This document shows positions 1 to 64,000 of a stretch of DNA of 64,000 bases, in pieces. The stretch spans positions 2,575-66,574 of the forward strand of contig MPNM01000013.1 of NCBI GenBank assembly GCA_002239025.1. The letters run 5' to 3'. The stretch is from Chloroflexi bacterium bin125. Lineage in GTDB: Bacteria; Chloroflexota; Dehalococcoidia; Bin125. The notes under the pieces were generated by a model. That model saw only the letters and a program-made list of their open reading frames with translations. It ran no database searches and had not been told where the DNA came from. Within the stretch, counting starts at the first letter, position 1, and each line of letters opens with the position of its first letter. The translations under genes and the position numbers were made by a program.

Positions 1-938
1 AGTCCGTCACGAGCCAGATTGAATTGCAGCGCATGAGCATATTCGTGAGTAAAGAGTTCCAGATTGGATTCTGTTGGCCTCTTCGATAGATCATACCAAT
101 CAATGTCCTCGAACCTGACCACGACAATGAAGTCCGGTCCAGCCCATCCGGAGGCAGCGAAGTGAGACACACTCCCGCAAGTTGCTTGAATCCTATCAGC
201 ATGTTGGGGCAACGCTTCTGCCTTGAGGGCATTACAGCCAGCAGGAAGGTAAATCGTCAATCCGGGGACAATGAGACCGAATCGCTCGATGTAAAACTCA
301 ACCGTCTTGATCACGTCCTCAATCGCCGATTCACGGACATGATCGCTGACGCCGCCAGGAAACAGGATCTGTGGGATCACGCTCGGATCCTGTACCCATC
401 GCACTGGTTCTCGTGCGCTAACCCAAAGTGGACTACCAACATCGAGACGTTTGGCACCGCCGAGTAACAAGGTGCGTGACACGGTGAACCGAATACTGTC
501 TGTCGCCTCTGCTAGAGTTGCCTCCTTGACCCCGGACCAAGCGACGAGATTCCAACCTTGCTCCAATCGGACGATCGGGCGCAGCTGTAGTCGAGGTCGG
601 GTCCAATCGAATCCGCGTTCCCCGCTAACCCGAACAATAAGACCCATTCCTGGCTCGAGTGTGTGCAAACTGCCGAAGCCGCTACTCGCGGCAACTCGAT
701 AACCGCTGCCAGCAGCGTCCCATGCAAAAACGAGTTCGGCACGTGGAACATCTTCGAAGAACGAGGAGACATCGGTTGGCTCAGAAATCCAACCTATGTA
801 GTTGAGGCCAGGTTCGAAGCGTACGGTCGTTGACTCTCCGTCGTCTGCCGACACCACTGTAAGGCCCACTGCCAGCAGGACGGCGAGGGCCGCGGTCAGC
901 GTGATTAAGACGGCGCGTGCGATGCGATGCCCCCTCTG
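1..938 (-). CDS. Hypothetical exported/membrane-anchored protein with an HExxH motif (putative Zn-metallopeptidase-like). The 3' end runs off the window and the start is unresolved.
   Basis: Manual minus-strand translation is open from the in-frame TGA at 939-941 down to nt 1. It is absent from the ORF track because no stop lies in the window. The N-terminus reads HRIARAVLITLTAALAVLLAVGLTVVSADDG, which is signal/anchor-like. An HEYAH motif is encoded at about nt 33-47. The best start (GTG at 942, with GGGGGAGG 9 nt upstream) is one frame off, across a G5 run at 930-934. Local GC is lower. Confidence 0.45.
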
Positions 939-952
939 TCACTCCTTGAAAC

Positions 953-972
953 CTCCCCCGTGACGGGGGGAG
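953..972 (-). terminator. GC-rich hairpin CTCCCCC-N-GGGGGAG just downstream of the LLM gene. It is a member of the recurring CTCCCCC/GGGGGAG hairpin family.
   Basis: ctcccccgtgacggggggag forms a 7-8 bp stem and lies 13 nt after the stop at 985. There is no clear U-tract. Confidence 0.4.
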
Positions 973-984
973 TGGCGCATCGAC

Positions 985-1926
985 TTAGCGGAACTCAGGA
1001 ATCACTGTCTCCGCGAACATCTGGGCTGGTTCGATCGTGTCTCGGCCGAAGAACTCGATCATGAACATGTCACAGCCGAGTTCGACGTGCTTTTCGATTC
1101 TCTCTTTGATCATCGCCGGGGTACCCGTGAGGGCCATGTCGCCGGCCGGGTTGCCCATGTGTCCTCCGAAGATCTTCTGGGCTCGTTCGACCATCGGACC
1201 AACCTTGGCGTCGTCCTCGACGATCGTGACCAGGCATTGCTGCGAGACGCGCAGTTCGGACGGGTCGCGACCCAATGCTTTGGCGTGGCCGTGGAGGACC
1301 GAGACCTTGTGCTCGAGGTCGTCCTGGGCGCCGGCGGAGTTGTTCCAAATGTCGGCGTACTGCGCGGCAATGCGCATCGTGACTTTCTCGCCGCCGCCGC
1401 CAACCAGAATCGGCATGTCGCGCGGTGGCTTGGGCTGCGTGACGAGGTTCTCGGTGTGGAAGAACTCGCCCTCGAAGGAGAACTCGTCCTGATCGGCGTC
1501 GAACATGCCCTTGAAGATTTGCAGGCCCTCTTCGAGCTGGCGCAGTCGGTCACGAGTGCTGACGAAGGGCATGCCGAAGTCGGTGAACTCGCGCAGCATC
1601 CAACCGGAGCCGAAGCCGGGAATCACACGCCCGCCGGCGATGTTGTCGACGGTGGCGATCATCTTGCCGGTGTGAGCCGGGTTGCGCATGCCGACGGGTG
1701 TCACCAGCGTGCCGATTTCGGGCTTCTCGGTCGCTGCGGCGATGCCGGCTGCCAGGGTCCACGCCTCGAGCATCGGAATCGCAGGCGACTGCGGACCGTA
1801 GAGGTGGTCGTTGACCCAGAGCGAGTCGAAGCCCATCTCCTCAAAGGCCAGGGAGGCGCGCCGCGTCTCCTGCCAGGTGCGCTTGATCTGGGGAACCATC
1901 ACGCCGAAATGCGGGCTGTTGGTCAC
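985..1926 (-). CDS. LLM-class (luciferase-like) flavin/F420-dependent oxidoreductase
   Basis: 313-aa ORF with N-terminus FGVMVPQ...AFEEMGFDSLWVNDHL, typical of the luciferase-like monooxygenase family. GTG start with AAAGGA upstream. Confidence 0.85.
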   Translation of the reverse strand: MTNSPHFGVMVPQIKRTWQETRRASLAFEEMGFDSLWVNDHLYGPQSPAIPMLEAWTLAAGIAAATEKPEIGTLVTPVGMRNPAHTGKMIATVDNIAGGRVIPGFGSGWMLREFTDFGMPFVSTRDRLRQLEEGLQIFKGMFDADQDEFSFEGEFFHTENLVTQPKPPRDMPILVGGGGEKVTMRIAAQYADIWNNSAGAQDDLEHKVSVLHGHAKALGRDPSELRVSQQCLVTIVEDDAKVGPMVERAQKIFGGHMGNPAGDMALTGTPAMIKERIEKHVELGCDMFMIEFFGRDTIEPAQMFAETVIPEFR

Positions 1927-2020
1927 AGGAATGTCCTTTCGCCGCCGGAGCGGTCAAATGCTGCATCAAGTGAGAGCAGGGTAGCGCAGGGTCAGGTTGG
2001 TCAATCGTAAGTGCACACGA

Positions 2021-2047
2021 CGAAGCCCCGCCGATGGCGGGGCTTCG
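2021..2047 (-). terminator. Strong hairpin between aceA and the LLM gene (12-bp stem)
   Basis: cgaagccccgcc-gat-ggcggggcttcg lies 25 nt downstream of the aceA stop. There is no U-tract on the minus strand, so it is a non-canonical terminator or a stabiliser. Confidence 0.45.
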
Positions 2048-2071
2048 TTGTTGCTTGCCGGGTCGTCAGGG

Positions 2072-3400
2072 TTAGTGCGCGGCGACGGCTTCCTCGGAGA
2101 ACTGGGCAGCCTCGGTCGAGCCGCTCAGCGCGGTCGTGGCAGCATCCCCGCCGGTGACCGTGAGCAGGACCTCGTCGAAGTAGGACGTGCCCGCTTCTCG
2201 TTGGTGCTTGGTCGCGGTGTAGCCGTAGGCCTCCGCCTCGAACTCACCTTCCTGCAGCTCGACGTAGGCGGCCATGCCGCGGTCGCGGTAGCCGCTAGCG
2301 AGGTTGAAGGTGTGGTAGTTGATCCCGTGCCAGCCGGCCAGCGTGATGAACTGGAAGCTGTAGCCCATGTCGGCCAACTGTTCCTGGAAGTTCGCGATGG
2401 TCGAGTCGTCGAGGTGACGCTTCCAGTTGAACGAAGGCGAGCAGTTATAAGCGAGCATCTTGCCTGGGTACTCGGCCTGCACCGCCTGTGCGAAGTCACG
2501 GGCCTCGCCGATGTCCGGCACCGAGGTCTCGCACCAGATCAGGTCGGCGTGCGGGGCGAAGGCGAGACCACGAGCGATCGCGGAGTCGATCCCGCCGGTG
2601 ACCGAGAAGTAACCCTCGGCCGTGCGTTCGCCAGTGGTGAACTCGCGGTCGCGCTCGTCGATGTCGGTCGTCATCAACGTCGCCGAGAGGGCATCGGTTC
2701 GCGCCATCAAGATGGTGGGAACGTCCATGACGTCGGCTGCGAGGCGAGCCGCCTGCAGCGTGCGAACGTGCTGAGCCGTGGGGACGAGCACCTTGCCGCC
2801 CATGTGGCCACACTTCTTCTCGGCGGCGAGCTGGTCCTCGTAGTGGACGCCGCCGGCGCCGGCTTCAATCATGTTGCGCATCAGCTCAAAGGCGTGGATC
2901 GGACCGCCGAAACCGGCCTCGGCATCGGCCACGACCGGCAGGTAGTAGTCAACGCTGGCGCGACCCTCAAGTCGGTCGACCTGGTCGGCGCGCATCAGCG
3001 CGTTGTTGAGGCGCTTGACCAGCGAGGGGACGCTGTTGACCGGGTAGAGCGACTGGTCGGGATAGGTGTGACCCGAGGTGTTGGCGTCGGCAGCGACCTG
3101 CCAGCCAGAGACGTAGATGGCCTGTAGTCCAGCCTTGGCCATCTGCACGGCCTGCGCGCCGGTGACAGCGCCAAACGTGCGAACGAAGTCGGTGTCCTGC
3201 ATTGCCTTCCAGAGTCGGTCGGCGCCATTGCGGGCGAGAGCCGATTCTGGCAGCAGCGAGGGGCGCAGCTTGAGTACGTCGGCGGCCGTATAGTTCCGCT
3301 GTACTCCCGCCCAGCGCGGATTCGTCGCCCACTCGTGTTCGAGTGCGGCGGCGGCGCTGTCCTGGGGGTTACCCGTCCCGTTCGTGCCGTTCGTCGTCAT
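2072..3400 (-). CDS. aceA: Isocitrate lyase
   Basis: Contains the ICL signature [13 protein letters not shown] and is about 440 aa. ATG at 3400 is preceded by GGAGGA; the track ORF extends to 3448. Confidence 0.95.
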
Positions 3401-3460
3401 CAGGGATCCTCCGTGGCTGTACGTGGCCGAACCTTGGCGTCGGTTCACGTCTCTCAGCGG

Positions 3461-3532
3461 CTTGGTCTAGCCGTTATGCCTGTGGTTGGGTGCTCGCTTA
3501 CTTTGACCTGTCATGGCCTCTTGGTCTAGCCG
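3461..3532. repeat. Two exact 13-bp direct repeats CTTGGTCTAGCCG (3461-3473 and 3520-3532) in the aceB-aceA spacer
   Basis: Read directly from the sequence. The copies are 59 bp apart. Confidence 0.7.
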
Positions 3533-3538
3533 AATGGC

Positions 3539-5134
3539 CTAGTCGAGGTATTCGTAGGCGGGCAGCGTGAGGAACTCAGGGAACTCCTCGGTCAGTACGA
3601 GTTGATCGAGAATCTCGACCGCGTCGCCAAAGCGGGATTCTTCCGAGCCGCCCAGCGAGGCCAGTTCCTCGTCGCGCAGCGTTTCGTACAGGTCCGACGT
3701 GATCGAGCGGCCGTCGTCGAGCTCGGCATTGTGTTGAATCCACTGCCAGAGCTGTCCACGGGAGATCTCCGCCGTCGCTGCGTCTTCCATGAGGTTATTG
3801 ATCGCAGCCGCGCCAACTCCGTTGAGCCAGCTATTGATGTACTGCAAGGCAACAGAGATGTTCAGTCGCAGTCCAGCTTCCGAAACCGAACCGCCGGACT
3901 GATCGAGCGAAACGAGGTCGCTGGCGGCAACGCTCACGTCCTCGCGCATCCGCTCGCGTTGGTTGCGGGCGCCGTTGAGGTTGGTTTCGAAGATGTCACG
4001 GGCAACGTTGACGAGGTCGGGATGCGCGACCCAGGTGCCGTCGAAGCCATCGGTCGACTCGCGCTCCTTGTCGGCGCGCACACCGGTCAGAGCGATCTCG
4101 TTGATCTCAGGGTCGCGCCGCGAGGGAATGAATGCGGCCATGCCGCCCATCGCGTGTGCGCCGCGCTTGTGGCAGGTGCGCACGAGGAGTTCGGTGTAGG
4201 CGCGCATGAATGGCGTCGTCATGGTCACCTGGACGCGGTCGGGCAGGGTGAAGGTGGGCTGCGACTTGAAGCGCTTGACCGCCGAGAAGATGTAGTCCCA
4301 GCGACCGGCATTGAGTCCGGCGGAGTGGTTGCGCAGCTCGTAGAGGATTTCTTCCATCTCGAATGCCGCCGGCAGCGTCTCGATCAGCACCGTCGCGCGG
4401 ATACTGCCCTGGGGCACGCCAAGGTCGTCCTGGGCCTTGACGAAGGCGTCATTCCAGAGGCGCGCTTCCAGGTGTGATTCCAGTTTGGGCAGATAGAAGT
4501 AGGGGCCGGTCCCACGAGCGACGCGCTCGGCGGCGTTGTGGAACATGTACATGCCGAAGTCGAACAGTGAGGCGGCGACCGGAGCGCCGTCGACCAGCAT
4601 GTGCTTCTCGTCCAAGTGCCAGCCCCGCGGCCGAATCAACAGCGTGGCGATCTGCTCGTTGAGCGTTCGCACCGAGCCATCGGGATTCTCGAATGTGATT
4701 TCCCGGCGAACGGCGTCGCGGGCGTTGATCTGCCCATTGACGACGTTGTCCCAGGTCGGCGAGAGCGAGTCCTCGAAGTCGGCCATGAATGCATCGGCGC
4801 CCGAGTTGAGTGCGCCGATCATCATCTTGCGGTCCACCGGACCGGTGATTTCGGCCCAGCGCTGTTGCAGGTCTTCGGGTGTCGGAGCGACCTGCCAGGA
4901 ACCGAAGCGGACTTCCTCGGTGTCAGAGAGGAAGTCGGGCAGCGCGCCCTGGTCAAACTCGGCCTGGCGCACCATGCGGCGCCCCAGCAGTTCCTGCCGG
5001 CGGGCGTTGAACTCTCGGTGCAAACCCGCGACAAATGCCAACGCGTCCTCGGTCAGAATCGCGTCGAAGCCGTCCTGTATGGCTCCGACGACTTCAACGC
5101 CGTCTGGAGTACTGATTTCGGTGGTCTGGGTCAT
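3539..5134 (-). CDS. aceB: Malate synthase A
   Basis: 531 aa with malate synthase A-like sequence throughout (for example ...[20 protein letters not shown]...). It lies immediately upstream of aceA. Confidence 0.93.
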
Positions 5135-5420
5135 CGGAGTGCTCAGTCCCTGCTCGCGGTCTCTCTGCCGCCTGGTGGTTATGAGTGGTTATGACAGGCT
5201 TCGCACGACAAACGTGGGAGCCGTTGGTGAGTATCCTTTGTGAACGTTCGATTAAGGTACGGATGATGCGGGTATCGTCAATAGTTAGCGGTATTCACGA
5301 TAGATGATTTTGATATCGCAAGTAATCCAGTCGATAGAAATGGCCTCCAGCCCACAATCGCGCCTCGCCATTGCCAGACGAGTATCCTGAGAGGCCACCA
5401 TATGCCGAGGAGCGCGACCG

Positions 5421-6032
5421 ATGACGACCAATGACTCCCAGCCGACCAAGTCAACGGTTGGCAACTTCAACGTCTCCGGGATCAACCATCTGGCGCTCGT
5501 CTGTCACGACATGCAGCGCACGGTCGACTTCTACAGCGGCGTGCTGGGCTTCCCGCTGGTCAAGACGATCGAGCTGCCCGGCGACATGGGACAGCACTTC
5601 TTTTTCGACATCGGCAACGGCGACTGCCTGGCCTTCTTCAACTTCCCCAACGCGCCCGAGCCGGCGCCGGGCATTGCGTCTCCCGATCCCAATACGTTCT
5701 TCGATCCGTCGGCGGAGCTGGTGACCGCGGTGGCGTCGATGAACCACGTCGCCTTCAACGTCGACGCGGACGAGATCGAGGCGCTGCGGGACAAACTGAT
5801 TGACGCCGGCGTGCGTTGTACGCCAATTCTGAACCACGACGATTCGGCGCGCGGCATCGCTCGCGAGATTCATCCCGGCGTCTTCGTGCGCTCCGTCTAC
5901 TTCTACGATCCCGACGGGATCATGCTGGAATTCGCCGCCTGGACCCGTGCGATGCGGCCCGACGATGTGCGACACGCACCGGGCAAAGCGGCGGACAAGA
6001 CGGCGGACCGGGTCGCCGCGGTCGCAGACTGA
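5421..6032 (+). CDS. VOC-family (glyoxalase/bleomycin-resistance/dioxygenase) protein
   Basis: GINHLALVCHDMQRTVDFYSGVLGFPLV ... MNHVAFNV ... YFYDPDGIMLEF, which are the paired beta-alpha-beta-beta-beta VOC motifs. Confidence 0.8.
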   Translation: MTTNDSQPTKSTVGNFNVSGINHLALVCHDMQRTVDFYSGVLGFPLVKTIELPGDMGQHFFFDIGNGDCLAFFNFPNAPEPAPGIASPDPNTFFDPSAELVTAVASMNHVAFNVDADEIEALRDKLIDAGVRCTPILNHDDSARGIAREIHPGVFVRSVYFYDPDGIMLEFAAWTRAMRPDDVRHAPGKAADKTADRVAAVAD

Positions 6033-6250
6033 CGAAGACTCCGTTCTCTTCGCCACATCCCGACTGTCACTTTGTGACGTTGCCGCCGCGTCGGTGACGG
6101 CGGGCGCACTTCTCGCGTACAGCGCGACGCAGTTGCTTGCAGGTTCGGGAACAAACTCGCAGCCATTTTCGTACTGTTGGAGAGCGCGCTGGAAGCCTGC
6201 TGCTTGGAGCAGCAAGAACAGCCAGTAGCACTGAACGAAAGGGGGATCGG

Positions 6251-7864
<1,614 letters not shown>

Positions 7865-7868
7865 ATCA

Positions 7869-7903
7869 CCATCCGCCCGGACTCGTTGAGTCCGGGCGGA
7901 TGG
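7869..7903 (+). terminator. 15-bp-stem hairpin immediately after the sigma factor stop
   Basis: ccatccgcccggact-cgttg-agtccgggcggatgg. There is no U-tract. Confidence 0.55.
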
Positions 7904-7924
7904 CCGCTAAGCTGATCTGGGTAA

Positions 7925-7999
7925 GCGGGGGTAGCTCAGGGGTAGAGCTCCTGCCTTCCAAGCAGGTGGCCGCGGGTTCGAATCCCGTCCCCCGCTCCA
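7925..7999 (+). tRNA. tRNA-Gly (anticodon TCC), CCA encoded
   Basis: Cloverleaf folded by hand. Acceptor gcggggg/cccccgc, anticodon stem cctgc/gcagg with loop cTTCCaa, T-loop ttcgaat. Confidence 0.9.
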
Positions 8000-8025
8000 C
8001 TCGGCTCGCCAGTTTCGCATCACAT

Positions 8026-8106
8026 GTAGGGGCGTCCCTTGTGGGCGCCCTTCCCTTTTGGATCCAGCACCATCGCCAAGCGGGCGCCCACAAGGGGCGC
8101 CCCTAC
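8026..8106. repeat. Palindromic element, GTAGGGGCG-N-CCCTTGTGG-N-CGCCC family, copy 1
   Basis: 25-nt inverted arms with 1 mismatch flank a 31-nt spacer. A related copy is at 61477-61568. Confidence 0.8.
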
Positions 8107-8118
8107 GCAGATCCATCG

Positions 8119-8571
8119 CTATTGCAGCGGCAGAAGAATTTCCGTATGCCACTTCGATTGATCCGGCTCTGCCTCAGGATCGGTGATGTAGCGCTCGATT
8201 GGACCACTAATCGGCGCGCGACCGAGCTTCTCGACGAAGGGCCAGATTGACTCGTGCGTTTGCGCGAGCTGGTCATATGGGCCGTAGTGGTCGGCCTTGA
8301 CGGCGTCGCAGGCTGGCATCTCCAGCAGATCCAGCGGTTTCGCGAGCTCGACATCGTCGCCAATCTCGATGCCTGCTGAAAGCGACATCTGATTTGCGTC
8401 CATCGAGTGGTAGACGGCGATCACGTGACCCATCTCAGTCACACCCTGCTCGGTCAAGGCGGCGTAAACCGCCGGGAAGATGCGCGCAAACGTGGCGGGC
8501 AGCTCCTCGGTCGACGCGTTGGCGTGCATCACAGCAGCTCGTCTGGCAGTTAGCTGAACAACCTCGGGCAT
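8119..8571 (-). CDS. GyrI-like small-molecule-binding domain protein
   Basis: About 150 aa: ...VIAVYHSMD...LSAGIEIG...DHYGPYDQL...PIERYITDPEAEPDQSKWHTEILLPL, the typical GyrI-like/SOUL fold pattern. ATG at 8571. Confidence 0.65.
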   Translation of the reverse strand: MPEVVQLTARRAAVMHANASTEELPATFARIFPAVYAALTEQGVTEMGHVIAVYHSMDANQMSLSAGIEIGDDVELAKPLDLLEMPACDAVKADHYGPYDQLAQTHESIWPFVEKLGRAPISGPIERYITDPEAEPDQSKWHTEILLPLQ

Positions 8572-8608
8572 GTCGATCCTCCACTTGCGACTCCACGTTT
8601 GGAGCAGA

Positions 8609-9067
8609 CTACGACAGCGGCAGCCAGATCTCGGTGTGCCACTTGGATTGATCCGGTTCCGCGTCGGGCAACGTGAGATAGCGCTCAACCACCATGCCGC
8701 TCGGAGTGCGACCTACCGAGTCCAGTTCCGCCTCCAACTGAGCCTGTGTCTGTCGGAAGTCGGCAAACAGGTACGGTCCGAAGTGATCAAGCATTCCGGC
8801 CTCGCAACCGCCCAGCTCAAGCAGCGCCAACGGTTCCCGAGGCGAGAAATCGCCCTGAAACTCGATCCCCGCCGACAACACCAACTCTTCCTCCCCGATT
8901 GAGTGATAGACCGCGACCACTTCTCCCAGATCCTGTCCACCTTGCTCCTGCAGAGCGTCCCAGACTGCCGGATACATCTCGGCAAAGGCCGCCACCAGAT
9001 CCTCTCGAGTCGTAACCGCATGAAACACGGCAGCGCGGCGCGAAGGCATCCACTGGATCATCGACAC
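8609..9067 (-). CDS. GyrI-like small-molecule-binding domain protein (tandem paralog)
   Basis: Collinear with the 8119-8571 product (RRAAV.H...VVAVYHS...SAGIEF...ERYLTLPDAEPDQSKWHTEIWLPL). An alternative ATG at 9061 gives an ATGA overlap with the upstream stop. Confidence 0.65.
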   Translation of the reverse strand: MSMIQWMPSRRAAVFHAVTTREDLVAAFAEMYPAVWDALQEQGGQDLGEVVAVYHSIGEEELVLSAGIEFQGDFSPREPLALLELGGCEAGMLDHFGPYLFADFRQTQAQLEAELDSVGRTPSGMVVERYLTLPDAEPDQSKWHTEIWLPLS

Positions 9068-9621
9068 TTGACCACTCGCAGTTCGGTCACAATCAGATCT
9101 ACCGGCTCGTCATGGTGCGCTCGCGGGATCGTATCGACCAATTGCATTTCATATACCAGGGCTATCCGCAGGCTCTCGCTCTGTGAGAGAAATCGGTCGT
9201 AGTAGCCGCCGCCCATTCCCAGCCGATGTCCGTCAGCGCTGAATGCAATACCAGGGACGACCACAATGTCCGCCGAAGCTGGGTCTGCAGGAGGGCACAA
9301 CTCGGGATCCGGCTCTCGTAGGCCAAACGCCGAGTCGGTCAACTGGGACAGCTCAGTCACCTCTCGATGGTCCAACTGTCCGTGGGGGCGGATACGAGGA
9401 CAGATGACTCGCTTGTGATCGCGCAACGCACCTTCAATCAAGCGCTCCGTTTGAACTTCACCGGGCAGCGCGCCGACGTAGCAATGTACGATTTCGGTCT
9501 GTTGCCACTGCTCCAGAGCGTTCACCCGAGCACAGATCGCCGTCGACCAACCGTCAACAAGTTCAAGTGGCAATGACGCCCGAGATGCTCGGAACGTCCG
9601 TCGCAATTCGGACTTGGACAT
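9058..9621 (-). CDS. 5-formyltetrahydrofolate cyclo-ligase
   Basis: 187 aa. The ...VVVPGIAFSADGHRLGMGGGYYDRFL motif is characteristic of the MTHFS family. Confidence 0.85.
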   Translation of the reverse strand: MSKSELRRTFRASRASLPLELVDGWSTAICARVNALEQWQQTEIVHCYVGALPGEVQTERLIEGALRDHKRVICPRIRPHGQLDHREVTELSQLTDSAFGLREPDPELCPPADPASADIVVVPGIAFSADGHRLGMGGGYYDRFLSQSESLRIALVYEMQLVDTIPRAHHDEPVDLIVTELRVVKCR

Positions 9622-9635
9622 GGCGCAGACGGATT

Positions 9636-10481
9636 CTATGGCAGTCCCGCTCCGCCGACTTCAACATCGAAGGATCGAATGCGTCCCAGTCGCGGATCAC
9701 CCGGCTGCGGATTCGATGTCGGCGCTTCAAGCGCGAACAGCGTCTTGCGTTCCTCGCCGCCTAGCATGCAGGCGTAGACGCCCATGTCCGGCACCTCAAT
9801 CCGTTCCAGGACTTCGCCCCCCTTGGCGACACGAGCCAGTGCCCCAGGATTCGTCGGTACCGCGACCCAGATCGCTCCGTCAGCGTCGAGACAGATGCCA
9901 TCAGGCGGGAAACCTAAATCCGCCCAGACTCGTTGGTTCGATAGTGAGCCATCAGACTCGACATCGAAGGCGGTCAAGCGCTGACCCCAGCTCTCGCCGA
10001 CGATTAGCGTTCCTCCATCGGGCGTGATCACCGTGCCATTGGGAAACTGGATGCCGTCGGCCACGATGGACGAATCACCATCGGTCGTGACCTTGACAAT
10101 CGTTGTCGCACGAGGTGCTGAGCCATCGGTGAGGTCAAAGCCAAAGTTGCCGATGTACGCGTTGCCGGCAGCGTCAACCACCATGTCGTTGCAGTGGTAG
10201 GGCGCTTTATCGGAGATGTCCGCAACCTCGTACAACCCGTCGGGATCCAGACGCAACAGCTTGCGGTCGGTCATCGAGACGATCAGCAAACGTCCATCAG
10301 GAAGGAATCCAAGCCCGGAGGGCTGATTTGGCACTTCGACAATCGTCTCGCGTTCACCGTCGGGGGTAACAGCAACAACCTCATGCGCATGCATGTCGGA
10401 GAACCAGAGCCGGCCCTCAAACCATCGCGGGCCTTCGGGAAACACCAGCTCATCCAGGACCAACCGAGGGTCTCGTGACAT
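9636..10481 (-). CDS. SMP-30/gluconolactonase/LRE-family beta-propeller protein
   Basis: FPEGPRWFEGRLWFSDM..., NDMVVDAAGNAYIGNFGF, FPNGTVITPDGGTL. ATG at 10481. Confidence 0.8.
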   Translation of the reverse strand: MSRDPRLVLDELVFPEGPRWFEGRLWFSDMHAHEVVAVTPDGERETIVEVPNQPSGLGFLPDGRLLIVSMTDRKLLRLDPDGLYEVADISDKAPYHCNDMVVDAAGNAYIGNFGFDLTDGSAPRATTIVKVTTDGDSSIVADGIQFPNGTVITPDGGTLIVGESWGQRLTAFDVESDGSLSNQRVWADLGFPPDGICLDADGAIWVAVPTNPGALARVAKGGEVLERIEVPDMGVYACMLGGEERKTLFALEAPTSNPQPGDPRLGRIRSFDVEVGGAGLP

Positions 10482-10497
10482 CTTCACTCCGTGTTGG

Positions 10498-10758
10498 CTA
10501 ATCGGCTTCTCGCAGCACCTGGGTGTCCGCAGCCGCTGCACGCCGGTCAGCCTCGGCTAGCGCAGCCTCTTTGATGAATCGCGTAACGCCAATCGGCCCT
10601 CTTGGGATGCCCTTATGCAGGCGATCAATCTCAGATTGGTCGAACCGTACCTCAATAGTGAACGTGCCTGGTCCCATCTCAGATCGGTCGTAGGGGATTT
10701 CGACCGCCTCCTCGATGGGCGGATTCACTGTGTGCCATTCATCGCCGTGTGTAGTCAT
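10498..10758 (-). CDS. BrnA-like antitoxin (RHH-like C-terminus)
   Basis: 86 aa. TFTIEVRFDQSEIDRLHKGIPRGPIGVTRFIKEAALAEA matches the BrnA pattern (isLRLp..ll..l...A...g.pyqslIk..L). Its ATG overlaps the upstream TGA (ATGA). Confidence 0.6.
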   Translation of the reverse strand: MTTHGDEWHTVNPPIEEAVEIPYDRSEMGPGTFTIEVRFDQSEIDRLHKGIPRGPIGVTRFIKEAALAEADRRAAAADTQVLREAD

Positions 10759-11093
10759 CTGCGGCGCATCCTTCCTCCGGGTTGATGGTAGCGGGATTGC
10801 TCACCTGGAGTTGACATCCACGCGGTGACCACGTGTGACTCTCGATATTGATCAGGAATGTCCAGAATGATGGTCAACAATCGACCGCCAGCATCGGGGC
10901 CAATCATGATAGTTCGCTCCGGCCGAACGATTCCCTGCCCAGACTCATCGACATCGCTCCGCGCTTCCTGCTCAAAGTATTATGCAGGGCCATGCCACAC
11001 CCAGACTGCGTCTCGGAACGTGAGACCGTGTTTCCACAAGTGCTCATCCGTGGCATCGTTGCCCTTTAGACCAGCGCGTGGAATCTCCGGCAC
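10755..11093 (-). pseudogene. BrnT-like (DUF497) toxin gene interrupted by an in-frame TAA at 10980-10982
   Basis: Manual translation from GTG 11093: VPEIPRAGLKGNDATDEHLWKHGLTFRDAVWVWHGPA*YFEQEARSDVDESGQGIVRPERTIMIGPDAGGRLLTIILDIPDQYRESHVVTAWMSTPGEQSRYHQ. This fits the BrnT pattern KHG..F.DA...., ER..xIG....GR.L....., ...ISA..A...E...Y. The frame is continuous apart from the single stop. Confidence 0.65.
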
Positions 11094-11105
11094 AAACTCT
11101 GTTCC

Positions 11106-11912
11106 TCACCCGTTTGGGTAGACATCGAGCAGATCGAACCGCGGACCATCCTTGCAGCAGAGCTTCACACCTTGCTTGGTGAAGACGGCGCAGCCGTAGC
11201 AGATGCCGGTTCCGCAGGCCATTTCGGTTTCCATCAGAATTTGGACCGGACGATTCATGCCGTCTCGCCGGACGATTGGCGACATTGCCCGGAACATCGG
11301 GACCGGACCGCAAGCGAACGACTGGTCGGCCCAGGTCAGGTACTCGGCAAACAAGTCTGTCACGAATCCCTGGCTGCCCATTGAGCCATCTTCGGTCGAG
11401 ACCTGGTACTCGACCTGCGGCGGCAACAGCTCAGCCGGATAGACACCATCGGCGCTGCGCGCTCCGAAGCAAAGGACGATTGATCGCGAACGCGACGAGC
11501 GTTCCGACTCCGCGTCCGCCAACGCGACCAACGGCGCGATCCCGACGCCGCCACCAACGAGCAGCAGGTTTGAAGCAGTGCGACGGACATCGAAGCCGCG
11601 CCCCAATGGTCCGGTCATCCAGACACGGTCACCTGCCTGCATCGTCGCCATCTGCTCAGTGACGCGTCCGATGACGGTGTACAGCAGCGCGAACTGGCGC
11701 TCGGAGTCCCTCGCCGAGGCGAAGCGGAATCGGTAGTAGGAAAACGCTCGGGGTAGTAGCGGATCGAAGGTCCCGTGCTCGCTGCCGGCGTCGACCATCA
11801 CAAACTGGCCTGGCTGCGCATGCTGTGAGAGCGACGGCGCGTCGTACCAGGTGACGAATGTGCCGGGATAGATTTCCTCGGTCTCGATCACCCGGGCGGC
11901 GGCGCGACGCAC
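11106..11912 (-). CDS. pyrK: Dihydroorotate dehydrogenase electron-transfer subunit (FAD/2Fe-2S)
   Basis: 268 aa with the C-terminal Cys cluster CGTGICYGCAV...LCCKDGP. It follows carB in the pyr operon. Confidence 0.88.
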   Translation of the reverse strand: MRRAAARVIETEEIYPGTFVTWYDAPSLSQHAQPGQFVMVDAGSEHGTFDPLLPRAFSYYRFRFASARDSERQFALLYTVIGRVTEQMATMQAGDRVWMTGPLGRGFDVRRTASNLLLVGGGVGIAPLVALADAESERSSRSRSIVLCFGARSADGVYPAELLPPQVEYQVSTEDGSMGSQGFVTDLFAEYLTWADQSFACGPVPMFRAMSPIVRRDGMNRPVQILMETEMACGTGICYGCAVFTKQGVKLCCKDGPRFDLLDVYPNG

Positions 11913-11932
11913 CTGATTGACTCCCCGGTTCC

Positions 11933-14900
11933 CTAGATCCGGCCGCCCGTGTAGTCGGGAAGCGGTGCGATGTTGTAGTCCGCGCCACCTTCAAGCATCG
12001 CGCCTACGGCATGATGCGCCGTATCGATGGATGTGAAGCAAGGGATCCGTTGCTCGGCGGCGGCGCGACGGATATGGAAACCATCGCGGATGTTGCTGCT
12101 GATCTGCTCGGGCGTGTTGATCACCATGTCGATTTGTCCTGAGCGAATCAGGTCAATCACGTCAGGATCGCCGCCGACTTCGCGCTTGGGAGCGTCATGG
12201 ACCTCATACCCGAGACCACGAATCAGGTTCGCCGTGCCGATCGTGGCATGGAATTCGTAGCCTGCTTCGCCCAACTCTCGAATCAACGAGAGGGCGGCTG
12301 GCTTGTCCTGGTCGGCGATGCTGAGCAACGCTTTGCCCTTCGCCGGGACAGCCATGCCGGCTGCGATGAGCGCCTTGCTCAGTGCCTTGTCATAGTCGAC
12401 ATCGACGCCCATCACTTCGCCGGTGGATTTCATCTCCGGACCCAGGTGCGTATCCACGCCGGACAACTTCGACATCGAGAAGACCGGCGCCTTGACCGCG
12501 ACTAGCGGTGTCGCAGGCCAGAGTCCGCCCGGATAGCCCTGTTCGGCCAACGTCTCACCCAACATGGCGCGCACGGCGACCTCGACCATCGGCACGCCGG
12601 TGATCTTGCTCAGGAAGGGTACGGTACGACTGGCGCGTGGATTGACCTCGAGGACAAACACGTCGCCGTCATGATCATCCGACTCGCGCATGATCACGTA
12701 CTGGATGTTCATCAGTCCGGTCACACCGAGTCCGATGCCGATCTCGCGGGTGTAATCGATGATCTTCGCGACTTCACTGGCACGGAGATTCGGCGCCGGA
12801 TAGACAGCCATCGAGTCGCCCGAATGCACGCCAGCGCGTTCGATGTGCTCCATGATTCCCGGAATCAACACAGCATCGTCACCAGGGCCACCACAGATCG
12901 CATCAACTTCGACCTCAATCCCGGCCAAGTACTTGTCAATCAAGATCGGCTTGCCGGGCGCGGCGGCCTGCGCCTGCACCACGTAGCGGGCCAAGTCACC
13001 GACGCCCTGCACAATCTCCATCGCGCGTCCGCCGAGGACGTATGACGGCCGCACCAGCACCGGATAGCCAATCGCATCCGCCGCCAGCACAGCCTCATCG
13101 ACATTGCTGACCGCCGTGCCTGGAGGTTGGGGAATGCCCAGGTCGGCGAGGAATCGTTCGAATCGCCGACGGTCTTCGGCCAGATCAATGACATCAGCAG
13201 AAGAGCCAAGAATCGGACGCGCAGCGCTGGTCAGCGGGCCGGCGAGATTGATCGCCGTCTGTCCACCGAACTGGAGAATCGATGAGACTCCGCCATTGCC
13301 GTTCTGCGACCCGTCCTCGTTCTCGAGGATGTCGCGAACGGCCTCTTCGTCGAGCGGTTCAAAATACAGGCGATCTGAAGTGTCAAAATCGGTCGAGACG
13401 GTTTCGGGATTGCTATTCGCCATGACCGCGCCCCATCCGGCAGCGCGCAGTGCTTGCGCGGCTTTGACAGACGCGTAGTCAAACTCGATGCCCTGTCCGA
13501 TCCGGATCGGGCCCGACCCAACCACGAGAGCGCGATTGCCTTGCTGCGGCTCGGCCTCGTTCTCATCTTCATAGGTCGAGTAGAAGTATGGCGTGACCGC
13601 GTCGAACTCGGCCGCGCACGTGTCGACCATCTTGTAGACCGGCTTGATGCCCCATCCAACACGTTGCTCTCGGATGCGTTCATCGACGCTGCCGGCCAGG
13701 TTGGCGATCTGCTCATCGGCAAAGCCCATCCGCTTGGCGCGACGCATCAACGTTGGCGTCAGGGGTTCCGCGAGCAATCGACGCTCCATTTGCACGATCG
13801 TCTCGAGCCGTTCCAGGAACCAGGGATCAACACCTGAGCGTTGGGCGATCTCGGCCAGAGGAACATCCGACCGCACCGCGGCGAGCAGGTGCCAGAGGCG
13901 AATGTCGGTCGGGGTCTCGGCGGCCTTGACCGGCTCCGCCTCGGCCTCTGAGTCCTCCCACAGGACAGACTTTCCGCCAACTTCCAGCGAGCGGATCGCT
14001 TTCTGCAGCGCGGCCTCGAAGGAACGGTCGATCGCCATCACCTCGCCAGTGGCTTTCATCTGCGTGCCGAGCACGCGGTCGCCGGCCTCGAACTTGTCAA
14101 ACGGCCAGCGCGGAATCTTGACGACGCAATAGTCGAGCGCGGGCTCAAATGCCGCCTGCGTCCGACCGGTGACCTGGTTGGCAATCTCGTCCAGGCGTTT
14201 GCCCGCGGCGATCTTCGCAGCCACGCGAGCAATCGGATACCCCGTCGCCTTCGACGCCAGGGCAGAAGATCGGCTGACGCGCGGGTTCACCTCGATCACG
14301 TAGTAGGGCAAGGGTTCGTCGTGCGGGACGCCAACGCCGCCGCCTTCGCGCATCGACTCCGGCGGCCAGGGAACCACATCCTGTCGCGGCGCCAGCGCGA
14401 GTTGGACGTTGCAGCCGCCCTCGATGCCCAGCGAACGAATGATGTTCAGCGAGGCAGAGCGCAACATCTGATAGTCCTTGTCAGACAGCGTCTGCGACGG
14501 AGCGACCACGATGGAATCGCCCGTGTGGACGCCCATCGGGTCGAGGTTCTCCATGTTGCAAATCGTGATGCACGTGTCGGCGCCGTCGCGCATCACCTCG
14601 TACTCGACCTCTTTCCAGCCGAGCAGTGAGCGTTCGATCAGAATCTGCGTAATCGGCGACGCGTCCAGTCCGGTCTGCACGACGCGCTCAAACTCATCCA
14701 TCGTCCGGACGAACCCGCCTCCGGTGCCGCCGAGCGTGTACGCGGGGCGAATCGCGACCGGCAGTCCGATTTCTTCCAATGCCTCGCGAGCTTCGTCGAC
14801 CGTAGTGACGACTGCCGACGGAGGCGTCGGTTCGCCGATATCGCGCATGGCCTGGCGAAACAGCTCGCGATCCTCGGCCCGGCGAATCGCGTCCAACGGC

Positions 14901-15250
14901 GTGCCGAGCAGTCGGACGTTGAATTCATCCAGCACGCCGGCTTCATGCAGATCGACGGCGAGATTCAGGCCGACCTGTCCGCCGAGCGTGGGCAGCAGAC
15001 CCTCGGGACGCTCTTTCTCGATGATTCGCCTGAGTACCGGAACGGTCAATGGTTCGATGTATACCTCGTCTGCGACGCCCTCGTCGGTCATGATCGTGGC
15101 CGGGTTGGAATTGACCAGGATCGAACGCACACCCTCCTCAGTCATGGCTTTGCATGCCTGCGTGCCGGCGTAGTCGAACTCGGCCGCCTGGCCGATCACG
15201 ATCGGGCCACTGCCAATGATCAGGACGGATTCAGGCTTCTTCACGTTCAC
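11933..15250 (-). CDS. carB: Carbamoyl-phosphate synthase large subunit
   Basis: 1105 aa with duplicated ATP-grasp halves. N-terminus: [27 protein letters not shown]. Confidence 0.97.
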
Positions 15251-15485
15251 CGCATCCCTGTGTTTCGGCCAACTCTGGAGATTCCGCTACGGCGGGCCGG
15301 CCTGCGGCGCGCCCAATGAGTCCGAGTCCAAGCCCGAACGGCAGAAGCACGAACGGTCCCAGCAGCCACAACTCGCATTGACCACCGATGATGTCGAAGA
15401 TGCAACACATCGCGAGCGTCAGGCTCGTTATGCCGGCAATCCCGCACAGAGCGGCGCCGACGAACATCCAGCCTCGAAGCGTCAA
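15231..15485 (-). CDS. Possible small two-TM membrane protein filling the GNAT-carB gap (start TTG 15485 or ATG 15467)
   Basis: Two hydrophobic segments ([23 protein letters not shown] and [19 protein letters not shown]). Third-position GC is high, it is on the same strand as the operon, and it overlaps the carB start by 20 nt. No recognisable family. Confidence 0.3.
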
Positions 15486-15497
15486 GCGAAGTTCCCG

Positions 15498-15977
15498 TCA
15501 CAGTGGCAGCTCGAATCGTGAGTCTGGATTGATCAGCGGCGCGAGCGCACCGATGGCGCTGAGGAATGAGAGCGCGGCTTCATTGTTGTCCGGGACCGAT
15601 CCGACGACGCGCTCGAAGTTCTGCTCGCGCGCATGCGACAGCAGGTACTCCGCGAGCACCGTGCCGATTCCGCGGCGTCGCCACTCCGAGCGCAGCCAGA
15701 CGCCCAGCGTCGCGGTCTCGGGCTCGCGCGTGTTGTAGTCGAGTGAACCGAAGCCGATCAGCGTGTCGCCCTCCACGGCGACGTAGATTGCGCCGCTGTT
15801 GCCCAGACGACGCCGCCACATCGAGACTTCCTCGACGCTCCAGGGCCGATCGAAGACGACCGGATTCGGCCCTTCAACCACATCGCGGATCACGTCGGCA
15901 ATGGCTGTCGCGTCGTCGGCCGTGGCCAATCGGTACTGAGGTTCGGCGCCGTCGCCCGGGCCGGTTGAGTGCGTCAT
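15498..15977 (-). CDS. GNAT-family N-acetyltransferase
   Basis: 159 aa with the acetyl-CoA-binding motif RSEWRRRGIGTVLAE (R/Q-x-x-G-x-G/A). Its ATG lies 1 nt after the carA stop. Confidence 0.8.
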   Translation of the reverse strand: MTHSTGPGDGAEPQYRLATADDATAIADVIRDVVEGPNPVVFDRPWSVEEVSMWRRRLGNSGAIYVAVEGDTLIGFGSLDYNTREPETATLGVWLRSEWRRRGIGTVLAEYLLSHAREQNFERVVGSVPDNNEAALSFLSAIGALAPLINPDSRFELPL

Positions 15978-15978
15978 G

Positions 15979-17100
15979 TCAGTCTCCCTGGGCCTCGCCG
16001 ATCAGGTCGAGGAATCGGTCGAAGAGGTGTCCGTTGTCCAGTGGACCCGGTGACGCCTCTGCGTGGTATTGAATCGAGAACACTGGCTCGTTGCGGTGCG
16101 CTAATCCCTCGACGGTCTGGTCGTGCAGATTGATGTGCGTCACGTCGACATCGGCCGAGAGCCCGTCGGGATCGACGGCGTAGCCGTGATTCTGTGCGGT
16201 GATCGCGATCCGTCCGGTAGGAACCTCCAACACGGGATGATTACCGCCGCGATGACCGAACTTGAGCTTGAACGTGTCTGCGCCGAATGAGCGGCCCAAC
16301 ACCTGATGTCCCATGCAGATCCCCATGATCGGCAGCTTGCCGATCAACGATGTCGCGGTCTGCACCTGCAGTTCTCGCAACTGTGGATCGCCAGGGCCCG
16401 GCGAGAGCAGCACGCCATTTGGGTTGACCGAGAGGATGTCCTCGACGCCTGAGTTTGGAGGCATCGCGGTGACCTGGCAACCGCGTCGCCGCAGGTTGCG
16501 CAGGATGTTGAACTTCAGTCCTTCATCCAGGACCACGATGTGTGGCCCCGGTTCGCCGTGTCCATTGACCAACGCCTGCGGCCCGCCGTCATACCAGCTG
16601 TATGGTTCGTCGGTACCCACGCTGATGAAATCCTGCGTGTCGTAGTCGGGCAGTTCCGAGAGCTGACGCTGGGCAGCTTCGACCTCGTCTACAGGAACGA
16701 TCATGCCCATCATCACGCCTTCGTGACGGATCCGGCGCGTGATCGCGCGAGTGTCGATTCCCGCGATGCCTGGAATTCCGGCTGACGCCAGATAGTCATG
16801 CAGCCGCATCCCTCCGCGCGGGTGCGAGGGCGAATCGCACTCCGAGCGCACGACCAGTCCGCGTACCTGGATCTGGCGCGACTCATCAATCGGCGGGTCG
16901 ATGCCGTAGTTGCCGATCAGTGGATATGTGAGCACCAGGATCTGTCCCGCGTAGGACGGATCCGTAAGCATTTCCTGGTAGCCAGTCATCGAGGTGTTGA
17001 AGACGACCTCGCCCCACGTGTCGCTTGCGGCACCGAGCGCTATGCCGCGGAACACGGCTCCGTCGGCCAGTACCAGCGCCGCCTCAATATGTTCTGACAT
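15979..17100 (-). CDS. carA: Carbamoyl-phosphate synthase small (glutaminase) subunit
   Basis: Contains ...PIMGICMGHQVL... (catalytic Cys) and ...SIQYHAEASPGP. ATG at 17100 overlaps the pyrC TGA; the track ORF extends to 17208. Confidence 0.93.
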   Translation of the reverse strand: MSEHIEAALVLADGAVFRGIALGAASDTWGEVVFNTSMTGYQEMLTDPSYAGQILVLTYPLIGNYGIDPPIDESRQIQVRGLVVRSECDSPSHPRGGMRLHDYLASAGIPGIAGIDTRAITRRIRHEGVMMGMIVPVDEVEAAQRQLSELPDYDTQDFISVGTDEPYSWYDGGPQALVNGHGEPGPHIVVLDEGLKFNILRNLRRRGCQVTAMPPNSGVEDILSVNPNGVLLSPGPGDPQLRELQVQTATSLIGKLPIMGICMGHQVLGRSFGADTFKLKFGHRGGNHPVLEVPTGRIAITAQNHGYAVDPDGLSADVDVTHINLHDQTVEGLAHRNEPVFSIQYHAEASPGPLDNGHLFDRFLDLIGEAQGD

Positions 17101-18419
17101 CAGTGCTCCCGACCGTCCCATACGATGCGTCCCTGAGATATCGTCGCCGCGACCACGCCAACCAGCGTGTGACCCGCGAGCGGTGTGTTCTTGCCCATTG
17201 AGGCCCATGACGCAGGCTCGACTCGCGACACTGCGTCGGTCGACAACAACGTCAGGTCTGCCGGCGCGCCGACCTGCAACGTTCCCAGTCCCGTCAAATC
17301 GCCACGGTCAAGGTTCCAGGCGCGCACCGGACCAATCGTCAGTCGCTCAATCGCCTCAGACAGCGTCAAGCGTCCGGAGTCGACCAGCGAGTTCACAACT
17401 CCCCAGGCCGATTCAAGTGCCGAGATGCCGAACGAGGCGGCGTCGAACTCACATTGCTTATCAATCGCCGCGTGAGGCGCGTGATCGGTGGCGACAGCTT
17501 CGACAACACCAGCGGCCAACGCGTCGATGCAGGCCTGAACATCAGCTTCTGTACGAAGCGGTGGATTGACCTTGGCGTTCGTGTCGTAGAGCAGATCGTC
17601 GCCGCTACCGGCGACGGCTTCGTGAGTCAGACAGAGATGATGCGGCGTCACCTCGGCGGTCACATGGATGCCACGCGCCCTGGCGTCCGCGACCGCCAGC
17701 AGCGACGGCTCGGTCGAGAGATGGCAGCAATGCAGTTGAGCGCCCGCCGCTTCGGCCAGCGTGATGTCACGCTGAACGATCGACAGTTCCGCTGCCGCTG
17801 GTTGTCCGCGCAGCCCGAGCCGCGCCGAGACGGCGCCATCGTGCATCACGCCGCCCTGAGCAATCGCAGGATCCTCACAGTGTTCGGCCAGTGGAATGCC
17901 GATGTCGGACAGGTACTCAAATGCGCGGCGAGCCAGCGACGTGTCCGCCACCGCATCGCCGTCGTCCGAGACTGCGACGGCTCCGGCATCTCGCAAGGCC
18001 GCCAACTCGGTCAACTCGTGACCCTTGCGCCCCTTACTGACAGCCCCAATCGGCAGCACCCGACAGTCAACATCGCGGGCGCGTTGAAGGACTCCGTCGA
18101 TGATTGCCGCTGAATCCATCGCTGGTTCGGTGTTGGGCATCGCACAAATGGTGGTGAAGCCGCCACGTGCAGCAGCTCGAGCGCCAGAGGCGATCGTTTC
18201 CTTATGTTCCTGTCCCGGCTCACGCAGATGCGTGTGCAGGTCGACGAATCCCGGCGCGACCACGAGGCCGTTGGCTTCCACCACCTCCATGCCATCCGCA
18301 GGCAATAGTTGCGCACCGATTTGCGCGACTCGACCGTCGACGATCATCACGTCCAGGTGGGCATCAACGCTCGATGCCGGATCGACTAATCTGCCGCCTC
18401 GAATGAGCATCGTCGTCAT
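17100..18419 (-). CDS. pyrC: Dihydroorotase
   Basis: 439 aa with PGFVDLHTHLREPG (HxH metal site) and cyclic amidohydrolase architecture. It sits between pyrB and carA. Confidence 0.92.
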   Translation of the reverse strand: MTTMLIRGGRLVDPASSVDAHLDVMIVDGRVAQIGAQLLPADGMEVVEANGLVVAPGFVDLHTHLREPGQEHKETIASGARAAARGGFTTICAMPNTEPAMDSAAIIDGVLQRARDVDCRVLPIGAVSKGRKGHELTELAALRDAGAVAVSDDGDAVADTSLARRAFEYLSDIGIPLAEHCEDPAIAQGGVMHDGAVSARLGLRGQPAAAELSIVQRDITLAEAAGAQLHCCHLSTEPSLLAVADARARGIHVTAEVTPHHLCLTHEAVAGSGDDLLYDTNAKVNPPLRTEADVQACIDALAAGVVEAVATDHAPHAAIDKQCEFDAASFGISALESAWGVVNSLVDSGRLTLSEAIERLTIGPVRAWNLDRGDLTGLGTLQVGAPADLTLLSTDAVSRVEPASWASMGKNTPLAGHTLVGVVAATISQGRIVWDGREH

Positions 18420-19474
18420 GCACCGCCTCGAATCAACAGGAACAACACGGCCATCCGCACTGCCAGACCGGCCGAGACCTGTGCCTCAATCCGGCTCTGT
18501 GCTCCATGGGCCACGTCAACGGCGATTTCCACACCCTCGTTCATGGGGCCTGGGTGCATGACGATGGCATCGGGCGACGCTTTCGCGATCCGCTCTGCAG
18601 TCAGCTGATAGCGACGCGCAAACTCAGCCGATGACGGCAACAGCTTTCCCTTTAGGCGTTCATTCTGAATCCGCAACGCCATCACCGCGTCGGCGCCCAC
18701 GATGGCCCGGTCCAGGTCTGATTCAATCTGAACCGAGGGCAACGACAGCGGATGCTCGCGCTCAGTTGCGCCTGGCGCCAGCGCGGCAGGGAGCAGTGGA
18801 CGAGGGGCAACCAGGGTGACCTCGGCGCCCAACGTCGTCAGAGACCACAGATTCGATCGCGCCACGCGTGAGTGGAGAATGTCGCCGACAATCACGACCT
18901 TGCGTCCGGTAAGGTCGCCAAACTCCTGCAGCAGGATGTACGCGTCCAGCAGCGCCTGTGTCGGATGCGCATGTTGACCATCGCCGGCGTTGATTACGTG
19001 ACCGTCAATCGTGCGCGACGCCAACCAGGGCGCGCCCGAGGCGTGGTGCCGCATCACGACCGCGTCTGCGCCGACCGCCGAGAGCGTGTTCAGCGTCTCG
19101 ACCAGCGATTCGCCCTTCTCGACGGAGGATCCTGAACCAGAAACGTTGATCACGTCAGCGCCAAGAATCTTGCCCGCCAGCTCGAAGGAGGATCGTGTCC
19201 TCGTCGATGCTTCGTAGAACAGATTGAATATGGTCACACCGCGCAGCGCCGGTGTACGGGCGACCGACCGGTCCAGAACCTCAGCCATCGCGCTGGCCGT
19301 CGATAACACGCGCAGAATCTCATCCTTGGACAAGGTGTCGACGTCCAGCAGGTGTCGCTGCCGCCAGTCGGTGACAGGCTCGTCGAACGGCGCTCGCGAC
19401 GGCTGAGCGACACGCTCAGTGGCATCGGTTGCAGTAGGTGGCATCGCCGTTTCAGTGGCTTGTTCAGCGACCAC
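18416..19474 (-). CDS. pyrB: Aspartate carbamoyltransferase catalytic subunit
   Basis: Contains FYEASTRTRSSFE (STRTR), HPTQALLD and HPGPMNEGVEI. The start is uncertain (GTG 19474 or ATG 19444). Confidence 0.93.
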   Translation of the reverse strand: MVAEQATETAMPPTATDATERVAQPSRAPFDEPVTDWRQRHLLDVDTLSKDEILRVLSTASAMAEVLDRSVARTPALRGVTIFNLFYEASTRTRSSFELAGKILGADVINVSGSGSSVEKGESLVETLNTLSAVGADAVVMRHHASGAPWLASRTIDGHVINAGDGQHAHPTQALLDAYILLQEFGDLTGRKVVIVGDILHSRVARSNLWSLTTLGAEVTLVAPRPLLPAALAPGATEREHPLSLPSVQIESDLDRAIVGADAVMALRIQNERLKGKLLPSSAEFARRYQLTAERIAKASPDAIVMHPGPMNEGVEIAVDVAHGAQSRIEAQVSAGLAVRMAVLFLLIRGGA

Positions 19475-20006
19475 GCGACATCCTTTCTTCGTACACGCCG
19501 ACGCAATCCTGCCCGTCTGATTCCAGCAGCGACACGCGTACGTCGTCGCCGCGTTGCGTGGGAATGTTCTTGCCGACGTAGTCGGCTCGGATCGGCAGTT
19601 CGCGATGGCCGCGATCGATCAGGACCGCCAGTTCAATCGCAGCCGGGCGACCATAGTGAATCAGCGCGTCCAGCGCCGCCCGAATCGAGCGTCCGGTGAA
19701 CAGCACATCGTCGACCAGCACGATCACCGCGCCGTCGATGTCTTCCGGGATTCTGGACGGCTGCATCCGAGCATGCGGTCGTTGTGCCAGGTCGTCCCGA
19801 TACAGAGAGATATCAATCGCGCCGACCGGAACGCGTCGCTTGTCGATTCCTTCGATCCGCATGGCCAACCGTTCGGCCAGTGGGACACCGCGCGTTCTCA
19901 TCCCGACCAACATGAGCGGTTCGGGGTCGGGGTGTCGCTCCACAATCTCGTGCGCGATTCGTGTGATGGCGCGGTCCATTGCCGCAGCCTCCATGGAGGT
20001 CATCAT
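19464..20006 (-). CDS. pyrR: Bifunctional pyr operon regulator / uracil phosphoribosyltransferase PyrR
   Basis: 180 aa with the PRPP-binding motif VIVLVDDVLFTGRSIRAAL. It is the first gene of the pyr operon and follows a PyrR-type leader. Confidence 0.92.
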   Translation of the reverse strand: MMTSMEAAAMDRAITRIAHEIVERHPDPEPLMLVGMRTRGVPLAERLAMRIEGIDKRRVPVGAIDISLYRDDLAQRPHARMQPSRIPEDIDGAVIVLVDDVLFTGRSIRAALDALIHYGRPAAIELAVLIDRGHRELPIRADYVGKNIPTQRGDDVRVSLLESDGQDCVGVYEERMSRGR

Positions 20007-20043
20007 GATTTGACCTCGACAGGAAACACTGCACGGGTAGACG

Positions 20044-20068
20044 AAAAAACCAGCGACAAGCGCTGGTT
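20044..20068 (-). terminator. Intrinsic terminator (attenuator) in the pyrR leader
   Basis: On the minus strand: aaccagcg-cuugu-cgcugguu followed by UUUUUU. It lies 38 nt upstream of the pyrR ATG. Confidence 0.8.
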
Positions 20069-20128
20069 GTGCGGCTGATACGCGTGTACGTCAGGGGTAG
20101 GAAGCAGATACTTCAGATACATCTCGTT

Positions 20129-20163
20129 GACCTTCCCGGCCTCACGGGACCGGATTAAAGTCC
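20129..20163 (-). promoter_or_regulatory. PyrR-binding RNA element (anti-antiterminator loop)
   Basis: Minus-strand RNA ggacuuuaauccggucccgugaggccgggaagguc matches the conserved PyrR-binding pattern UUUAA..CC....GAGGC....AAGG. It lies upstream of the attenuator hairpin. Confidence 0.75.
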
Positions 20164-20259
20164 AACTGCTGTTCCGGAAAGCTTACATCGCACGACCGGA
20201 GATCGCTGTCTATCGCGACACCGTGTGCAACGTGTGGATGCCGCCTTTCCCTTTCCCTT

Positions 20260-20302
20260 CTCCCCCCTTGCGGGGGAGATGCCGCAGGCAGAGGGGGGTC
20301 CC
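20260..20302. repeat. CTCCCCC..GGGGGAG hairpin plus (A/C)TGCCG(C/A)AGGC(A/T)GAGGGGGTCCC tail, copy 1
   Basis: ctcccccc-ttgc-gggggag-atgccgcaggcagaggggggtccc. A near-identical unit is at 26052-26093. Hairpin-only copies are at 953-972 and 24992-25010. It is followed (about 20317-20400) by an outer CGTCATTCC...GGAATGACG inverted repeat. Confidence 0.75.
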
Positions 20303-20413
20303 GCGTGCACACTCCCGTCATTCCAGCGCAAGCAGAAGACTCGTCGCGAAGATTCCGATGTGCGGCATCTGCGAGAGTGCGGCCTACGTCGGAATGACGA
20401 GGGCGCTGAAGGC

Positions 20414-20617
20414 CTACACCGACTCACCGGCCCGGCGCTGCATGTCCGGGGGCAGGAGGTTTGGGATTCCGTCCTCGATCGGATAGCGGAAGTTGATCCG
20501 CTCCGAGACCAGCGCCCCCTCCAGCACGTCGCCGTTCTCGTCCTCCCTCGCGATCTCCAGCTTCAGCGGATCGCGCGTCACCGGACAGACCAGTTGCTCG
20601 ACTAGTTCCCGTCTCAT
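20414..20617 (-). CDS. Trm112-family (UPF0434) small protein
   Basis: 67 aa: MRRELVEQLVCPVTRDPLKLE...ERINFRYPIEDGIPNLLP. The track ORF (to 21001) is an over-extension. Confidence 0.75.
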   Translation of the reverse strand: MRRELVEQLVCPVTRDPLKLEIAREDENGDVLEGALVSERINFRYPIEDGIPNLLPPDMQRRAGESV

Positions 20618-20767
20618 GGTTCTTCTCGCGTTCTTGTCGTGCTCGCCGTTCTCACCTGATGCATATACCGAGCGCTGCGGCCATACTGCAATACTGTACG
20701 CCAGCACGAATTGATTTCGGCAGCGCGCGCTACTTAGCCAAAGACGAAGAGAGCGGAGAAGACAACC

Positions 20768-20983
20768 ATGGCCGATGTGAAGTCGCCGATGGCCGGCACC
20801 ATTTTCGAGCTGATCGCCGCAGTCGGCGACGCCGTTGAAGAGGGCGACGAGCTCGTCATCCTCGAGTCGATGAAGATGGAAATCCCGGTCGAAGCGCCCA
20901 GCGACGGCAAGGTTGCCGAAATCCACATCGCCCAGGGCGACCAGGTCCAGGAAGGCGACGTGCTGGTCACGCTGAGCGACTAG
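20768..20983 (+). CDS. Biotinyl/lipoyl-domain carrier protein (minimal BCCP)
   Basis: 71 aa with SPMAGTI...GDELVILESMKMEIPV (the biotinyl-Lys motif E-x-MKM). Confidence 0.85.
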   Translation: MADVKSPMAGTIFELIAAVGDAVEEGDELVILESMKMEIPVEAPSDGKVAEIHIAQGDQVQEGDVLVTLSD

Positions 20984-20999
20984 TTCAACAAACGTAACC

Positions 21000-22352
21000 A
21001 TGTTTCAACGTGTTCTGATCGCCAATCGCGGCGAGATCGCCGCTCGTGTGTCTCGCACCTGCCGACGGCTCGGCATCGAGTCCCACGCTGTCTACTCCGT
21101 CGCCGACGCCGACGCCTTGCATGTCCGTGAGGCCGACGGCGCGACGCACATCGGCGCTGCGCCGGTCGCTGAGTCGTACATCAACGTCGACGCCGTGCTC
21201 GACGCCGCGGTCGAGGCTGGCTGCGACGCCGTCCATCCCGGCTACGGTCTGCTCTCTGAGAACGGCCACTTCGCCCAGGCCTGCGATGAACGCGGGATCA
21301 CCTTCATCGGTCCCGCGGCAGCGCACATGGAGTTGATGGGCAACAAAAACCAGGCCCGTGCGACGATGCGCGACCTGGGCATGCCGGTGATTCCCGGTTC
21401 GGCGGCGACTGTTGCCGATGAAGACGCTGAAGCGGTTGCCGAAGCGGTCGGCTATCCGCTGCTGATCAAAGCCTCATACGGCGGCGGCGGGATTGGCATG
21501 GCGACCGTCAAGCGACCCAATCAGTTCTCCCGCTCCCTGCGTCGCGCACGCTCATCCGCTCAACGCGCGTTCGGCTCCGACGAGGTCTATCTCGAACGAC
21601 TGCTGGTCGAACCGCACCACATCGAACTCCAGGTCTTCGGCGACGGCCACGGCAACGCCGCCATCCTTGGCGACCGCGAGTGCAGCGTCCAACGCCGACA
21701 TCAGAAAGTGATCGAAGAGGCGCCCGCGCCTGCCCCGCACCTGACAAGCGATCTGCGTGAACGGCTCTACAGCCAGGTCCGCGATGCGGTCGCGGGACTG
21801 AACTATCAGAATGCCGGGACCGTCGAGTGTTTGCTCGACGCCTCAGGGGAAATCTTCTTTCTCGAGATGAACACCCGACTCCAGGTCGAGCATCCCGTCA
21901 CAGAAATGGTCACGGGACTCGACCTCGTCGAGTGGCAACTACGCATCGCTGCTGGTGAACCACTGACGGAGCTGCCCGGCTACGGAGACCCGCCGCCAAT
22001 CTCAGGGCACGCCATCGAGACGCGCATCTACGCCGAGGATCCCGAAACACTGCTGCCGAGTCCCGGCTCGATTGACGTCCTGGAAGTCCCCGACGAGCCG
22101 TGGTTGCGCCTGGATGCGGGCGTCGCTTCGGGCGACGAAGTCTCGCACTTCTACGACCCACTGATGGCCAAGCTGATCGTGTACGGGGACGATCGTCCGC
22201 AAGCACTCGATCGGCTGCGCCAGGCGCTCGACGGCTCACGCATCGAGGGCCTCAAACACAACATCCCCTTCCTCCAGAGAGTCCTCGACACTCAGCCATT
22301 CATCGACGGCGACTACGACGTCACCCTGACTGACGGGCTGCTCAAGTCGTAG
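21000..22352 (+). CDS. accC: Biotin carboxylase (ATP-grasp) subunit of a biotin-dependent carboxylase
   Basis: 450 aa. MFQRVLIANRGEIAARV..., YPLLIKASYGGGGIGM, EMNTRLQVEHPVTE. Confidence 0.93.
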   Translation: MFQRVLIANRGEIAARVSRTCRRLGIESHAVYSVADADALHVREADGATHIGAAPVAESYINVDAVLDAAVEAGCDAVHPGYGLLSENGHFAQACDERGITFIGPAAAHMELMGNKNQARATMRDLGMPVIPGSAATVADEDAEAVAEAVGYPLLIKASYGGGGIGMATVKRPNQFSRSLRRARSSAQRAFGSDEVYLERLLVEPHHIELQVFGDGHGNAAILGDRECSVQRRHQKVIEEAPAPAPHLTSDLRERLYSQVRDAVAGLNYQNAGTVECLLDASGEIFFLEMNTRLQVEHPVTEMVTGLDLVEWQLRIAAGEPLTELPGYGDPPPISGHAIETRIYAEDPETLLPSPGSIDVLEVPDEPWLRLDAGVASGDEVSHFYDPLMAKLIVYGDDRPQALDRLRQALDGSRIEGLKHNIPFLQRVLDTQPFIDGDYDVTLTDGLLKS

Positions 22353-22384
22353 CCTGCCTGAGTGCGCCTGCCAACGCGAACACA

Positions 22385-22469
22385 CCGTCCCCGCCTCCGA
22401 GCGGGGACCCGTTCCTGTTTGGCGCTGGCGCAGGGGTCAGAGCGGGTCCCCGCTCGGAGGCGGGGACGG
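22385..22469. repeat. GTCCCCGC-loop-GCGGGGAC nested palindromic element, copy A
   Basis: Perfect 27-nt inverted arms: CCGTCCCCGCCTCCGAGCGGGGACCCG (22385-22411) and its reverse complement (22443-22469). Each arm is itself a hairpin. Confidence 0.85.
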
Positions 22470-22494
22470 AACAACTCTTCGCAAAGGCGAGAGG

Positions 22495-23334
22495 ATGAAC
22501 ATGAAACTCGGCATCTTCAACATGGGCACCGGCATCTCCGAGCCCGGAGCACTCCGAACGATCGCAGAGGCCGCCGAATCATCTGGCCTGGAGTCACTCT
22601 GGTGCGGCGAGCATGTCGTCCTGCCCAAGCCCCGCGTCGCGCCGTCGCCGGCTGACCCGGAGCACGACTTTCTGCATCCATCGGTCGTCCTTACTTACCT
22701 CGCTGCCTGCACAGAGACCGTCAAGCTCGGCACGGGTATCGTCCTGATTGCCCAGCGCAACCCGCTCGTTCTGGCCAAAGAGTTCGCCTCGGCCGACGTG
22801 CTCTCCAATGGACGCGTCATCCTCGGCATTGGCGCGGGTTACTTGCAACCGGAGTTCGATGCCATCGGAGCACCATTCCGAGAGCGCGGACGCCGAACCG
22901 ACGAATCAATCGACGCCATGCGCGCGCTCTGGAACGAGGAAGACCCGGACTTCGATGGCGTATTCTGGCAGTTCAGCGGCATCGACGCTCACCCAAGACC
23001 GACCAAACCAGGCGGCGTGCCGATTCACATCGGCGGTCACTCCAGGGCCGCGCTCAGGCGTGCCGCCCAGCGAGGTCAAGGTTGGTACGGCTGGATGCAG
23101 GATCCCGAGCAGACTGCCGAGTACGTACAGCAGCTCAACGAACTGTCAGAACAAGCAGGCCGATCAGACGAACTCGGCGATCTGGAAATCACAATCACGC
23201 CCCCGGCCCGCCTCACTGCCGAAGCAATCGAGCAGTACGCCGAAGCCGGCGCCCACCGCCTCGTCTCGTTGGCGACGCCGAACGAACGCAGCATGCTTCA
23301 CGCCGTCGAACACTTGGCGTCTCTGGACACTTAG
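22495..23334 (+). CDS. LLM-class F420/flavin-dependent oxidoreductase
   Basis: 279 aa. ESSGLESLWCGEHVVLP..., LGTGIVLIAQRNPLVLAKEFASADVLSNGRVILGIGAGY. Confidence 0.82.
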   Translation: MNMKLGIFNMGTGISEPGALRTIAEAAESSGLESLWCGEHVVLPKPRVAPSPADPEHDFLHPSVVLTYLAACTETVKLGTGIVLIAQRNPLVLAKEFASADVLSNGRVILGIGAGYLQPEFDAIGAPFRERGRRTDESIDAMRALWNEEDPDFDGVFWQFSGIDAHPRPTKPGGVPIHIGGHSRAALRRAAQRGQGWYGWMQDPEQTAEYVQQLNELSEQAGRSDELGDLEITITPPARLTAEAIEQYAEAGAHRLVSLATPNERSMLHAVEHLASLDT

Positions 23335-23369
23335 GAACTCGCCTCCGGTATGTGCCTTAGCAGCCAGGT

Positions 23370-23474
23370 CCCAGTCCCCGCTTCACGCGGGGACCTGCTC
23401 CTTCCCGACTGGGAACTCCACTTCATGATGTCAGGCGCCGACCCAGCGGGTCCCCGCGTGAAGCGGGGACTGGG
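23370..23474. repeat. GTCCCCGC-loop-GCGGGGAC nested palindromic element, copy B
   Basis: CCCAGTCCCCGCTTCACGCGGGGACC (23370-23395) and its exact reverse complement at 23449-23474. It lies between convergent genes. Confidence 0.85.
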
Positions 23475-23528
23475 AAAAGCTGACCAACGTCACTTCTGGG
23501 ACGCCCTCTGAGAGCAGGAGAAGAGTTA

Positions 23529-24464
23529 TCACTCCCCCAGGTACATCAACGCGCTCTCCGAGACCCGCTCCACATCCGCCCACGAGTACCACGGCGGCAC
23601 GTCGCCAATCTCCGACCAGATCCGGTGGATCACAGCCAGCTTGTACATCTGGTGCAGCATCCAATAGCGCAGATCGTGCGCGTCCCGGCCTGATCGCTCG
23701 AATGCCGGCGCGGTCAGCGGGTGAGTCTCGGGCGGCGCGTCCATGCCCTTGAGCGATCCCAGCGCGGTAATCAATCCCCAGTCCGATAGCGGATCGCCGA
23801 GCTGGGCCTGTTCCCAGTCGACCACGCCGGCGATCATCCCGTCTTCGCCGACGAGGTAGTTGAACACGTTGATGTCGCCGTGACACAGGCGCGGCTCGGG
23901 ACTGTCGGGCAGATGTTGATTGAGAATCGCGCCGATCTCGGCAATCAGGTGATCGTCCTGACAGTTGAACGCGATTGCCCGCGCCCGGACGGCGTCGAGG
24001 TCGCGCAGCGCCGCCTCGTGCCCTGCTGACGGTGGATCGAGGAAATCGAGCCCATAAGATTGCCACTCGAGCGCATGGATCGACTCAACCATCGCACGAT
24101 AGCTGTCCACGACCTGCGAGGTCATCGGCACCATGCCCATATGCGGATAGTCGAGCCATTCAAGAATCGCGTACGGCGACTTGAGCGGCGAGTCCACATC
24201 GGCTGTGCCCAACACGTTCGGCACGGGAATTGGAGACGCTGCCAGGGATTCAATCACTCGCGCCTCGCGCAGAACGTCGTAGGGCTGAAAGATGCCCTGT
24301 TCGCGCTGTAGCCGTAGAACGACCGGGGCGTCACCATCTCGTCGGACCTGCCAGGTCAGGTTCGACACGCCGCCGTCCAGCCGCTCAACAGAGGCAACGC
24401 GGCCTCCAACGCCGCAGGCCAGCAGCGACTCAGTCGCGAGCGCTGGGTTCAGCTCGATGTCCAT
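23529..24464 (-). CDS. Phosphotransferase-family (APH/choline-kinase-like) protein
   Basis: 311 aa with the Brenner motif LCHGDINVFNYLV and VVDWEQAQLGDPLSD. Confidence 0.8.
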   Translation of the reverse strand: MDIELNPALATESLLACGVGGRVASVERLDGGVSNLTWQVRRDGDAPVVLRLQREQGIFQPYDVLREARVIESLAASPIPVPNVLGTADVDSPLKSPYAILEWLDYPHMGMVPMTSQVVDSYRAMVESIHALEWQSYGLDFLDPPSAGHEAALRDLDAVRARAIAFNCQDDHLIAEIGAILNQHLPDSPEPRLCHGDINVFNYLVGEDGMIAGVVDWEQAQLGDPLSDWGLITALGSLKGMDAPPETHPLTAPAFERSGRDAHDLRYWMLHQMYKLAVIHRIWSEIGDVPPWYSWADVERVSESALMYLGE

Positions 24465-24468
24465 CAGC

Positions 24469-24894
24469 TCAACCCGTCTGCGTAATCGAATACGTGACCC
24501 GCGCCTTGGCGATCAACTTGCCCTGGTCGCTGAGCAGGTCGACATCGCCAACGGCCAGCGTGCGGCCCTTCTTAATCACGTTCGATTCCACTCGAACCTT
24601 CGAGCCCACTGCCGGCCGCAGATAGGAGATGTTTAGCTCCGATGTCCCCTGCATCGCCTCGCCAACCCGACAGGTCGAGAGCACCGCCGCGACCACGCCA
24701 ATATCGGCTAGCGAGGCCAGCACGCCGCCATGCACGCCACCGCGAGCGCCGCCAGCCGTGTGCCTAGTAATCGGCATCTCCAGCACCGTCCGCCCACGCG
24801 AAATCTCGGTGAACTGCTCCCCAAACAGAGAGTTGGTCCCATATCGAGACTCAATCTCAGGAAGCGGAACCAGATACTGAATGTCATCGGGCAT
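24469..24894 (-). CDS. PaaI-family hotdog-fold thioesterase
   Basis: GGVHGGVLASLADIGVVAAV... is typical of PaaI/YdiI. ATG at 24894; the track ORF runs into the repeat. Confidence 0.78.
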   Translation of the reverse strand: MPDDIQYLVPLPEIESRYGTNSLFGEQFTEISRGRTVLEMPITRHTAGGARGGVHGGVLASLADIGVVAAVLSTCRVGEAMQGTSELNISYLRPAVGSKVRVESNVIKKGRTLAVGDVDLLSDQGKLIAKARVTYSITQTG

Positions 24895-24944
24895 AGCAGG
24901 AGTGTAGAGGCAGCCTCGTCCTTGGCGTCGGTGATGTTGAATCA

Positions 24945-25053
24945 CCCAGTCCCCGCTTTACGGAGACCTCTGAAGAACTTCCGAATTCGCTCTCCCCCGC
25001 AAGGGGGGAGAAGGGGAGTTCTTTTGGAGGTCCCACGTATAGCGGGGACTGGG
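24945..25053. repeat. GTCCCCGC-family element, copy C (degenerate), carrying an internal CTCCCCCGCAAGGGGGGAG hairpin
   Basis: Left arm CCCAGTCCCCGCTTTACGGAGACC. The right arm (reverse-complemented) is CCCAGTCCCCGCTATACGTGGGACC. The inner hairpin is at 24992-25010. Confidence 0.75.
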
Positions 25054-25089
25054 AATTCGACTGTCCGGACAGCCTCTCCTCAAGTCTCT

Positions 25090-26031
25090 TTACGCCGACA
25101 GCAACCGATCTGTCGGCTCCGAGTACATCGCTGCGATCGAGTTGATGTCCCAGTCATGAATGACGCTGAGGGCTCCGGTGGCTGAGGAGTGCTTGTAGAG
25201 CTGGTGCAGCGTCCAGTAATGCAGATCGTCGTCGCTACGGCCATAGCTCTCCAACGCTTCTCGCATCACTCCCCGGGCACCTTCCGACAGGTCGAGATTG
25301 CCGAGTAAGTCCTCCGCCGCCAGACGTCCCCAGTCCGACAGCGGATCGCCCAGATGCGTCTGTTCCCAATCGAGCACCGCGGCGATGCCTGGCGAATCCC
25401 CTACGCCGTGAGTCGGGCTGAGGATGAAGTTACCGAAGTTCACGTCTCCGTGGACGAGCATCGGTTCCGGACTGTCAGGGACGCGGCCGTTCAGGCCTTC
25501 GCGCAAGCGCTTGATGTGCGGCAGATCGTAGACGCCGAATGCTTGCAGCCGCTCTGCGATCTGTGAACGCTCGTGCATTGCCGGTCCAGTCGCGGGAGGC
25601 AGCGGTAGCCAGTCGAGATCTGCTTCTCGCCAGTTGAGCGTGTGAATCTGGCGCAGCGTCTGGCAGTAGACGCGAGCGTCCTCTGCCTGCGCTTGACGTT
25701 TCAACATCACTTCGCCATCCACCCACTGGACAACCATGCAGCCTCGGCCGACTTCGCCAGACGGAGCGAGGTCGCCGGAAACACCCAGCACTGCCGGGAC
25801 AGGTATGTCCGCGTCGGCCAGGCAACGCAGTAACCGCGCCTCGGAAGGCAGATCGTACGGAGGCAGGATTCCCCGCCGCGGTTCCATTCTGAGCACGACT
25901 GGAACGGCATCGATCCGTTCGACCCGCCAGCTCAGGTGCGACTTGCCCTTGAGACGCTCAACGTTGGTGACGACGCCATCCACGCCGCACGCCGCCAGTG
26001 CTTCCCGAACATGGTTAGTCACGTCGTTCAC
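25090..26031 (-). CDS. Phosphotransferase-family (APH-like) protein, paralog of 23529-24464
   Basis: 313 aa with LVHGDVNFGNFIL and VLDWEQTHLGDPLSDW. GTG start. Confidence 0.8.
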   Translation of the reverse strand: MNDVTNHVREALAACGVDGVVTNVERLKGKSHLSWRVERIDAVPVVLRMEPRRGILPPYDLPSEARLLRCLADADIPVPAVLGVSGDLAPSGEVGRGCMVVQWVDGEVMLKRQAQAEDARVYCQTLRQIHTLNWREADLDWLPLPPATGPAMHERSQIAERLQAFGVYDLPHIKRLREGLNGRVPDSPEPMLVHGDVNFGNFILSPTHGVGDSPGIAAVLDWEQTHLGDPLSDWGRLAAEDLLGNLDLSEGARGVMREALESYGRSDDDLHYWTLHQLYKHSSATGALSVIHDWDINSIAAMYSEPTDRLLSA

Positions 26032-26051
26032 AGCGAGCGGAATCTATCCCG

Positions 26052-26093
26052 CTCCCCCTCGCAGGGGGAGCTGCCGAAGGCTGAGGGGGTCCC
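26052..26093. repeat. CTCCCCC..GGGGGAG hairpin plus CTGCCGAAGGCTGAGGGGGTCCC tail, copy 2
   Basis: ctccccc-tcgca-gggggag-ctgccgaaggctgagggggtccc. Compare 20260-20302. Confidence 0.75.
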
Positions 26094-26155
26094 TTGCCCT
26101 GTCTTGGTCGCCCAACCGGGCAACTCACGTGTCCAACACCGATTGTGAACAGGCT

Positions 26156-26272
26156 TTAGCCCTGGCGCTGCTTGTTGCGCGGGTTCCTTTTGTTGATGAT
26201 GTAGACGCGTCCCTTGCGGCGGACGATTTGATCGTCGCGGGAACGCTTCTTGACCGAGGCTCTGACCTTCAT
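26156..26272 (-). CDS. rpmJ: 50S ribosomal protein L36, Cys-less (zinc-independent, C-minus type)
   Basis: Not in the ORF track because it is under 60 aa. Manual translation: [38 protein letters not shown] (38 aa). GGAG lies 6 nt upstream of the ATG. Confidence 0.88.
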
Positions 26273-26406
26273 GAGGGCTCCGATTGCTGATACTGACCGA
26301 AATCGTACCACGAGGCCCGCTCATCCAGGCCTGTCAGCTCTGTTGCAAACTCGTCATCGCTGGTCGCTATCATAAGATCGATGCCTCCGGAAAACTACAT
26401 CCGCGT

Positions 26407-27648
26407 ATGCCGTTGAGCAACGTGATCGCTGACGAATCAGCAGTTCGGCTGCTTGAGCGACACGAAGATGTCGCAGCGCTCGCTGATCGCATTCGCGCCG
26501 TCGGCATCATGGGACTTGACACCGAGTTCGTCTCGGAACGCACCTATCAACCCCAGCTCGCTCTGCTCCAGGTGGCAACTCCGGACGAAATCTGCCTGAT
26601 CGATCCACTGTCTGATCGCATCCAGGAAGCTCCAGATCAGCCCATCTGGGATCTGATGGCCGATCCGAGCGTCCGCACGATTGTTCACGCGCATGATCAG
26701 GAGGCGCAGTTTTGCCTGCAGCGAACCGGCAAATCGCCGGGCGACCTGTTCGATGTGCAGCTCGCAGCAGCGTTTAGCGGTCACTATTTCCCCATCGCCT
26801 ACGACAAGCTCGTCGGGCGTGAGCTGCGCCGTAGCGTCGGACCCTCGCAATCGCGAACCAACTGGCTGCAGCGACCCCTGACGGAAGCCCAATGCCGCTA
26901 TGCCGCCGACGACGTGCGCTGGCTGTTCCGTTTGCACGATCGCTTCGTCGAGCGCATGTCGCACGACCCGGCTCAGGAGCGGTTGTCCTGGCTGCGCGAA
27001 GAGACGAATGCGCGACTGAATCGGCTCGGCCGTCGAGAGACCGACCGCTGGCGTCGACTGTCGGGAGCAAACAAACTGTCGCCGCGTTCATTGGCCGCCT
27101 TGCGCGAGTTGTCGAGCTGGCGAGAGCAAGTCGCCAGCCGCCGCAACGTACCGTTCCGCAGGATTGCCTCCGACGGTCTGCTTGTCGCCGTCGCCGCCAG
27201 CCGGCCCGAATCGCGCGGTGAGCTGTCAAGCGTGCGCGGAGTTGGGCAGCTCAAACAGAACTATCACCAGGACGTACTCGATGCGGTCGAGACCGCGCTG
27301 GCAGTTCCTGAAGATGCGCTGCCCAGCCCTGTCAGCCGCCACAACCGCGGTAAGCCGTCGCGCATGGTACTGCTCTTCCTGGAGTCCGTGCTCGCCGCTG
27401 CCTGCGCCCGACACCAGATCGACTCCGAGCTCGTGGGCAGCAGCTCGCAGTTACGCGCGCTGGTCTCCTGGAACGAAAACGGTCGTCCATCTGACGACAT
27501 GCCGCCGCTGCTCGTCGGCTGGCGAGCCGAGGTCTGCGGACAGCCGCTGCTCGACGCGCTGGACGGCCGGATCAGCCTGAGCATCAGCGATCCCCTCTCA
27601 GCCAATCCCCTCGCCGTCGCCGGTCTGGGAGTGCCTACGGGCGGCTAA
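26407..27648 (+). CDS. rnd: Ribonuclease D (DEDDy 3'-5' exonuclease plus HRDC)
   Basis: GLDTEFVSERTYQPQLALLQVAT (Exo I), ...HAHDQEAQF..., YAADDVRWL (Exo III). An HRDC-like region follows. ATG at 26407. Confidence 0.85.
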   Translation: MPLSNVIADESAVRLLERHEDVAALADRIRAVGIMGLDTEFVSERTYQPQLALLQVATPDEICLIDPLSDRIQEAPDQPIWDLMADPSVRTIVHAHDQEAQFCLQRTGKSPGDLFDVQLAAAFSGHYFPIAYDKLVGRELRRSVGPSQSRTNWLQRPLTEAQCRYAADDVRWLFRLHDRFVERMSHDPAQERLSWLREETNARLNRLGRRETDRWRRLSGANKLSPRSLAALRELSSWREQVASRRNVPFRRIASDGLLVAVAASRPESRGELSSVRGVGQLKQNYHQDVLDAVETALAVPEDALPSPVSRHNRGKPSRMVLLFLESVLAAACARHQIDSELVGSSSQLRALVSWNENGRPSDDMPPLLVGWRAEVCGQPLLDALDGRISLSISDPLSANPLAVAGLGVPTGG

Positions 27649-27728
27649 CGAGGGACTGCAAACTGCAATCGGCTGGTCAGTCGGCAGGTGACCCAAGCCC
27701 CCACATCCCGCTAAGATGACTGAGGCGA

Positions 27729-27804
27729 TGCCCGGTAGCTCAATTGGTAGAGCGGGCGGCTGTTAACCGCTAGGTTGCGGGTTCAAGTCCTGCCCGGGCA
27801 GCCA
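27729..27804 (+). tRNA. tRNA-Asn (anticodon GTT), CCA encoded
   Basis: Acceptor tgcccgg/ccgggca, anticodon loop cuGUUaa, T-loop ttcaagt. Confidence 0.9.
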
Positions 27805-27826
27805 TCATCGCCCAATCCAACCCACC

Positions 27827-28033
27827 ATGCACAGGTACCAGATCACCATCTACTGGAGCGACGAGGACGACGTGTTCGTGGCAGACATCCCGGAGTTGCC
27901 CGGGTGCATGGCTCATGGGGACTCGCACGAGGAGGCGCTCGCACAGGCGCAGGCCGCGATCGGTTACTGGCTCGAAGGTGCCGAAAGGATTGACCGCGAG
28001 ATTCCCAATCCTACGCCGAACTCAGGCAGGTGA
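27827..28033 (+). CDS. hicB: HicB-family antitoxin-like protein (UPF0150 domain only), with no adjacent hicA
   Basis: 68 aa. YQITIYWSDEDDVFVADIPELPGCMAHGDSHEEALAQAQAAIGYWLE is the canonical HicB N-domain pattern. Confidence 0.8.
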   Translation: MHRYQITIYWSDEDDVFVADIPELPGCMAHGDSHEEALAQAQAAIGYWLEGAERIDREIPNPTPNSGR

Positions 28034-28034
28034 A

Positions 28035-28108
28035 TGGCTGCCGAGCCAGGATTCGAACCTGAACTGAGGGATCCAAAGTCCCTAGTGCTACCGTTACACT
28101 ACTCGGCA
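28035..28108 (-). tRNA. tRNA-Gln (anticodon TTG), CCA encoded
   Basis: The reverse complement folds as a cloverleaf: acceptor tgccgag/ctcggca, anticodon stem aggga/tccct, loop cuUUGga. Confidence 0.9.
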
Positions 28109-28113
28109 ATCTC

Positions 28114-28202
28114 TGGTACCGAGGGCCGGACTCGAACCGGCACGGGCTTTACGCCCAATGGTTTTTGAGACCATCGCGTCTACCATTCCGCCACCTCGGC
28201 GC
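28114..28202 (-). tRNA. tRNA-Leu (anticodon CAA), long variable arm, CCA encoded
   Basis: Reverse complement gcgccgaggtggcggaatggtagacgcgatggtCTCAAaaaccat + variable arm tgggcgtaaagcccgt + T-arm. 89 nt. Confidence 0.9.
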
Positions 28203-28225
28203 AGATCCTTAGGGTATCAGCATGT

Positions 28226-30070
28226 TCAGATTTCGAATATGCGCAACAGGTCATCTCTTGACAACTTCCGCTCCACGCCTTCCACGCTGAGTGAGTCCAC
28301 CACGTCGAGAAACAGGTCCCGCTTAGAGTCCAGCAGACTCTGAATCCGCTCCTCCACTGTGTCAACTGCCACAAGGGTCTGTTCAAACACCGCACGCTGC
28401 TGTCCGATCCGATGAGCGCGTGCTGTCGCTTGGTTCTGCGTCGCCGGATTCCACCAGGAGTCAAAGTGCACCACGTGATTCGCGCGAAAGAGATCAATTC
28501 CAGTTCCACCTGCCTTCACCTGCAGGACCAACACGTTCAGTGAGTCACCGGCCTGAAACTCTTCCTTCAGGCGGTCACGATCTCGTTGTCGCGTTGAACC
28601 AGTGAACTGCGCCGACCCGTACGACGATAGCGCGGCCTCAACCATATCGATAGCACCAAGGAACTGGCTGAAAACCAGCACCTTTTCACCTGCCTCACGA
28701 GCATGTTGCACATACTCCTGCAGCCAATCTAGTTTCGCGCTCGATCCCGGAGTGCCGTTACAAATTTGCTTTAGCTTGGTGATATGCGCACGTAGCGTGA
28801 ACTCTGTTTGTTCTCCTTGCAGAATCTCCTTGACCGTCGTACCGAAGGCCTGATCATACTCGCGACGTTCAATGTCGGAAAGATCAATGGGTACGATTTC
28901 GGCTTTGACCTCTGGCAACTCTTGAAGCACCTGTGATTTCAGACGTCGGAGCATCAGAGGCTTCGCAGCACGCCTGATCGCTTGGGGAGTGTGCGAATAG
29001 CCCCTGATCGAGTCCGGATCGCAGAATCGCAAGATACTAGCTAGTTCTTCAACCTGGTTTTCAAGCGGCGTTCCTGTCAACGCCCACTTGAGTTTGGCGC
29101 GTTGCCTCATTGCGGAGCGATTGCGCTGTGTGTTTCGGTTCTTTATGTGTTGCGCCTCATCCACAATCAGAACGTCCACATCCGGTGGAAGCCCCTCTTC
29201 TGAGTCGTTCGCGAATCGCTGATAACCAACCACCCCAACGCGGAGGTCATAGTCGCCTAGTTCACGCCATAACCGTCGCCGAAGGCCTAACGGCTCTTGT
29301 AGAGACGCCACAGGAAGCTCCGGAGCCCAGAGGTTGAAGTGCCTAACCCAAGATGTCACCACTGCCGGTGGTGCCAACACCAGTGCGCTGCGAGCGATGC
29401 CCCGGCGAAACAGAACCCGCAGTGCAACCACCGCTTGTACGGTCTTCCCCAAACCCATGTCATCCGCCAGAAGGGCCCCTTTTCCACTCCTCAATAGGAA
29501 ATCGACACCATCGCCTTGGAATTCATATAGAGGATGTGGCAAACCCAAATCTGAATGCCGATTCGCGAGTCCCTCGGTCAGTGGTGGTTCGAGCACAAAC
29601 AGGAGCGATCTCAGCAGTCGTCGCAAAGCTGCGTCCTCGTCTGGTCCATTGCTTGACCGCTGTCGTATGCTCTCCTCTTGACTTTGACGCGCTAGCCTCG
29701 GTTCGCCCCGCTCGAAAATGACTCCGGATACCTTTGCGGGTTTCACCCACGCCACCTCGACAGCACCTACAAACGACGTTGTGGTCAGTTCCACTGACTC
29801 TGCCACTGGCCGAGTTAGAGACGTTGCCTCATCAGCACTTATGTAGGGAAGTTGCGGATGCAGCGAAGTGATTGGTCTAGTCCGGGGTACGGGAAAAGGA
29901 CCGAACTCAATCGCTTCAATACTGAGACTTAACTTCGCCGATGTGCTTATGACCTCGACCGTAGCTTTTGCTGGCGTCCGAAGCGGGACGCCGGCTGTCC
30001 GCTTCCGCAAACGTGGCGCTACCACTCGTATGAAGAGGCTGCGGGCCGATCTGTTAGCTGAAGCGCGCAT
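28226..30070 (-). CDS. SNF2-family (SF2) DNA-dependent ATPase/helicase with an uncharacterised ~190-aa N-terminal region
   Basis: LADDMGLGKTVQ (motif I), VLIVDEAQHIKN (motif II), WALTGTPLEN (motif III), GGTGIDLFRANHVVHFDSWWNPATQNQATARAHRIGQ (motifs V-VI). Local GC is lower. Confidence 0.88.
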   Translation of the reverse strand: MRASANRSARSLFIRVVAPRLRKRTAGVPLRTPAKATVEVISTSAKLSLSIEAIEFGPFPVPRTRPITSLHPQLPYISADEATSLTRPVAESVELTTTSFVGAVEVAWVKPAKVSGVIFERGEPRLARQSQEESIRQRSSNGPDEDAALRRLLRSLLFVLEPPLTEGLANRHSDLGLPHPLYEFQGDGVDFLLRSGKGALLADDMGLGKTVQAVVALRVLFRRGIARSALVLAPPAVVTSWVRHFNLWAPELPVASLQEPLGLRRRLWRELGDYDLRVGVVGYQRFANDSEEGLPPDVDVLIVDEAQHIKNRNTQRNRSAMRQRAKLKWALTGTPLENQVEELASILRFCDPDSIRGYSHTPQAIRRAAKPLMLRRLKSQVLQELPEVKAEIVPIDLSDIERREYDQAFGTTVKEILQGEQTEFTLRAHITKLKQICNGTPGSSAKLDWLQEYVQHAREAGEKVLVFSQFLGAIDMVEAALSSYGSAQFTGSTRQRDRDRLKEEFQAGDSLNVLVLQVKAGGTGIDLFRANHVVHFDSWWNPATQNQATARAHRIGQQRAVFEQTLVAVDTVEERIQSLLDSKRDLFLDVVDSLSVEGVERKLSRDDLLRIFEI

Positions 30071-30587
30071 CTTCTTCCGCGACGATGTTATGGACCTTCA
30101 TGATTCGTGAAAAGACGTCGTAAGGATCGAATTGCGTACGTGCTCGCTCCAATAGCGCGACGATCTCCTCACGATCTCTCGCCGGGATCGACGAATATTG
30201 AATAACGCTAAGCGCTGGTTGATTAGCTGAAGATGATAACGTCTGCACGTCAAACTCGTCGATAAGGGCCACCGACTCTTGGTGGGTCAAATGAGCAGTT
30301 GCATATGCGCCGTCACGATCTAGCGCCATCAGGTCATTGACGAAGACTACTCGCGGCTTGTACTCAAGCTGCGACATCAGAGGAGAAGCGATCAACTCGG
30401 CTACAACGTGTTCGTTTAGTGTCGATCCATAGGCTGCACGGACAAGTGCATTGGGCCGGACCCAAGCAGCGATTCGATACTCAAGTGGCTTGCCTGACTC
30501 ATCAGTCACCATTAGGCCGCCTCGATACTCGGACAAACCTATGTCGCCCGCGAAGATGCCCAAGAAGCCGATCCGGTGCCCGACCAT
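30054..30587 (-). CDS. Uncharacterised 177-aa protein, translationally coupled to the SNF2 ATPase
   Basis: ATG 30587 has AGGAG 9 nt upstream. Its stop (30054) lies 17 nt inside the SNF2 ORF. It has no TM or signal sequence and no motif I can assign. This is the lowest-GC stretch I counted (about 45% in one 60-nt line). Confidence 0.6.
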   Translation of the reverse strand: MVGHRIGFLGIFAGDIGLSEYRGGLMVTDESGKPLEYRIAAWVRPNALVRAAYGSTLNEHVVAELIASPLMSQLEYKPRVVFVNDLMALDRDGAYATAHLTHQESVALIDEFDVQTLSSSANQPALSVIQYSSIPARDREEIVALLERARTQFDPYDVFSRIMKVHNIVAEEDARFS

Positions 30588-30616
30588 GCGCTCTTGCTCC
30601 TAGAACCGGTCTCAGT

Positions 30617-31897
30617 CTACCCCTTGCCCAACTTACGGAATCGCACCAGACGGATCCGGCGGTTGTCCGACTCGACCACGGTCCAGCGATAGCCGTAGAG
30701 GTCGATTGACTCGTCGGTCTGTGGGATGCGGCGGAAGCGCTGCAGCAGCATGCCGGCGACCGTTTCCGCTTCCTCGTCCGAGAAGTCAACTTCCAGTTCC
30801 GCGCCGAGATCGGTCAAGCCGCGGCGACCCTCGACGAACTGCTCGCCGGCGATCCGCACGGGCACCGGCTCCGAGCCTTCGCGCGTTTCACTGCGGATGT
30901 TGCCCACCACGAGCTCGAGGATGTCTTCCAGGGTGACCAGGCCTGAGGTTGCGCCGAACTCGTCGATCAGCAGCATCAGGTGATGCCCAGTCGTCTGCAT
31001 CTGTGTCAGCACTCGCTGCACCGAGGCCCGCTCCGATTCGAACGGGGCCTCGCGCATGACGTCGCGCACATGCCGCTCGCGATTGCCCTGGCCCAACTGG
31101 GCCAGCACGTCGGAGCCGTGCAAGTAGCCGATGTAGTGGTCCTCGGTCCCCGAGCGGACCGGCAGACGCAGGAACCCGGCCGCGCCAAAGGCCCGGCCCG
31201 CCTCTTCCAGCGTCGCGCCTGAGTCGATCGAGGCGATCTGCGGCCGACCGGTCATAATCCTTCGGACCTGCGTCTCGCCCAGGCGCAGCGCGCCGAGCAG
31301 GACGGACGTGTCTTGCACTTTCAGCTCGCCCTCTTCGCGCGACTGCACGATTGCCGTGCGCAGCTCGCCCATCGAGAGCGCGGTGCTGGCTTCTTCCTGT
31401 CCACCGACCACTCTGAGCCAGATGCGCGAGGTCCAGTCCAGCGCAACCACCGCCGGACGGGTCAATCGTGCCCACCAGGTGAGCGGGATTGAGTAGTACC
31501 GAGCCACAGCCAGGTTGTGGTGCAGCGCCACCGACTTGGGGCCGATCTCGCCGAAGATCACGAGCAGAATGGTCACGGCAACCGTGGCCACTACAATGCT
31601 GAGTCCTCCGCTGCTGCCGAAGAGTTCCTGCGCAATCACCGCGCCCACGGTTGCTGCGCCCGTGTTGACGAGATTGTTGCCAACCAGGATCGAAGCGAGC
31701 AGGCGGCGCGGCTCCTGCAGCAACGCGGCTGCGCGGTCGGCGCCGGGCAATCGACGCTGACGCTCATGCTCAAGCCTCACGCCCTCAATTGAGAGGTACG
31801 AGGTCTCGGCGCTGGAAAAAAATGCCGATAGCGCCAGCAGCGCCGCCAGTAGGACGAAATACTCAATCACGGACCGACTCCCTGTCCCGTCCGACAC
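30617..31897 (-). CDS. CNNM/CorC-type hemolysin-family protein (DUF21 TM domain, CBS pair, CorC_HlyC)
   Basis: 426 aa with N-terminal TM helices ending in ...GEIGPKS, then a CBS-pair region, then a C-terminal transporter-associated domain. Confidence 0.82.
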   Translation of the reverse strand: MSDGTGSRSVIEYFVLLAALLALSAFFSSAETSYLSIEGVRLEHERQRRLPGADRAAALLQEPRRLLASILVGNNLVNTGAATVGAVIAQELFGSSGGLSIVVATVAVTILLVIFGEIGPKSVALHHNLAVARYYSIPLTWWARLTRPAVVALDWTSRIWLRVVGGQEEASTALSMGELRTAIVQSREEGELKVQDTSVLLGALRLGETQVRRIMTGRPQIASIDSGATLEEAGRAFGAAGFLRLPVRSGTEDHYIGYLHGSDVLAQLGQGNRERHVRDVMREAPFESERASVQRVLTQMQTTGHHLMLLIDEFGATSGLVTLEDILELVVGNIRSETREGSEPVPVRIAGEQFVEGRRGLTDLGAELEVDFSDEEAETVAGMLLQRFRRIPQTDESIDLYGYRWTVVESDNRRIRLVRFRKLGKG

Positions 31898-32195
31898 ATA
31901 GCGGACGGAAGCTGTCCCCTGTTCGAGTCAGGGGCTGTGAAACCCTACGCTACTCTTCGGACATGGTGACACCGACAGAAACCCTCAGCGTTGTAGACGC
32001 AGCCGACATCCTGAATGTCGATTCCGATGCGCTGCTAGATGAAATTCGCAGCGTCGCAGCCGCAGCCGAGCGACCCTCGGCGCGTGATTGAACGATTCCC
32101 GGACCGGCGCTCAGTGTGAGCGTCTTTGTCGGCGGGAAGCTCGCAGTCTGCGAACGGGACAAGCCCGGCTCGGACGATTGGCGCGTCAGGCTCCC

Positions 32196-32870
32196 ATGAG
32201 CGCAGCCAACAGCGCGGCAACGGCGCGGTACCGTTCGGTGATCTTCGATCTCGACGGAACACTCGCCGACACCGAGCCGCTGGTCATCGGTTGCATGCTT
32301 GAGACGATCAACGCGCACGGCCATCCCGTCGACAAGGAGTTGCTGCTCAAGTACATCGGACCACCGCTGCCGGTGATGCTCCACAACATGCTCGGGCTCA
32401 ACGCCGAACAGGCGCAGCCGATCTACATGGACTACCTGAGGCGCTACGAGGACACCTACATGCCGCGCACGCGTCCCTTGCCCGGCGCAGAGGCGCTACT
32501 CGACGCGCTCTGCGAGGCGGATGTTCCAATGGCCGTGGTCACGAACAAGCGTGAGGATGCGGGTCGCAAGACGGTCGAGCTGCTCGGCTGGACCGATCGC
32601 TTCGAAACAATCATCGGCGCCGACACCGCCAGCGACCCAAAACCGCACCCTGCACCACTCATGCACGCTCTGGACATTCTCAATGGAGAACCAGAGACAT
32701 CGGCAATGGTGGGAGACACGGAATCGGACATGGGAGCGGGAAAGAACGCCAAATTCGCCGGCGTGATCGGCATTGTCGGAGTGCGGGACGACGAATACCT
32801 ACGCCGATACGGAGCCACTCACACGGCCGAAGACCTCGCGGCTGTTCAAGGTTTGCTGTTCACTGGCTGA
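32196..32870 (+). CDS. HAD-superfamily hydrolase (phosphoglycolate phosphatase-like)
   Basis: VIFDLDGTLADTE (motif I), VVTNK (II), MVGDTESDMGAG (IV). ATG at 32196. Confidence 0.82.
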   Translation: MSAANSAATARYRSVIFDLDGTLADTEPLVIGCMLETINAHGHPVDKELLLKYIGPPLPVMLHNMLGLNAEQAQPIYMDYLRRYEDTYMPRTRPLPGAEALLDALCEADVPMAVVTNKREDAGRKTVELLGWTDRFETIIGADTASDPKPHPAPLMHALDILNGEPETSAMVGDTESDMGAGKNAKFAGVIGIVGVRDDEYLRRYGATHTAEDLAAVQGLLFTG

Positions 32871-33327
32871 TCTGAAGCGTTGGCGGGCCCATGGCTATAT
32901 CAACGTTCTCTGAGACTCTGGTGAAGTCTCCATCGTAGGTCGCGAAGTAGCGGGCCTCCGCGTGGACCGCTGAAGCCAAATGGATGGCATCAAGAACCGT
33001 CAACCGCTCACGGTCATTCGACGCAACCCGAACGAACTGCCTGGCTCGCAGGGCAACTGTTTCGTCGAGCTGCACCAGACCGATGAGGCGTTCGTTCAGC
33101 AAAAGCGAGTTGATTCGCCTGTCGAGCTCTTCGGGACTGAGTCTCGAATGCGTCTGTCGCAAGTACACAACTTCGGCCAACGAGACGATCGAGGTGATGG
33201 CTCGCAATGTCCCGCTTGACGAGGCTGTCAGAACGCGCTCTATAGTGTCAGCTCGACCGGGTTCGTTGTTGAACCAAGCGATGAACACACCGGCATCAAA
33301 GTAGACAGAATCAACGCCGGGTGGCAT
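32860..33327 (-). CDS. vapC: PIN-domain protein (VapC-like toxin)
   Basis: VYFDAGVFIAW..., ...SLAEV..., VLDAIHLASAV..., FATYDGDF supply the four acidic PIN positions. Lower GC. Confidence 0.75.
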   Translation of the reverse strand: MPPGVDSVYFDAGVFIAWFNNEPGRADTIERVLTASSSGTLRAITSIVSLAEVVYLRQTHSRLSPEELDRRINSLLLNERLIGLVQLDETVALRARQFVRVASNDRERLTVLDAIHLASAVHAEARYFATYDGDFTRVSENVDIAMGPPTLQISQ

Positions 33328-33568
33328 CGCGCATCTGTCGCACATTCACGTGCGCTGGCGGGTCATCCTCGCTCCAATCGAAGATTCCCCTCGTCGCGCG
33401 CCAGTCACCGGAGTCGGACGGTTCGTCATCGTTCTCAAAACCACTCTTGCCGTGAGGCTCGGCAAGAGTGGCGATTCCTGCGATAGGCAGCAGGGACTGG
33501 CAATGTGGGCATCGCGCCTCGGACCCTGATGAACGCTCAGTCACGACTCGGGCACTCTTCTCCCTCAA
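33311..33568 (-). CDS. Small ORF upstream of and overlapping the PIN gene; putative atypical antitoxin
   Basis: It overlaps the PIN start by 17 nt. There is no ATG start (TTG 33568 or a downstream GTG). It contains CPHC and an acidic tract and has no recognisable family. Confidence 0.35.
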   Translation of the reverse strand: MREKSARVVTERSSGSEARCPHCQSLLPIAGIATLAEPHGKSGFENDDEPSDSGDWRATRGIFDWSEDDPPAHVNVRQMRDATRR

Positions 33569-33586
33569 ATGGCCTATCTGAACCTG

Positions 33587-34369
33587 CTACTGATTGAAGA
33601 CCGGTTCACGCTTCTCCAGGAACGCCGTCACGGCCTCAGTGTGGGATGGCAGGCGTCGCGACTCCCTGTCTCGTGCGCCTTCTCGCTCCATGACTCGCAT
33701 GAGGTTGGGCTCGGTCACGTTGTCGTTGAGCAGCGTCTTGATCTTGCGCACGACGGCCGTAGGGTTGTTGGCCAGTTCTTCGGCCTTGGCCATCGCGGTG
33801 TCGAACAACTCTTCCTTGGGCACGACCGCCGATACCAGGCCGATCCGCGCCGCCTCGTCTGCTGGGACCATTCGGCCTGAGAGACAGATGTCGGTTGCGT
33901 GTCCGAGTCCGACCAGTTGCGCCAGCAGGCGGGTCGAGCCCAGTTCCGGAACCAGGCCGACCTTGACGAAGCGAATCGACAGTTTCGTGTTCTCCGCTGC
34001 GTAGCGGACGTCGGCAGGCAGTGCGAGCGTCAGCCCGACGCCGACGGCGTAGCCGTGAATAGCGACGATGACCGGCTTGGACTCTCGAATGAACTGGGTC
34101 CAGTTGACTTCGCGACCCGCGCCGGCGCTGGCTTCGGGATCGTCGGCCAGCCGTTGGTTGAAGCCCTGCAGGTCGGCGCCGGCGCAGAAGGCGCGACCCT
34201 CACCGGCCAGCACGATCGCGCCGATGCCGTCGTCGTTGTTCCAGGCCTCGATCTGATCAGTCATCTCCTCGGCCATCTGACTGGTCCAGGCATTCAGCTT
34301 CTCGGGCCGGTTCAGCCGAATCACGCCGACGCGTCCGATCGTCTCGGTCAGAATCTGTTCGTGTGCCAT
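33587..34369 (-). CDS. Enoyl-CoA hydratase/isomerase (crotonase) family protein
   Basis: RLNRPEKLNAW..., GEGRAFCAGADL, AIHGYAVGVGLTLAL. ATG at 34369. Confidence 0.88.
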   Translation of the reverse strand: MAHEQILTETIGRVGVIRLNRPEKLNAWTSQMAEEMTDQIEAWNNDDGIGAIVLAGEGRAFCAGADLQGFNQRLADDPEASAGAGREVNWTQFIRESKPVIVAIHGYAVGVGLTLALPADVRYAAENTKLSIRFVKVGLVPELGSTRLLAQLVGLGHATDICLSGRMVPADEAARIGLVSAVVPKEELFDTAMAKAEELANNPTAVVRKIKTLLNDNVTEPNLMRVMEREGARDRESRRLPSHTEAVTAFLEKREPVFNQ

Positions 34370-34402
34370 CAAACTCCGCTCTCCACTGGTTTGTAACGAG
34401 AT

Positions 34403-34441
34403 GCGCCAAGTCTATATGTCGTGTGAAACATGACTTGGCGC
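34403..34441. promoter_or_regulatory. 10-bp inverted repeat GCGCCAAGTC-N19-GACTTGGCGC in a divergent intergenic region
   Basis: Read from the sequence. It lies between the crotonase start (34369) and the DUF4097 start (34494). Confidence 0.35.
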
Positions 34442-34493
34442 CGAACAATGGGATCAAGCGCATCGCCACATCGACATCTCTAGGCTCCAGCCT

Positions 34494-35216
34494 ATGGGCC
34501 GCACCTTTGAACTCCGCGACGTCGGGGGCCTCGAGATCGCCACAAGATCGGGGCGGGTGCTGATCATCGCCGAGCCCGATCGCGCGAACATCGAGGTCGA
34601 CGGCCTGCTCGACCGCAGCAAGAAGCGTCGGGTCTGGCGCGAGGGCGGACGCTTGCACATTCGCTCCGGACGCGGCTCCAACGCGCTCACCGTCCGCTGC
34701 CCGGCCGGGACCGATCTGACCGCCGCTAGCCACTCCGGCCGAGTCGAACTCCGCGGCGACCTCGGCGATGTTCGCCTCTTCACGCACAGCGGCCAGATTC
34801 AGGTCGAGCGGGCGCGTTCGGTCGAGGCGCGCTCGACCAGCGGACGGATCAGCATTGAGCAGGTGCATGGACGAGCCGCCGCCTCCGTGGTCTCCGGGGC
34901 GGTCGATATTCGTCAGGCGCACAGCGCTCGCGTCGGATCGGTCAGCGGCAGCCTCAATCTGCACGAGATCCAGGGCAAAGTCGACGCGATGAGCGTGAAC
35001 GGCAGCGTCAAGATCAACACCGCCGGCGCTGGCGACATTCGCGTCGGCACCGTTTCCGGCAACGTCAACATTCGCGTCCCCAGGCAGCGCCGGCCCAGCG
35101 TTCGCGCCAGGCGCAAGTCGGGCAGCCTCAAGGTCAACTGCGAAACCGGCGACGACCTGGCGATTAACGTCGCTACCGTCTCCGGCTCCGTGAGCGTCGG
35201 CAATCCACGCGGCTGA
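34494..35216 (+). CDS. DUF4097-type beta-strand repeat protein
   Basis: Repeated SG.v.i....g motifs: HSGRVELRGDLGDV, HSGQIQVE, TSGRISIEQV, VSGAVDIRQA, VSGSLNLHEI, VNGSVKINT, VSGNVNIRV, VSGSVSV. No signal peptide or TM. Confidence 0.7.
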   Translation: MGRTFELRDVGGLEIATRSGRVLIIAEPDRANIEVDGLLDRSKKRRVWREGGRLHIRSGRGSNALTVRCPAGTDLTAASHSGRVELRGDLGDVRLFTHSGQIQVERARSVEARSTSGRISIEQVHGRAAASVVSGAVDIRQAHSARVGSVSGSLNLHEIQGKVDAMSVNGSVKINTAGAGDIRVGTVSGNVNIRVPRQRRPSVRARRKSGSLKVNCETGDDLAINVATVSGSVSVGNPRG

Positions 35217-35765
35217 GTGATGATCACCACGATGACCAATCCTATCGCCGCCAAATCTCCGCCCCCCACGGTGGCCGGTGCGGTCGTCTTCACCGACATT
35301 GTCAGCTTCACCGAGTTCACCGCGATCGAAGGTGACGAGGCGGCCAACGCCCTGCTCACGGCGCAGGAAGACATCGTCAACGCCGTCCTCCCGCCCGAGG
35401 CCCGTCTGGTCAAGGAGTTGGGCGACGGCCTGATGCTCTGGTTCCCCGACGCCGAGTCCGCGCTGCGCATCTGCCTGACGCTTCTCCGACGGTTCGAGGA
35501 CTACTCCTCCTCCACCTTGCAACCCCTCTGGGTGCGCATGGGCATTCACTGGGGACGCCAGACCCGACGCCGCGACGATCTGATCGGGCACGATGTGAAT
35601 CTTGCCTCCCGCATCGCCAACCAGGCCGGCCCGTCCGAGCTGCTCCTCTCCGAAGACACCGTCCGCCAGCTCGACCGACCGATCACCGATCTCGAGGAAA
35701 TCGGCTTGGTCGTGATGAAGGGCATCCCCGACCCCATCCGCCTCTTCCGCGCATTGCCGGAGTAA
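35217..35765 (+). CDS. Stand-alone class III nucleotidyl (adenylate/guanylate-type) cyclase catalytic domain
   Basis: 182 aa. VVFTDIVSFTEF (metal Asp), LVKELGDGLMLWF (Lys plus second Asp), IGHDVNLASRI (Asn/Arg). GTG/ATG follows directly after the upstream TGA. Confidence 0.85.
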   Translation: MMITTMTNPIAAKSPPPTVAGAVVFTDIVSFTEFTAIEGDEAANALLTAQEDIVNAVLPPEARLVKELGDGLMLWFPDAESALRICLTLLRRFEDYSSSTLQPLWVRMGIHWGRQTRRRDDLIGHDVNLASRIANQAGPSELLLSEDTVRQLDRPITDLEEIGLVVMKGIPDPIRLFRALPE

Positions 35766-35844
35766 TCATCCTTCTGCGACGGCTGGATCGGGATATTGGG
35801 CCTTGCGCAACGGGGCGGTCGGGCCAACACCCTACCCTGCCTGA

Positions 35845-37179
35845 GTGATTGCATCGCCCAACCTCAACGGAGTTGACCAGCGATCGAAGTGGCGGCGCAA
35901 TCTACGCCTGTATCCGATCTTCTATTTCTTCCACGACCTGCACTTCTGGATGCCGGTCTGGATCATTTTCGCCACCGAGGAGGTCGGCCTCACGTTTGCC
36001 CAACTCGGAGCCATCGGTCCCGCGTTCTATGTGATCACGTCGTTCGGGCAACCGCTGGCTGGCGCGCTAGCCGACCGATTCGGCCGCGTGCGGACCATCC
36101 GGGCATCGCTGGTCATCTTTATGGTCTTCACGGCCTGGTTTGCCTTCTCGGACGGGTTCTGGATGGTTGCAGTGGCCTGGTCGCTTTGGGGACTCGCGAT
36201 GGTGGCGATCACCGGCACCGACAGCGCGTTTTTACACGACTCGCTGCAGGCGATGGGTCGAGAGCGCGACTTCGAGCGTCAGGCGGGACGCGCGTTCGCA
36301 GTGCGATCTGTTGCTCTCGTCCTGGCGACCCTCGCCGGCGGAGTGATCGCCGGCGAGATCGGCGGTCGCGGAGCGCTTTTGACCGGGACTGCGGCCACAG
36401 GGCTCGCCTTGATGATTTCGCTGTTGTTCCGAGAGCCGCCGAGGCATGAAAGCGAACAGGAAACGCGCGGTCCCTCGTATATGCAGTTGCTCAAGCAGAC
36501 GCTGCGCCTGGCCGGAAGCACGCCGACGATCCGCTATTCGCTCCTCTTCAGCGCGATCCTGATCGCGTCGATGGTTCCCGAGTTCTATCTGTTGCAGCCG
36601 TTCCTCAGGGAACAGGGAGTGGAAGTCGGCTGGCTATTCTCGGTGCTCCAAGCGCCGGCGCGGATTGCCACGGTGTTCGCTGCTGCCCTGGCATTCTGGT
36701 TGGCAATTCGTTTTGGCATCGTGCGAACACTGGCCTCGATGCCGTTCTGGGTTGTGCTGGTTTACCTCGGCGTCGGACTCATCGATCACCTGGGTGTGGT
36801 TGCGTTGTTCATCATCCTCGGACTGGCACGTGGCGCACAGATGCCGCTGATGGAGGGTTACCTCAACCGGCGCATCCCGTCCCACCTCCGAGCGACCGCC
36901 CTATCGCTTAATCACATGGGCTGGGCGCTGATCATGCTGCCCTTCCTGCCAATCTTCGGTCGAGTCGTCAACGACAACCCATTGCCTAACGTCTTCCTCG
37001 GCCTGGCTGCCTTCTTCGGTCCGTTGCTGCTGATCGTGATGATTTTCTGGGTCCGCGCCGACCGAAACGAAGGAGGCCGGCTCCGGCTCCCGCCAGCGAT
37101 TCCGCAACTACTGCGCGAAGTCCTGTGGAAGCCACAACGACGTTCCAAGCCGATTCCCCGACCAGTTCACTTTGACTAA
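35845..37179 (+). CDS. MFS transporter
   Basis: 444 aa with about 12 hydrophobic segments. GALADRFGRVRT is the MFS loop 2-3 motif. Confidence 0.8.
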   Translation: MIASPNLNGVDQRSKWRRNLRLYPIFYFFHDLHFWMPVWIIFATEEVGLTFAQLGAIGPAFYVITSFGQPLAGALADRFGRVRTIRASLVIFMVFTAWFAFSDGFWMVAVAWSLWGLAMVAITGTDSAFLHDSLQAMGRERDFERQAGRAFAVRSVALVLATLAGGVIAGEIGGRGALLTGTAATGLALMISLLFREPPRHESEQETRGPSYMQLLKQTLRLAGSTPTIRYSLLFSAILIASMVPEFYLLQPFLREQGVEVGWLFSVLQAPARIATVFAAALAFWLAIRFGIVRTLASMPFWVVLVYLGVGLIDHLGVVALFIILGLARGAQMPLMEGYLNRRIPSHLRATALSLNHMGWALIMLPFLPIFGRVVNDNPLPNVFLGLAAFFGPLLLIVMIFWVRADRNEGGRLRLPPAIPQLLREVLWKPQRRSKPIPRPVHFD

Positions 37180-37199
37180 ACAGCGAAAGGACTGCGCTC

Positions 37200-37979
37200 A
37201 TGCCTGACCGACTTGCCGGTAAATCTGCCATCATTACTGGCGCCGGTTCTCGCGCGGAGGGGATTGGCAATGGCCGCGCCACTGCCATCCTCTTTGCGCG
37301 CGAGGGCGCCGACGTGTTGCTCGTCGACCGCGATGAAGAAGCGGTGCAAGCGACCCTTGACATGATCCGCGCCGAGGGCAATGACGCCGCAATTGCGGTC
37401 GCCGATGTCACCGCTACCGAAGACTGCTCCCGTATCGTCGCCGACGCCGTCAGCCGCTACGGCAAGCTCGACATCCTGCACAACAATGTCGGCATTGGCG
37501 GACGCGGCACCGTTGAGCAGATCTCCGAGGTCGAGTGGGACCACGTGCAGCGGGTCAACGTGACCTCGATGATGCTGACCTGCAAGCACGCCATTCCGGT
37601 ACTGCGCGAGAACGGTGGCGGCGCAATCACCAACGTGTCCTCGATCGCCGCGCTGCGACCTCGCGGGTTGACGGCCTACAGCGTCAGCAAGGCGGCCGTC
37701 GCGACGCTGACCCAGGCGCTGGCAGTCGATCACGGTCGCGACCATATCCGCGCCAACTGCATCATGCCCGGCCCGGTCTATACGCCGATGGTCTACTCCG
37801 CCGGGATGTCCGACGAGCTGCGCGAGCGTCGCAAGAACGCCAGTCTGCTCAAGCAGGAGGGCGAGCCCTGGGACATCGGCTGGGCCGCGGTCTTCCTCGC
37901 CAGCGACGAGGCCAAGTATGTCACGGGTGTGATCCTGCCGGTCGACGGCGGCGTCACGGTCCGAGGGCCTGATCGGTAG
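37200..37979 (+). CDS. SDR-family oxidoreductase
   Basis: ITGAGSRAEGIGNG (TGxxxGxG-type), NNVG, S...YSVSKAAV (YxxxK), PGPVYTPM. Confidence 0.88.
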   Translation: MPDRLAGKSAIITGAGSRAEGIGNGRATAILFAREGADVLLVDRDEEAVQATLDMIRAEGNDAAIAVADVTATEDCSRIVADAVSRYGKLDILHNNVGIGGRGTVEQISEVEWDHVQRVNVTSMMLTCKHAIPVLRENGGGAITNVSSIAALRPRGLTAYSVSKAAVATLTQALAVDHGRDHIRANCIMPGPVYTPMVYSAGMSDELRERRKNASLLKQEGEPWDIGWAAVFLASDEAKYVTGVILPVDGGVTVRGPDR

Positions 37980-38011
37980 ACGGTCGTTCTGCCGTTGTTC
38001 CGGCGCAGGCC

Positions 38012-39637
38012 CTACTCTTCATCCTCATCCGGCAGTTCGTAGACTGCTGCGGCGCCGGCGTCCTCTCCTGCTGAGGTGTCGGCCAGCCATGCGCCCACGA
38101 CTGCTGTGGATCCATCGATCTCGGTGACCCAGCCGAACTCTGCTCGCTCGCCGGCTTCGATGGCGTCGACCGGACCGAGCACGCCGACCTCGACCCACTC
38201 GTCATCGATCAACTCAAAGGCATAGGCTGCGCCGCTTCGGTAGGTGCCAGACTCGGGATGTGCGCGATGCGGCGCGCCAATCACCATCCGCTCGTCCTTG
38301 ATGTCGACCGAATAGCCGAACCAGTCTCCCGGCTGCATATCTGACGCCTCGAGTTTGGCGTGGAAATCCCAGAGTGAGTCGAGCTTCCACACGTAGGTTG
38401 CGCCGGCGCTCCAAAACGGGTCGTCGTGGTCATAGGATCCCGAGGCCAGCCAGGGCAGGTGCAATGCCACCTGCGATCCGAGTCGATCATTGGCGATGCC
38501 GTCAGAGGCCACCAGTTTGCCGGCGAAATTCCATTCGTCGTTATAGAAGTGCCAGACATAGACCGCGCCGGCGTCCTCGGCGATCGTGTCATCGCCCGGC
38601 GCTCCGACAACCAGGACGTTGTCGTGCAGATCGATGTCGCGGCCGAACATCATGCGTTCGCTCGCCTCTGCTGGCTGGAGCACGGCCTCGGCCTGCCAGA
38701 GACCCTTGTACAGCTTGAACGTTGTGACCGAACCGGTGTGCGCACCTGAGAGCGGGTCTTCCCAGGCCGAGACGGCGATCCTGTCGCCGGAGATTGCCAC
38801 ACTCCAACCAAACGATGCTCCCGCAATTGGGACTCGCGGCAACAGTGTGCCGGTGCGCTGCCAGACGCCACTGACCTTCTCATAGAGGTATGCCACGCCG
38901 GAATCGTCGATCCGGCTGCCGTCGACACCGCGTCCGTCTTCGTAGGGTGCGCCGATCACGATGCGTCCACTGTCGATAGCGAGCCAGCGTCCAAACCAAC
39001 CCAACGGATCCGGGAAGGGCGGCAGGATGTACGCGGTTTCTATCCATTCGCCGTCGACTCGCTCGAAGATGAAGACGGCACCTGTATCTTCGCCCTCTAC
39101 GTCGTGATAGGGAGCTCCAACGGCGATCACGTCGCCCTCTACCACTGCCGACCAGCCGTACTCGTCGCGTACGGCGGGCACACTTGGAGTCAGAGGAGTC
39201 CCGTCAGCGAGCCATTTGCGTATGGGGGCGACGGGAGGCGCGGACTGCTGGTCCGCGGCCTGATCCTCAGCGGAGCCGTACGGATCGGACGAATCGTATC
39301 CCTGATCCTGCTGTTGTTGCTCCTGGCCCTCTCGACTCATTGCCTGGGGCGCAGAACCATCAGCGTCCTGAGGCTGCTGCGCGACTTGTGCATCAGGCTG
39401 CGGTTCTTCCGCTTCGACCTCCGCTGTCGTCGCGGCCTGCGTTGCCGATTCCTGCTCTACTTGTGCTTGCAGGTCGCCGGCATCTTCGGTCTGCGCCGGA
39501 TTGCCATCCGATTGCTCGATTGAGTCGCTGCAAGCGGCAAGTGCAGCAAATGCCAGGAGCGCCAGCAACGCGACGAACGTCGTGAACCACCCGGTCGTCA
39601 ACGCCCCGCGCGGGGACAGCATCGGACGCAGCAGCAT
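38012..39637 (-). CDS. Lipoprotein with an acidic/Gln-rich linker and FG-GAP-like beta-propeller repeats
   Basis: Signal plus lipobox LAACS. Repeated units of the form G.sV...gd..vvGAP.....g.d.GavYvf (for example VIAVGAPYHDVEGEDTGAVFIF, VLVVGAPGDDTIAEDAGAVYVW). ATG at 39637. Confidence 0.65.
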   Translation of the reverse strand: MLLRPMLSPRGALTTGWFTTFVALLALLAFAALAACSDSIEQSDGNPAQTEDAGDLQAQVEQESATQAATTAEVEAEEPQPDAQVAQQPQDADGSAPQAMSREGQEQQQQDQGYDSSDPYGSAEDQAADQQSAPPVAPIRKWLADGTPLTPSVPAVRDEYGWSAVVEGDVIAVGAPYHDVEGEDTGAVFIFERVDGEWIETAYILPPFPDPLGWFGRWLAIDSGRIVIGAPYEDGRGVDGSRIDDSGVAYLYEKVSGVWQRTGTLLPRVPIAGASFGWSVAISGDRIAVSAWEDPLSGAHTGSVTTFKLYKGLWQAEAVLQPAEASERMMFGRDIDLHDNVLVVGAPGDDTIAEDAGAVYVWHFYNDEWNFAGKLVASDGIANDRLGSQVALHLPWLASGSYDHDDPFWSAGATYVWKLDSLWDFHAKLEASDMQPGDWFGYSVDIKDERMVIGAPHRAHPESGTYRSGAAYAFELIDDEWVEVGVLGPVDAIEAGERAEFGWVTEIDGSTAVVGAWLADTSAGEDAGAAAVYELPDEDEE

Positions 39638-39746
39638 ATGAACAGGCCTGCCAATCAACGATGTCCATGCCCGGCCGCGTCAATACCCAAGCGACGCGAC
39701 TCACCCCGCACTACAGGTCAGCCTACCGATGATTGGCGATTCAGGG

Positions 39747-40544
39747 TTAACGCCGATAGTTCGGCTGTCGCTTCTCGCGGAACGCCGCTTGCGCCTCGGA
39801 CGCATCCGGCCCGGCCATCGTCATCTCTTCCATCGAGAGCGACAGTGGCAGGACCATGTTCGAGACGTGCTTGATCCACTTGTTAATCGGCACTTTCGAC
39901 GCCGAAATCGCGCCCAGCGGACCATTCGACAGCCGCTCGGCCAGCGCCAGCGCTGTTGACATCAACTCGTCGTCCTCAACCACATCCTGGACCAGTCCCA
40001 TTTCCTTGGCTTGCTCTGCTCGGACATGCTCGCCGGTCATCAGGAAATACTTGGCGCGGGAGGGTCCAACCAGCATGGGCCAGATCACACCGCCGCCGTC
40101 GCCTGCGCCGATACCCATGTTGACGTGCGTGTCGCCAAGTACGCCAGATCGGCCGATGTAGACGACATCGGCCATCAAGGCGACGGTCGCGCCCAGGCCC
40201 AGGGCATAGCCGTTGACCGCGCAGATCACCGGCTTCTCGCAGTCGAGCCAGTTGTCGACGATCAGCCGAGCCTCGTTCATCCGGTTCAGATAGTGTCCGC
40301 CCATCGGCTCGTCGCGGTCGGCCGAGAAGTCGCCGCCGGCGCAAAATGCCCGACCGGCGCCGGTCAGCACCAGGACGCGCACCTCAGGATCGCGATTGGC
40401 GTCAACAGGCAAGGTGGACAGCTCACGATGCATCGCCGAGTTGACAGCATTGAGTTTCTCAGGACGATTAAGCGTCGCCACCGTCACGCCGTCAGAGCGC
40501 TTGTCGATGTCGATGGTGGTGTACGCGTCGGGGTTGAGGGTCAT
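39747..40544 (-). CDS. Enoyl-CoA hydratase/isomerase family protein
   Basis: LNRPEKLNAVN, GAGRAFCAGGDF, AVNGYALGLGATVAL. ATG at 40544. Confidence 0.88.
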   Translation of the reverse strand: MTLNPDAYTTIDIDKRSDGVTVATLNRPEKLNAVNSAMHRELSTLPVDANRDPEVRVLVLTGAGRAFCAGGDFSADRDEPMGGHYLNRMNEARLIVDNWLDCEKPVICAVNGYALGLGATVALMADVVYIGRSGVLGDTHVNMGIGAGDGGGVIWPMLVGPSRAKYFLMTGEHVRAEQAKEMGLVQDVVEDDELMSTALALAERLSNGPLGAISASKVPINKWIKHVSNMVLPLSLSMEEMTMAGPDASEAQAAFREKRQPNYRR

Positions 40545-40575
40545 GTTGGCTCCATCGCTTTTCGGGAGTGGATAT

Positions 40576-41295
40576 TCAGCAGTCGAGCTGGGCGGCGAGG
40601 TCGTGGAAGTCGGTTGCGACGATGTCGAAGGATGGGTCGGGAGTGAGATCGACCGGGAAGTTTGGGCCTGCTTCATCGGGTCGCGGCACGAATGCGGTTC
40701 TCATGCCGGTTTGGGCGGCAGCGAGGAGGTCTCCCTGGTGCGCGGCGACCATCATCACCTCATGCGACTCACATCCGAGCAACTCGGCCGCTCGCCGGTA
40801 GCATTGCGGCTCGGGCTTGAAGGCGCCGGTTACTTCTGCCGAGAGGACACAGTCCCAGGGCAGTCCACCGAACTTGGCCATATTGACCAGCAACTCGATA
40901 TTGCCATTGGACAAGGTTGAGACCACGAACCGGGAACGCAGGCGCTGCAGTCCACCTGGAGAGTCCATCCACGGATGCAGGCGATGCCAAGCGCGATTGA
41001 GTTCAGTGACATCGGATTCCTCAGCATCAATGCCGAGTTCAGCCAGCAGCATGCGCAGCATCCGCAGATGCAACCCATCAGCCGTCTGGAACGGCAGCTC
41101 GCCGTCGCGGACGAGCCGCATCCCACCCGCATAGCCCTCGCGACGCCAACGGTCGGTGAACATGCCGGCATCGGCTTCGACGCCGTGGCGTTTTAGAAAC
41201 GATGCCACCTCGGCCGAGACGGAGGAACGCCAGTCAACCACGGTGCCAAAGACATCGAACGTGAGCGCCCGTACCTGACTGAGATCAGCGGTCAT
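40576..41295 (-). CDS. Haloacid dehalogenase type II-like HAD hydrolase
   Basis: ALTFDVFGTVVDW (nucleophile Asp), STLSNGN, ...AAHQGDL. Confidence 0.78.
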   Translation of the reverse strand: MTADLSQVRALTFDVFGTVVDWRSSVSAEVASFLKRHGVEADAGMFTDRWRREGYAGGMRLVRDGELPFQTADGLHLRMLRMLLAELGIDAEESDVTELNRAWHRLHPWMDSPGGLQRLRSRFVVSTLSNGNIELLVNMAKFGGLPWDCVLSAEVTGAFKPEPQCYRRAAELLGCESHEVMMVAAHQGDLLAAAQTGMRTAFVPRPDEAGPNFPVDLTPDPSFDIVATDFHDLAAQLDC

Positions 41296-41304
41296 TGGGC
41301 GCGT

Positions 41305-42156
41305 CTACAGAATCTGGCTGAGGAACAGCTTGGTCCGCTCTTCGCGAGGATTCGTGAAGAAATGCTCCGGCGTGCCCTGCTCCACGAGCGCGCCCTCGTC
41401 GAAGAAGACCAGTCGGTCGGCAACCTCGCGGGCGAAACCCATCTCGTGCGTGACCACGATCATCGTCATGCCCGACTCGGCCAGCTCCTGCATCACGTCG
41501 AGGACTTCCTTGATCATCTCAGGGTCGAGCGCTGAGGTCGGCTCGTCGAACAGCATGATCTTGGGCTGCATTGCCAAAGCGCGCGCGATCGCCACGCGCT
41601 GTTGCTGACCACCGGAGAGCTGCGAGGGGAATTTGTCGGCCTGCTCTGGGATGCCGACACGCTCAAGCAATTGCATCGCCAGCGCCTCGGCCTCGAGCTT
41701 TGGCATGTGGCGCACCTTTTGCGGCCCAAGCGTGATATTGCTGAGCACGGAAATGTGCGGAAACAGATTGAACTGCTGGAACACCATTCCGACTTCCGAG
41801 CGAATCGCCGCCATCGCGCGGACGTCCTCGTTTAGCTCGATCCCATCGATCACGATTCGCCCGGCGTCGTGTTCCTCAAGGCGATTGAGACAGCGAATGT
41901 AGGTGGACTTGCCAGAACCCGACGGCCCCAGGATGACGACGATCTCATGTTCCTTGATCCGCAGCGACACGTCGTCAAGCGCCTGGAAGTCTCCGAACCA
42001 TTTGTCCACGTTCTCGGTGATGATGATGTCGCTGGACCCGGCGAGACGGGGCGAGAACACCTCGGCGTCCGGATCGGGTGCGACGGCAGCCGCCGATGCA
42101 GTCTTCGGGCCGGCCGACTCGGCGATGATGTTTGCTGGCGAAATTTCGTCTGCCAT
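41305..42156 (-). CDS. Amino-acid ABC transporter ATP-binding protein (AapP/GlnQ-like)
   Basis: GPSGSGKST (Walker A), [15 protein letters not shown] (signature), [12 protein letters not shown] (Walker B). ATG at 42156. Confidence 0.92.
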
Positions 42157-42266
42157 GGCGCTCACCTCATCCTTACAACGCTTGTTGCGATGGTAGCGGT
42201 ACACACTGCGGCACGCGAGATGTATGCGATGTGGAACGCGGAGTTCGCTGGTACCGTCACAGTTCA

Positions 42267-42473
42267 ATGCCGAAAGTACATCAGGCCATCAAGCTGATCG
42301 AGCGCGACGGCTGGTACTTCGTCCGAATGCGAGGCAGCCACCGGCACTTCAATCACAAGACCAAACCTGGCACCGTGACCATTCCTGGCCCGCCGTCTGA
42401 GGACCTGTCGAAGGGTCTATGGAACGGTATTCTGAAGCAGGCTGGCCTGAAGCATCGAGGTCTCAAGAAATGA
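42267..42473 (+). CDS. hicA: HicA-family mRNA interferase toxin
   Basis: 68 aa. [24 protein letters not shown]...[27 protein letters not shown]. Confidence 0.85.
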
Positions 42474-42949
42474 ACATTCCAGTAGTCATCGAGCAACAAG
42501 AGCAGCACTTCGAAGTGTTTGTGCCAGACTTTCCCAACCTCAACGTCACCGCGACCACTGCCTCTCAAGCGATAGCGCTAGTCCGAATGGACATTCTGGA
42601 TCAAGTAAATCGCATCCTGAGTGAAGGTGGCGAGTTGCCGGATGGGACCGCTCGGATCGAGACCATAGAGGTCACACTCCATCCTTCTGTGGGCAAGTCA
42701 GCAGACTCCTATGAGGTCATTATCGATAAAGCTCCCGGCAACTATTGCGCCTGGGTCCCTAACTTGCCGATCTGCGTCGCGGTAGCTGACACCCTCAAGG
42801 AAATGCGAGCGATGATCAAAGAGGCGATGGAGTTCCACATCGAAGCGCTGGTGGAGAAGGGCGACCCACTTCCGCCGAAGAACTGTCTTGTGGAAATGAT
42901 TGAGATCGAAGCCGCAGAGTCTGCAAATGTGGCCGAGGTTGCCGACTGA
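42470..42949 (+). CDS. hicB: HicB-family antitoxin with two tandem UPF0150/HicB-like domains
   Basis: ATGA overlap with hicA. Domain 1: IPVVIEQQEQHFEVFVPDFPNLNVTATTASQAIALVRMDI. Domain 2: YEVIIDKAPGNYCAWVPNLPICVAVADTLKEMRAMIKEAMEFHIE. Confidence 0.78.
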   Translation: MNIPVVIEQQEQHFEVFVPDFPNLNVTATTASQAIALVRMDILDQVNRILSEGGELPDGTARIETIEVTLHPSVGKSADSYEVIIDKAPGNYCAWVPNLPICVAVADTLKEMRAMIKEAMEFHIEALVEKGDPLPPKNCLVEMIEIEAAESANVAEVAD

Positions 42950-42958
42950 CCGAGTTCC

Positions 42959-44230
42959 TTAGCGCTCGCCGATTCCTTGTGCTCGCTCTACTCGCTGGGA
43001 GACCCTCGACATCATGAACGCGACCACCCAGAACACCACGGCGACGAACACGTAGGCCTCGATCCGGTCGGGAATGAACTCTGACTGGGCGATCGCCGAG
43101 TCGGCGTTGCCCTTCAGTTCGCGCAGCGTCAGGATGACCGTGACCAGCGTCGTGTCTTTCCAGATCGCGATGGCCTGACCGACGATCGGTGGGATTGAGA
43201 TTCTCAGTGCCTGCGGCAGGATGATCAGTTGCATCGACTGCAACTTGTTCAGACCCACAGCTTGCGCTGCCTCGTATTGACCTCGCGGCAGGGCCTGAAG
43301 GCCGCCGCGGATGTACTCAGCCATGTAGGCGCCTGTGAACACGGCCAAGACGACCATCGTGCGGATAATCAGGTCGCCACCCATGATGTCGTCAAGGATG
43401 AATAGCGCGACGAACAGCCAGCCCAGCAATGGCGCTCCACGCACGACCTCGATGTATGCCGTACAAGTCCACTTGATCGTCTTCATGTTGGACGCGCGGC
43501 CAAGGGCAAGCGGAATTGCAACCACAAGTCCGCCGACGATACCCACGGGGGCCAGAATCAGGTTGAGCACGAAGCCATCGAACTGACGAGTGTTCGCTCC
43601 ACCGGCGACCATCAGAATCACCAAAACGAGTGGTAGCGAGATCGCCAGCAATCCTCCCACGACCCGCTGTTGCAGCACGCGTCGCGGGGAGGTCTCGCGC
43701 GGCATCCACACGGTCAGGTAGTAGCCGAAGTAGAGGAACCCGATTGCGGCAAGGAACCAGATAGACGACCAGATCGTTGCGTCGCCGTGAGCCATCAAGA
43801 AGATGACGAACCCGCCGGTCAGGACGATGAAGAGCGAGTCCCGTCGTCCAAGACTCGACCAGGTGCCGTAGGCGAGACCGATCAGGAACATCACGAGGGC
43901 GATGCTGGTCCACAGCCGCCAGGCCTCCTCGCGCGGGAAGGATCCTGCGAAGAGCAGCCAGCGATTGGCCGTGATCACGTTCCAGTTCGCGTCGAAGAAC
44001 ACGAACCAGACGACGCCGATGAACAGGACGCCCAGGAATCCAGCTGACACGAGTGTCAGAATCGTGCCAGTCAGTGATGGGAAGAGGTTGCGGTTGACCC
44101 ACTCGCGAGCGCGGATCCTCCACGGGCGTCTCGCACGCTCACGGTGCGGGGGCAAAATGATCTTGCGCGGGCCGCCTGCGGGCGGCAACGGAAGCTGCTC
44201 GGGGCGGGGGATTGGAGGAAGCTCTGACAT
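42959..44230 (-). CDS. Amino-acid ABC transporter permease (AapM-like)
   Basis: 423 aa, multi-TM, with the EAA-type loop EYIRGGLQALPRGQYEAAQAVGL. Confidence 0.88.
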   Translation of the reverse strand: MSELPPIPRPEQLPLPPAGGPRKIILPPHRERARRPWRIRAREWVNRNLFPSLTGTILTLVSAGFLGVLFIGVVWFVFFDANWNVITANRWLLFAGSFPREEAWRLWTSIALVMFLIGLAYGTWSSLGRRDSLFIVLTGGFVIFLMAHGDATIWSSIWFLAAIGFLYFGYYLTVWMPRETSPRRVLQQRVVGGLLAISLPLVLVILMVAGGANTRQFDGFVLNLILAPVGIVGGLVVAIPLALGRASNMKTIKWTCTAYIEVVRGAPLLGWLFVALFILDDIMGGDLIIRTMVVLAVFTGAYMAEYIRGGLQALPRGQYEAAQAVGLNKLQSMQLIILPQALRISIPPIVGQAIAIWKDTTLVTVILTLRELKGNADSAIAQSEFIPDRIEAYVFVAVVFWVVAFMMSRVSQRVERAQGIGER

Positions 44231-44239
44231 CAGTGCCCC

Positions 44240-45430
44240 CTACAAGCGGTTCGCAGTGACACGTGCATTGAACACGTTCATCACTGCCGAGATGGCGAAG
44301 GAAATGATCATGTACGTCACGATGATCACAAAGAACATTTCAAGCGCGTGGCCGGCCTTGTTCTGGATCACCGTGGCTACACGGAACAGGTCGTCGTACA
44401 GGACTGCATATGCCAACGAAGAGTTTTTGTTGACGTTCAAGTACTGATTGGTGACAGACGGGATCATCTGTCGCAAGGCCTGCGGCAGGATGATGAGTGT
44501 GAGGCGCTGATATCCCGACAGGCCGATTGCGTTGGCCGCCTCGGTTTGTCCACGCGGCAACGCCTGGATGCTGCCACGTACGATTTCGGCGATGAACGCC
44601 CCGGTGTAGGCAGTCAGTCCGAGCACCAGCGCTGCAAACTCAGGTTTGATCACCATGCCTTCGGCGTACTGTGTGCCATCGAGAATCGGACGGTCGATTG
44701 AGACGACCACGCCGAGCAGCAGGAATGAAATCAGCGCGGCGCCGGCGAAGATCGAGAATGCCCAGCGATTCGGATAGTGCGGCTGTCCCGTTTCGCGCTC
44801 GATTTCCTGACGCGATGCGCGCACCCTCATCGCGACCAGCGCGGCCGCAATCAATACCAGAACCCAGACGCCTACAAACCAGTCTGGAACGCCCCACAGG
44901 CCGCCCGAGGGCACCGGCCAGGGGATGGCAATGCCGCGATTGGAGAGGAAGAAGAAGTCGCCAACGTTGACGACATCCTGGATCACCGGAGCGCCCACGA
45001 GCAAGACCGCGTACCAGAGCACTACCTGGACGAGCAGCGGCGTGTTGCGGAAGATTTCGACAAACAGCGTCGCCATCTTCGAGAGAAGGAAGTTCGAAGA
45101 CAGGCGCGCGACGCCGATAAAGACGCCGACGACCGTAGACAGGAGTATCGCCACCATGACGGCGCGTAGTGAGGCCCACACACCAACGAGATAGATCTCA
45201 AGCCTCGAGCTGGTCACGCCATCGACTTCAGTGAGCCACTGAGAGCCGACCGCGAACCCGGCCGGCTCGCTCAGGAAGCCAAAGCCAAAGTCGCGCAAGT
45301 CGAGCGAGGTGTACACGTACCAGGCGACGATGGCCGTCGCTGCGACGTAGATGGCCTGCTGCAGGACATTGCGGAACCCGCGGCGATAGAACAGCGGCAC
45401 GTCACCGGAATGCTGGGCTTGTGCGGACAT
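44240..45430 (-). CDS. Amino-acid ABC transporter permease (AapQ-like)
   Basis: Multi-TM, with EIVRGSIQALPRGQTEAANAIGLS. ATG at 45430; the track starts at TTG 45451. Confidence 0.88.
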   Translation of the reverse strand: MSAQAQHSGDVPLFYRRGFRNVLQQAIYVAATAIVAWYVYTSLDLRDFGFGFLSEPAGFAVGSQWLTEVDGVTSSRLEIYLVGVWASLRAVMVAILLSTVVGVFIGVARLSSNFLLSKMATLFVEIFRNTPLLVQVVLWYAVLLVGAPVIQDVVNVGDFFFLSNRGIAIPWPVPSGGLWGVPDWFVGVWVLVLIAAALVAMRVRASRQEIERETGQPHYPNRWAFSIFAGAALISFLLLGVVVSIDRPILDGTQYAEGMVIKPEFAALVLGLTAYTGAFIAEIVRGSIQALPRGQTEAANAIGLSGYQRLTLIILPQALRQMIPSVTNQYLNVNKNSSLAYAVLYDDLFRVATVIQNKAGHALEMFFVIIVTYMIISFAISAVMNVFNARVTANRL

Positions 45431-45510
45431 GCAATCCTGCTCGATGTTCAACTCAACGCGCGTTGGTTGCGCAACAGGTTAACGGAGACTGATTGGATGA
45501 GTTCGGATAG

Positions 45511-45540
45511 CAAAAGGGGCCGCCCCTGCGGGCGGCCCCT
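45511..45540 (-). terminator. Intra-operon intrinsic terminator/attenuator after the binding-protein gene
   Basis: 11-bp stem aggggccgccc-ctgc-gggcggcccct, followed on the minus strand by UUUU. It lies 24 nt after the stop at 45564. Confidence 0.7.
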
Positions 45541-45563
45541 CCGTTGAACCGATGGATGACGGT

Positions 45564-46745
45564 TTAGCGGTACGGCAGTGCGTACTGGATGCCACCGGTG
45601 CCTGGCGGACAGTTGCTCTTGTCCTCAGACGCCAGGGCGTTCAGCGAGCAGGCTCGCGGAACCGCGTCACCAACGTTGTTCTCGTAGATCTCGCCGTAGT
45701 TGCCGACAGCGATGAGCGCGCGCTGGATGAACTGCGCACCAACCGAGTCGAAGCCCAGAGTCGAGACCTCGCCGCCCTCGAAGGGGACGCCCAACAGACG
45801 CGCGACGGCGGTGTTCGGCGGGTTCGAGGCCATGGCGGCCACGTTGGCCTTGTTGATGCCCATTTCCTCAGCAGCGATCAGGCCATGCACGACCCAGTTC
45901 ACAACATCCTTGAACTCGGAGTCGTAGTCGCGGACGCCAGGAGCCAATGGCTCCTTGGAGATCAGCTCACCAAGAATGACGAAGTCGCTGGCGTTCTCAA
46001 GGACGCCGATGCGGGATGCGAGGTTGGACTGGTCAGCAGTCCACACGTCACAGCGACCGGCGAGGAACGCGTCCTGCGTTTCCTGGTCGGAACCGCCCAG
46101 CGGCGTGTAGCTGAGGCCGAGGTCGGTGAAGTGGTCGGCCAGGTTCTGCTCGGTCGTCGTACCGGACTGGACACAGATGGTCGAGCCGCCCATGTCGGCA
46201 GTCGAGTTGATGCCCGCGCCGGCGTGCACCGCGAAGCCCTGACCGGTGTAGAACGTGGTCTGAGCAAAGTCGACACCGAGTTCACGGTCGCGCGACGCGG
46301 TAATGGTGGTCGTGCGGATCAGGACGTCGATGTTCCCGTTGGCCAGCAACTCGAAACGTGTCGAAGCGTCGGACGCGTCGATCAGCTCAAGGTCAACTTC
46401 GAGAGCCTCAGCAATGGCCTTACAGAAGTCGACATCAAAGCCAACCACGGAGCCATCTGGCTCGCGGAAGCCGAACAGTGGCTGCGTCTGCTTGACGCCG
46501 CACTTGAGAATCCCACGGTCCTTGACTAGCTGCACTGTGTTGCCGCGAGGATCGCCGGAAACCTGGGCCTGCGGTTGATCTTGTTGCTGCTGCTGCTGCA
46601 TCGCCTGCTGTTGCTCGACCGCCTGTGCCTGCTGCTGATCTTCGTCAGACGTACAGGCGCCGATCACAGCGCCGGCGATCAGTGCTGCTCCTGCAAAAAG
46701 CAGTGCACTGACAAGTCGGCGCCCCTTCAAACTTGGCCATCTCAT
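45564..46745 (-). CDS. Amino-acid ABC transporter substrate-binding lipoprotein (AapJ-like) with a poly-Gln linker
   Basis: Signal plus lipobox VIGAC, then QQQAQAVEQQQAMQQQQQQDQPQAQ, then a type-3 SBP fold (GILKCGVKQTQPLFGF...). Confidence 0.88.
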   Translation of the reverse strand: MRWPSLKGRRLVSALLFAGAALIAGAVIGACTSDEDQQQAQAVEQQQAMQQQQQQDQPQAQVSGDPRGNTVQLVKDRGILKCGVKQTQPLFGFREPDGSVVGFDVDFCKAIAEALEVDLELIDASDASTRFELLANGNIDVLIRTTTITASRDRELGVDFAQTTFYTGQGFAVHAGAGINSTADMGGSTICVQSGTTTEQNLADHFTDLGLSYTPLGGSDQETQDAFLAGRCDVWTADQSNLASRIGVLENASDFVILGELISKEPLAPGVRDYDSEFKDVVNWVVHGLIAAEEMGINKANVAAMASNPPNTAVARLLGVPFEGGEVSTLGFDSVGAQFIQRALIAVGNYGEIYENNVGDAVPRACSLNALASEDKSNCPPGTGGIQYALPYR

Positions 46746-46859
46746 GGTTCCAGGTCCTTTCAGCGTCCACTCTCTATGCGAGCTAGACCAATCCGCTCAT
46801 CGCGGAGTATACACAGACTGCGGAGACTATCGACGTTTTCTATCAAGAACGACCTGCAT

Positions 46860-48080
46860 CTACCGCTTCGAGTCAGGCACGTCGAAGTTGAACAGACGGG
46901 CCGCATTCAGACCAAGGATCTTGGCCCGTTCCACGTCTGTCAGGTCGCCCATTGTCCGCTCGATCGCGGCGGCGGAATGCGGCCAGGAGCCCTCGTGATG
47001 CGGGTAATCGTTGGCCCAGAGCAGATTGTCGATCAAGTCGTACTTCTTGGCCAGGTCGATGCCCGGTGCGTCGTCCTGGAATGAGCCGAAGCAATGCGAT
47101 CGGTAGTAATCCGAGGGCAGCCCTTCGAGCTTGGGGAAGGCCCACATGTGGTGCTTGTGGTAGGCCTCGTCCATCGCGGTCAGCGCCCAGGGAATCCAAC
47201 CGATGCCGGCTTCGATCGTGCCTGCGCGCAGATCAGGGAAGCGCTGGAACACGCCCGACGCGCACATGTTGATGATCGGTTCCATCGTCATGGCCAGCGA
47301 GTGGAAGACATAGTTGGTGACCGCGCCGCCATTGCCTCGCGCGCCGCGAGGATCGCGCCCGGTCGAGACATGGAACGTGATCGGCAGGCCGGTCTCCTCG
47401 ACGGCCGCCCAGAGCGGGTCGAACTCGGGCAGGTTGTAGTTGCGAGAGTCTTCACCAGTCGGTCCCCAGACCGGCTTGGCCGGGAACGAGAAGCCGCGGA
47501 AACCGCGCTCGGCCGAACGCTGGATTTCAGCAATCGCGCCGGGGATATCGCCCGTCGCGACACAGGCCAACGGCGAAGACCGGTCATAGGTGTCGCCGAA
47601 GGTCTCCCAGGCCCAGTCATTCCAGGCGCTGCACATGGCGTTGGCAAAGACCGGGTCGTCGGTCGCCCACATCGAGAGTCCCTTGTTGGGGAAGATGATC
47701 TCGGCGTCAACGCCGTCACGGTCCATGTCGCGGAAGCGCTCCTCAGGGAAGGCGTTGCCGTGCTTGTCGCGGACCAGGTCCTCGCCGGCCAGCTTCAAGT
47801 CGCGAATCTTGGTCGGGCGGTGACCCTCGGTCACCTGCCAGCGGACGCCGTCCTCGTCAACCTCAATGCGAGGCAGCCGATGTCGGTACCTCTCGTCGAT
47901 TCGGCGCTCCCAGAGGTCAACCGGCTCATGCACGTGGCAGTCGGCCGAGACCATGAAGTACTTCTTCGGGTCTTCCGGTCGCGCCGTGCGGGTCCAGCCC
48001 TCGGTGCCTGGGGTCAGGGTGCGATGCTCGGGGATCTCATATCCAACCGGATCGGCTGCGGGACGTTCAGCGGTAACCAT
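46860..48080 (-). CDS. Amidohydrolase-2 (ACMSD-like metal-dependent hydrolase/decarboxylase) family protein
   Basis: Contains VSADCHVHEP (HxH) and ...WANDYPHHEG. ATG at 48080 with GGAAGGA upstream. Confidence 0.8.
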   Translation of the reverse strand: MVTAERPAADPVGYEIPEHRTLTPGTEGWTRTARPEDPKKYFMVSADCHVHEPVDLWERRIDERYRHRLPRIEVDEDGVRWQVTEGHRPTKIRDLKLAGEDLVRDKHGNAFPEERFRDMDRDGVDAEIIFPNKGLSMWATDDPVFANAMCSAWNDWAWETFGDTYDRSSPLACVATGDIPGAIAEIQRSAERGFRGFSFPAKPVWGPTGEDSRNYNLPEFDPLWAAVEETGLPITFHVSTGRDPRGARGNGGAVTNYVFHSLAMTMEPIINMCASGVFQRFPDLRAGTIEAGIGWIPWALTAMDEAYHKHHMWAFPKLEGLPSDYYRSHCFGSFQDDAPGIDLAKKYDLIDNLLWANDYPHHEGSWPHSAAAIERTMGDLTDVERAKILGLNAARLFNFDVPDSKR

Positions 48081-48224
48081 GCAAATTCCTTCCAAACCCG
48101 ACGAAGCAGGCCATCACTCGATAGTTAGAGAGAGTCTAGCGGAGACAGTGTTGGTCGAGGGCAATCCAGATCCGATTTGCTCCCCCCAGAGACTGCGAAG
48201 GGCTGCGAGTTCTCTAACAATCGG

Positions 48225-48545
48225 CTACAACTGCGACGGATCCAACCGCGAGTGCGGGCCTGGATGGTCGTAGTCCAGCGAGATCGTCTCGATCAGCCCG
48301 CTTTCGGGCAGTGGCAGGTCGATGTACTCCGGATCGAGCCCCTCCGACGGCCAGAAGCGCAACCGTACTCCGACCGCGTCATCGGGCGGTTCGTGTGAGG
48401 TATCAGCGGCTCCGCGACCGGAGTGGAACCAGTCGCCCTCGGATTCTCCGTCGCCCACCAGCCAGGAACCGAACCAGGGCATCGGTTCGCCGAAGTCCGA
48501 TGTCTGTTCGTGCCAGACGATGCGTAGTGTTGTGATCGTCGTCAT
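48225..48545 (-). CDS. Hypothetical protein (106 aa)
   Basis: Its ATG lies 3 nt after the crotonase stop on the same strand. No recognisable motifs. Confidence 0.4.
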   Translation of the reverse strand: MTTITTLRIVWHEQTSDFGEPMPWFGSWLVGDGESEGDWFHSGRGAADTSHEPPDDAVGVRLRFWPSEGLDPEYIDLPLPESGLIETISLDYDHPGPHSRLDPSQL

Positions 48546-48548
48546 GGC

Positions 48549-49421
48549 CTAGGTATCCGTGAACTTTGGGCGGCGCTTCTCAGAGAATGCCTTTGGACCT
48601 TCGATCGAGTCGTTCATGCCCTGCAGATTCTGCTCGATCGCTGAGCCGAACTGCTGGGCCATAATCGGCTCCATGTAGTAGCCGCGATACAGCGCTTGCT
48701 TAATGTTTCGCACTTCGCGAGGCGCCAGGTACAACATGCGACGGGCGTACTGCAGCGCGGTTTCTAGCAGCATCTCGCGTGGCACGACGCGTTGCACCCA
48801 ACCAAGCTGATAGCAACGCTCGGCGTCGTACTGGGTGTCGCCCCAGAGGGTCAATTCCATCGCCGAGCCCAGACCGATCTGCCTTGTCAGCGGAGCCATC
48901 CAGCCGGCCCCGCCCATGTTCCAGCGGGTCTCGGCGATCCCGATTTTGGCCTCTTCCGACATGATCCGGATATCGCACTGCATCGCGTACATGAACCCGC
49001 CCGCGACGGCCCAGCCATTGATCGCAGCGATCGTCGGCTTCCACAATCCCAGCGTTTCGGACAGCGGCACCGGATTCTTGCGCCGACTGATGATCGGTGC
49101 ATTTCCCGTCCCACCATCGCGTTCGGCTTCGCGGGTCTCAGCAGTGTTGATCAGGTCGGCGCCGGCGCAGAATGCGCGCCCGGCGCCGGTCAGCACGGCG
49201 CAGCGTGCGTTCGGGTCGTCGCGATACTCGACAAAGGCGTCGTACAGAGCGTCGCTTAGTCCGTCGCCGATCGAGTTCAGGCGGTGCGGCCGGTTCAGCG
49301 TGATCAGGTAGATTCCGCCGTCCTCAAGCTTGTCCACCTTGACCACGGGACCAAAGATCTCCTGGGGCGTCGAGCGGTTGTGGACTGCCGGGTCATACGT
49401 TTCATACTGTTGCTCAGCCAT
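48549..49421 (-). CDS. Enoyl-CoA hydratase/isomerase family protein
   Basis: LNRPHRLNSI, GAGRAFCAGADL, AINGWAVAGGFMYAM. Confidence 0.86.
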   Translation of the reverse strand: MAEQQYETYDPAVHNRSTPQEIFGPVVKVDKLEDGGIYLITLNRPHRLNSIGDGLSDALYDAFVEYRDDPNARCAVLTGAGRAFCAGADLINTAETREAERDGGTGNAPIISRRKNPVPLSETLGLWKPTIAAINGWAVAGGFMYAMQCDIRIMSEEAKIGIAETRWNMGGAGWMAPLTRQIGLGSAMELTLWGDTQYDAERCYQLGWVQRVVPREMLLETALQYARRMLYLAPREVRNIKQALYRGYYMEPIMAQQFGSAIEQNLQGMNDSIEGPKAFSEKRRPKFTDT

Positions 49422-49536
49422 CGTTCCGTCCTCGCGAGGTTGTCGAATTCTGTGTTCGCCTGTGCGGTAACTCTCAGCAGTCGCACGATAATCTACCGCT
49501 CAGATCACGATTGCAGCGCAGGAACGGGGCGCAACG

Positions 49537-50157
49537 ATGACGCCAGACAATCTGGGACAGGGACAGTCACCGATCGATATCAGCGATTGGGTGCAATCGG
49601 ATGCAACGGCGCCGGCCCTCACATACGCCAGCGAGGCGATGCGCGTTGAGCGCTCCCAGGGGTTCGTCATGATTCATTTCTCTCGTGGTAGCGAGTTGCA
49701 TGTCGGCGACGAGTCGTACCGCCTGCTGCAACTGCACTGGCACACACCAGCCGAACACACCGTCGATGGCGAGGAGTTCGAGGCGGAAGTGCATTTCATC
49801 CACGCCAACGAGAACGATGAGTTGCTCGTGGTAGGTGTGATGTACCGCCTCGGCGACCCGGATGAAGGCCTGCGACAGATCATCGTGGAATCGCCGCCAG
49901 AGGGTGAGGAAGCAGGCGTCGTGCCAGCGTTGTTATCCGCCGAGTTAGCGCCTCGCTCCGATGCGTTCTATCACTACGTGGGTTCCCTGACCGCCGCGCC
50001 GTTCAGCGAGCCGGTGCAGTGGTACCTGGTCCAATCGCCCGGGACTGTTTCGCAGCGTCAGGTCGAGCAACTACAGGAGCTCACGGGGGGTCCCAACGCG
50101 CGTCCGCTTCAGGATCGAAATGGGCGCACGATCGTCTGTGTCGGTTGCGGCAGCTGA
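49537..50157 (+). CDS. Alpha-class carbonic anhydrase, short form with no signal peptide
   Basis: QSPIDI..., LQLHWHTPAEHTVDG (HxH), EVHFIH (third His), GSLTAAPFSEPVQW. An in-frame TAA at 49489-49491 rules out a longer N-terminus. Confidence 0.85.
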   Translation: MTPDNLGQGQSPIDISDWVQSDATAPALTYASEAMRVERSQGFVMIHFSRGSELHVGDESYRLLQLHWHTPAEHTVDGEEFEAEVHFIHANENDELLVVGVMYRLGDPDEGLRQIIVESPPEGEEAGVVPALLSAELAPRSDAFYHYVGSLTAAPFSEPVQWYLVQSPGTVSQRQVEQLQELTGGPNARPLQDRNGRTIVCVGCGS

Positions 50158-50192
50158 ATGGATCGTTCCTTGGGACCCATCTCAGGCGATTT

Positions 50193-50297
50193 CCCAGTCC
50201 CCGCTTTACGCGGGGACCCGTTCCCTCCCCGCTTGATGTGACCTCAGCGGAGGGCGAACGGGAGACCGAGCGGGTCCCCGCGTAAAGCGGGGACTGG
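50193..50297. repeat. GTCCCCGC-loop-GCGGGGAC nested palindromic element, copy D
   Basis: CCCAGTCCCCGCTTTACGCGGGGACCCG (50193-50220) and its reverse complement at 50271-50297. An inner imperfect palindrome cgttccctccccgct...agcggagggcgaacg is also present. Confidence 0.85.
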
Positions 50298-50392
50298 ACT
50301 CGTTCGCGGCGTGAGCGCAGGCATCCAATGGGGACGACCGTCAGCCCCGTTACCATCGACCCATCTCGCAACACTCAGCACGGGCGATTCTC

Positions 50393-51925
50393 ATGCCACC
50401 TCAAATCAGTACTTCTCTAGGCAAACTCCAAGGCGCAGCAGACGACGGTTGCGTTGTGTTTCGCGGCGTTCCCTTTGCTCAGCCGCCGGTCGGCGAGCTG
50501 CGTTGGCGTCCGCCCGAGCCGATGCAGCCCTGGGACAGCGTCCGCGATGCGACTCAGTTCTCAGCCTCTGCGATGCAGCGGCAGCTTCCGGGAGGCATTG
50601 GCGACCTGATCGGGATTCCCGCCCAAACCCAATCCGAGGACTGTCTCTACCTCAACGTCTGGACACCTGCCTGCGACGACCGCAAGCGTCCGGTGATGGT
50701 CTGGATCCACGGCGGCGGCAACACCGTTGGTTCGGGCACGCAGCCGCGGATCGACGGCAAACATCTGGCGATGACCGGCGACGTGGTCGTGGTCACGCTC
50801 AACTACCGACTCGGCGTGTTCGGCTGGATGCATGCGCCGATTCTGGGCGCCTACGGCAATGAGGGGTTGCTCGACCAAACAGCGGCACTGTTCTGGGTTC
50901 GTCGCGAGATCGAAGCCTTCGGCGGCGACCCGGGCAACGTCACTGTCTTCGGACAATCGGCCGGCGGATTCGATATCGCCCACCTGATGGCCATGCCGGC
51001 TGCGACCGGAGCATTTGACAAAGCGATTCCGATGAGCGGTTCGCTGATTCCCACGATCACCAAGGTCGAGGCGCGCGCCGTCGCGGAGAAGTTCCTGCTT
51101 CGGTTTGGCGGCTGGGACGATCCGGAGCGGATGCGCCGAGTCGACGCTGGCGACATTCTCGACTACCAGGTGGAGCTGACTGGCGGCGGATTCGGTGGCG
51201 TGCGTTTCGGCCCGGTCGCCGACGGATACTCGCTGGGTCTCGACGCCGAGGCACGCATAGGCGCGGGCATCCAGACCAAGGGCATGCCGCTCTTGATCGG
51301 CCATACGAAGGACGAGTTCAATCTCTTCAATCCTTCAAGCACTGGCACAGTGGTGATGTCGGACAACGACTTGCTCGCTGCTGCGACTGCTCCGTTCGGT
51401 GGCATGCGCGCCGCTGAGGGCGTTGACCGCTATCAGCGGTCGCGGGACGCTCGCGGCGAGCCGACGGACAATACATCGGTCTGGAACGCGATCATGACCG
51501 ACTCGATGTTCCGCATCCCTGCCGTGAAGACTGCTGAGGCACATGGCCGCCACACTGAGAGCGTCTGGAGCTATCGCTTCGACTACCCGTCTCCGGCGTA
51601 CGAAGGCAAGCTGGGCAGTTGCCACTCACTCGATATCCCCTTCATCTGGGGCACATACGAGGCTGAGAACATGAAGCAGTTCTGCGGCGACGCATCGCCG
51701 GAACTGGAGTCGCTTTCCAAGACGATGATGCAGACGTATCTCGCGTTCGCCAAGACTGGCAATCCGAGCAATGAGCATCTGCCTGAATGGCCGACGTACA
51801 ACACCGAAGAACGCCCAGTGATGACCCTCAATCACGACTGTGAGATCGTCAACGCTCCCGGCGACGAAGAGCGAGACTTCTGGGCATCGCTGGCACCGCG
51901 AGAGCTGTCAAGAGTCGGCGGCTAG
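50393..51925 (+). CDS. Type-B carboxylesterase/lipase family protein
   Basis: 510 aa. EDCLYLNVW, VWIHGGG, FGQSAGG (the GxSxG nucleophile elbow). Confidence 0.9.
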   Translation: MPPQISTSLGKLQGAADDGCVVFRGVPFAQPPVGELRWRPPEPMQPWDSVRDATQFSASAMQRQLPGGIGDLIGIPAQTQSEDCLYLNVWTPACDDRKRPVMVWIHGGGNTVGSGTQPRIDGKHLAMTGDVVVVTLNYRLGVFGWMHAPILGAYGNEGLLDQTAALFWVRREIEAFGGDPGNVTVFGQSAGGFDIAHLMAMPAATGAFDKAIPMSGSLIPTITKVEARAVAEKFLLRFGGWDDPERMRRVDAGDILDYQVELTGGGFGGVRFGPVADGYSLGLDAEARIGAGIQTKGMPLLIGHTKDEFNLFNPSSTGTVVMSDNDLLAAATAPFGGMRAAEGVDRYQRSRDARGEPTDNTSVWNAIMTDSMFRIPAVKTAEAHGRHTESVWSYRFDYPSPAYEGKLGSCHSLDIPFIWGTYEAENMKQFCGDASPELESLSKTMMQTYLAFAKTGNPSNEHLPEWPTYNTEERPVMTLNHDCEIVNAPGDEERDFWASLAPRELSRVGG

Positions 51926-52329
51926 ACAGAAACGACCTCTATGCCCGCGGAGCGAGCAGCCCTCTCCAAGTCATGATCGAGGGTTGCCAGCGGGAGTTCT
52001 CGCCGCAACGCAAGCTCCAGATAGAGAGCGTCGTAGAAGGTCAGGTTGTGCTCGAAGGCCAGTGTGAAAGTGGTGTCGAAATCGCACCCGTCATCGCTTT
52101 GAATCGATAAGTCATTGAGCGTGTGAAGATGCAGATGGGCTTCTCCGGCGTGCAGTCGGCCTCTTCGCTCGGCAAAGAGCAGCGCGTTTGCAACTTCGAA
52201 CCGCCAGTGCTGAGGCACAACCGCCCCATCGCGCTTCACCCGTGCCAACGCTGCGAACGAGTGTGGATCCTGTTCGTCATCTAGCAGCCAACTGGTAGCA
52301 ACAGACGCGTCCAGAACGATTCGGCTCAC
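51922..52329 (-). CDS. vapC: PIN-domain toxin VapC
   Basis: IVLDASVATSWLL..., FYDALYLELA..., LATLDHDL. GTGA overlap with the antitoxin stop. Confidence 0.82.
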   Translation of the reverse strand: MSRIVLDASVATSWLLDDEQDPHSFAALARVKRDGAVVPQHWRFEVANALLFAERRGRLHAGEAHLHLHTLNDLSIQSDDGCDFDTTFTLAFEHNLTFYDALYLELALRRELPLATLDHDLERAARSAGIEVVSV

Positions 52330-52616
52330 CTGCGATGACCCTCGTGGCGCCAGGCCAGAATCTCCTCGCGGGTTACACCCGTGGGTCTGCCTTCTCGCAG
52401 GGCGGCAATCTCTTCCAGAAAGCGCTGTGCTTCTTCGGTACCCTCAATCAGAGCGCATTGCTCCTCTGATGGCGGCGAGAATCCGGCGATCACACGGCCG
52501 CCTCTGGTGATCAGAACAGTCTCGCCCCGCTCCACCTGCTCAACGATCTGCTCAAACATTTTGTGAGCCACGTTCAATGGCAAGACCCGCACCGCATCCC
52601 GCTCCTCAGCAACCAT
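52326..52616 (-). CDS. Phd/YefM-type antitoxin
   Basis: VAHKMFEQIVEQVERGETVLITRGGRVIAGF is the canonical Phd/YefM N-terminal fold pattern. Confidence 0.7.
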   Translation of the reverse strand: MVAEERDAVRVLPLNVAHKMFEQIVEQVERGETVLITRGGRVIAGFSPPSEEQCALIEGTEEAQRFLEEIAALREGRPTGVTREEILAWRHEGHRR

Positions 52617-52757
52617 TACGACCTCCAAGTTCGGCCTAACCACAGCCTATCGTCATTGACTTGCGCCGGACCCAGCTATCTCCAGCGGTCGTGCCCGTTC
52701 TAACATGATTCCCATTGAACACAATCGACGGCGGAAGTCGTCGGAAAGGGCGCGACC

Positions 52758-53855
52758 ATGAAGATTGAAACAGGATTTGGCGGCGGCTGGCTGGGCGGCA
52801 TTGCTGATCAGGTGAAAGCGCTTGAGGCGCGTGGCTTCGACTCCATCGTCGTGCCCGAGACGAAGCACAACTCGCTCTTCCAGATGATGATCGCCGCGGA
52901 ACACACCGAGCGCGTCGAGATTTCCTCGTCCGTGACAATTGCTTTCCCGCGCACGCCGATGATTATGGCGCAGGCGGCCTGGGACATGCAGGAACTGTCC
53001 AAGGGTCGGATCAACCTCGGACTCGGCAGCCAGGTCAAGGGACACAATGTGCGCCGCTTCGGCGGTACCTGGTCGCCTCCGGCCAAGCGCATGGAGGACT
53101 ACATCAACATGATGCGCGCCGTCTGGCACTCCTGGCAGACTGGCGAGCGCCCTGAGTTCATCTCCGATAACTACACCTACACGCTGATGACGCCGATGTT
53201 CGACCCGGGACCGATTGAGTACGACCCGCCGAAGATCTCGTTGGCCAACGTCGGACCGCTGATGGCACAGGTCGCCGGAGCTTGCGCCGACGGTCTGCGT
53301 CCGCATGGGTTCATGACTCACAAGGTGATGATGGACACCGTCATTCCCAACGTGAAGAAGGGCGCCGAGCGCGCCGGCCGCAACTTCGAAGACATCGACC
53401 TCGGCGTTGGCGGTTTCATGGCCTTCGGTGAGAACGAGTCCGAGGTCGAGCAGTCGATCGACGGCCTGCGCCGTGCAATCTCGTTCTACGGTTCGACCCG
53501 CTCCTACCACCACGTGTTCCGTGCTCACGGCATGGAATCGCTCGGCATGCAGTTGCATGAACTCTCGCTCAAGGGCGAGTGGGACAAGATGGCTGACGCG
53601 GTCAACTTCGAGGTCGCAGCCGAAATGGCGCACGCGACCACGTGGGACGACCTGCCCAAGTACGTGCGCACCAACCTGAGCTACGCCAGCCGGATCGGTT
53701 TGGGTCAGTACGTTCGACAGCAGAACGAGGGCCGCAGCAGCTTCGGCTACCCGGGCTCCCGAGACGGCCAGAAGTCGGCATCGCTGAGTGAGGAACGCCT
53801 GACCTGGCTGATGGATGAACTCCGGCCGCTCGGTGCGACTCCGGTCGTGGACTAG
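52758..53855 (+). CDS. LLM-class F420-dependent oxidoreductase
   Basis: 365 aa. ALEARGFDSIVVPETKHN..., INLGLGSQVKGHNVRRFG. Confidence 0.82.
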   Translation: MKIETGFGGGWLGGIADQVKALEARGFDSIVVPETKHNSLFQMMIAAEHTERVEISSSVTIAFPRTPMIMAQAAWDMQELSKGRINLGLGSQVKGHNVRRFGGTWSPPAKRMEDYINMMRAVWHSWQTGERPEFISDNYTYTLMTPMFDPGPIEYDPPKISLANVGPLMAQVAGACADGLRPHGFMTHKVMMDTVIPNVKKGAERAGRNFEDIDLGVGGFMAFGENESEVEQSIDGLRRAISFYGSTRSYHHVFRAHGMESLGMQLHELSLKGEWDKMADAVNFEVAAEMAHATTWDDLPKYVRTNLSYASRIGLGQYVRQQNEGRSSFGYPGSRDGQKSASLSEERLTWLMDELRPLGATPVVD

Positions 53856-53870
53856 TCATCTCCCAAACTT

Positions 53871-53967
53871 CGTCATACCCGCGCTTGCCGCGGGTATTCC
53901 GCTGTTTCGAGCACAAACGTTGTTGCAGGACGCAGCGAGATTGCCGCGGCGGAGCGCGGCAATGACG
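53871..53967. repeat. Composite palindromic element: outer CGTCAT...ATGACG with two 9-bp-stem hairpins
   Basis: Hairpins atacccgcg-cttgc-cgcgggtat (53875-53897) and attgccgcg-gcggag-cgcggcaat (53940-53963). It lies just downstream of the LLM stop. Confidence 0.55.
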
Positions 53968-54009
53968 AACATAGAGCGATCACAGATGTTGAAGTCTGGA
54001 TAGGAGCCC

Positions 54010-54792
54010 ATGGCCGATCCCTACCAACAACTGATCGACGATCTCGTCGCCGAGCAACGGTATCTCGACGCCCAACTCGCCGACCTGCCCGACGAAGTCT
54101 GGCAAAACGACACGCCTTGCCGTGGCTGGATGGTTCGTGATGTGATCTCGCACCTGGCAGAGGTCGATGAGTCGGCGACCGCTGTGGCGACCGGCGCTGC
54201 GCAGACCATGTCGGGTGGTGAGCGCTCCGAAGATGGCACTCGCTCGGGGCTGCAGGACAGCTCGCGACATATGACGCGGACTCAGCTCGTCGATTGGTGG
54301 CGAGCCGCACGGGATCGGATGGAAGTTGCGCTTCGCGCCCATAATGGACGCGATCGTCTGCCCTGGGCCGGGCCGCCGATGAGCGCTCGATCGTTCGCGA
54401 CGGCGCGGTTGATGGAGTGCTGGTCGCACGGGCTGGACGCACTCGACGGCGCCGGAATCGAGCCGGTTCACTCGGACCGGTTGCAGCACATCGCGCATCT
54501 GGGCTTCATCACACGCGGATTCGCGTATCAGACACGTGGAATGGAGCCCAATCAGGAACCGCTCAAGGTTGAGCTGACCCTGCCCTCAGGAGCTTCCTGG
54601 TCCAGAGGGGACGACGACGCACCGCATGTCGTTTCCGGCACCGCCTCCGACTTTTGTCGGGTCGTAACACAGCGCATTCACTACATGGACACCGACCTCA
54701 GCTACACACCAGGACCCGCCGAGGAGTTCCTCCAGGTGGCGCAAGCGTTCGCCGGTCCGCCCGGCGAGGGTCGGCCGCAGCAGAGCGACTGA
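54010..54792 (+). CDS. DinB/maleylpyruvate-isomerase-N-terminal-like (TIGR03084-type) protein
   Basis: DTPCRGWMVRDVISHL... and an overall size of about 260 aa. This is a family-level call only. Confidence 0.6.
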   Translation: MADPYQQLIDDLVAEQRYLDAQLADLPDEVWQNDTPCRGWMVRDVISHLAEVDESATAVATGAAQTMSGGERSEDGTRSGLQDSSRHMTRTQLVDWWRAARDRMEVALRAHNGRDRLPWAGPPMSARSFATARLMECWSHGLDALDGAGIEPVHSDRLQHIAHLGFITRGFAYQTRGMEPNQEPLKVELTLPSGASWSRGDDDAPHVVSGTASDFCRVVTQRIHYMDTDLSYTPGPAEEFLQVAQAFAGPPGEGRPQQSD

Positions 54793-54816
54793 CGATCTCG
54801 CGTTACCCTGCCGCTC

Positions 54817-56055
54817 ATGCTCTCTCCCTATCGCGTCATAGATCTCACCGACGAGCGTGGCGTGCTCGCCGGACAGATGCTGGCCGATCTCGGCGCGGAT
54901 GTGATCCAGGTCGAGCCTCCGAGCGGGTCATCGGGTCGCGGCGTCGCGCCGTTCTTTGCCGAGTATCCGGACGAGTCGATCTATTGGGCGGCCTACACCC
55001 GAGGCAAACGCGGAATCACTTGCGACCCTGCAGACCCGCGCGGCCGCGACGTGCTGCTACGTCTGCTGGAGACTGCCGACTTCCTGATCGAGTCGTCGGA
55101 TGTTGGCAGAATGGCTGAGCTCGGTCTTGACTACGCAACACTCCACGAGCGGTTTCCCGGCCTGATCTATACGTCGATCTCCGCCTTCGGACAGACTGGG
55201 CCGAAGGCAGATTATGTCGGCTCGGATCTGGCGATCTGGGCCTCGGGAACTCCCTTGCTGATGACGGGCGACGACGACCGCGCGCCAATTCGCGTGTCGC
55301 AGCCGCAGTCCTGGGGACATGCCTCGGGAGATGCTGCGGGCGGCTCCATGCTGGCGCTGCATGCTCGGCATCGGAGCGGACGTGGACAGCATGTCGATGT
55401 GTCGGGTCAGGTCTCGGTGGCCCAGGCGACCTTGGGACAGGTGCTTGCTTATCAATTGGGCGCCTCAGAGCCCGAGCGATTTGCAGGGGGAGTCAAGCAG
55501 CGGGGGATCGGCTTTAGGGTCTCGGCTGAGGTCCAGAACGGGCACATTGTGCTCAACATGGCGCCTGGGCCCGCTGTTGGCCACTTCGCCAACCACGCGG
55601 TGCAGTGGCTGGTCGACATCGGCGCAGCGGACCCTTCGCTGCTAGAAGAAAACTTCAGAACTTACGCCGACCGCGTGGCAACTGGTGACGCAGATCCAGA
55701 GATATTCCCGCAGATCCAGCAGATCATGACCAACGAGGTTGCGAAGCGTACCAAGGAAGAGATGCTTGAGATCTCGATCGAGTACGACCTCTTGCTCGTT
55801 CCCGTTCTCACCGTCGTTGATCTGGCTGAGAGCGGACAGCTCGAGGCACGGGAATTCTGGCGCGAGATTGAAGACGACGAAGGACGGTGGGTGACGTATC
55901 CAGGACCACCGCTGAAGATTTTCCTCGATGGAGAACAGAGGGCAAACAACTATCGCCCGCCCCCAATGCTTGGACAGCACAACGATGAGATCTATGGAGA
56001 ACTCGGCATAACCCACGAAGAGCTAACGGCGCTGCGGTCGGATGGTGTCATATGA
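54817..56055 (+). CDS. Family III CoA-transferase (CaiB/BaiF)
   Basis: YRVIDLTDERGVLAGQMLADLGADVIQVEPP... is the typical N-terminal Rossmann motif. Confidence 0.88.
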   Translation: MLSPYRVIDLTDERGVLAGQMLADLGADVIQVEPPSGSSGRGVAPFFAEYPDESIYWAAYTRGKRGITCDPADPRGRDVLLRLLETADFLIESSDVGRMAELGLDYATLHERFPGLIYTSISAFGQTGPKADYVGSDLAIWASGTPLLMTGDDDRAPIRVSQPQSWGHASGDAAGGSMLALHARHRSGRGQHVDVSGQVSVAQATLGQVLAYQLGASEPERFAGGVKQRGIGFRVSAEVQNGHIVLNMAPGPAVGHFANHAVQWLVDIGAADPSLLEENFRTYADRVATGDADPEIFPQIQQIMTNEVAKRTKEEMLEISIEYDLLLVPVLTVVDLAESGQLEAREFWREIEDDEGRWVTYPGPPLKIFLDGEQRANNYRPPPMLGQHNDEIYGELGITHEELTALRSDGVI

Positions 56056-57284
56056 CGACTCAGCATGGACTGCCCGAAGGCGACGGCCCGCTGGCCGGGG
56101 TGAGGGTGCTCGATCTGAGCTGGATCGTGGCGGGACCTACGGTCGGTCGCGCGCTGGCCGACTATGGCGCGACGGTGATTCGGGTTGAGTCTCCGATTCG
56201 CGTCGACACGGCTCGCGTCGTAGGTCCATTCCATGGCGACCTGCCTGGCGTGGAGAATTCGGGCCTCTACGGAAACGTCAATGCCGGCAAATGGGGGCTG
56301 ACGCTCAGCCTCAATGTTCCAGAGGCACAGGACATCTTCAAGCGACTGGTCCAGTGGGCCGACATCGTGAGTGAGTCGTTCACAGCCGGGATCCTGGCTC
56401 GCTGGGACCTTCACTACCCGCGTCTGCGCGAGTTGAAGCCTGATCTCATCATGCTGAGCAGCACCTTGCTTGGGCAAACCGGCCCCTACAACCAGGTCAG
56501 CGGATTCGGCAGTCAGGGCGCGGGCATGTCGGGCGTGCAATACCTGACCGGCTGGCCCGATCGCGCACCAGCCGGTCCGTTTGGTCCGTACACCGACTAT
56601 CCGGCCCCGCGCTTCGCATTGACCGCCCTGCTGGCCGCGTTGGACCATCGCAATCGCACGGGCGAAGGCGTGTTCATCGATCAGGCGCAGGCGGAGGGCA
56701 CATTGCAGCTCCTCGCTCCGGCCGTGATGGACTATCTGAATGGCGGCCCGGCGCTCGTGGCTCGAGGCAACGACGATCCGCAGATGTGCCCGCACGGCGT
56801 CTATCCCTGCTCGCCGACCGATGGCCGCGCGGAGTCGTGGATCGCCATCGCCGTGGCGTCGGACGAACAATGGCGATCCCTCGCTGGACTGATTGATATG
56901 GAAGCATCGCTGTCGTTCGACGAACGAAGACAGCAGCAGGCCGAGATTGAAGACGCGCTGATTGCCTGGACAGCTCAGCGATCCGCTGACGAGGTGGAAA
57001 CTATGCTCCAATCAAAGGGAATCTCAGCACATCGGCTTGCCACGACCGAAGATGCAGCCAACGATCCCCAATTGGCTCATCGCAACCACTTCCAACGACT
57101 ACCACACTCACTGCACGGTGAAACCGTGCTTGAGGGGCCGCGATACCTCCATTCCGAGACCCCGGGCGCGCCCGCCCGACCTGCGCCCCAATACGGCGAG
57201 CACAACGAGCAAATCCTCAAGGATGTCCTCGGACTCAGCGACACCGAGATCGAGGACCTGGCAGCGTCTGGAGCTCTGAGCTGA
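56052..57284 (+). CDS. Family III CoA-transferase (CaiB/BaiF), paralog
   Basis: VRVLDLSWIVAGPTVGRALADYGATVIRVESP. ATGA overlap with the upstream paralog. Confidence 0.88.
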   Translation: MTTQHGLPEGDGPLAGVRVLDLSWIVAGPTVGRALADYGATVIRVESPIRVDTARVVGPFHGDLPGVENSGLYGNVNAGKWGLTLSLNVPEAQDIFKRLVQWADIVSESFTAGILARWDLHYPRLRELKPDLIMLSSTLLGQTGPYNQVSGFGSQGAGMSGVQYLTGWPDRAPAGPFGPYTDYPAPRFALTALLAALDHRNRTGEGVFIDQAQAEGTLQLLAPAVMDYLNGGPALVARGNDDPQMCPHGVYPCSPTDGRAESWIAIAVASDEQWRSLAGLIDMEASLSFDERRQQQAEIEDALIAWTAQRSADEVETMLQSKGISAHRLATTEDAANDPQLAHRNHFQRLPHSLHGETVLEGPRYLHSETPGAPARPAPQYGEHNEQILKDVLGLSDTEIEDLAASGALS

Positions 57285-57329
57285 AGGCGGCATCCGACGT
57301 ATCATTGTCAGCACTGCGGAGACGTATCG

Positions 57330-58028
57330 ATGTCACCTCGCCCAGATGAGCATTTGACGGCACCGACCTACACCGTGGCCGAGACCGCCGCGCTAGCCGG
57401 CATTTCCGGTCAGACGGTTAGCAATTGGTTCCGTGGTCGGCGCGGTTCAGGACAAGTCCCGCTGTTTGCTGAGCGAAGGCGTGACGACGAGACAGACATC
57501 AGACTCTCGTTCCTGGAAGTCAGCGAAACAATCGTAGGTGCGCTGTTGCGCAGGAACGGTGCAACCATGGCAAGATTGCGCACTGCTCGTGAGTTCACCC
57601 GGGAGTTCATCAAGACTGAGCACCCATTAGCCACGGAACAGTTCAAAATGTCGAGCCGGCGAATCCTGCTGGAGTTTGAAGAGGCAGTGCCGAGCTCTAA
57701 GAAGAGTGATCTACTCGTGGACTTCACAGAGCAGGCTGGCCAGAATGTTCTGCCGATTTACTTCACCGCGGCGCTTGATCAATTCGACTATCGCGACGAT
57801 TGCGACCCAGCGTGGGCGCATCGCTACCACCCCCATGGTCGCCAAACGCCGTTAGTCATCGATCCGCGGTTTGGGAGCGGCAGACTGACGGTCGAAGGAA
57901 CGAACATTCGCGCCGATTCTGTCTTTGCTCGTGTCGCGAATGGATACTCGGCAGAGGACATCACAGACGACCTTCGTCTGCCAATTGACCTAGTGAGAGC
58001 GGTGTTGCAGTCGCGAACAGCCGCTTGA
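57330..58028 (+). CDS. HTH plus DUF433 protein (VapB45-like putative antitoxin)
   Basis: N-terminal HTH YTVAETAALAGISGQTVSNWFRG. C-terminal DUF433-like VIDPRFGSGRLTVEGTNIRADSVFARVANGYSAEDITDDLRLPIDLVRAVL. Confidence 0.7.
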   Translation: MSPRPDEHLTAPTYTVAETAALAGISGQTVSNWFRGRRGSGQVPLFAERRRDDETDIRLSFLEVSETIVGALLRRNGATMARLRTAREFTREFIKTEHPLATEQFKMSSRRILLEFEEAVPSSKKSDLLVDFTEQAGQNVLPIYFTAALDQFDYRDDCDPAWAHRYHPHGRQTPLVIDPRFGSGRLTVEGTNIRADSVFARVANGYSAEDITDDLRLPIDLVRAVLQSRTAA

Positions 58029-58435
58029 CCCTGTTCTTCGATGCGACGATGGGTGTCAGAGTCGCCCGCGCGTTGGGAATCGTCAAGGCTCCCGACTTAG
58101 ACTGCGTGACCTTGACACAGCACTACCGTGACACTCCATCTCATGGCCTGGCAATACCTGATGAACGTTGGCTGCGCGATGCGACACCGGCAGGTTGGTT
58201 GGTCTTGACTCAAGACCGTCACATCCTCGAACGACCACGGGAACGTCGGGAAATCATTGATCACAACGTAGGTTTAGTGATCATCAGACCAGCTGACGCA
58301 GTGAACTACGACGTGATGTTATTCATCATTCGCCGAATGGACTGGCTCGGAGAGGTTGACCGCGAGTCGAGGCCATTCGTGTATCGGACCTCAATTCATG
58401 GTCGGCCAAGCAGAGTCGATCTGATGTCCTCCTGA
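58025..58435 (+). CDS. DUF5615/Mut7-C-like PIN-like protein (VapC45-like putative toxin)
   Basis: TTGA overlap with the upstream gene. LFFDATMG..., WLVLTQDRHI..., GLVIIRP match the DUF5615 pattern. Lower GC. Confidence 0.6.
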   Translation: MTLFFDATMGVRVARALGIVKAPDLDCVTLTQHYRDTPSHGLAIPDERWLRDATPAGWLVLTQDRHILERPRERREIIDHNVGLVIIRPADAVNYDVMLFIIRRMDWLGEVDRESRPFVYRTSIHGRPSRVDLMSS

Positions 58436-58443
58436 TTGGCTTC

Positions 58444-60009
58444 CTAGCCCTCCGCCGACATCCACTCGGCGATTCTTTCTCCCATCATCATGCAGGTGAA
58501 GTTGGTGTTGGCTCGGATCAGGGTTGGCATGATTGAACCGTCAACGACTCTCAGACCCTCGACCCCGTAGACGCGACCTTCACTGTCGACGACGGCTCCA
58601 TCTGACGGGTCGAGCCCCATCGGACAGGTGCAGGTGGGATGAGCCATGCTGGTTGCGGCGGAGTGGATCCATTCGTCCAACTTTTCGTCGTCGTCGATAA
58701 TCTCCTGCGTGATGTCGAGCGCACCCGTGTGATACGGCGCTAGCGCTTCGGACTGTGCCAGTTCCCAGGCAATCCTTGTGCCTTCGCGCAGCCGCACGCG
58801 ATCGGCCTCGTCCTCATCGAACTTCAGGTCGATGGATGGGTGTTCCTTGTAGTCGGCGCTCGCGAGAGTGACTGAACCGTATGAGTTCGGGAGTTGTACT
58901 CCGGGCGCGATGCCGAAGACCCAGCCCGCGTCAAGATTCTCAGCACTCTCGCCGACCCATGCCCCGAAGCGCGCTTCGGGACCGACCAGGATGTGGCCAA
59001 GCAGGTAGACCTGCATGTCGTTGAACTCGCCGGTCTCCGACGTGTAGCGAAGCAAGGTCTGTGCTAGCGGACGGTCGGGATCGACGGTTCCCGGGGTCGG
59101 GTTGAGCAGCATCGGCGTCATTGGATGATCCATCAGGTGCTTACCGACGCCAGGCAGGTCAACGACTGAGGGAATCCCCAGTTGGGCCAGGTCAGTGGCC
59201 GGTCCGATGCCGCTGCGCAAGAGAATGGCGGGACTCATGATCGCGCCGGCCGAGAGTACGATCTGCTTACCGCGCACCTCTTGCAATTCGCCGTCGCACT
59301 CGACCGACAGACCGACTGCCCGTCCACCTTCGAACATGACCCGGTCAACCAGGCAGTGTCCCCTGACCGTCAGGTTGAGGCGGTTGCGGGCCTGCGAGAG
59401 GAAGCCCATGTTGGCCGACCAGCGGGTCATCAGCTCGGGGCCGTCGCGATTCATCGCCAGGGGTGAGATTCCAGTCGACTCGGGGTCGTTCTGGTCGTTG
59501 GTCTCTTCGAAACCGTAGGCGACGCAGGCGTCGTAGAAGCCGCGCTGGACGGGTTCCATCTCGTCGCGCTGCCAGCGACGCACGGGGATCGGGCCTCCCT
59601 GACCGTGGAAGTCGCCGCCCTCGTCCTTGTCGTCCTCGATGCCGCGGAAGTAGGGCAGACACTCGGACCAAGCCCAGCGCTGGTCCCCGGTCATCTCGGC
59701 CCAGACGTCGTAGTCGCCGGGCGCGCCGCGGATTGCGACGCCGGTGTTGATCGCCGAAGAGCCGCCGACCAGCTTGCCACGCGGTAGCGGCGCTTCTCGG
59801 CCGGGCACAAATGTGGCGTCGAAGCCCCAGTCGTGGTTTGTCACCGACGGTTCATGAATGCTGTTCACATCAGGCGGTAATTCGCCGATTGTGCGGTAGT
59901 CGGGACCGGCATCGAGCAACAGGACCGACCTTGAGCGGTCTTCACTCAGTCGCGTGGCCATGACCGCGCCTGACGATCCGGCTCCCACAATGATAATGTC
60001 GTATTCCAT
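58444..60009 (-). CDS. GMC-family FAD-dependent oxidoreductase
   Basis: YDIIIVGAGSSGAVMATRLSE (GxGxxG), ...GGSSAINTGV..., C-terminal HPTCTCPMG...VDGSIMP. Confidence 0.92.
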   Translation of the reverse strand: MEYDIIIVGAGSSGAVMATRLSEDRSRSVLLLDAGPDYRTIGELPPDVNSIHEPSVTNHDWGFDATFVPGREAPLPRGKLVGGSSAINTGVAIRGAPGDYDVWAEMTGDQRWAWSECLPYFRGIEDDKDEGGDFHGQGGPIPVRRWQRDEMEPVQRGFYDACVAYGFEETNDQNDPESTGISPLAMNRDGPELMTRWSANMGFLSQARNRLNLTVRGHCLVDRVMFEGGRAVGLSVECDGELQEVRGKQIVLSAGAIMSPAILLRSGIGPATDLAQLGIPSVVDLPGVGKHLMDHPMTPMLLNPTPGTVDPDRPLAQTLLRYTSETGEFNDMQVYLLGHILVGPEARFGAWVGESAENLDAGWVFGIAPGVQLPNSYGSVTLASADYKEHPSIDLKFDEDEADRVRLREGTRIAWELAQSEALAPYHTGALDITQEIIDDDEKLDEWIHSAATSMAHPTCTCPMGLDPSDGAVVDSEGRVYGVEGLRVVDGSIMPTLIRANTNFTCMMMGERIAEWMSAEG

Positions 60010-60019
60010 CGGGACCTCC

Positions 60020-61399
60020 TCAACTGCGTGCTTGAGGGTACGACATCGCCGGATTGGGCTGATCGGGATCAGGGGGTTCGTCGGGCAACTTCGGTCGGCT
60101 GGCCAGCGCCAGCCAGATCAGTCCGCTGGCGGTGCCGATGCCGGCGACCAGGAACGGCAGCGCCCAGCCGTCGCTGAGATCGCGCAGCGCACCGGTGAGG
60201 AGGCTGCCACCGGCCGAGTAGATCATCATGACGACTGAGGCCCAACCCATGATCTGCCCGATGTTGGCCGGGCCGAAGTAGTCGGCTCGCAGCGTGTTGA
60301 TGTTCGGACCGCGTCCACCCCAGGCTGTCCAGTGCAGGACTGCGCCAAGGATGATCATCGGGAACGAATCGGCATACGCCAACACGACCGCCGCCGCTGC
60401 GTGGCCAGCCAGGCAGACGGCGATGATCACGCGCTTGGAGATGATGTCGCCGGCGTAGCCACCGACCAGTTGCGCGGCGATCTGACAGACTGTGCCGATC
60501 ACGATGGCGAGCGCGGCGTGTCCTGCTCCGAGGCCGTCGATCTCGCCGACTCGAAGGACGAAGAAGCCGCTCACCGCGGCGACCATCAGCAGAGGCGATC
60601 CGTGGGCAAAGGACAGCGCCCAGAATGAACGAGTGCGTAGTGCCTCCCGTGCCGTGAAATCTCGTTGCTGCCGGATTGGTCCGGCCGGCGTATCGGGACG
60701 TGCGACTGTCGCAGCTCGGGCCGGTTCTGGAGATTCGCCGCGATCGGAGGGACGGACAATCAGGGTGGCGATCAGTTGGCCCGCGATCAGAAGCAACACT
60801 CCTGAGCCAATTGATGTCGCTCGCCAGCCGACGCCGTCGATCAGGAATGAGATCAGCGGCGCCATAAAGCTGCCGAACGCCAGCCCAGTCATCAGGTAAC
60901 CCATCGCGCGCGCTCTGGTGCGCTGGAACCAGTGCACGACCGCGACGGTGAGCGTCATGAAGCCGCCCACTCCGGCTCCAATCGAGACGATGAAGTAGAA
61001 GATGAAGAAGGTCGCCTGGCTGTTGATGAAGCCGAAGAGGATCAACCCGATTGCGGTCGCGGCGATGCCGAAGCGCATCATCATGCGCGGGCCCCAGCGG
61101 TCGATGGCCCAACCCTGAAGCGGTCCCAGCGCGCCCGACTCGATCCGTGTCATCGCCAGAGCGATGCCAAACAGCGTCGCCGACCACATGAACTCCTCTT
61201 TGAGCGCGGCGACATAGAAGCCGGTCGCGTGCATGACCAGTCCACCGAGCAGGAGCTGCACGACAATCCCGCCGGAGACGATGTACCAGCCAAAGAAGAC
61301 GCGACCTGTGGCGAAGCGTCGAAGCACTCGGAACAACGTAACGCTTGAGCGTCTGGGGCTTGGCGCATGGCTCCTGGGCCTCTCGGTGTGCTCGCACAT
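60020..61399 (-). CDS. MFS transporter (tandem paralog 1)
   Basis: FFGWYIVSGG..., GPLQGWAIDRWGPR, about 12 TM segments. ATG 61399 has GGGGAGG 6 nt upstream. Confidence 0.8.
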   Translation of the reverse strand: MCEHTERPRSHAPSPRRSSVTLFRVLRRFATGRVFFGWYIVSGGIVVQLLLGGLVMHATGFYVAALKEEFMWSATLFGIALAMTRIESGALGPLQGWAIDRWGPRMMMRFGIAATAIGLILFGFINSQATFFIFYFIVSIGAGVGGFMTLTVAVVHWFQRTRARAMGYLMTGLAFGSFMAPLISFLIDGVGWRATSIGSGVLLLIAGQLIATLIVRPSDRGESPEPARAATVARPDTPAGPIRQQRDFTAREALRTRSFWALSFAHGSPLLMVAAVSGFFVLRVGEIDGLGAGHAALAIVIGTVCQIAAQLVGGYAGDIISKRVIIAVCLAGHAAAAVVLAYADSFPMIILGAVLHWTAWGGRGPNINTLRADYFGPANIGQIMGWASVVMMIYSAGGSLLTGALRDLSDGWALPFLVAGIGTASGLIWLALASRPKLPDEPPDPDQPNPAMSYPQARS

Positions 61400-61476
61400 C
61401 CACAGCCTCCCCGCTCTGGTCTCCGCTGCCTGAGGAGACTTGCGCAGAAGCGAAATCCACATCGCTAAAGGTGCTT

Positions 61477-61568
61477 GTAGGGGCGACCCTTGTGGTCGCC
61501 CGCGTTGGCGATGGCAACAACAGCCAGATAGGGCCTAAAGCGCGGGCGACCACAAGGGTCGCCCCTAC
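61477..61568. repeat. Palindromic element, GTAGGGGCG-N-CCCTTGTGG-N-CGCCC family, copy 2
   Basis: Perfect 28-nt inverted arms gtaggggcgacccttgtggtcgcccgcg / cgcgggcgaccacaagggtcgcccctac. Confidence 0.85.
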
Positions 61569-61593
61569 AGAGACTGATGCGAAACTCAGCTTG

Positions 61594-61620
61594 CCGTCCC
61601 CGCCCCCGAGCGGGCGCCCG
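61594..61620. repeat. Solo, degenerate arm of the GTCCCCGC family
   Basis: CCGTCCCCGCCCCCGAGCGGGCGCCCG compared with the copy A arm CCGTCCCCGCCTCCGAGCGGGGACCCG. Confidence 0.5.
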
Positions 61621-61712
61621 CTTGGGTTACGCCTGAAGCGCGAATTGGTTCAGGTTGACTAGACACGAGTGGCAGTATGGTCGCCCTGCAGAACCCAAAG
61701 CAGGAGCAAGCA

Positions 61713-63038
61713 CTAGCGACCGGCGGGGCGATTAGGTCGGGTTGCGACGACCATTCTTGCGGTGGGCGGCAGGGGTGGCATGATTGGGAGTCTTGGCGGG
61801 CCCGGCAATCGGGGACGGGTTGACATCAGGATCCAGATGACGCCGCTGCCTGCTCCGATGCTGAAGATGATGAAGGCCAGGTCGTAGCTGCCGAAGATGT
61901 CTCGCATGATGCCCGAACCGAGCATGCCGATGGTCATGAAGGGCATCATCACCATCGAGGTCCAGCCCATGATCCGTCCGAACTGCGACGCGCCGAAGTA
62001 GTCGGCTCGCAGCGACGTGATCAGCGTCCCTCGGGCGCCCCAGGCGACGCCGTTGAGCACCGCGAACGCCATCAACATCCACCATCCCGTCGCCACAGCT
62101 AGCGCAATCCCGGCGAACGCATGGCCGATCATGCAGAGCACCAGCAATGGTCGCTTTGGAAATCGATCCCCGGCCCAGGCCGAAAGACTCTGTCCGATGA
62201 GCTGAGTCACGACCATCACCGTGACGACGACGGCTGCGTCCCCCGCGCTGAAACCAGGTAACTCGTCGATGTGCAGTACGCCATGGCCAATCCACATACC
62301 GACGACCATGAGCGGCGCACCATGCGCGAGTCCCAGACCCCAGAATGCCCGCGTTCTCAGCGCCTCTCGCGCCGTGAAGTCTCGATGGCGGAACGGGTTG
62401 AACTGCCTCGCAATAGCGGCGGAGCCATCAGGGGCAGCCTCGACCCCGCCGTCGACCTCGAGGCCTTTGTCTGCCGGGTGCCGAGTGAACAGGAATGTCA
62501 GACCCCAGCCGACAACAAGCAGGAGCGCGCCCGTCGCATACGTCGTTTCCCGCCAACCGAAGTTGAGGATCGCGACGCCGACGACGGCAGACACCAATGC
62601 GCCAAAGGTGAAGCCCATCGACATGAAGCCGATCGCCCTTGACCGCTTGCGTTCGAACCAGGTCACGACCGCGACCGAGACCGTCATGAAGCCGCCGATC
62701 GAGGTGCCGATCGAGAGCAGGATGTAGAAGCCAATGAATGAGATTTCGTCCCAGAGGAGGCCGAAGAGGATCATGCCCAATGCGGTGGTAGTGATGCCCA
62801 GGCGGATCATGGCGCGCGGTCCGAAGCGGTCGATCATCCAGCCTTGAATCGGCCCGAGCAACCCCGACTCGACACGGGTGACGGCGGCGGCGACGCCGAA
62901 GATGGTCGCCGACCAACCGAATTCGTCCTTGAGCGCGGCCGCGTAGAAGCCGAAGGCGTTCATCGTCAACCCGCCGATCAGCATGTTGATGATCAGCCCG
63001 GCGCCGACGATGTACCAGCCGTAGAAGATTTTGGGCAT
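61713..63038 (-). CDS. MFS transporter (tandem paralog 2)
   Basis: MPKIFYGWYIVGAG..., GPIQGWMIDRFGPR. Collinear with paralog 1. Confidence 0.85.
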   Translation of the reverse strand: MPKIFYGWYIVGAGLIINMLIGGLTMNAFGFYAAALKDEFGWSATIFGVAAAVTRVESGLLGPIQGWMIDRFGPRAMIRLGITTTALGMILFGLLWDEISFIGFYILLSIGTSIGGFMTVSVAVVTWFERKRSRAIGFMSMGFTFGALVSAVVGVAILNFGWRETTYATGALLLVVGWGLTFLFTRHPADKGLEVDGGVEAAPDGSAAIARQFNPFRHRDFTAREALRTRAFWGLGLAHGAPLMVVGMWIGHGVLHIDELPGFSAGDAAVVVTVMVVTQLIGQSLSAWAGDRFPKRPLLVLCMIGHAFAGIALAVATGWWMLMAFAVLNGVAWGARGTLITSLRADYFGASQFGRIMGWTSMVMMPFMTIGMLGSGIMRDIFGSYDLAFIIFSIGAGSGVIWILMSTRPRLPGPPRLPIMPPLPPTARMVVATRPNRPAGR

Positions 63039-63063
63039 TACCCGCGAGGGTAAGGGGCAGCAA

Positions 63064-64000
63064 TCAGCGCTTGACCTGTTCCCGCTGGGGCGCCTCGCGG
63101 ACGACCGGGTTCGAAGCCGGTCGATTGGGACGGAACATGGCGATCGGCTGGGCCTGCCTGAGCGCGCCTCTCGCGCTCATGACGCGAACTCCGGGCAGCC
63201 GTGGGCGGGTTGCGATCAGAACCCAGATCGCTCCGGTGACTGCGCCCAGGCCGAGCACGATGAAGGGGATCTCGTAGCTGCCGGTGGCGTCGTAGAGGAC
63301 GGCCGAGAGGAAACCGCCGACCGTCATGAACGTGGACATGACTACGGAAGACCAACCCATGATCTGGCCGAAGTTTGATGCGCCGAAGTAGTCGGCGCGA
63401 AGCGCCGTAATCAGCGGAGCTCTGGATCCCCAGGCCAATCCGTTGATGATCGCGGCGAGCAAGACGATCTCATACGAGCCCGCAAAGCCCAGCAAAATCG
63501 CTGCGGCGCAGTGGCCAAACATCGCCGGTACCAGCAACAGCCGCTTCGAGAATCTATCACCGAGATAACCCATGACCAGTTGCCCAACCAGTTGGGCCAC
63601 ATTCATCACGGTGTAGGCGATTCCGGCATGGAAGGCGGTGAGACCCTCGATCTCCACAACCAACAGCGTGAAATGGACGAACACACCCGACACAACCAGG
63701 AGCGGCGCGCCATGCGCCAGGGCCAGTCCCCAGAAGGCTCGTGTTCGCAGGGCTTCTCTGACAGTGAAATCGCGGTGTCGATGAGCACTCGCAGGCGGCC
63801 TGGCCCTTGTAGTGGAGTCAGTTCCGCCGGAGTCGCTTGCGGCTGCCACTTCGCCGTCCTTGACCGTTCCCAGATCCTCAGGCCGACGCACGAAGAGGAA
63901 GGCCAGCGCTTGTCCGACGGTGAAGAGGACTGCTGCAGAGACCAGCGCTGACCAGCGCCAACCGATCTCGGTGATCATCAGGCCGACGGGCAAAGCCAGG
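63064..64000 (-). CDS. MFS transporter (tandem paralog 3); 5' end beyond the window
   Basis: The C-terminal two-thirds are collinear with paralogs 1 and 2 (RDFTVREALRTRAFWGLALAHGAPLL..., ADYFGASNFGQIMGW). The ORF is open to the window edge. Confidence 0.8.
   Translation of the reverse strand, partial: LALPVGLMITEIGWRWSALVSAAVLFTVGQALAFLFVRRPEDLGTVKDGEVAAASDSGGTDSTTRARPPASAHRHRDFTVREALRTRAFWGLALAHGAPLLVVSGVFVHFTLLVVEIEGLTAFHAGIAYTVMNVAQLVGQLVMGYLGDRFSKRLLLVPAMFGHCAAAILLGFAGSYEIVLLAAIINGLAWGSRAPLITALRADYFGASNFGQIMGWSSVVMSTFMTVGGFLSAVLYDATGSYEIPFIVLGLGAVTGAIWVLIATRPRLPGVRVMSARGALRQAQPIAMFRPNRPASNPVVREAPQREQVKR

Follow-up and report, generated by a model that had tools for sequence, protein, structure and literature searches.

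What is the function of a compact unit of two overlapping genes, one for a small protein and the other for an SNF2-family ATPase, that fills the space between a CNNM gene and a tRNA-Leu gene in a Dehalococcoidia genome, and how did it come to lie there? The locus belongs to Chloroflexi bacterium bin125 (GCA_002239025.1, contig MPNM01000013.1, positions 2,575 to 66,574), and the whole stretch of 64,000 nt that was analyzed is called the window below. The original prediction saw in the two genes a horizontally acquired defense or DNA-surveillance module, in which the small protein would be a sensor or effector partner of the motor. Both minus-strand ORFs are present as it described them, and the features needed for the argument are as follows.

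30054 to 30587, minus strand: small partner gene, an ORF of 177 aa and the upstream member of the pair
28226 to 30070, minus strand: SNF2-family ATPase gene, an ORF of 614 aa, nuclease domain absent
29639 to 30070, minus strand: region coding for SNF2 residues 1-144, predicted to be disordered, a putative docking site of the small protein
30054 to 30070, minus strand: overlap of the small-gene stop with the SNF2 start, 17 nt, ATGCGCGCTTCAGCTAA
30588 to 30616, minus strand: spacer from the CNNM stop to the small-gene start, 29 nt, with AGGAG 9 nt before the ATG
28484 to 30627, minus strand: segment without detectable DNA similarity to the related locus L013 (blastn breakpoints), a replaced or hyper-divergent cassette
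27827 to 28033, plus strand: HicB-like gene

The 17-nt overlap had been anticipated, and it is preceded by the purine-rich GGAAGAAG; together, these two features suggest that the small gene and the SNF2 gene are translationally coupled. The AGGAG upstream of the first ATG of the small gene and the spacing toward CNNM (stop of CNNM at 30617, start of the small gene at 30587) also agree with the earlier description, while at the other end 25 nt rather than 23 nt separate the SNF2 stop (28226) from the 5' end of tRNA-Leu (28200; ARAGORN, Rfam), a trivial difference. Neither a promoter-like nor a terminator-like site was detected in the spacer between CNNM and the small gene, so the pair may be transcribed by read-through from CNNM. 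An alternative gene call gives the motor only 466 aa; the 614-aa form is preferred here because its overlapping start and its N-terminal motifs are conserved in relatives. The surrounding genes include CNNM, HAD, PIN, RNase D, tRNAs and HicB, the last a predicted neighbor whose presence was confirmed, and a search of positions 26000-32500 for RNA families (Rfam) returned tRNAs and no other family.

A conserved pair in a large family

An exhaustive profile search (E<=1e-3) collected relatives of the small protein, 170-200 aa in length, in 1565 clusters at 50% identity, and the source annotation of family members reads 'hypothetical protein' only. The protein had been described as carrying no assignable motif, which is correct insofar as it matches nothing in Pfam, NCBIfam or PADLOC, although so many relatives mean that it is not an orphan. 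Among 41 sampled family members, no credible match was obtained in Pfam, NCBIfam, PADLOC, PHROGs or PDB sequences, nor did these collections contain a named homologue of the small protein itself. The first four of them lack an entry for the family.

A family pair is taken here to be a small protein matching the profile together with an SNF2 gene of the same orientation whose start lies no more than ~40 nt from the small-gene stop; in the window, the profile match has an E value of 4e-62 and the two genes overlap by 17 nt. The proposal that the two genes form a unit is supported by their relatives, as an SNF2 gene directly follows the family member in 58 of the 80 metagenomic loci and at every related Dehalococcoidia locus examined. 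Of the metagenomic loci, only two (L030 and L031) extend 2 kb or more downstream without showing an SNF2 gene. In L007, L009, L011, L013 and L017, which are close relatives, the arrangement recurs with overlaps of 17-41 nt, and across the broad family in metagenomic loci the gap between the two genes ranges from -4 to +20 nt. Pairwise identities of the small proteins track those of the motors (r 0.93; Spearman 0.55, p 6e-4).

A C-terminal Mrr_cat nuclease is present in 23 of 38 unique partner motors, and nuclease-less motors form a sizeable class in the broad family (14/38, about 37%). The window motor gave no Mrr_cat match in a Pfam search and no nuclease gene adjoins the pair; elsewhere, a Uma2 gene adjoins it in one sub-lineage only. 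In a distant branch, represented by four genomes, the pair closes, as its final two members, a five-gene operon that also contains two BrxC_BrxD (PF10923) genes, and none of the extra genes of that operon was found in the window. The Mrr fusions in many motor relatives and the BrxC/BrxD linkage both point toward conflict systems.

Contrary to the expectation of a defense island, none is clearly recognizable around these genes: PADLOC matches (E<=1e-10) were found in only ~10 of 130 neighboring ORFs, a raw, uncalibrated count, and the rest are mostly metabolic. These matches include SspH, TIR-like, mad8 and some candidate PDC models; counted separately, neighboring ORFs with Pfam domains include two CHAT and two PIN. 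At the sensitivity used, no family members were detected in 72,556 plasmids, 50,697 phage records or the IMG/VR viral contigs. Full-text searches of the literature returned no account of a small protein paired with an SNF2 motor in this way; Hma (PMC11232893) and the BREX-related systems (PMC12839542) are different from it.

Predicted structures of the two proteins

The AlphaFold model of the small protein is of good quality (pLDDT 88.6, pTM 0.87), and all 21 of its Foldseek matches in the PDB at E<=1e-3 are endonuclease V or PIWI/Argonaute structures (probability 0.95-1.0), short pAgo systems among them. The best match has an E value of 3e-5 at probability 1.0, the C-terminal half of UvrC follows at 1.1e-3, and TM-scores of the matches are modest (TMq 0.3-0.5). 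The protein is accordingly predicted to adopt an RNase H-like fold of the endonuclease V, PIWI and UvrC C-terminal type. When the canonical acidic sites of this fold (on strand 1, where helix 1 begins and where strand 4 ends) are placed by secondary-structure order, they appear to fall on F8/L9/G10, Q49 and V83/N84, and the conserved acidic residues of the family (D29, E36, D154 and E157) lie away from them. On this placement, acidic residues do not seem to be kept at the canonical sites in the family. Residue 49 is Gln in 147 of 150 relatives and Val in the window protein, a substitution at a near-invariant position that could reflect functional drift of this copy. In another copy, L016, the small gene is truncated to 147 aa.

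The larger protein is an SNF2 motor, as had been recognized from its motifs, with SNF2-rel_dom at aa 187-438 and Helicase_C at aa 446-556. Within the motor region (aa ~180-614) Walker A (GLGKT), DEAQ and motif VI are all intact, and the top PDB sequence match is Sulfolobus SSO1653 (1z63; E 3.9e-54). Residues 1-180 match nothing in Pfam, NCBIfam or PADLOC, in keeping with the unassigned N-terminal region of the original prediction; what had been presented as an orphan region is mostly predicted disorder, with pLDDT < 50 over residues 1-144, and a folded domain hidden there was rejected on this prediction. The sole conserved N-terminal motifs coincide with two short strands at aa 36-43 and 112-119. 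Two alignments, one of them of the broad family, give the corresponding region a length of 196-335 aa and a variable sequence, save for short conserved motifs. The tail formed by residues 1-144 is a candidate docking site for the small protein.

Composition and history of the cassette

The compositional dip reported earlier is real, although the lower bound of 45% claimed for it was too low. GC is 53.2% in the small gene and 55.5% in the SNF2 gene, against a window mean of 62.7% (sd 1.6; 42 long ORFs). Third-position composition likewise sets the pair apart, with a GC3 of about 0.57 (0.573 in the small gene and 0.566 in the SNF2 gene) versus 0.745 for the window (sd 0.061), or about 3 sd below. 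The GC3 of the pair also lies below that of its flanks in L013, L009 and L011, giving four genomes in all, including the window.

The history of the locus is best seen in L013, a related Dehalococcoidia genome with the pair at the same CNNM/tRNA-Leu locus. The flanking proteins of the two are 75-99% identical (the nearest 85-96%) and the flanking DNA 81-85% (blastn), whereas the small proteins share only 36% identity and the motors 46%. Such a divergent pair between conserved flanks indicates that the cassette has been replaced at a fixed chromosomal locus. In addition, the L013 motor is nearer to that of L017, a more distant genome (54%), than to the window motor (46%), and the window motor is itself closest to non-syntenic copies (48-53%). 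In L011, a three-gene insert carrying the pair lies between frr and pyrH, and L009 and L013 are two copies in one genome, on the same 3.5-Mb contig.

Horizontal exchange, as originally proposed, is therefore supported by the low GC3 in four genomes, by the divergence of the pair between conserved flanks and by the insertion in L011. Synteny next to CNNM in three related genomes counts against the proposal, but the divergence of the pair is incongruent with vertical descent, so vertical inheritance does not fully account for the locus. Adjacency to tRNAs and HicB, which had been taken as a trait of the module, turned out to belong to the conserved flank, other copies lying in unrelated contexts. 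Integration targeted to a tRNA was rejected, as the cassette lies 5' of tRNA-Leu and an integrase is absent. No direct or inverted repeats marking an insertion flank the cassette in the window or in L011, and no flanking recombinase was found in the window neighborhood.

Possible roles and relation to known systems

The reading we favor, with a probability of about one half, is that the pair is a mobile, co-evolving module from a widespread unnamed family, consisting of a small RNase H-fold protein and an SNF2 dsDNA translocase, and that its role is most likely the surveillance of foreign or aberrant DNA in defense or conflict. A new kind of DNA-surveillance or defense module is plausible, and we infer for it a physical interaction between the two proteins, a sensing role and a defense function. 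The small protein would bind the flexible N-terminal tail of the motor and serve as a nucleic-acid-sensing or regulatory subunit, probably non-catalytic, by analogy with the inactive PIWI domains of short Argonaute systems or with the small partner of Hachiman. The ATP-driven motor would then act on the recognized DNA. In most relatives cutting would fall to the fused Mrr-type nuclease, while the nuclease-less motor of the window might rely on translocation or displacement, either unaided or assisted by the small protein or by a nuclease encoded elsewhere. A further-reaching version of this reading, which we put forward only tentatively, is that the family constitutes a widespread undescribed immune class in which a miniature inactive PIWI/endonuclease V-like sensor and an SNF2 translocase are combined with an interchangeable effector (a fused Mrr, a separate Uma2, BrxC/BrxD ATPases or none). 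It would have been overlooked because its hosts are for the most part uncultured lineages, from soil and sediment and from the Chloroflexota.

Other explanations have to be weighed against these. The pair could serve housekeeping maintenance of nucleic acids, with an endonuclease V/RNase H-like factor finding lesions, R-loops or stalled complexes and the SNF2 motor clearing or remodeling them, like RapA, Mfd or CSB-type motors. Its presence at one chromosomal locus in three related Dehalococcoidia genomes would fit such a role, as would the plasmid and phage searches without family members, the mostly ordinary neighbors, the fact that endonuclease V and UvrC, which the small protein resembles in fold, work in repair, and the absence of a nuclease from about 37% of partner motors. 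Nevertheless, housekeeping seems unlikely given the patchy distribution of the pair, the genome with two copies (L009 and L013), a divergence that is extreme and phylogenetically incongruent relative to the flanks, a GC3 persistently under that of the host, the copy inserted inside the pyrH-frr cluster, the Mrr fusion in most relatives with BrxC/BrxD ATPases linked in distant ones, and a RapA model score far under its cutoff.

Decay offers another account, under which the window copy would be a reduced remnant of a nuclease-bearing two-gene system or of the five-gene BrxC/BrxD system, kept after its ancestral job was lost. Both ORFs are intact, however, the ATPase motifs are complete, the overlap and ribosome-binding site are preserved, and five independent assemblies carry the pair region 100% identical, over up to 10 kb. 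Nuclease-less partners are also a class of 14 in 38 rather than isolated accidents, all of which makes a remnant decidedly unlikely, even if the missing Mrr domain, the missing operon genes, the Val found at position 49 in the window copy only and the truncated small gene of the related L016 copy speak for it. A selfish, addiction-type cassette, maintained through damage to cells from which it is lost and not through defense, is improbable: although the compact layout of two overlapping genes, the low GC3 and the changing genomic position would suit it, and toxin-antitoxin-like genes (HicB-like and PIN) occur at the locus, library searches found no similarity to toxin or antitoxin families, a 600-950-aa ATPase is atypical of such modules, HicB and the tRNAs are conserved flank outside the cassette, and the cassette has neither flanking repeats nor a recombinase.

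If the pair is indeed an immune or DNA-surveillance system, the known repertoire would gain a family of >1500 sequence clusters, one that would join ZorD-like SNF2-nuclease motors, BrxC/BrxD-type ATPases and RNase H/PIWI-like sensor folds, which have so far been studied separately. The nuclease-less forms, including that of the window, raise the question of how a bare SNF2 motor can act on DNA with only a small, probably non-catalytic protein beside it. In Dehalococcoidia, where, to our knowledge, almost no defense systems have been studied by experiment, the locus is also a clean natural case of a cassette being replaced while its chromosomal site stays fixed.

Type I Zorya, with its motor ZorD, is among the known systems closest to the pair. 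ZorD and the window motor share a motor family, structural matches of the window motor include 8qy7, a ZorD structure, and the architecture of an SNF2 motor with a C-terminal Mrr_cat is common to ZorD and most partner motors of the broad family. Mrr-bearing partner motors match ZorD models from profile position ~440 onward, the N-terminal ~440 positions being absent from partner motors, and the window motor, which lacks the Mrr-like nuclease of ZorD, reaches 122.8 bits on the ZorD model NF041790 (cutoff 1500), in the motor part only. Furthermore, zorA, zorB and zorC were not found around the window pair, and Zorya has no counterpart of the small RNase H-like partner. Scores are similarly low with the DrmD models of DISARM (88.9 bits vs a cutoff of 610, and 55.8 vs 950), with no DrmA, DrmB (DUF1998) or DrmC near the window pair, and with the DpdE model of Dpd (57.3 vs 500), PADLOC matches to DpdE being limited to the end of the profiles that covers the motor. 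An assignment to ZorD, DrmD or DpdE was rejected, the matches being confined to the motor. RapA/HepA is likewise a bacterial SNF2-family ATPase, but its NCBIfam model matches the window motor at residues 199-319 only, with 48.8 bits against a cutoff of 576, and RapA is absent from the motor's PDB sequence matches at E<=1e-20. A RapA-like housekeeping helicase is rejected on these scores, in line with the original prediction.

The pair also invites comparison with systems built on other motors. In Hachiman, HamA and HamB form a sensor-effector complex (PMC12278908), and here too a two-gene module encodes a small protein directly upstream of an SF2 helicase. HamA is a PD-(D/E)xK nuclease, however, and HamB has a motor of a type other than SNF2; in PADLOC, HamA (DUF1837) is matched by none of the small-protein family members, 41 of which were sampled. 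The likeness is architectural only. In type 2 BREX, BrxD and a helicase form a tightly linked dyad (PMC12839542). Such BREX-related systems link BrxC/BrxD ATPases to a helicase. In the family of the pair, BrxC_BrxD genes are confined to the distant branch. The BREX core genes (methyltransferase PglX, PglZ and the BrxC-type ATPase) were not found in the window, and the five-gene operon of the distant relatives contains no methyltransferase, PglZ or other BREX core gene.

For the small protein, the relevant comparisons concern its predicted fold. Endonuclease V and the C-terminal endonuclease of UvrC match nearly its whole length (E 2e-4 to 1e-3, TMq 0.42-0.52), and no sequence match to PDB chains was found. 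With respect to the short pAgo systems (SPARTA, SPARSA and SPARDA) and PIWI-RE, the 177-aa protein is too short for MID or PAZ domains, has no detectable sequence similarity and reaches TM-scores of 0.3-0.45, and its neighbor is an SNF2 motor instead of a TIR, SIR2, DREN or APAZ effector, all of which are absent at the window pair. Nonetheless, its predicted fold matches PIWI domains, including those of catalytically inactive short pAgos, and short pAgo systems likewise join a non-catalytic PIWI sensor to a separate effector.

Layout and composition of the pair

The pair consists of two overlapping genes between a CNNM gene and tRNA-Leu, with a HicB-like gene nearby.

Genes of the locus in the window
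30054-30587, minus strand, small-protein gene (ORF, 177 aa)
28226-30070, minus strand, SNF2 gene (ORF, 614 aa)
27827-28033, plus strand, HicB-like gene without a HicA partner

The small gene, which carries AGGAG 9 nt ahead of its first ATG and lies 29 nt from the CNNM stop on its upstream side, ends 17 nt within the SNF2 ORF (junction ATGCGCGCTTCAGCTAA), and in each of these particulars the original prediction proved exact. The same overlap is seen in close relatives (L007, L009, L011, L013 and L017). The SNF2 stop is indeed adjacent to tRNA-Leu, although the distance to its 5' end (28200) is 25 nt and not the 23 nt proposed. The low G+C attributed to the pair is likewise real, yet milder than hand counting had indicated: computed G+C is 53-55.5% versus 62.7% (sd 1.6) for the 42 long ORFs of the window, and GC3 is 0.57 versus 0.745 (sd 0.061). 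Pfam places the claimed complete SNF2 motor at residues 187-556, while residues 1-180 and the whole small protein, both said to lack an assignable motif, are unmatched in domain libraries. One public call of this gene (28226-30070, minus strand; P0003) starts 148 codons downstream and yields a 466-aa form; the 614-aa form is favoured because of the overlapping start and the N-terminal motifs kept in relatives.

Within the 3' end of SNF2 (28236-28264, minus strand), some 36 nt ahead of tRNA-Leu, there is a match to a sigma-70-like promoter (TTGTCA, 17 nt, CATATT), and at the syntenic locus L013 the SNF2 ORF overlaps tRNA-Leu by 21 nt. The tRNA promoter and the end of the motor gene may therefore constrain each other.

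Exchange of the pair at a conserved site

The window comes from a relative of Dehalococcoidia. L013 lies on a 3.5-Mb circular contig that also carries L009, whose pair is identical to that of L014 from a Dehalococcoidia MAG. L013 preserves the CNNM/tRNA-Leu/tRNA-Gln/HicB/RNase D order of the window, with flanks at 75-99% protein identity (CNNM 92%, HicB 87%, RNase D 91%, enoyl-CoA hydratase 96%), whereas identity within the pair drops to 36% for the small protein and 46% for the motor. DNA similarity of 81-85% ends at the CNNM stop (window 30627) and does not return until the final ~260 nt of the motor gene (window 28484). A further version of the pair occupies this site in L017, from a third and more distant genome with flank identities of 46-82%. 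Such divergence might reflect merely fast vertical evolution, but the identities are incongruent: the L013 motor is nearer to that of L017 (54%) than to that of the window (46%), and the window motor is closest (48-53%) to non-syntenic copies, which argues for cassette replacement.

In every genome with measurable flanks, the GC3 of the pair is well under that of its neighbours. In one sub-lineage (L011; also L001, L007 and L012) a Uma2-family (PD-(D/E)xK-like) endonuclease gene lies directly upstream of the pair, and at L011 (6708-9791) the trio forms an insert, in opposite orientation, that separates the normally neighbouring frr and pyrH of the rpsB-tsf-pyrH-frr cluster. Together with the incongruent identities, the low GC3 and this insertion support the proposed horizontally acquired two-gene module. 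A search for repeats on either side, an integrase or a transposase found none, so the pair was most likely exchanged through homologous recombination in its flanks. Five independent assemblies are 100% identical at this locus and thus provide no population signal.

About 2 kb away from the pair, the conserved genes for enoyl-CoA hydratase and HAD hydrolase enclose a second variable slot.

Contents of the second variable slot
Window, 32860-33568, PIN-domain gene and 85-aa CxxC ORF
L013, 3135-5218, amidohydrolase and 143-aa ORF
L017, 2709-3646, DUF6978 and DUF1828

The small-protein family and its motors

The 177-aa protein is no orphan. Word-based searching recovered only ~15 close clusters, 3 of which come from Dehalococcoidia MAGs; with an exhaustive profile search in HMMER the number rose to 1565 clusters (50% identity) at E<=1e-3, of which 1264 reach E<=1e-10, and nearly all have 170-200 aa. 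Where the source names them, members are called 'hypothetical protein', and for 41 sampled members neither Pfam, NCBIfam, PADLOC and PHROGs nor the PDB sequences gave a credible match. Residues conserved family-wide include F8, G23, T28, D29, P34, E36, Q49, Y53, G54, D154, E157, F159 and R161; position 49 is Gln in 147 of 150 relatives and Val in the window copy.

Members of the family are as a rule paired with an SNF2 motor. Scanning metagenomes with an alignment of a subset of the family gave 80 loci, and in 58 a same-strand SNF2 ORF directly follows the small gene (gap typically -4 to +20 nt). In twenty of the remaining 22 the sequence stops no more than 1.35 kb past the small gene, too early for the motor motifs, which leaves only two with at least 2 kb downstream and no SNF2 gene (L030, 4971-5543; L031, 3443-4015). 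Genes downstream at L030 encode a 151-aa unknown protein, a Rce1-like CAAX protease and a cyclase-TPR protein. Pairwise identities of small protein and motor are correlated (r 0.93; Spearman 0.55, p 6e-4), as would be expected for a co-evolving unit. In a Dehalococcoidia MAG (L016, 7995-8438) the small gene is C-terminally truncated to 147 aa beside an intact 589-aa SNF2 gene, which may represent decay of one partner.

A confident AlphaFold model built from the family alignment (pLDDT 88.6, pTM 0.87) has three strands, a long helix, four strands and two helices. Its top Foldseek matches in the PDB are endonuclease V and proteins of the PIWI/Argonaute group, among them the short pAgos of SPARSA and SPARDA, which are catalytically inactive (best E 3e-5, probability 1.0, with TM-scores of only 0.3-0.5), followed just above E 1e-3 by the C-terminal endonuclease half of UvrC; a viral library gave the same picture, more weakly. 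These matches place the predicted structure, at fold level only, in the endonuclease V/PIWI/UvrC-C branch of the RNase H-like fold. Judged by the order of secondary-structure elements, F8/L9/G10, Q49 and V83/N84 appear to stand where this fold canonically has acidic residues, and a non-catalytic, binding role is therefore inferred. The conserved D29, E36, D154 and E157 could form another site.

The 38 unique complete partner motors fall into three groups: 23 end in an Mrr_cat (PD-(D/E)xK) nuclease domain, one in a different C-terminal extension, and 14 are nuclease-less like that of the window. The best PDB sequence relative of the window motor is the Sulfolobus SSO1653 SNF2 core, and its structural matches are generic SNF2 motors. 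AlphaFold is confident at ~180-614 and gives pLDDT <50 at 1-144 except for two short strands (36-43 and 112-119), which coincide with the sole N-terminal motifs that close relatives conserve; their counterparts across the broad family are short motifs in an otherwise variable 196-335-aa stretch. The N-terminus, originally said to carry no assignable motif, is predicted to be disordered and is thus best read not as a hidden domain but as a flexible tail whose docking motifs plausibly bind the small protein.

More distant nuclease-less motors of ~570-600 aa (P0022, P0074, P0044 and P0107) end a conserved five-gene operon found in four unrelated genomic contexts.

Five-gene operon (in gene order: 267-aa unknown protein, two BrxC_BrxD (PF10923) ATPases, 163-179-aa protein, SNF2 motor)
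L099, 1317-6791
L100, 1436-6755
L101, 2360-7782
L102, 2461-7704

The profile of the small-protein family recognises the 163-179-aa protein (E 1e-10 and 8e-8); the extra genes have no counterpart in the window. Class III adenylate cyclases recur among the matches of the 267-aa protein, but the similarity is weak (best E 0.022).

Defence reading and known systems

The observation of a compact two-gene module is confirmed, and defence is a well-motivated hypothesis for its function, to which we assign a probability of about one half. The framing as a defence islet and the adjacency to tRNAs and HicB are incidental: the HicB-like gene is conserved along with the flank (58% identical even in L017) and so lies outside the variable cassette, and metabolic or housekeeping genes make up most of the neighbourhood at 21 broad-family loci. 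Of 130 neighbouring ORFs only about 10, as an uncontrolled raw count, match PADLOC models; two carry a Pfam CHAT domain and two a PIN domain. Searches of plasmids, phages and viral contigs turned up no member of the small-protein family. Further caution comes from the window version itself, which is nuclease-less and carries Q49V.

Full-text literature searches turned up no description of the pair. The window motor scores far under the curated cutoffs of the ZorD, DpdE, DrmD and RapA models and matches them in the motor part only, in line with the original view that it is not RapA-like. Of the kinds known, those that come nearest are defence motors that join SNF2 to a nuclease, exemplified by ZorD, and systems of a small partner plus a helicase, exemplified by Hachiman. 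Nuclease-bearing partner motors match PADLOC ZorD profiles from about position 440 on, that is, in the motor-plus-nuclease part, but lack the ZorD N-terminal region. The module belongs to neither kind.
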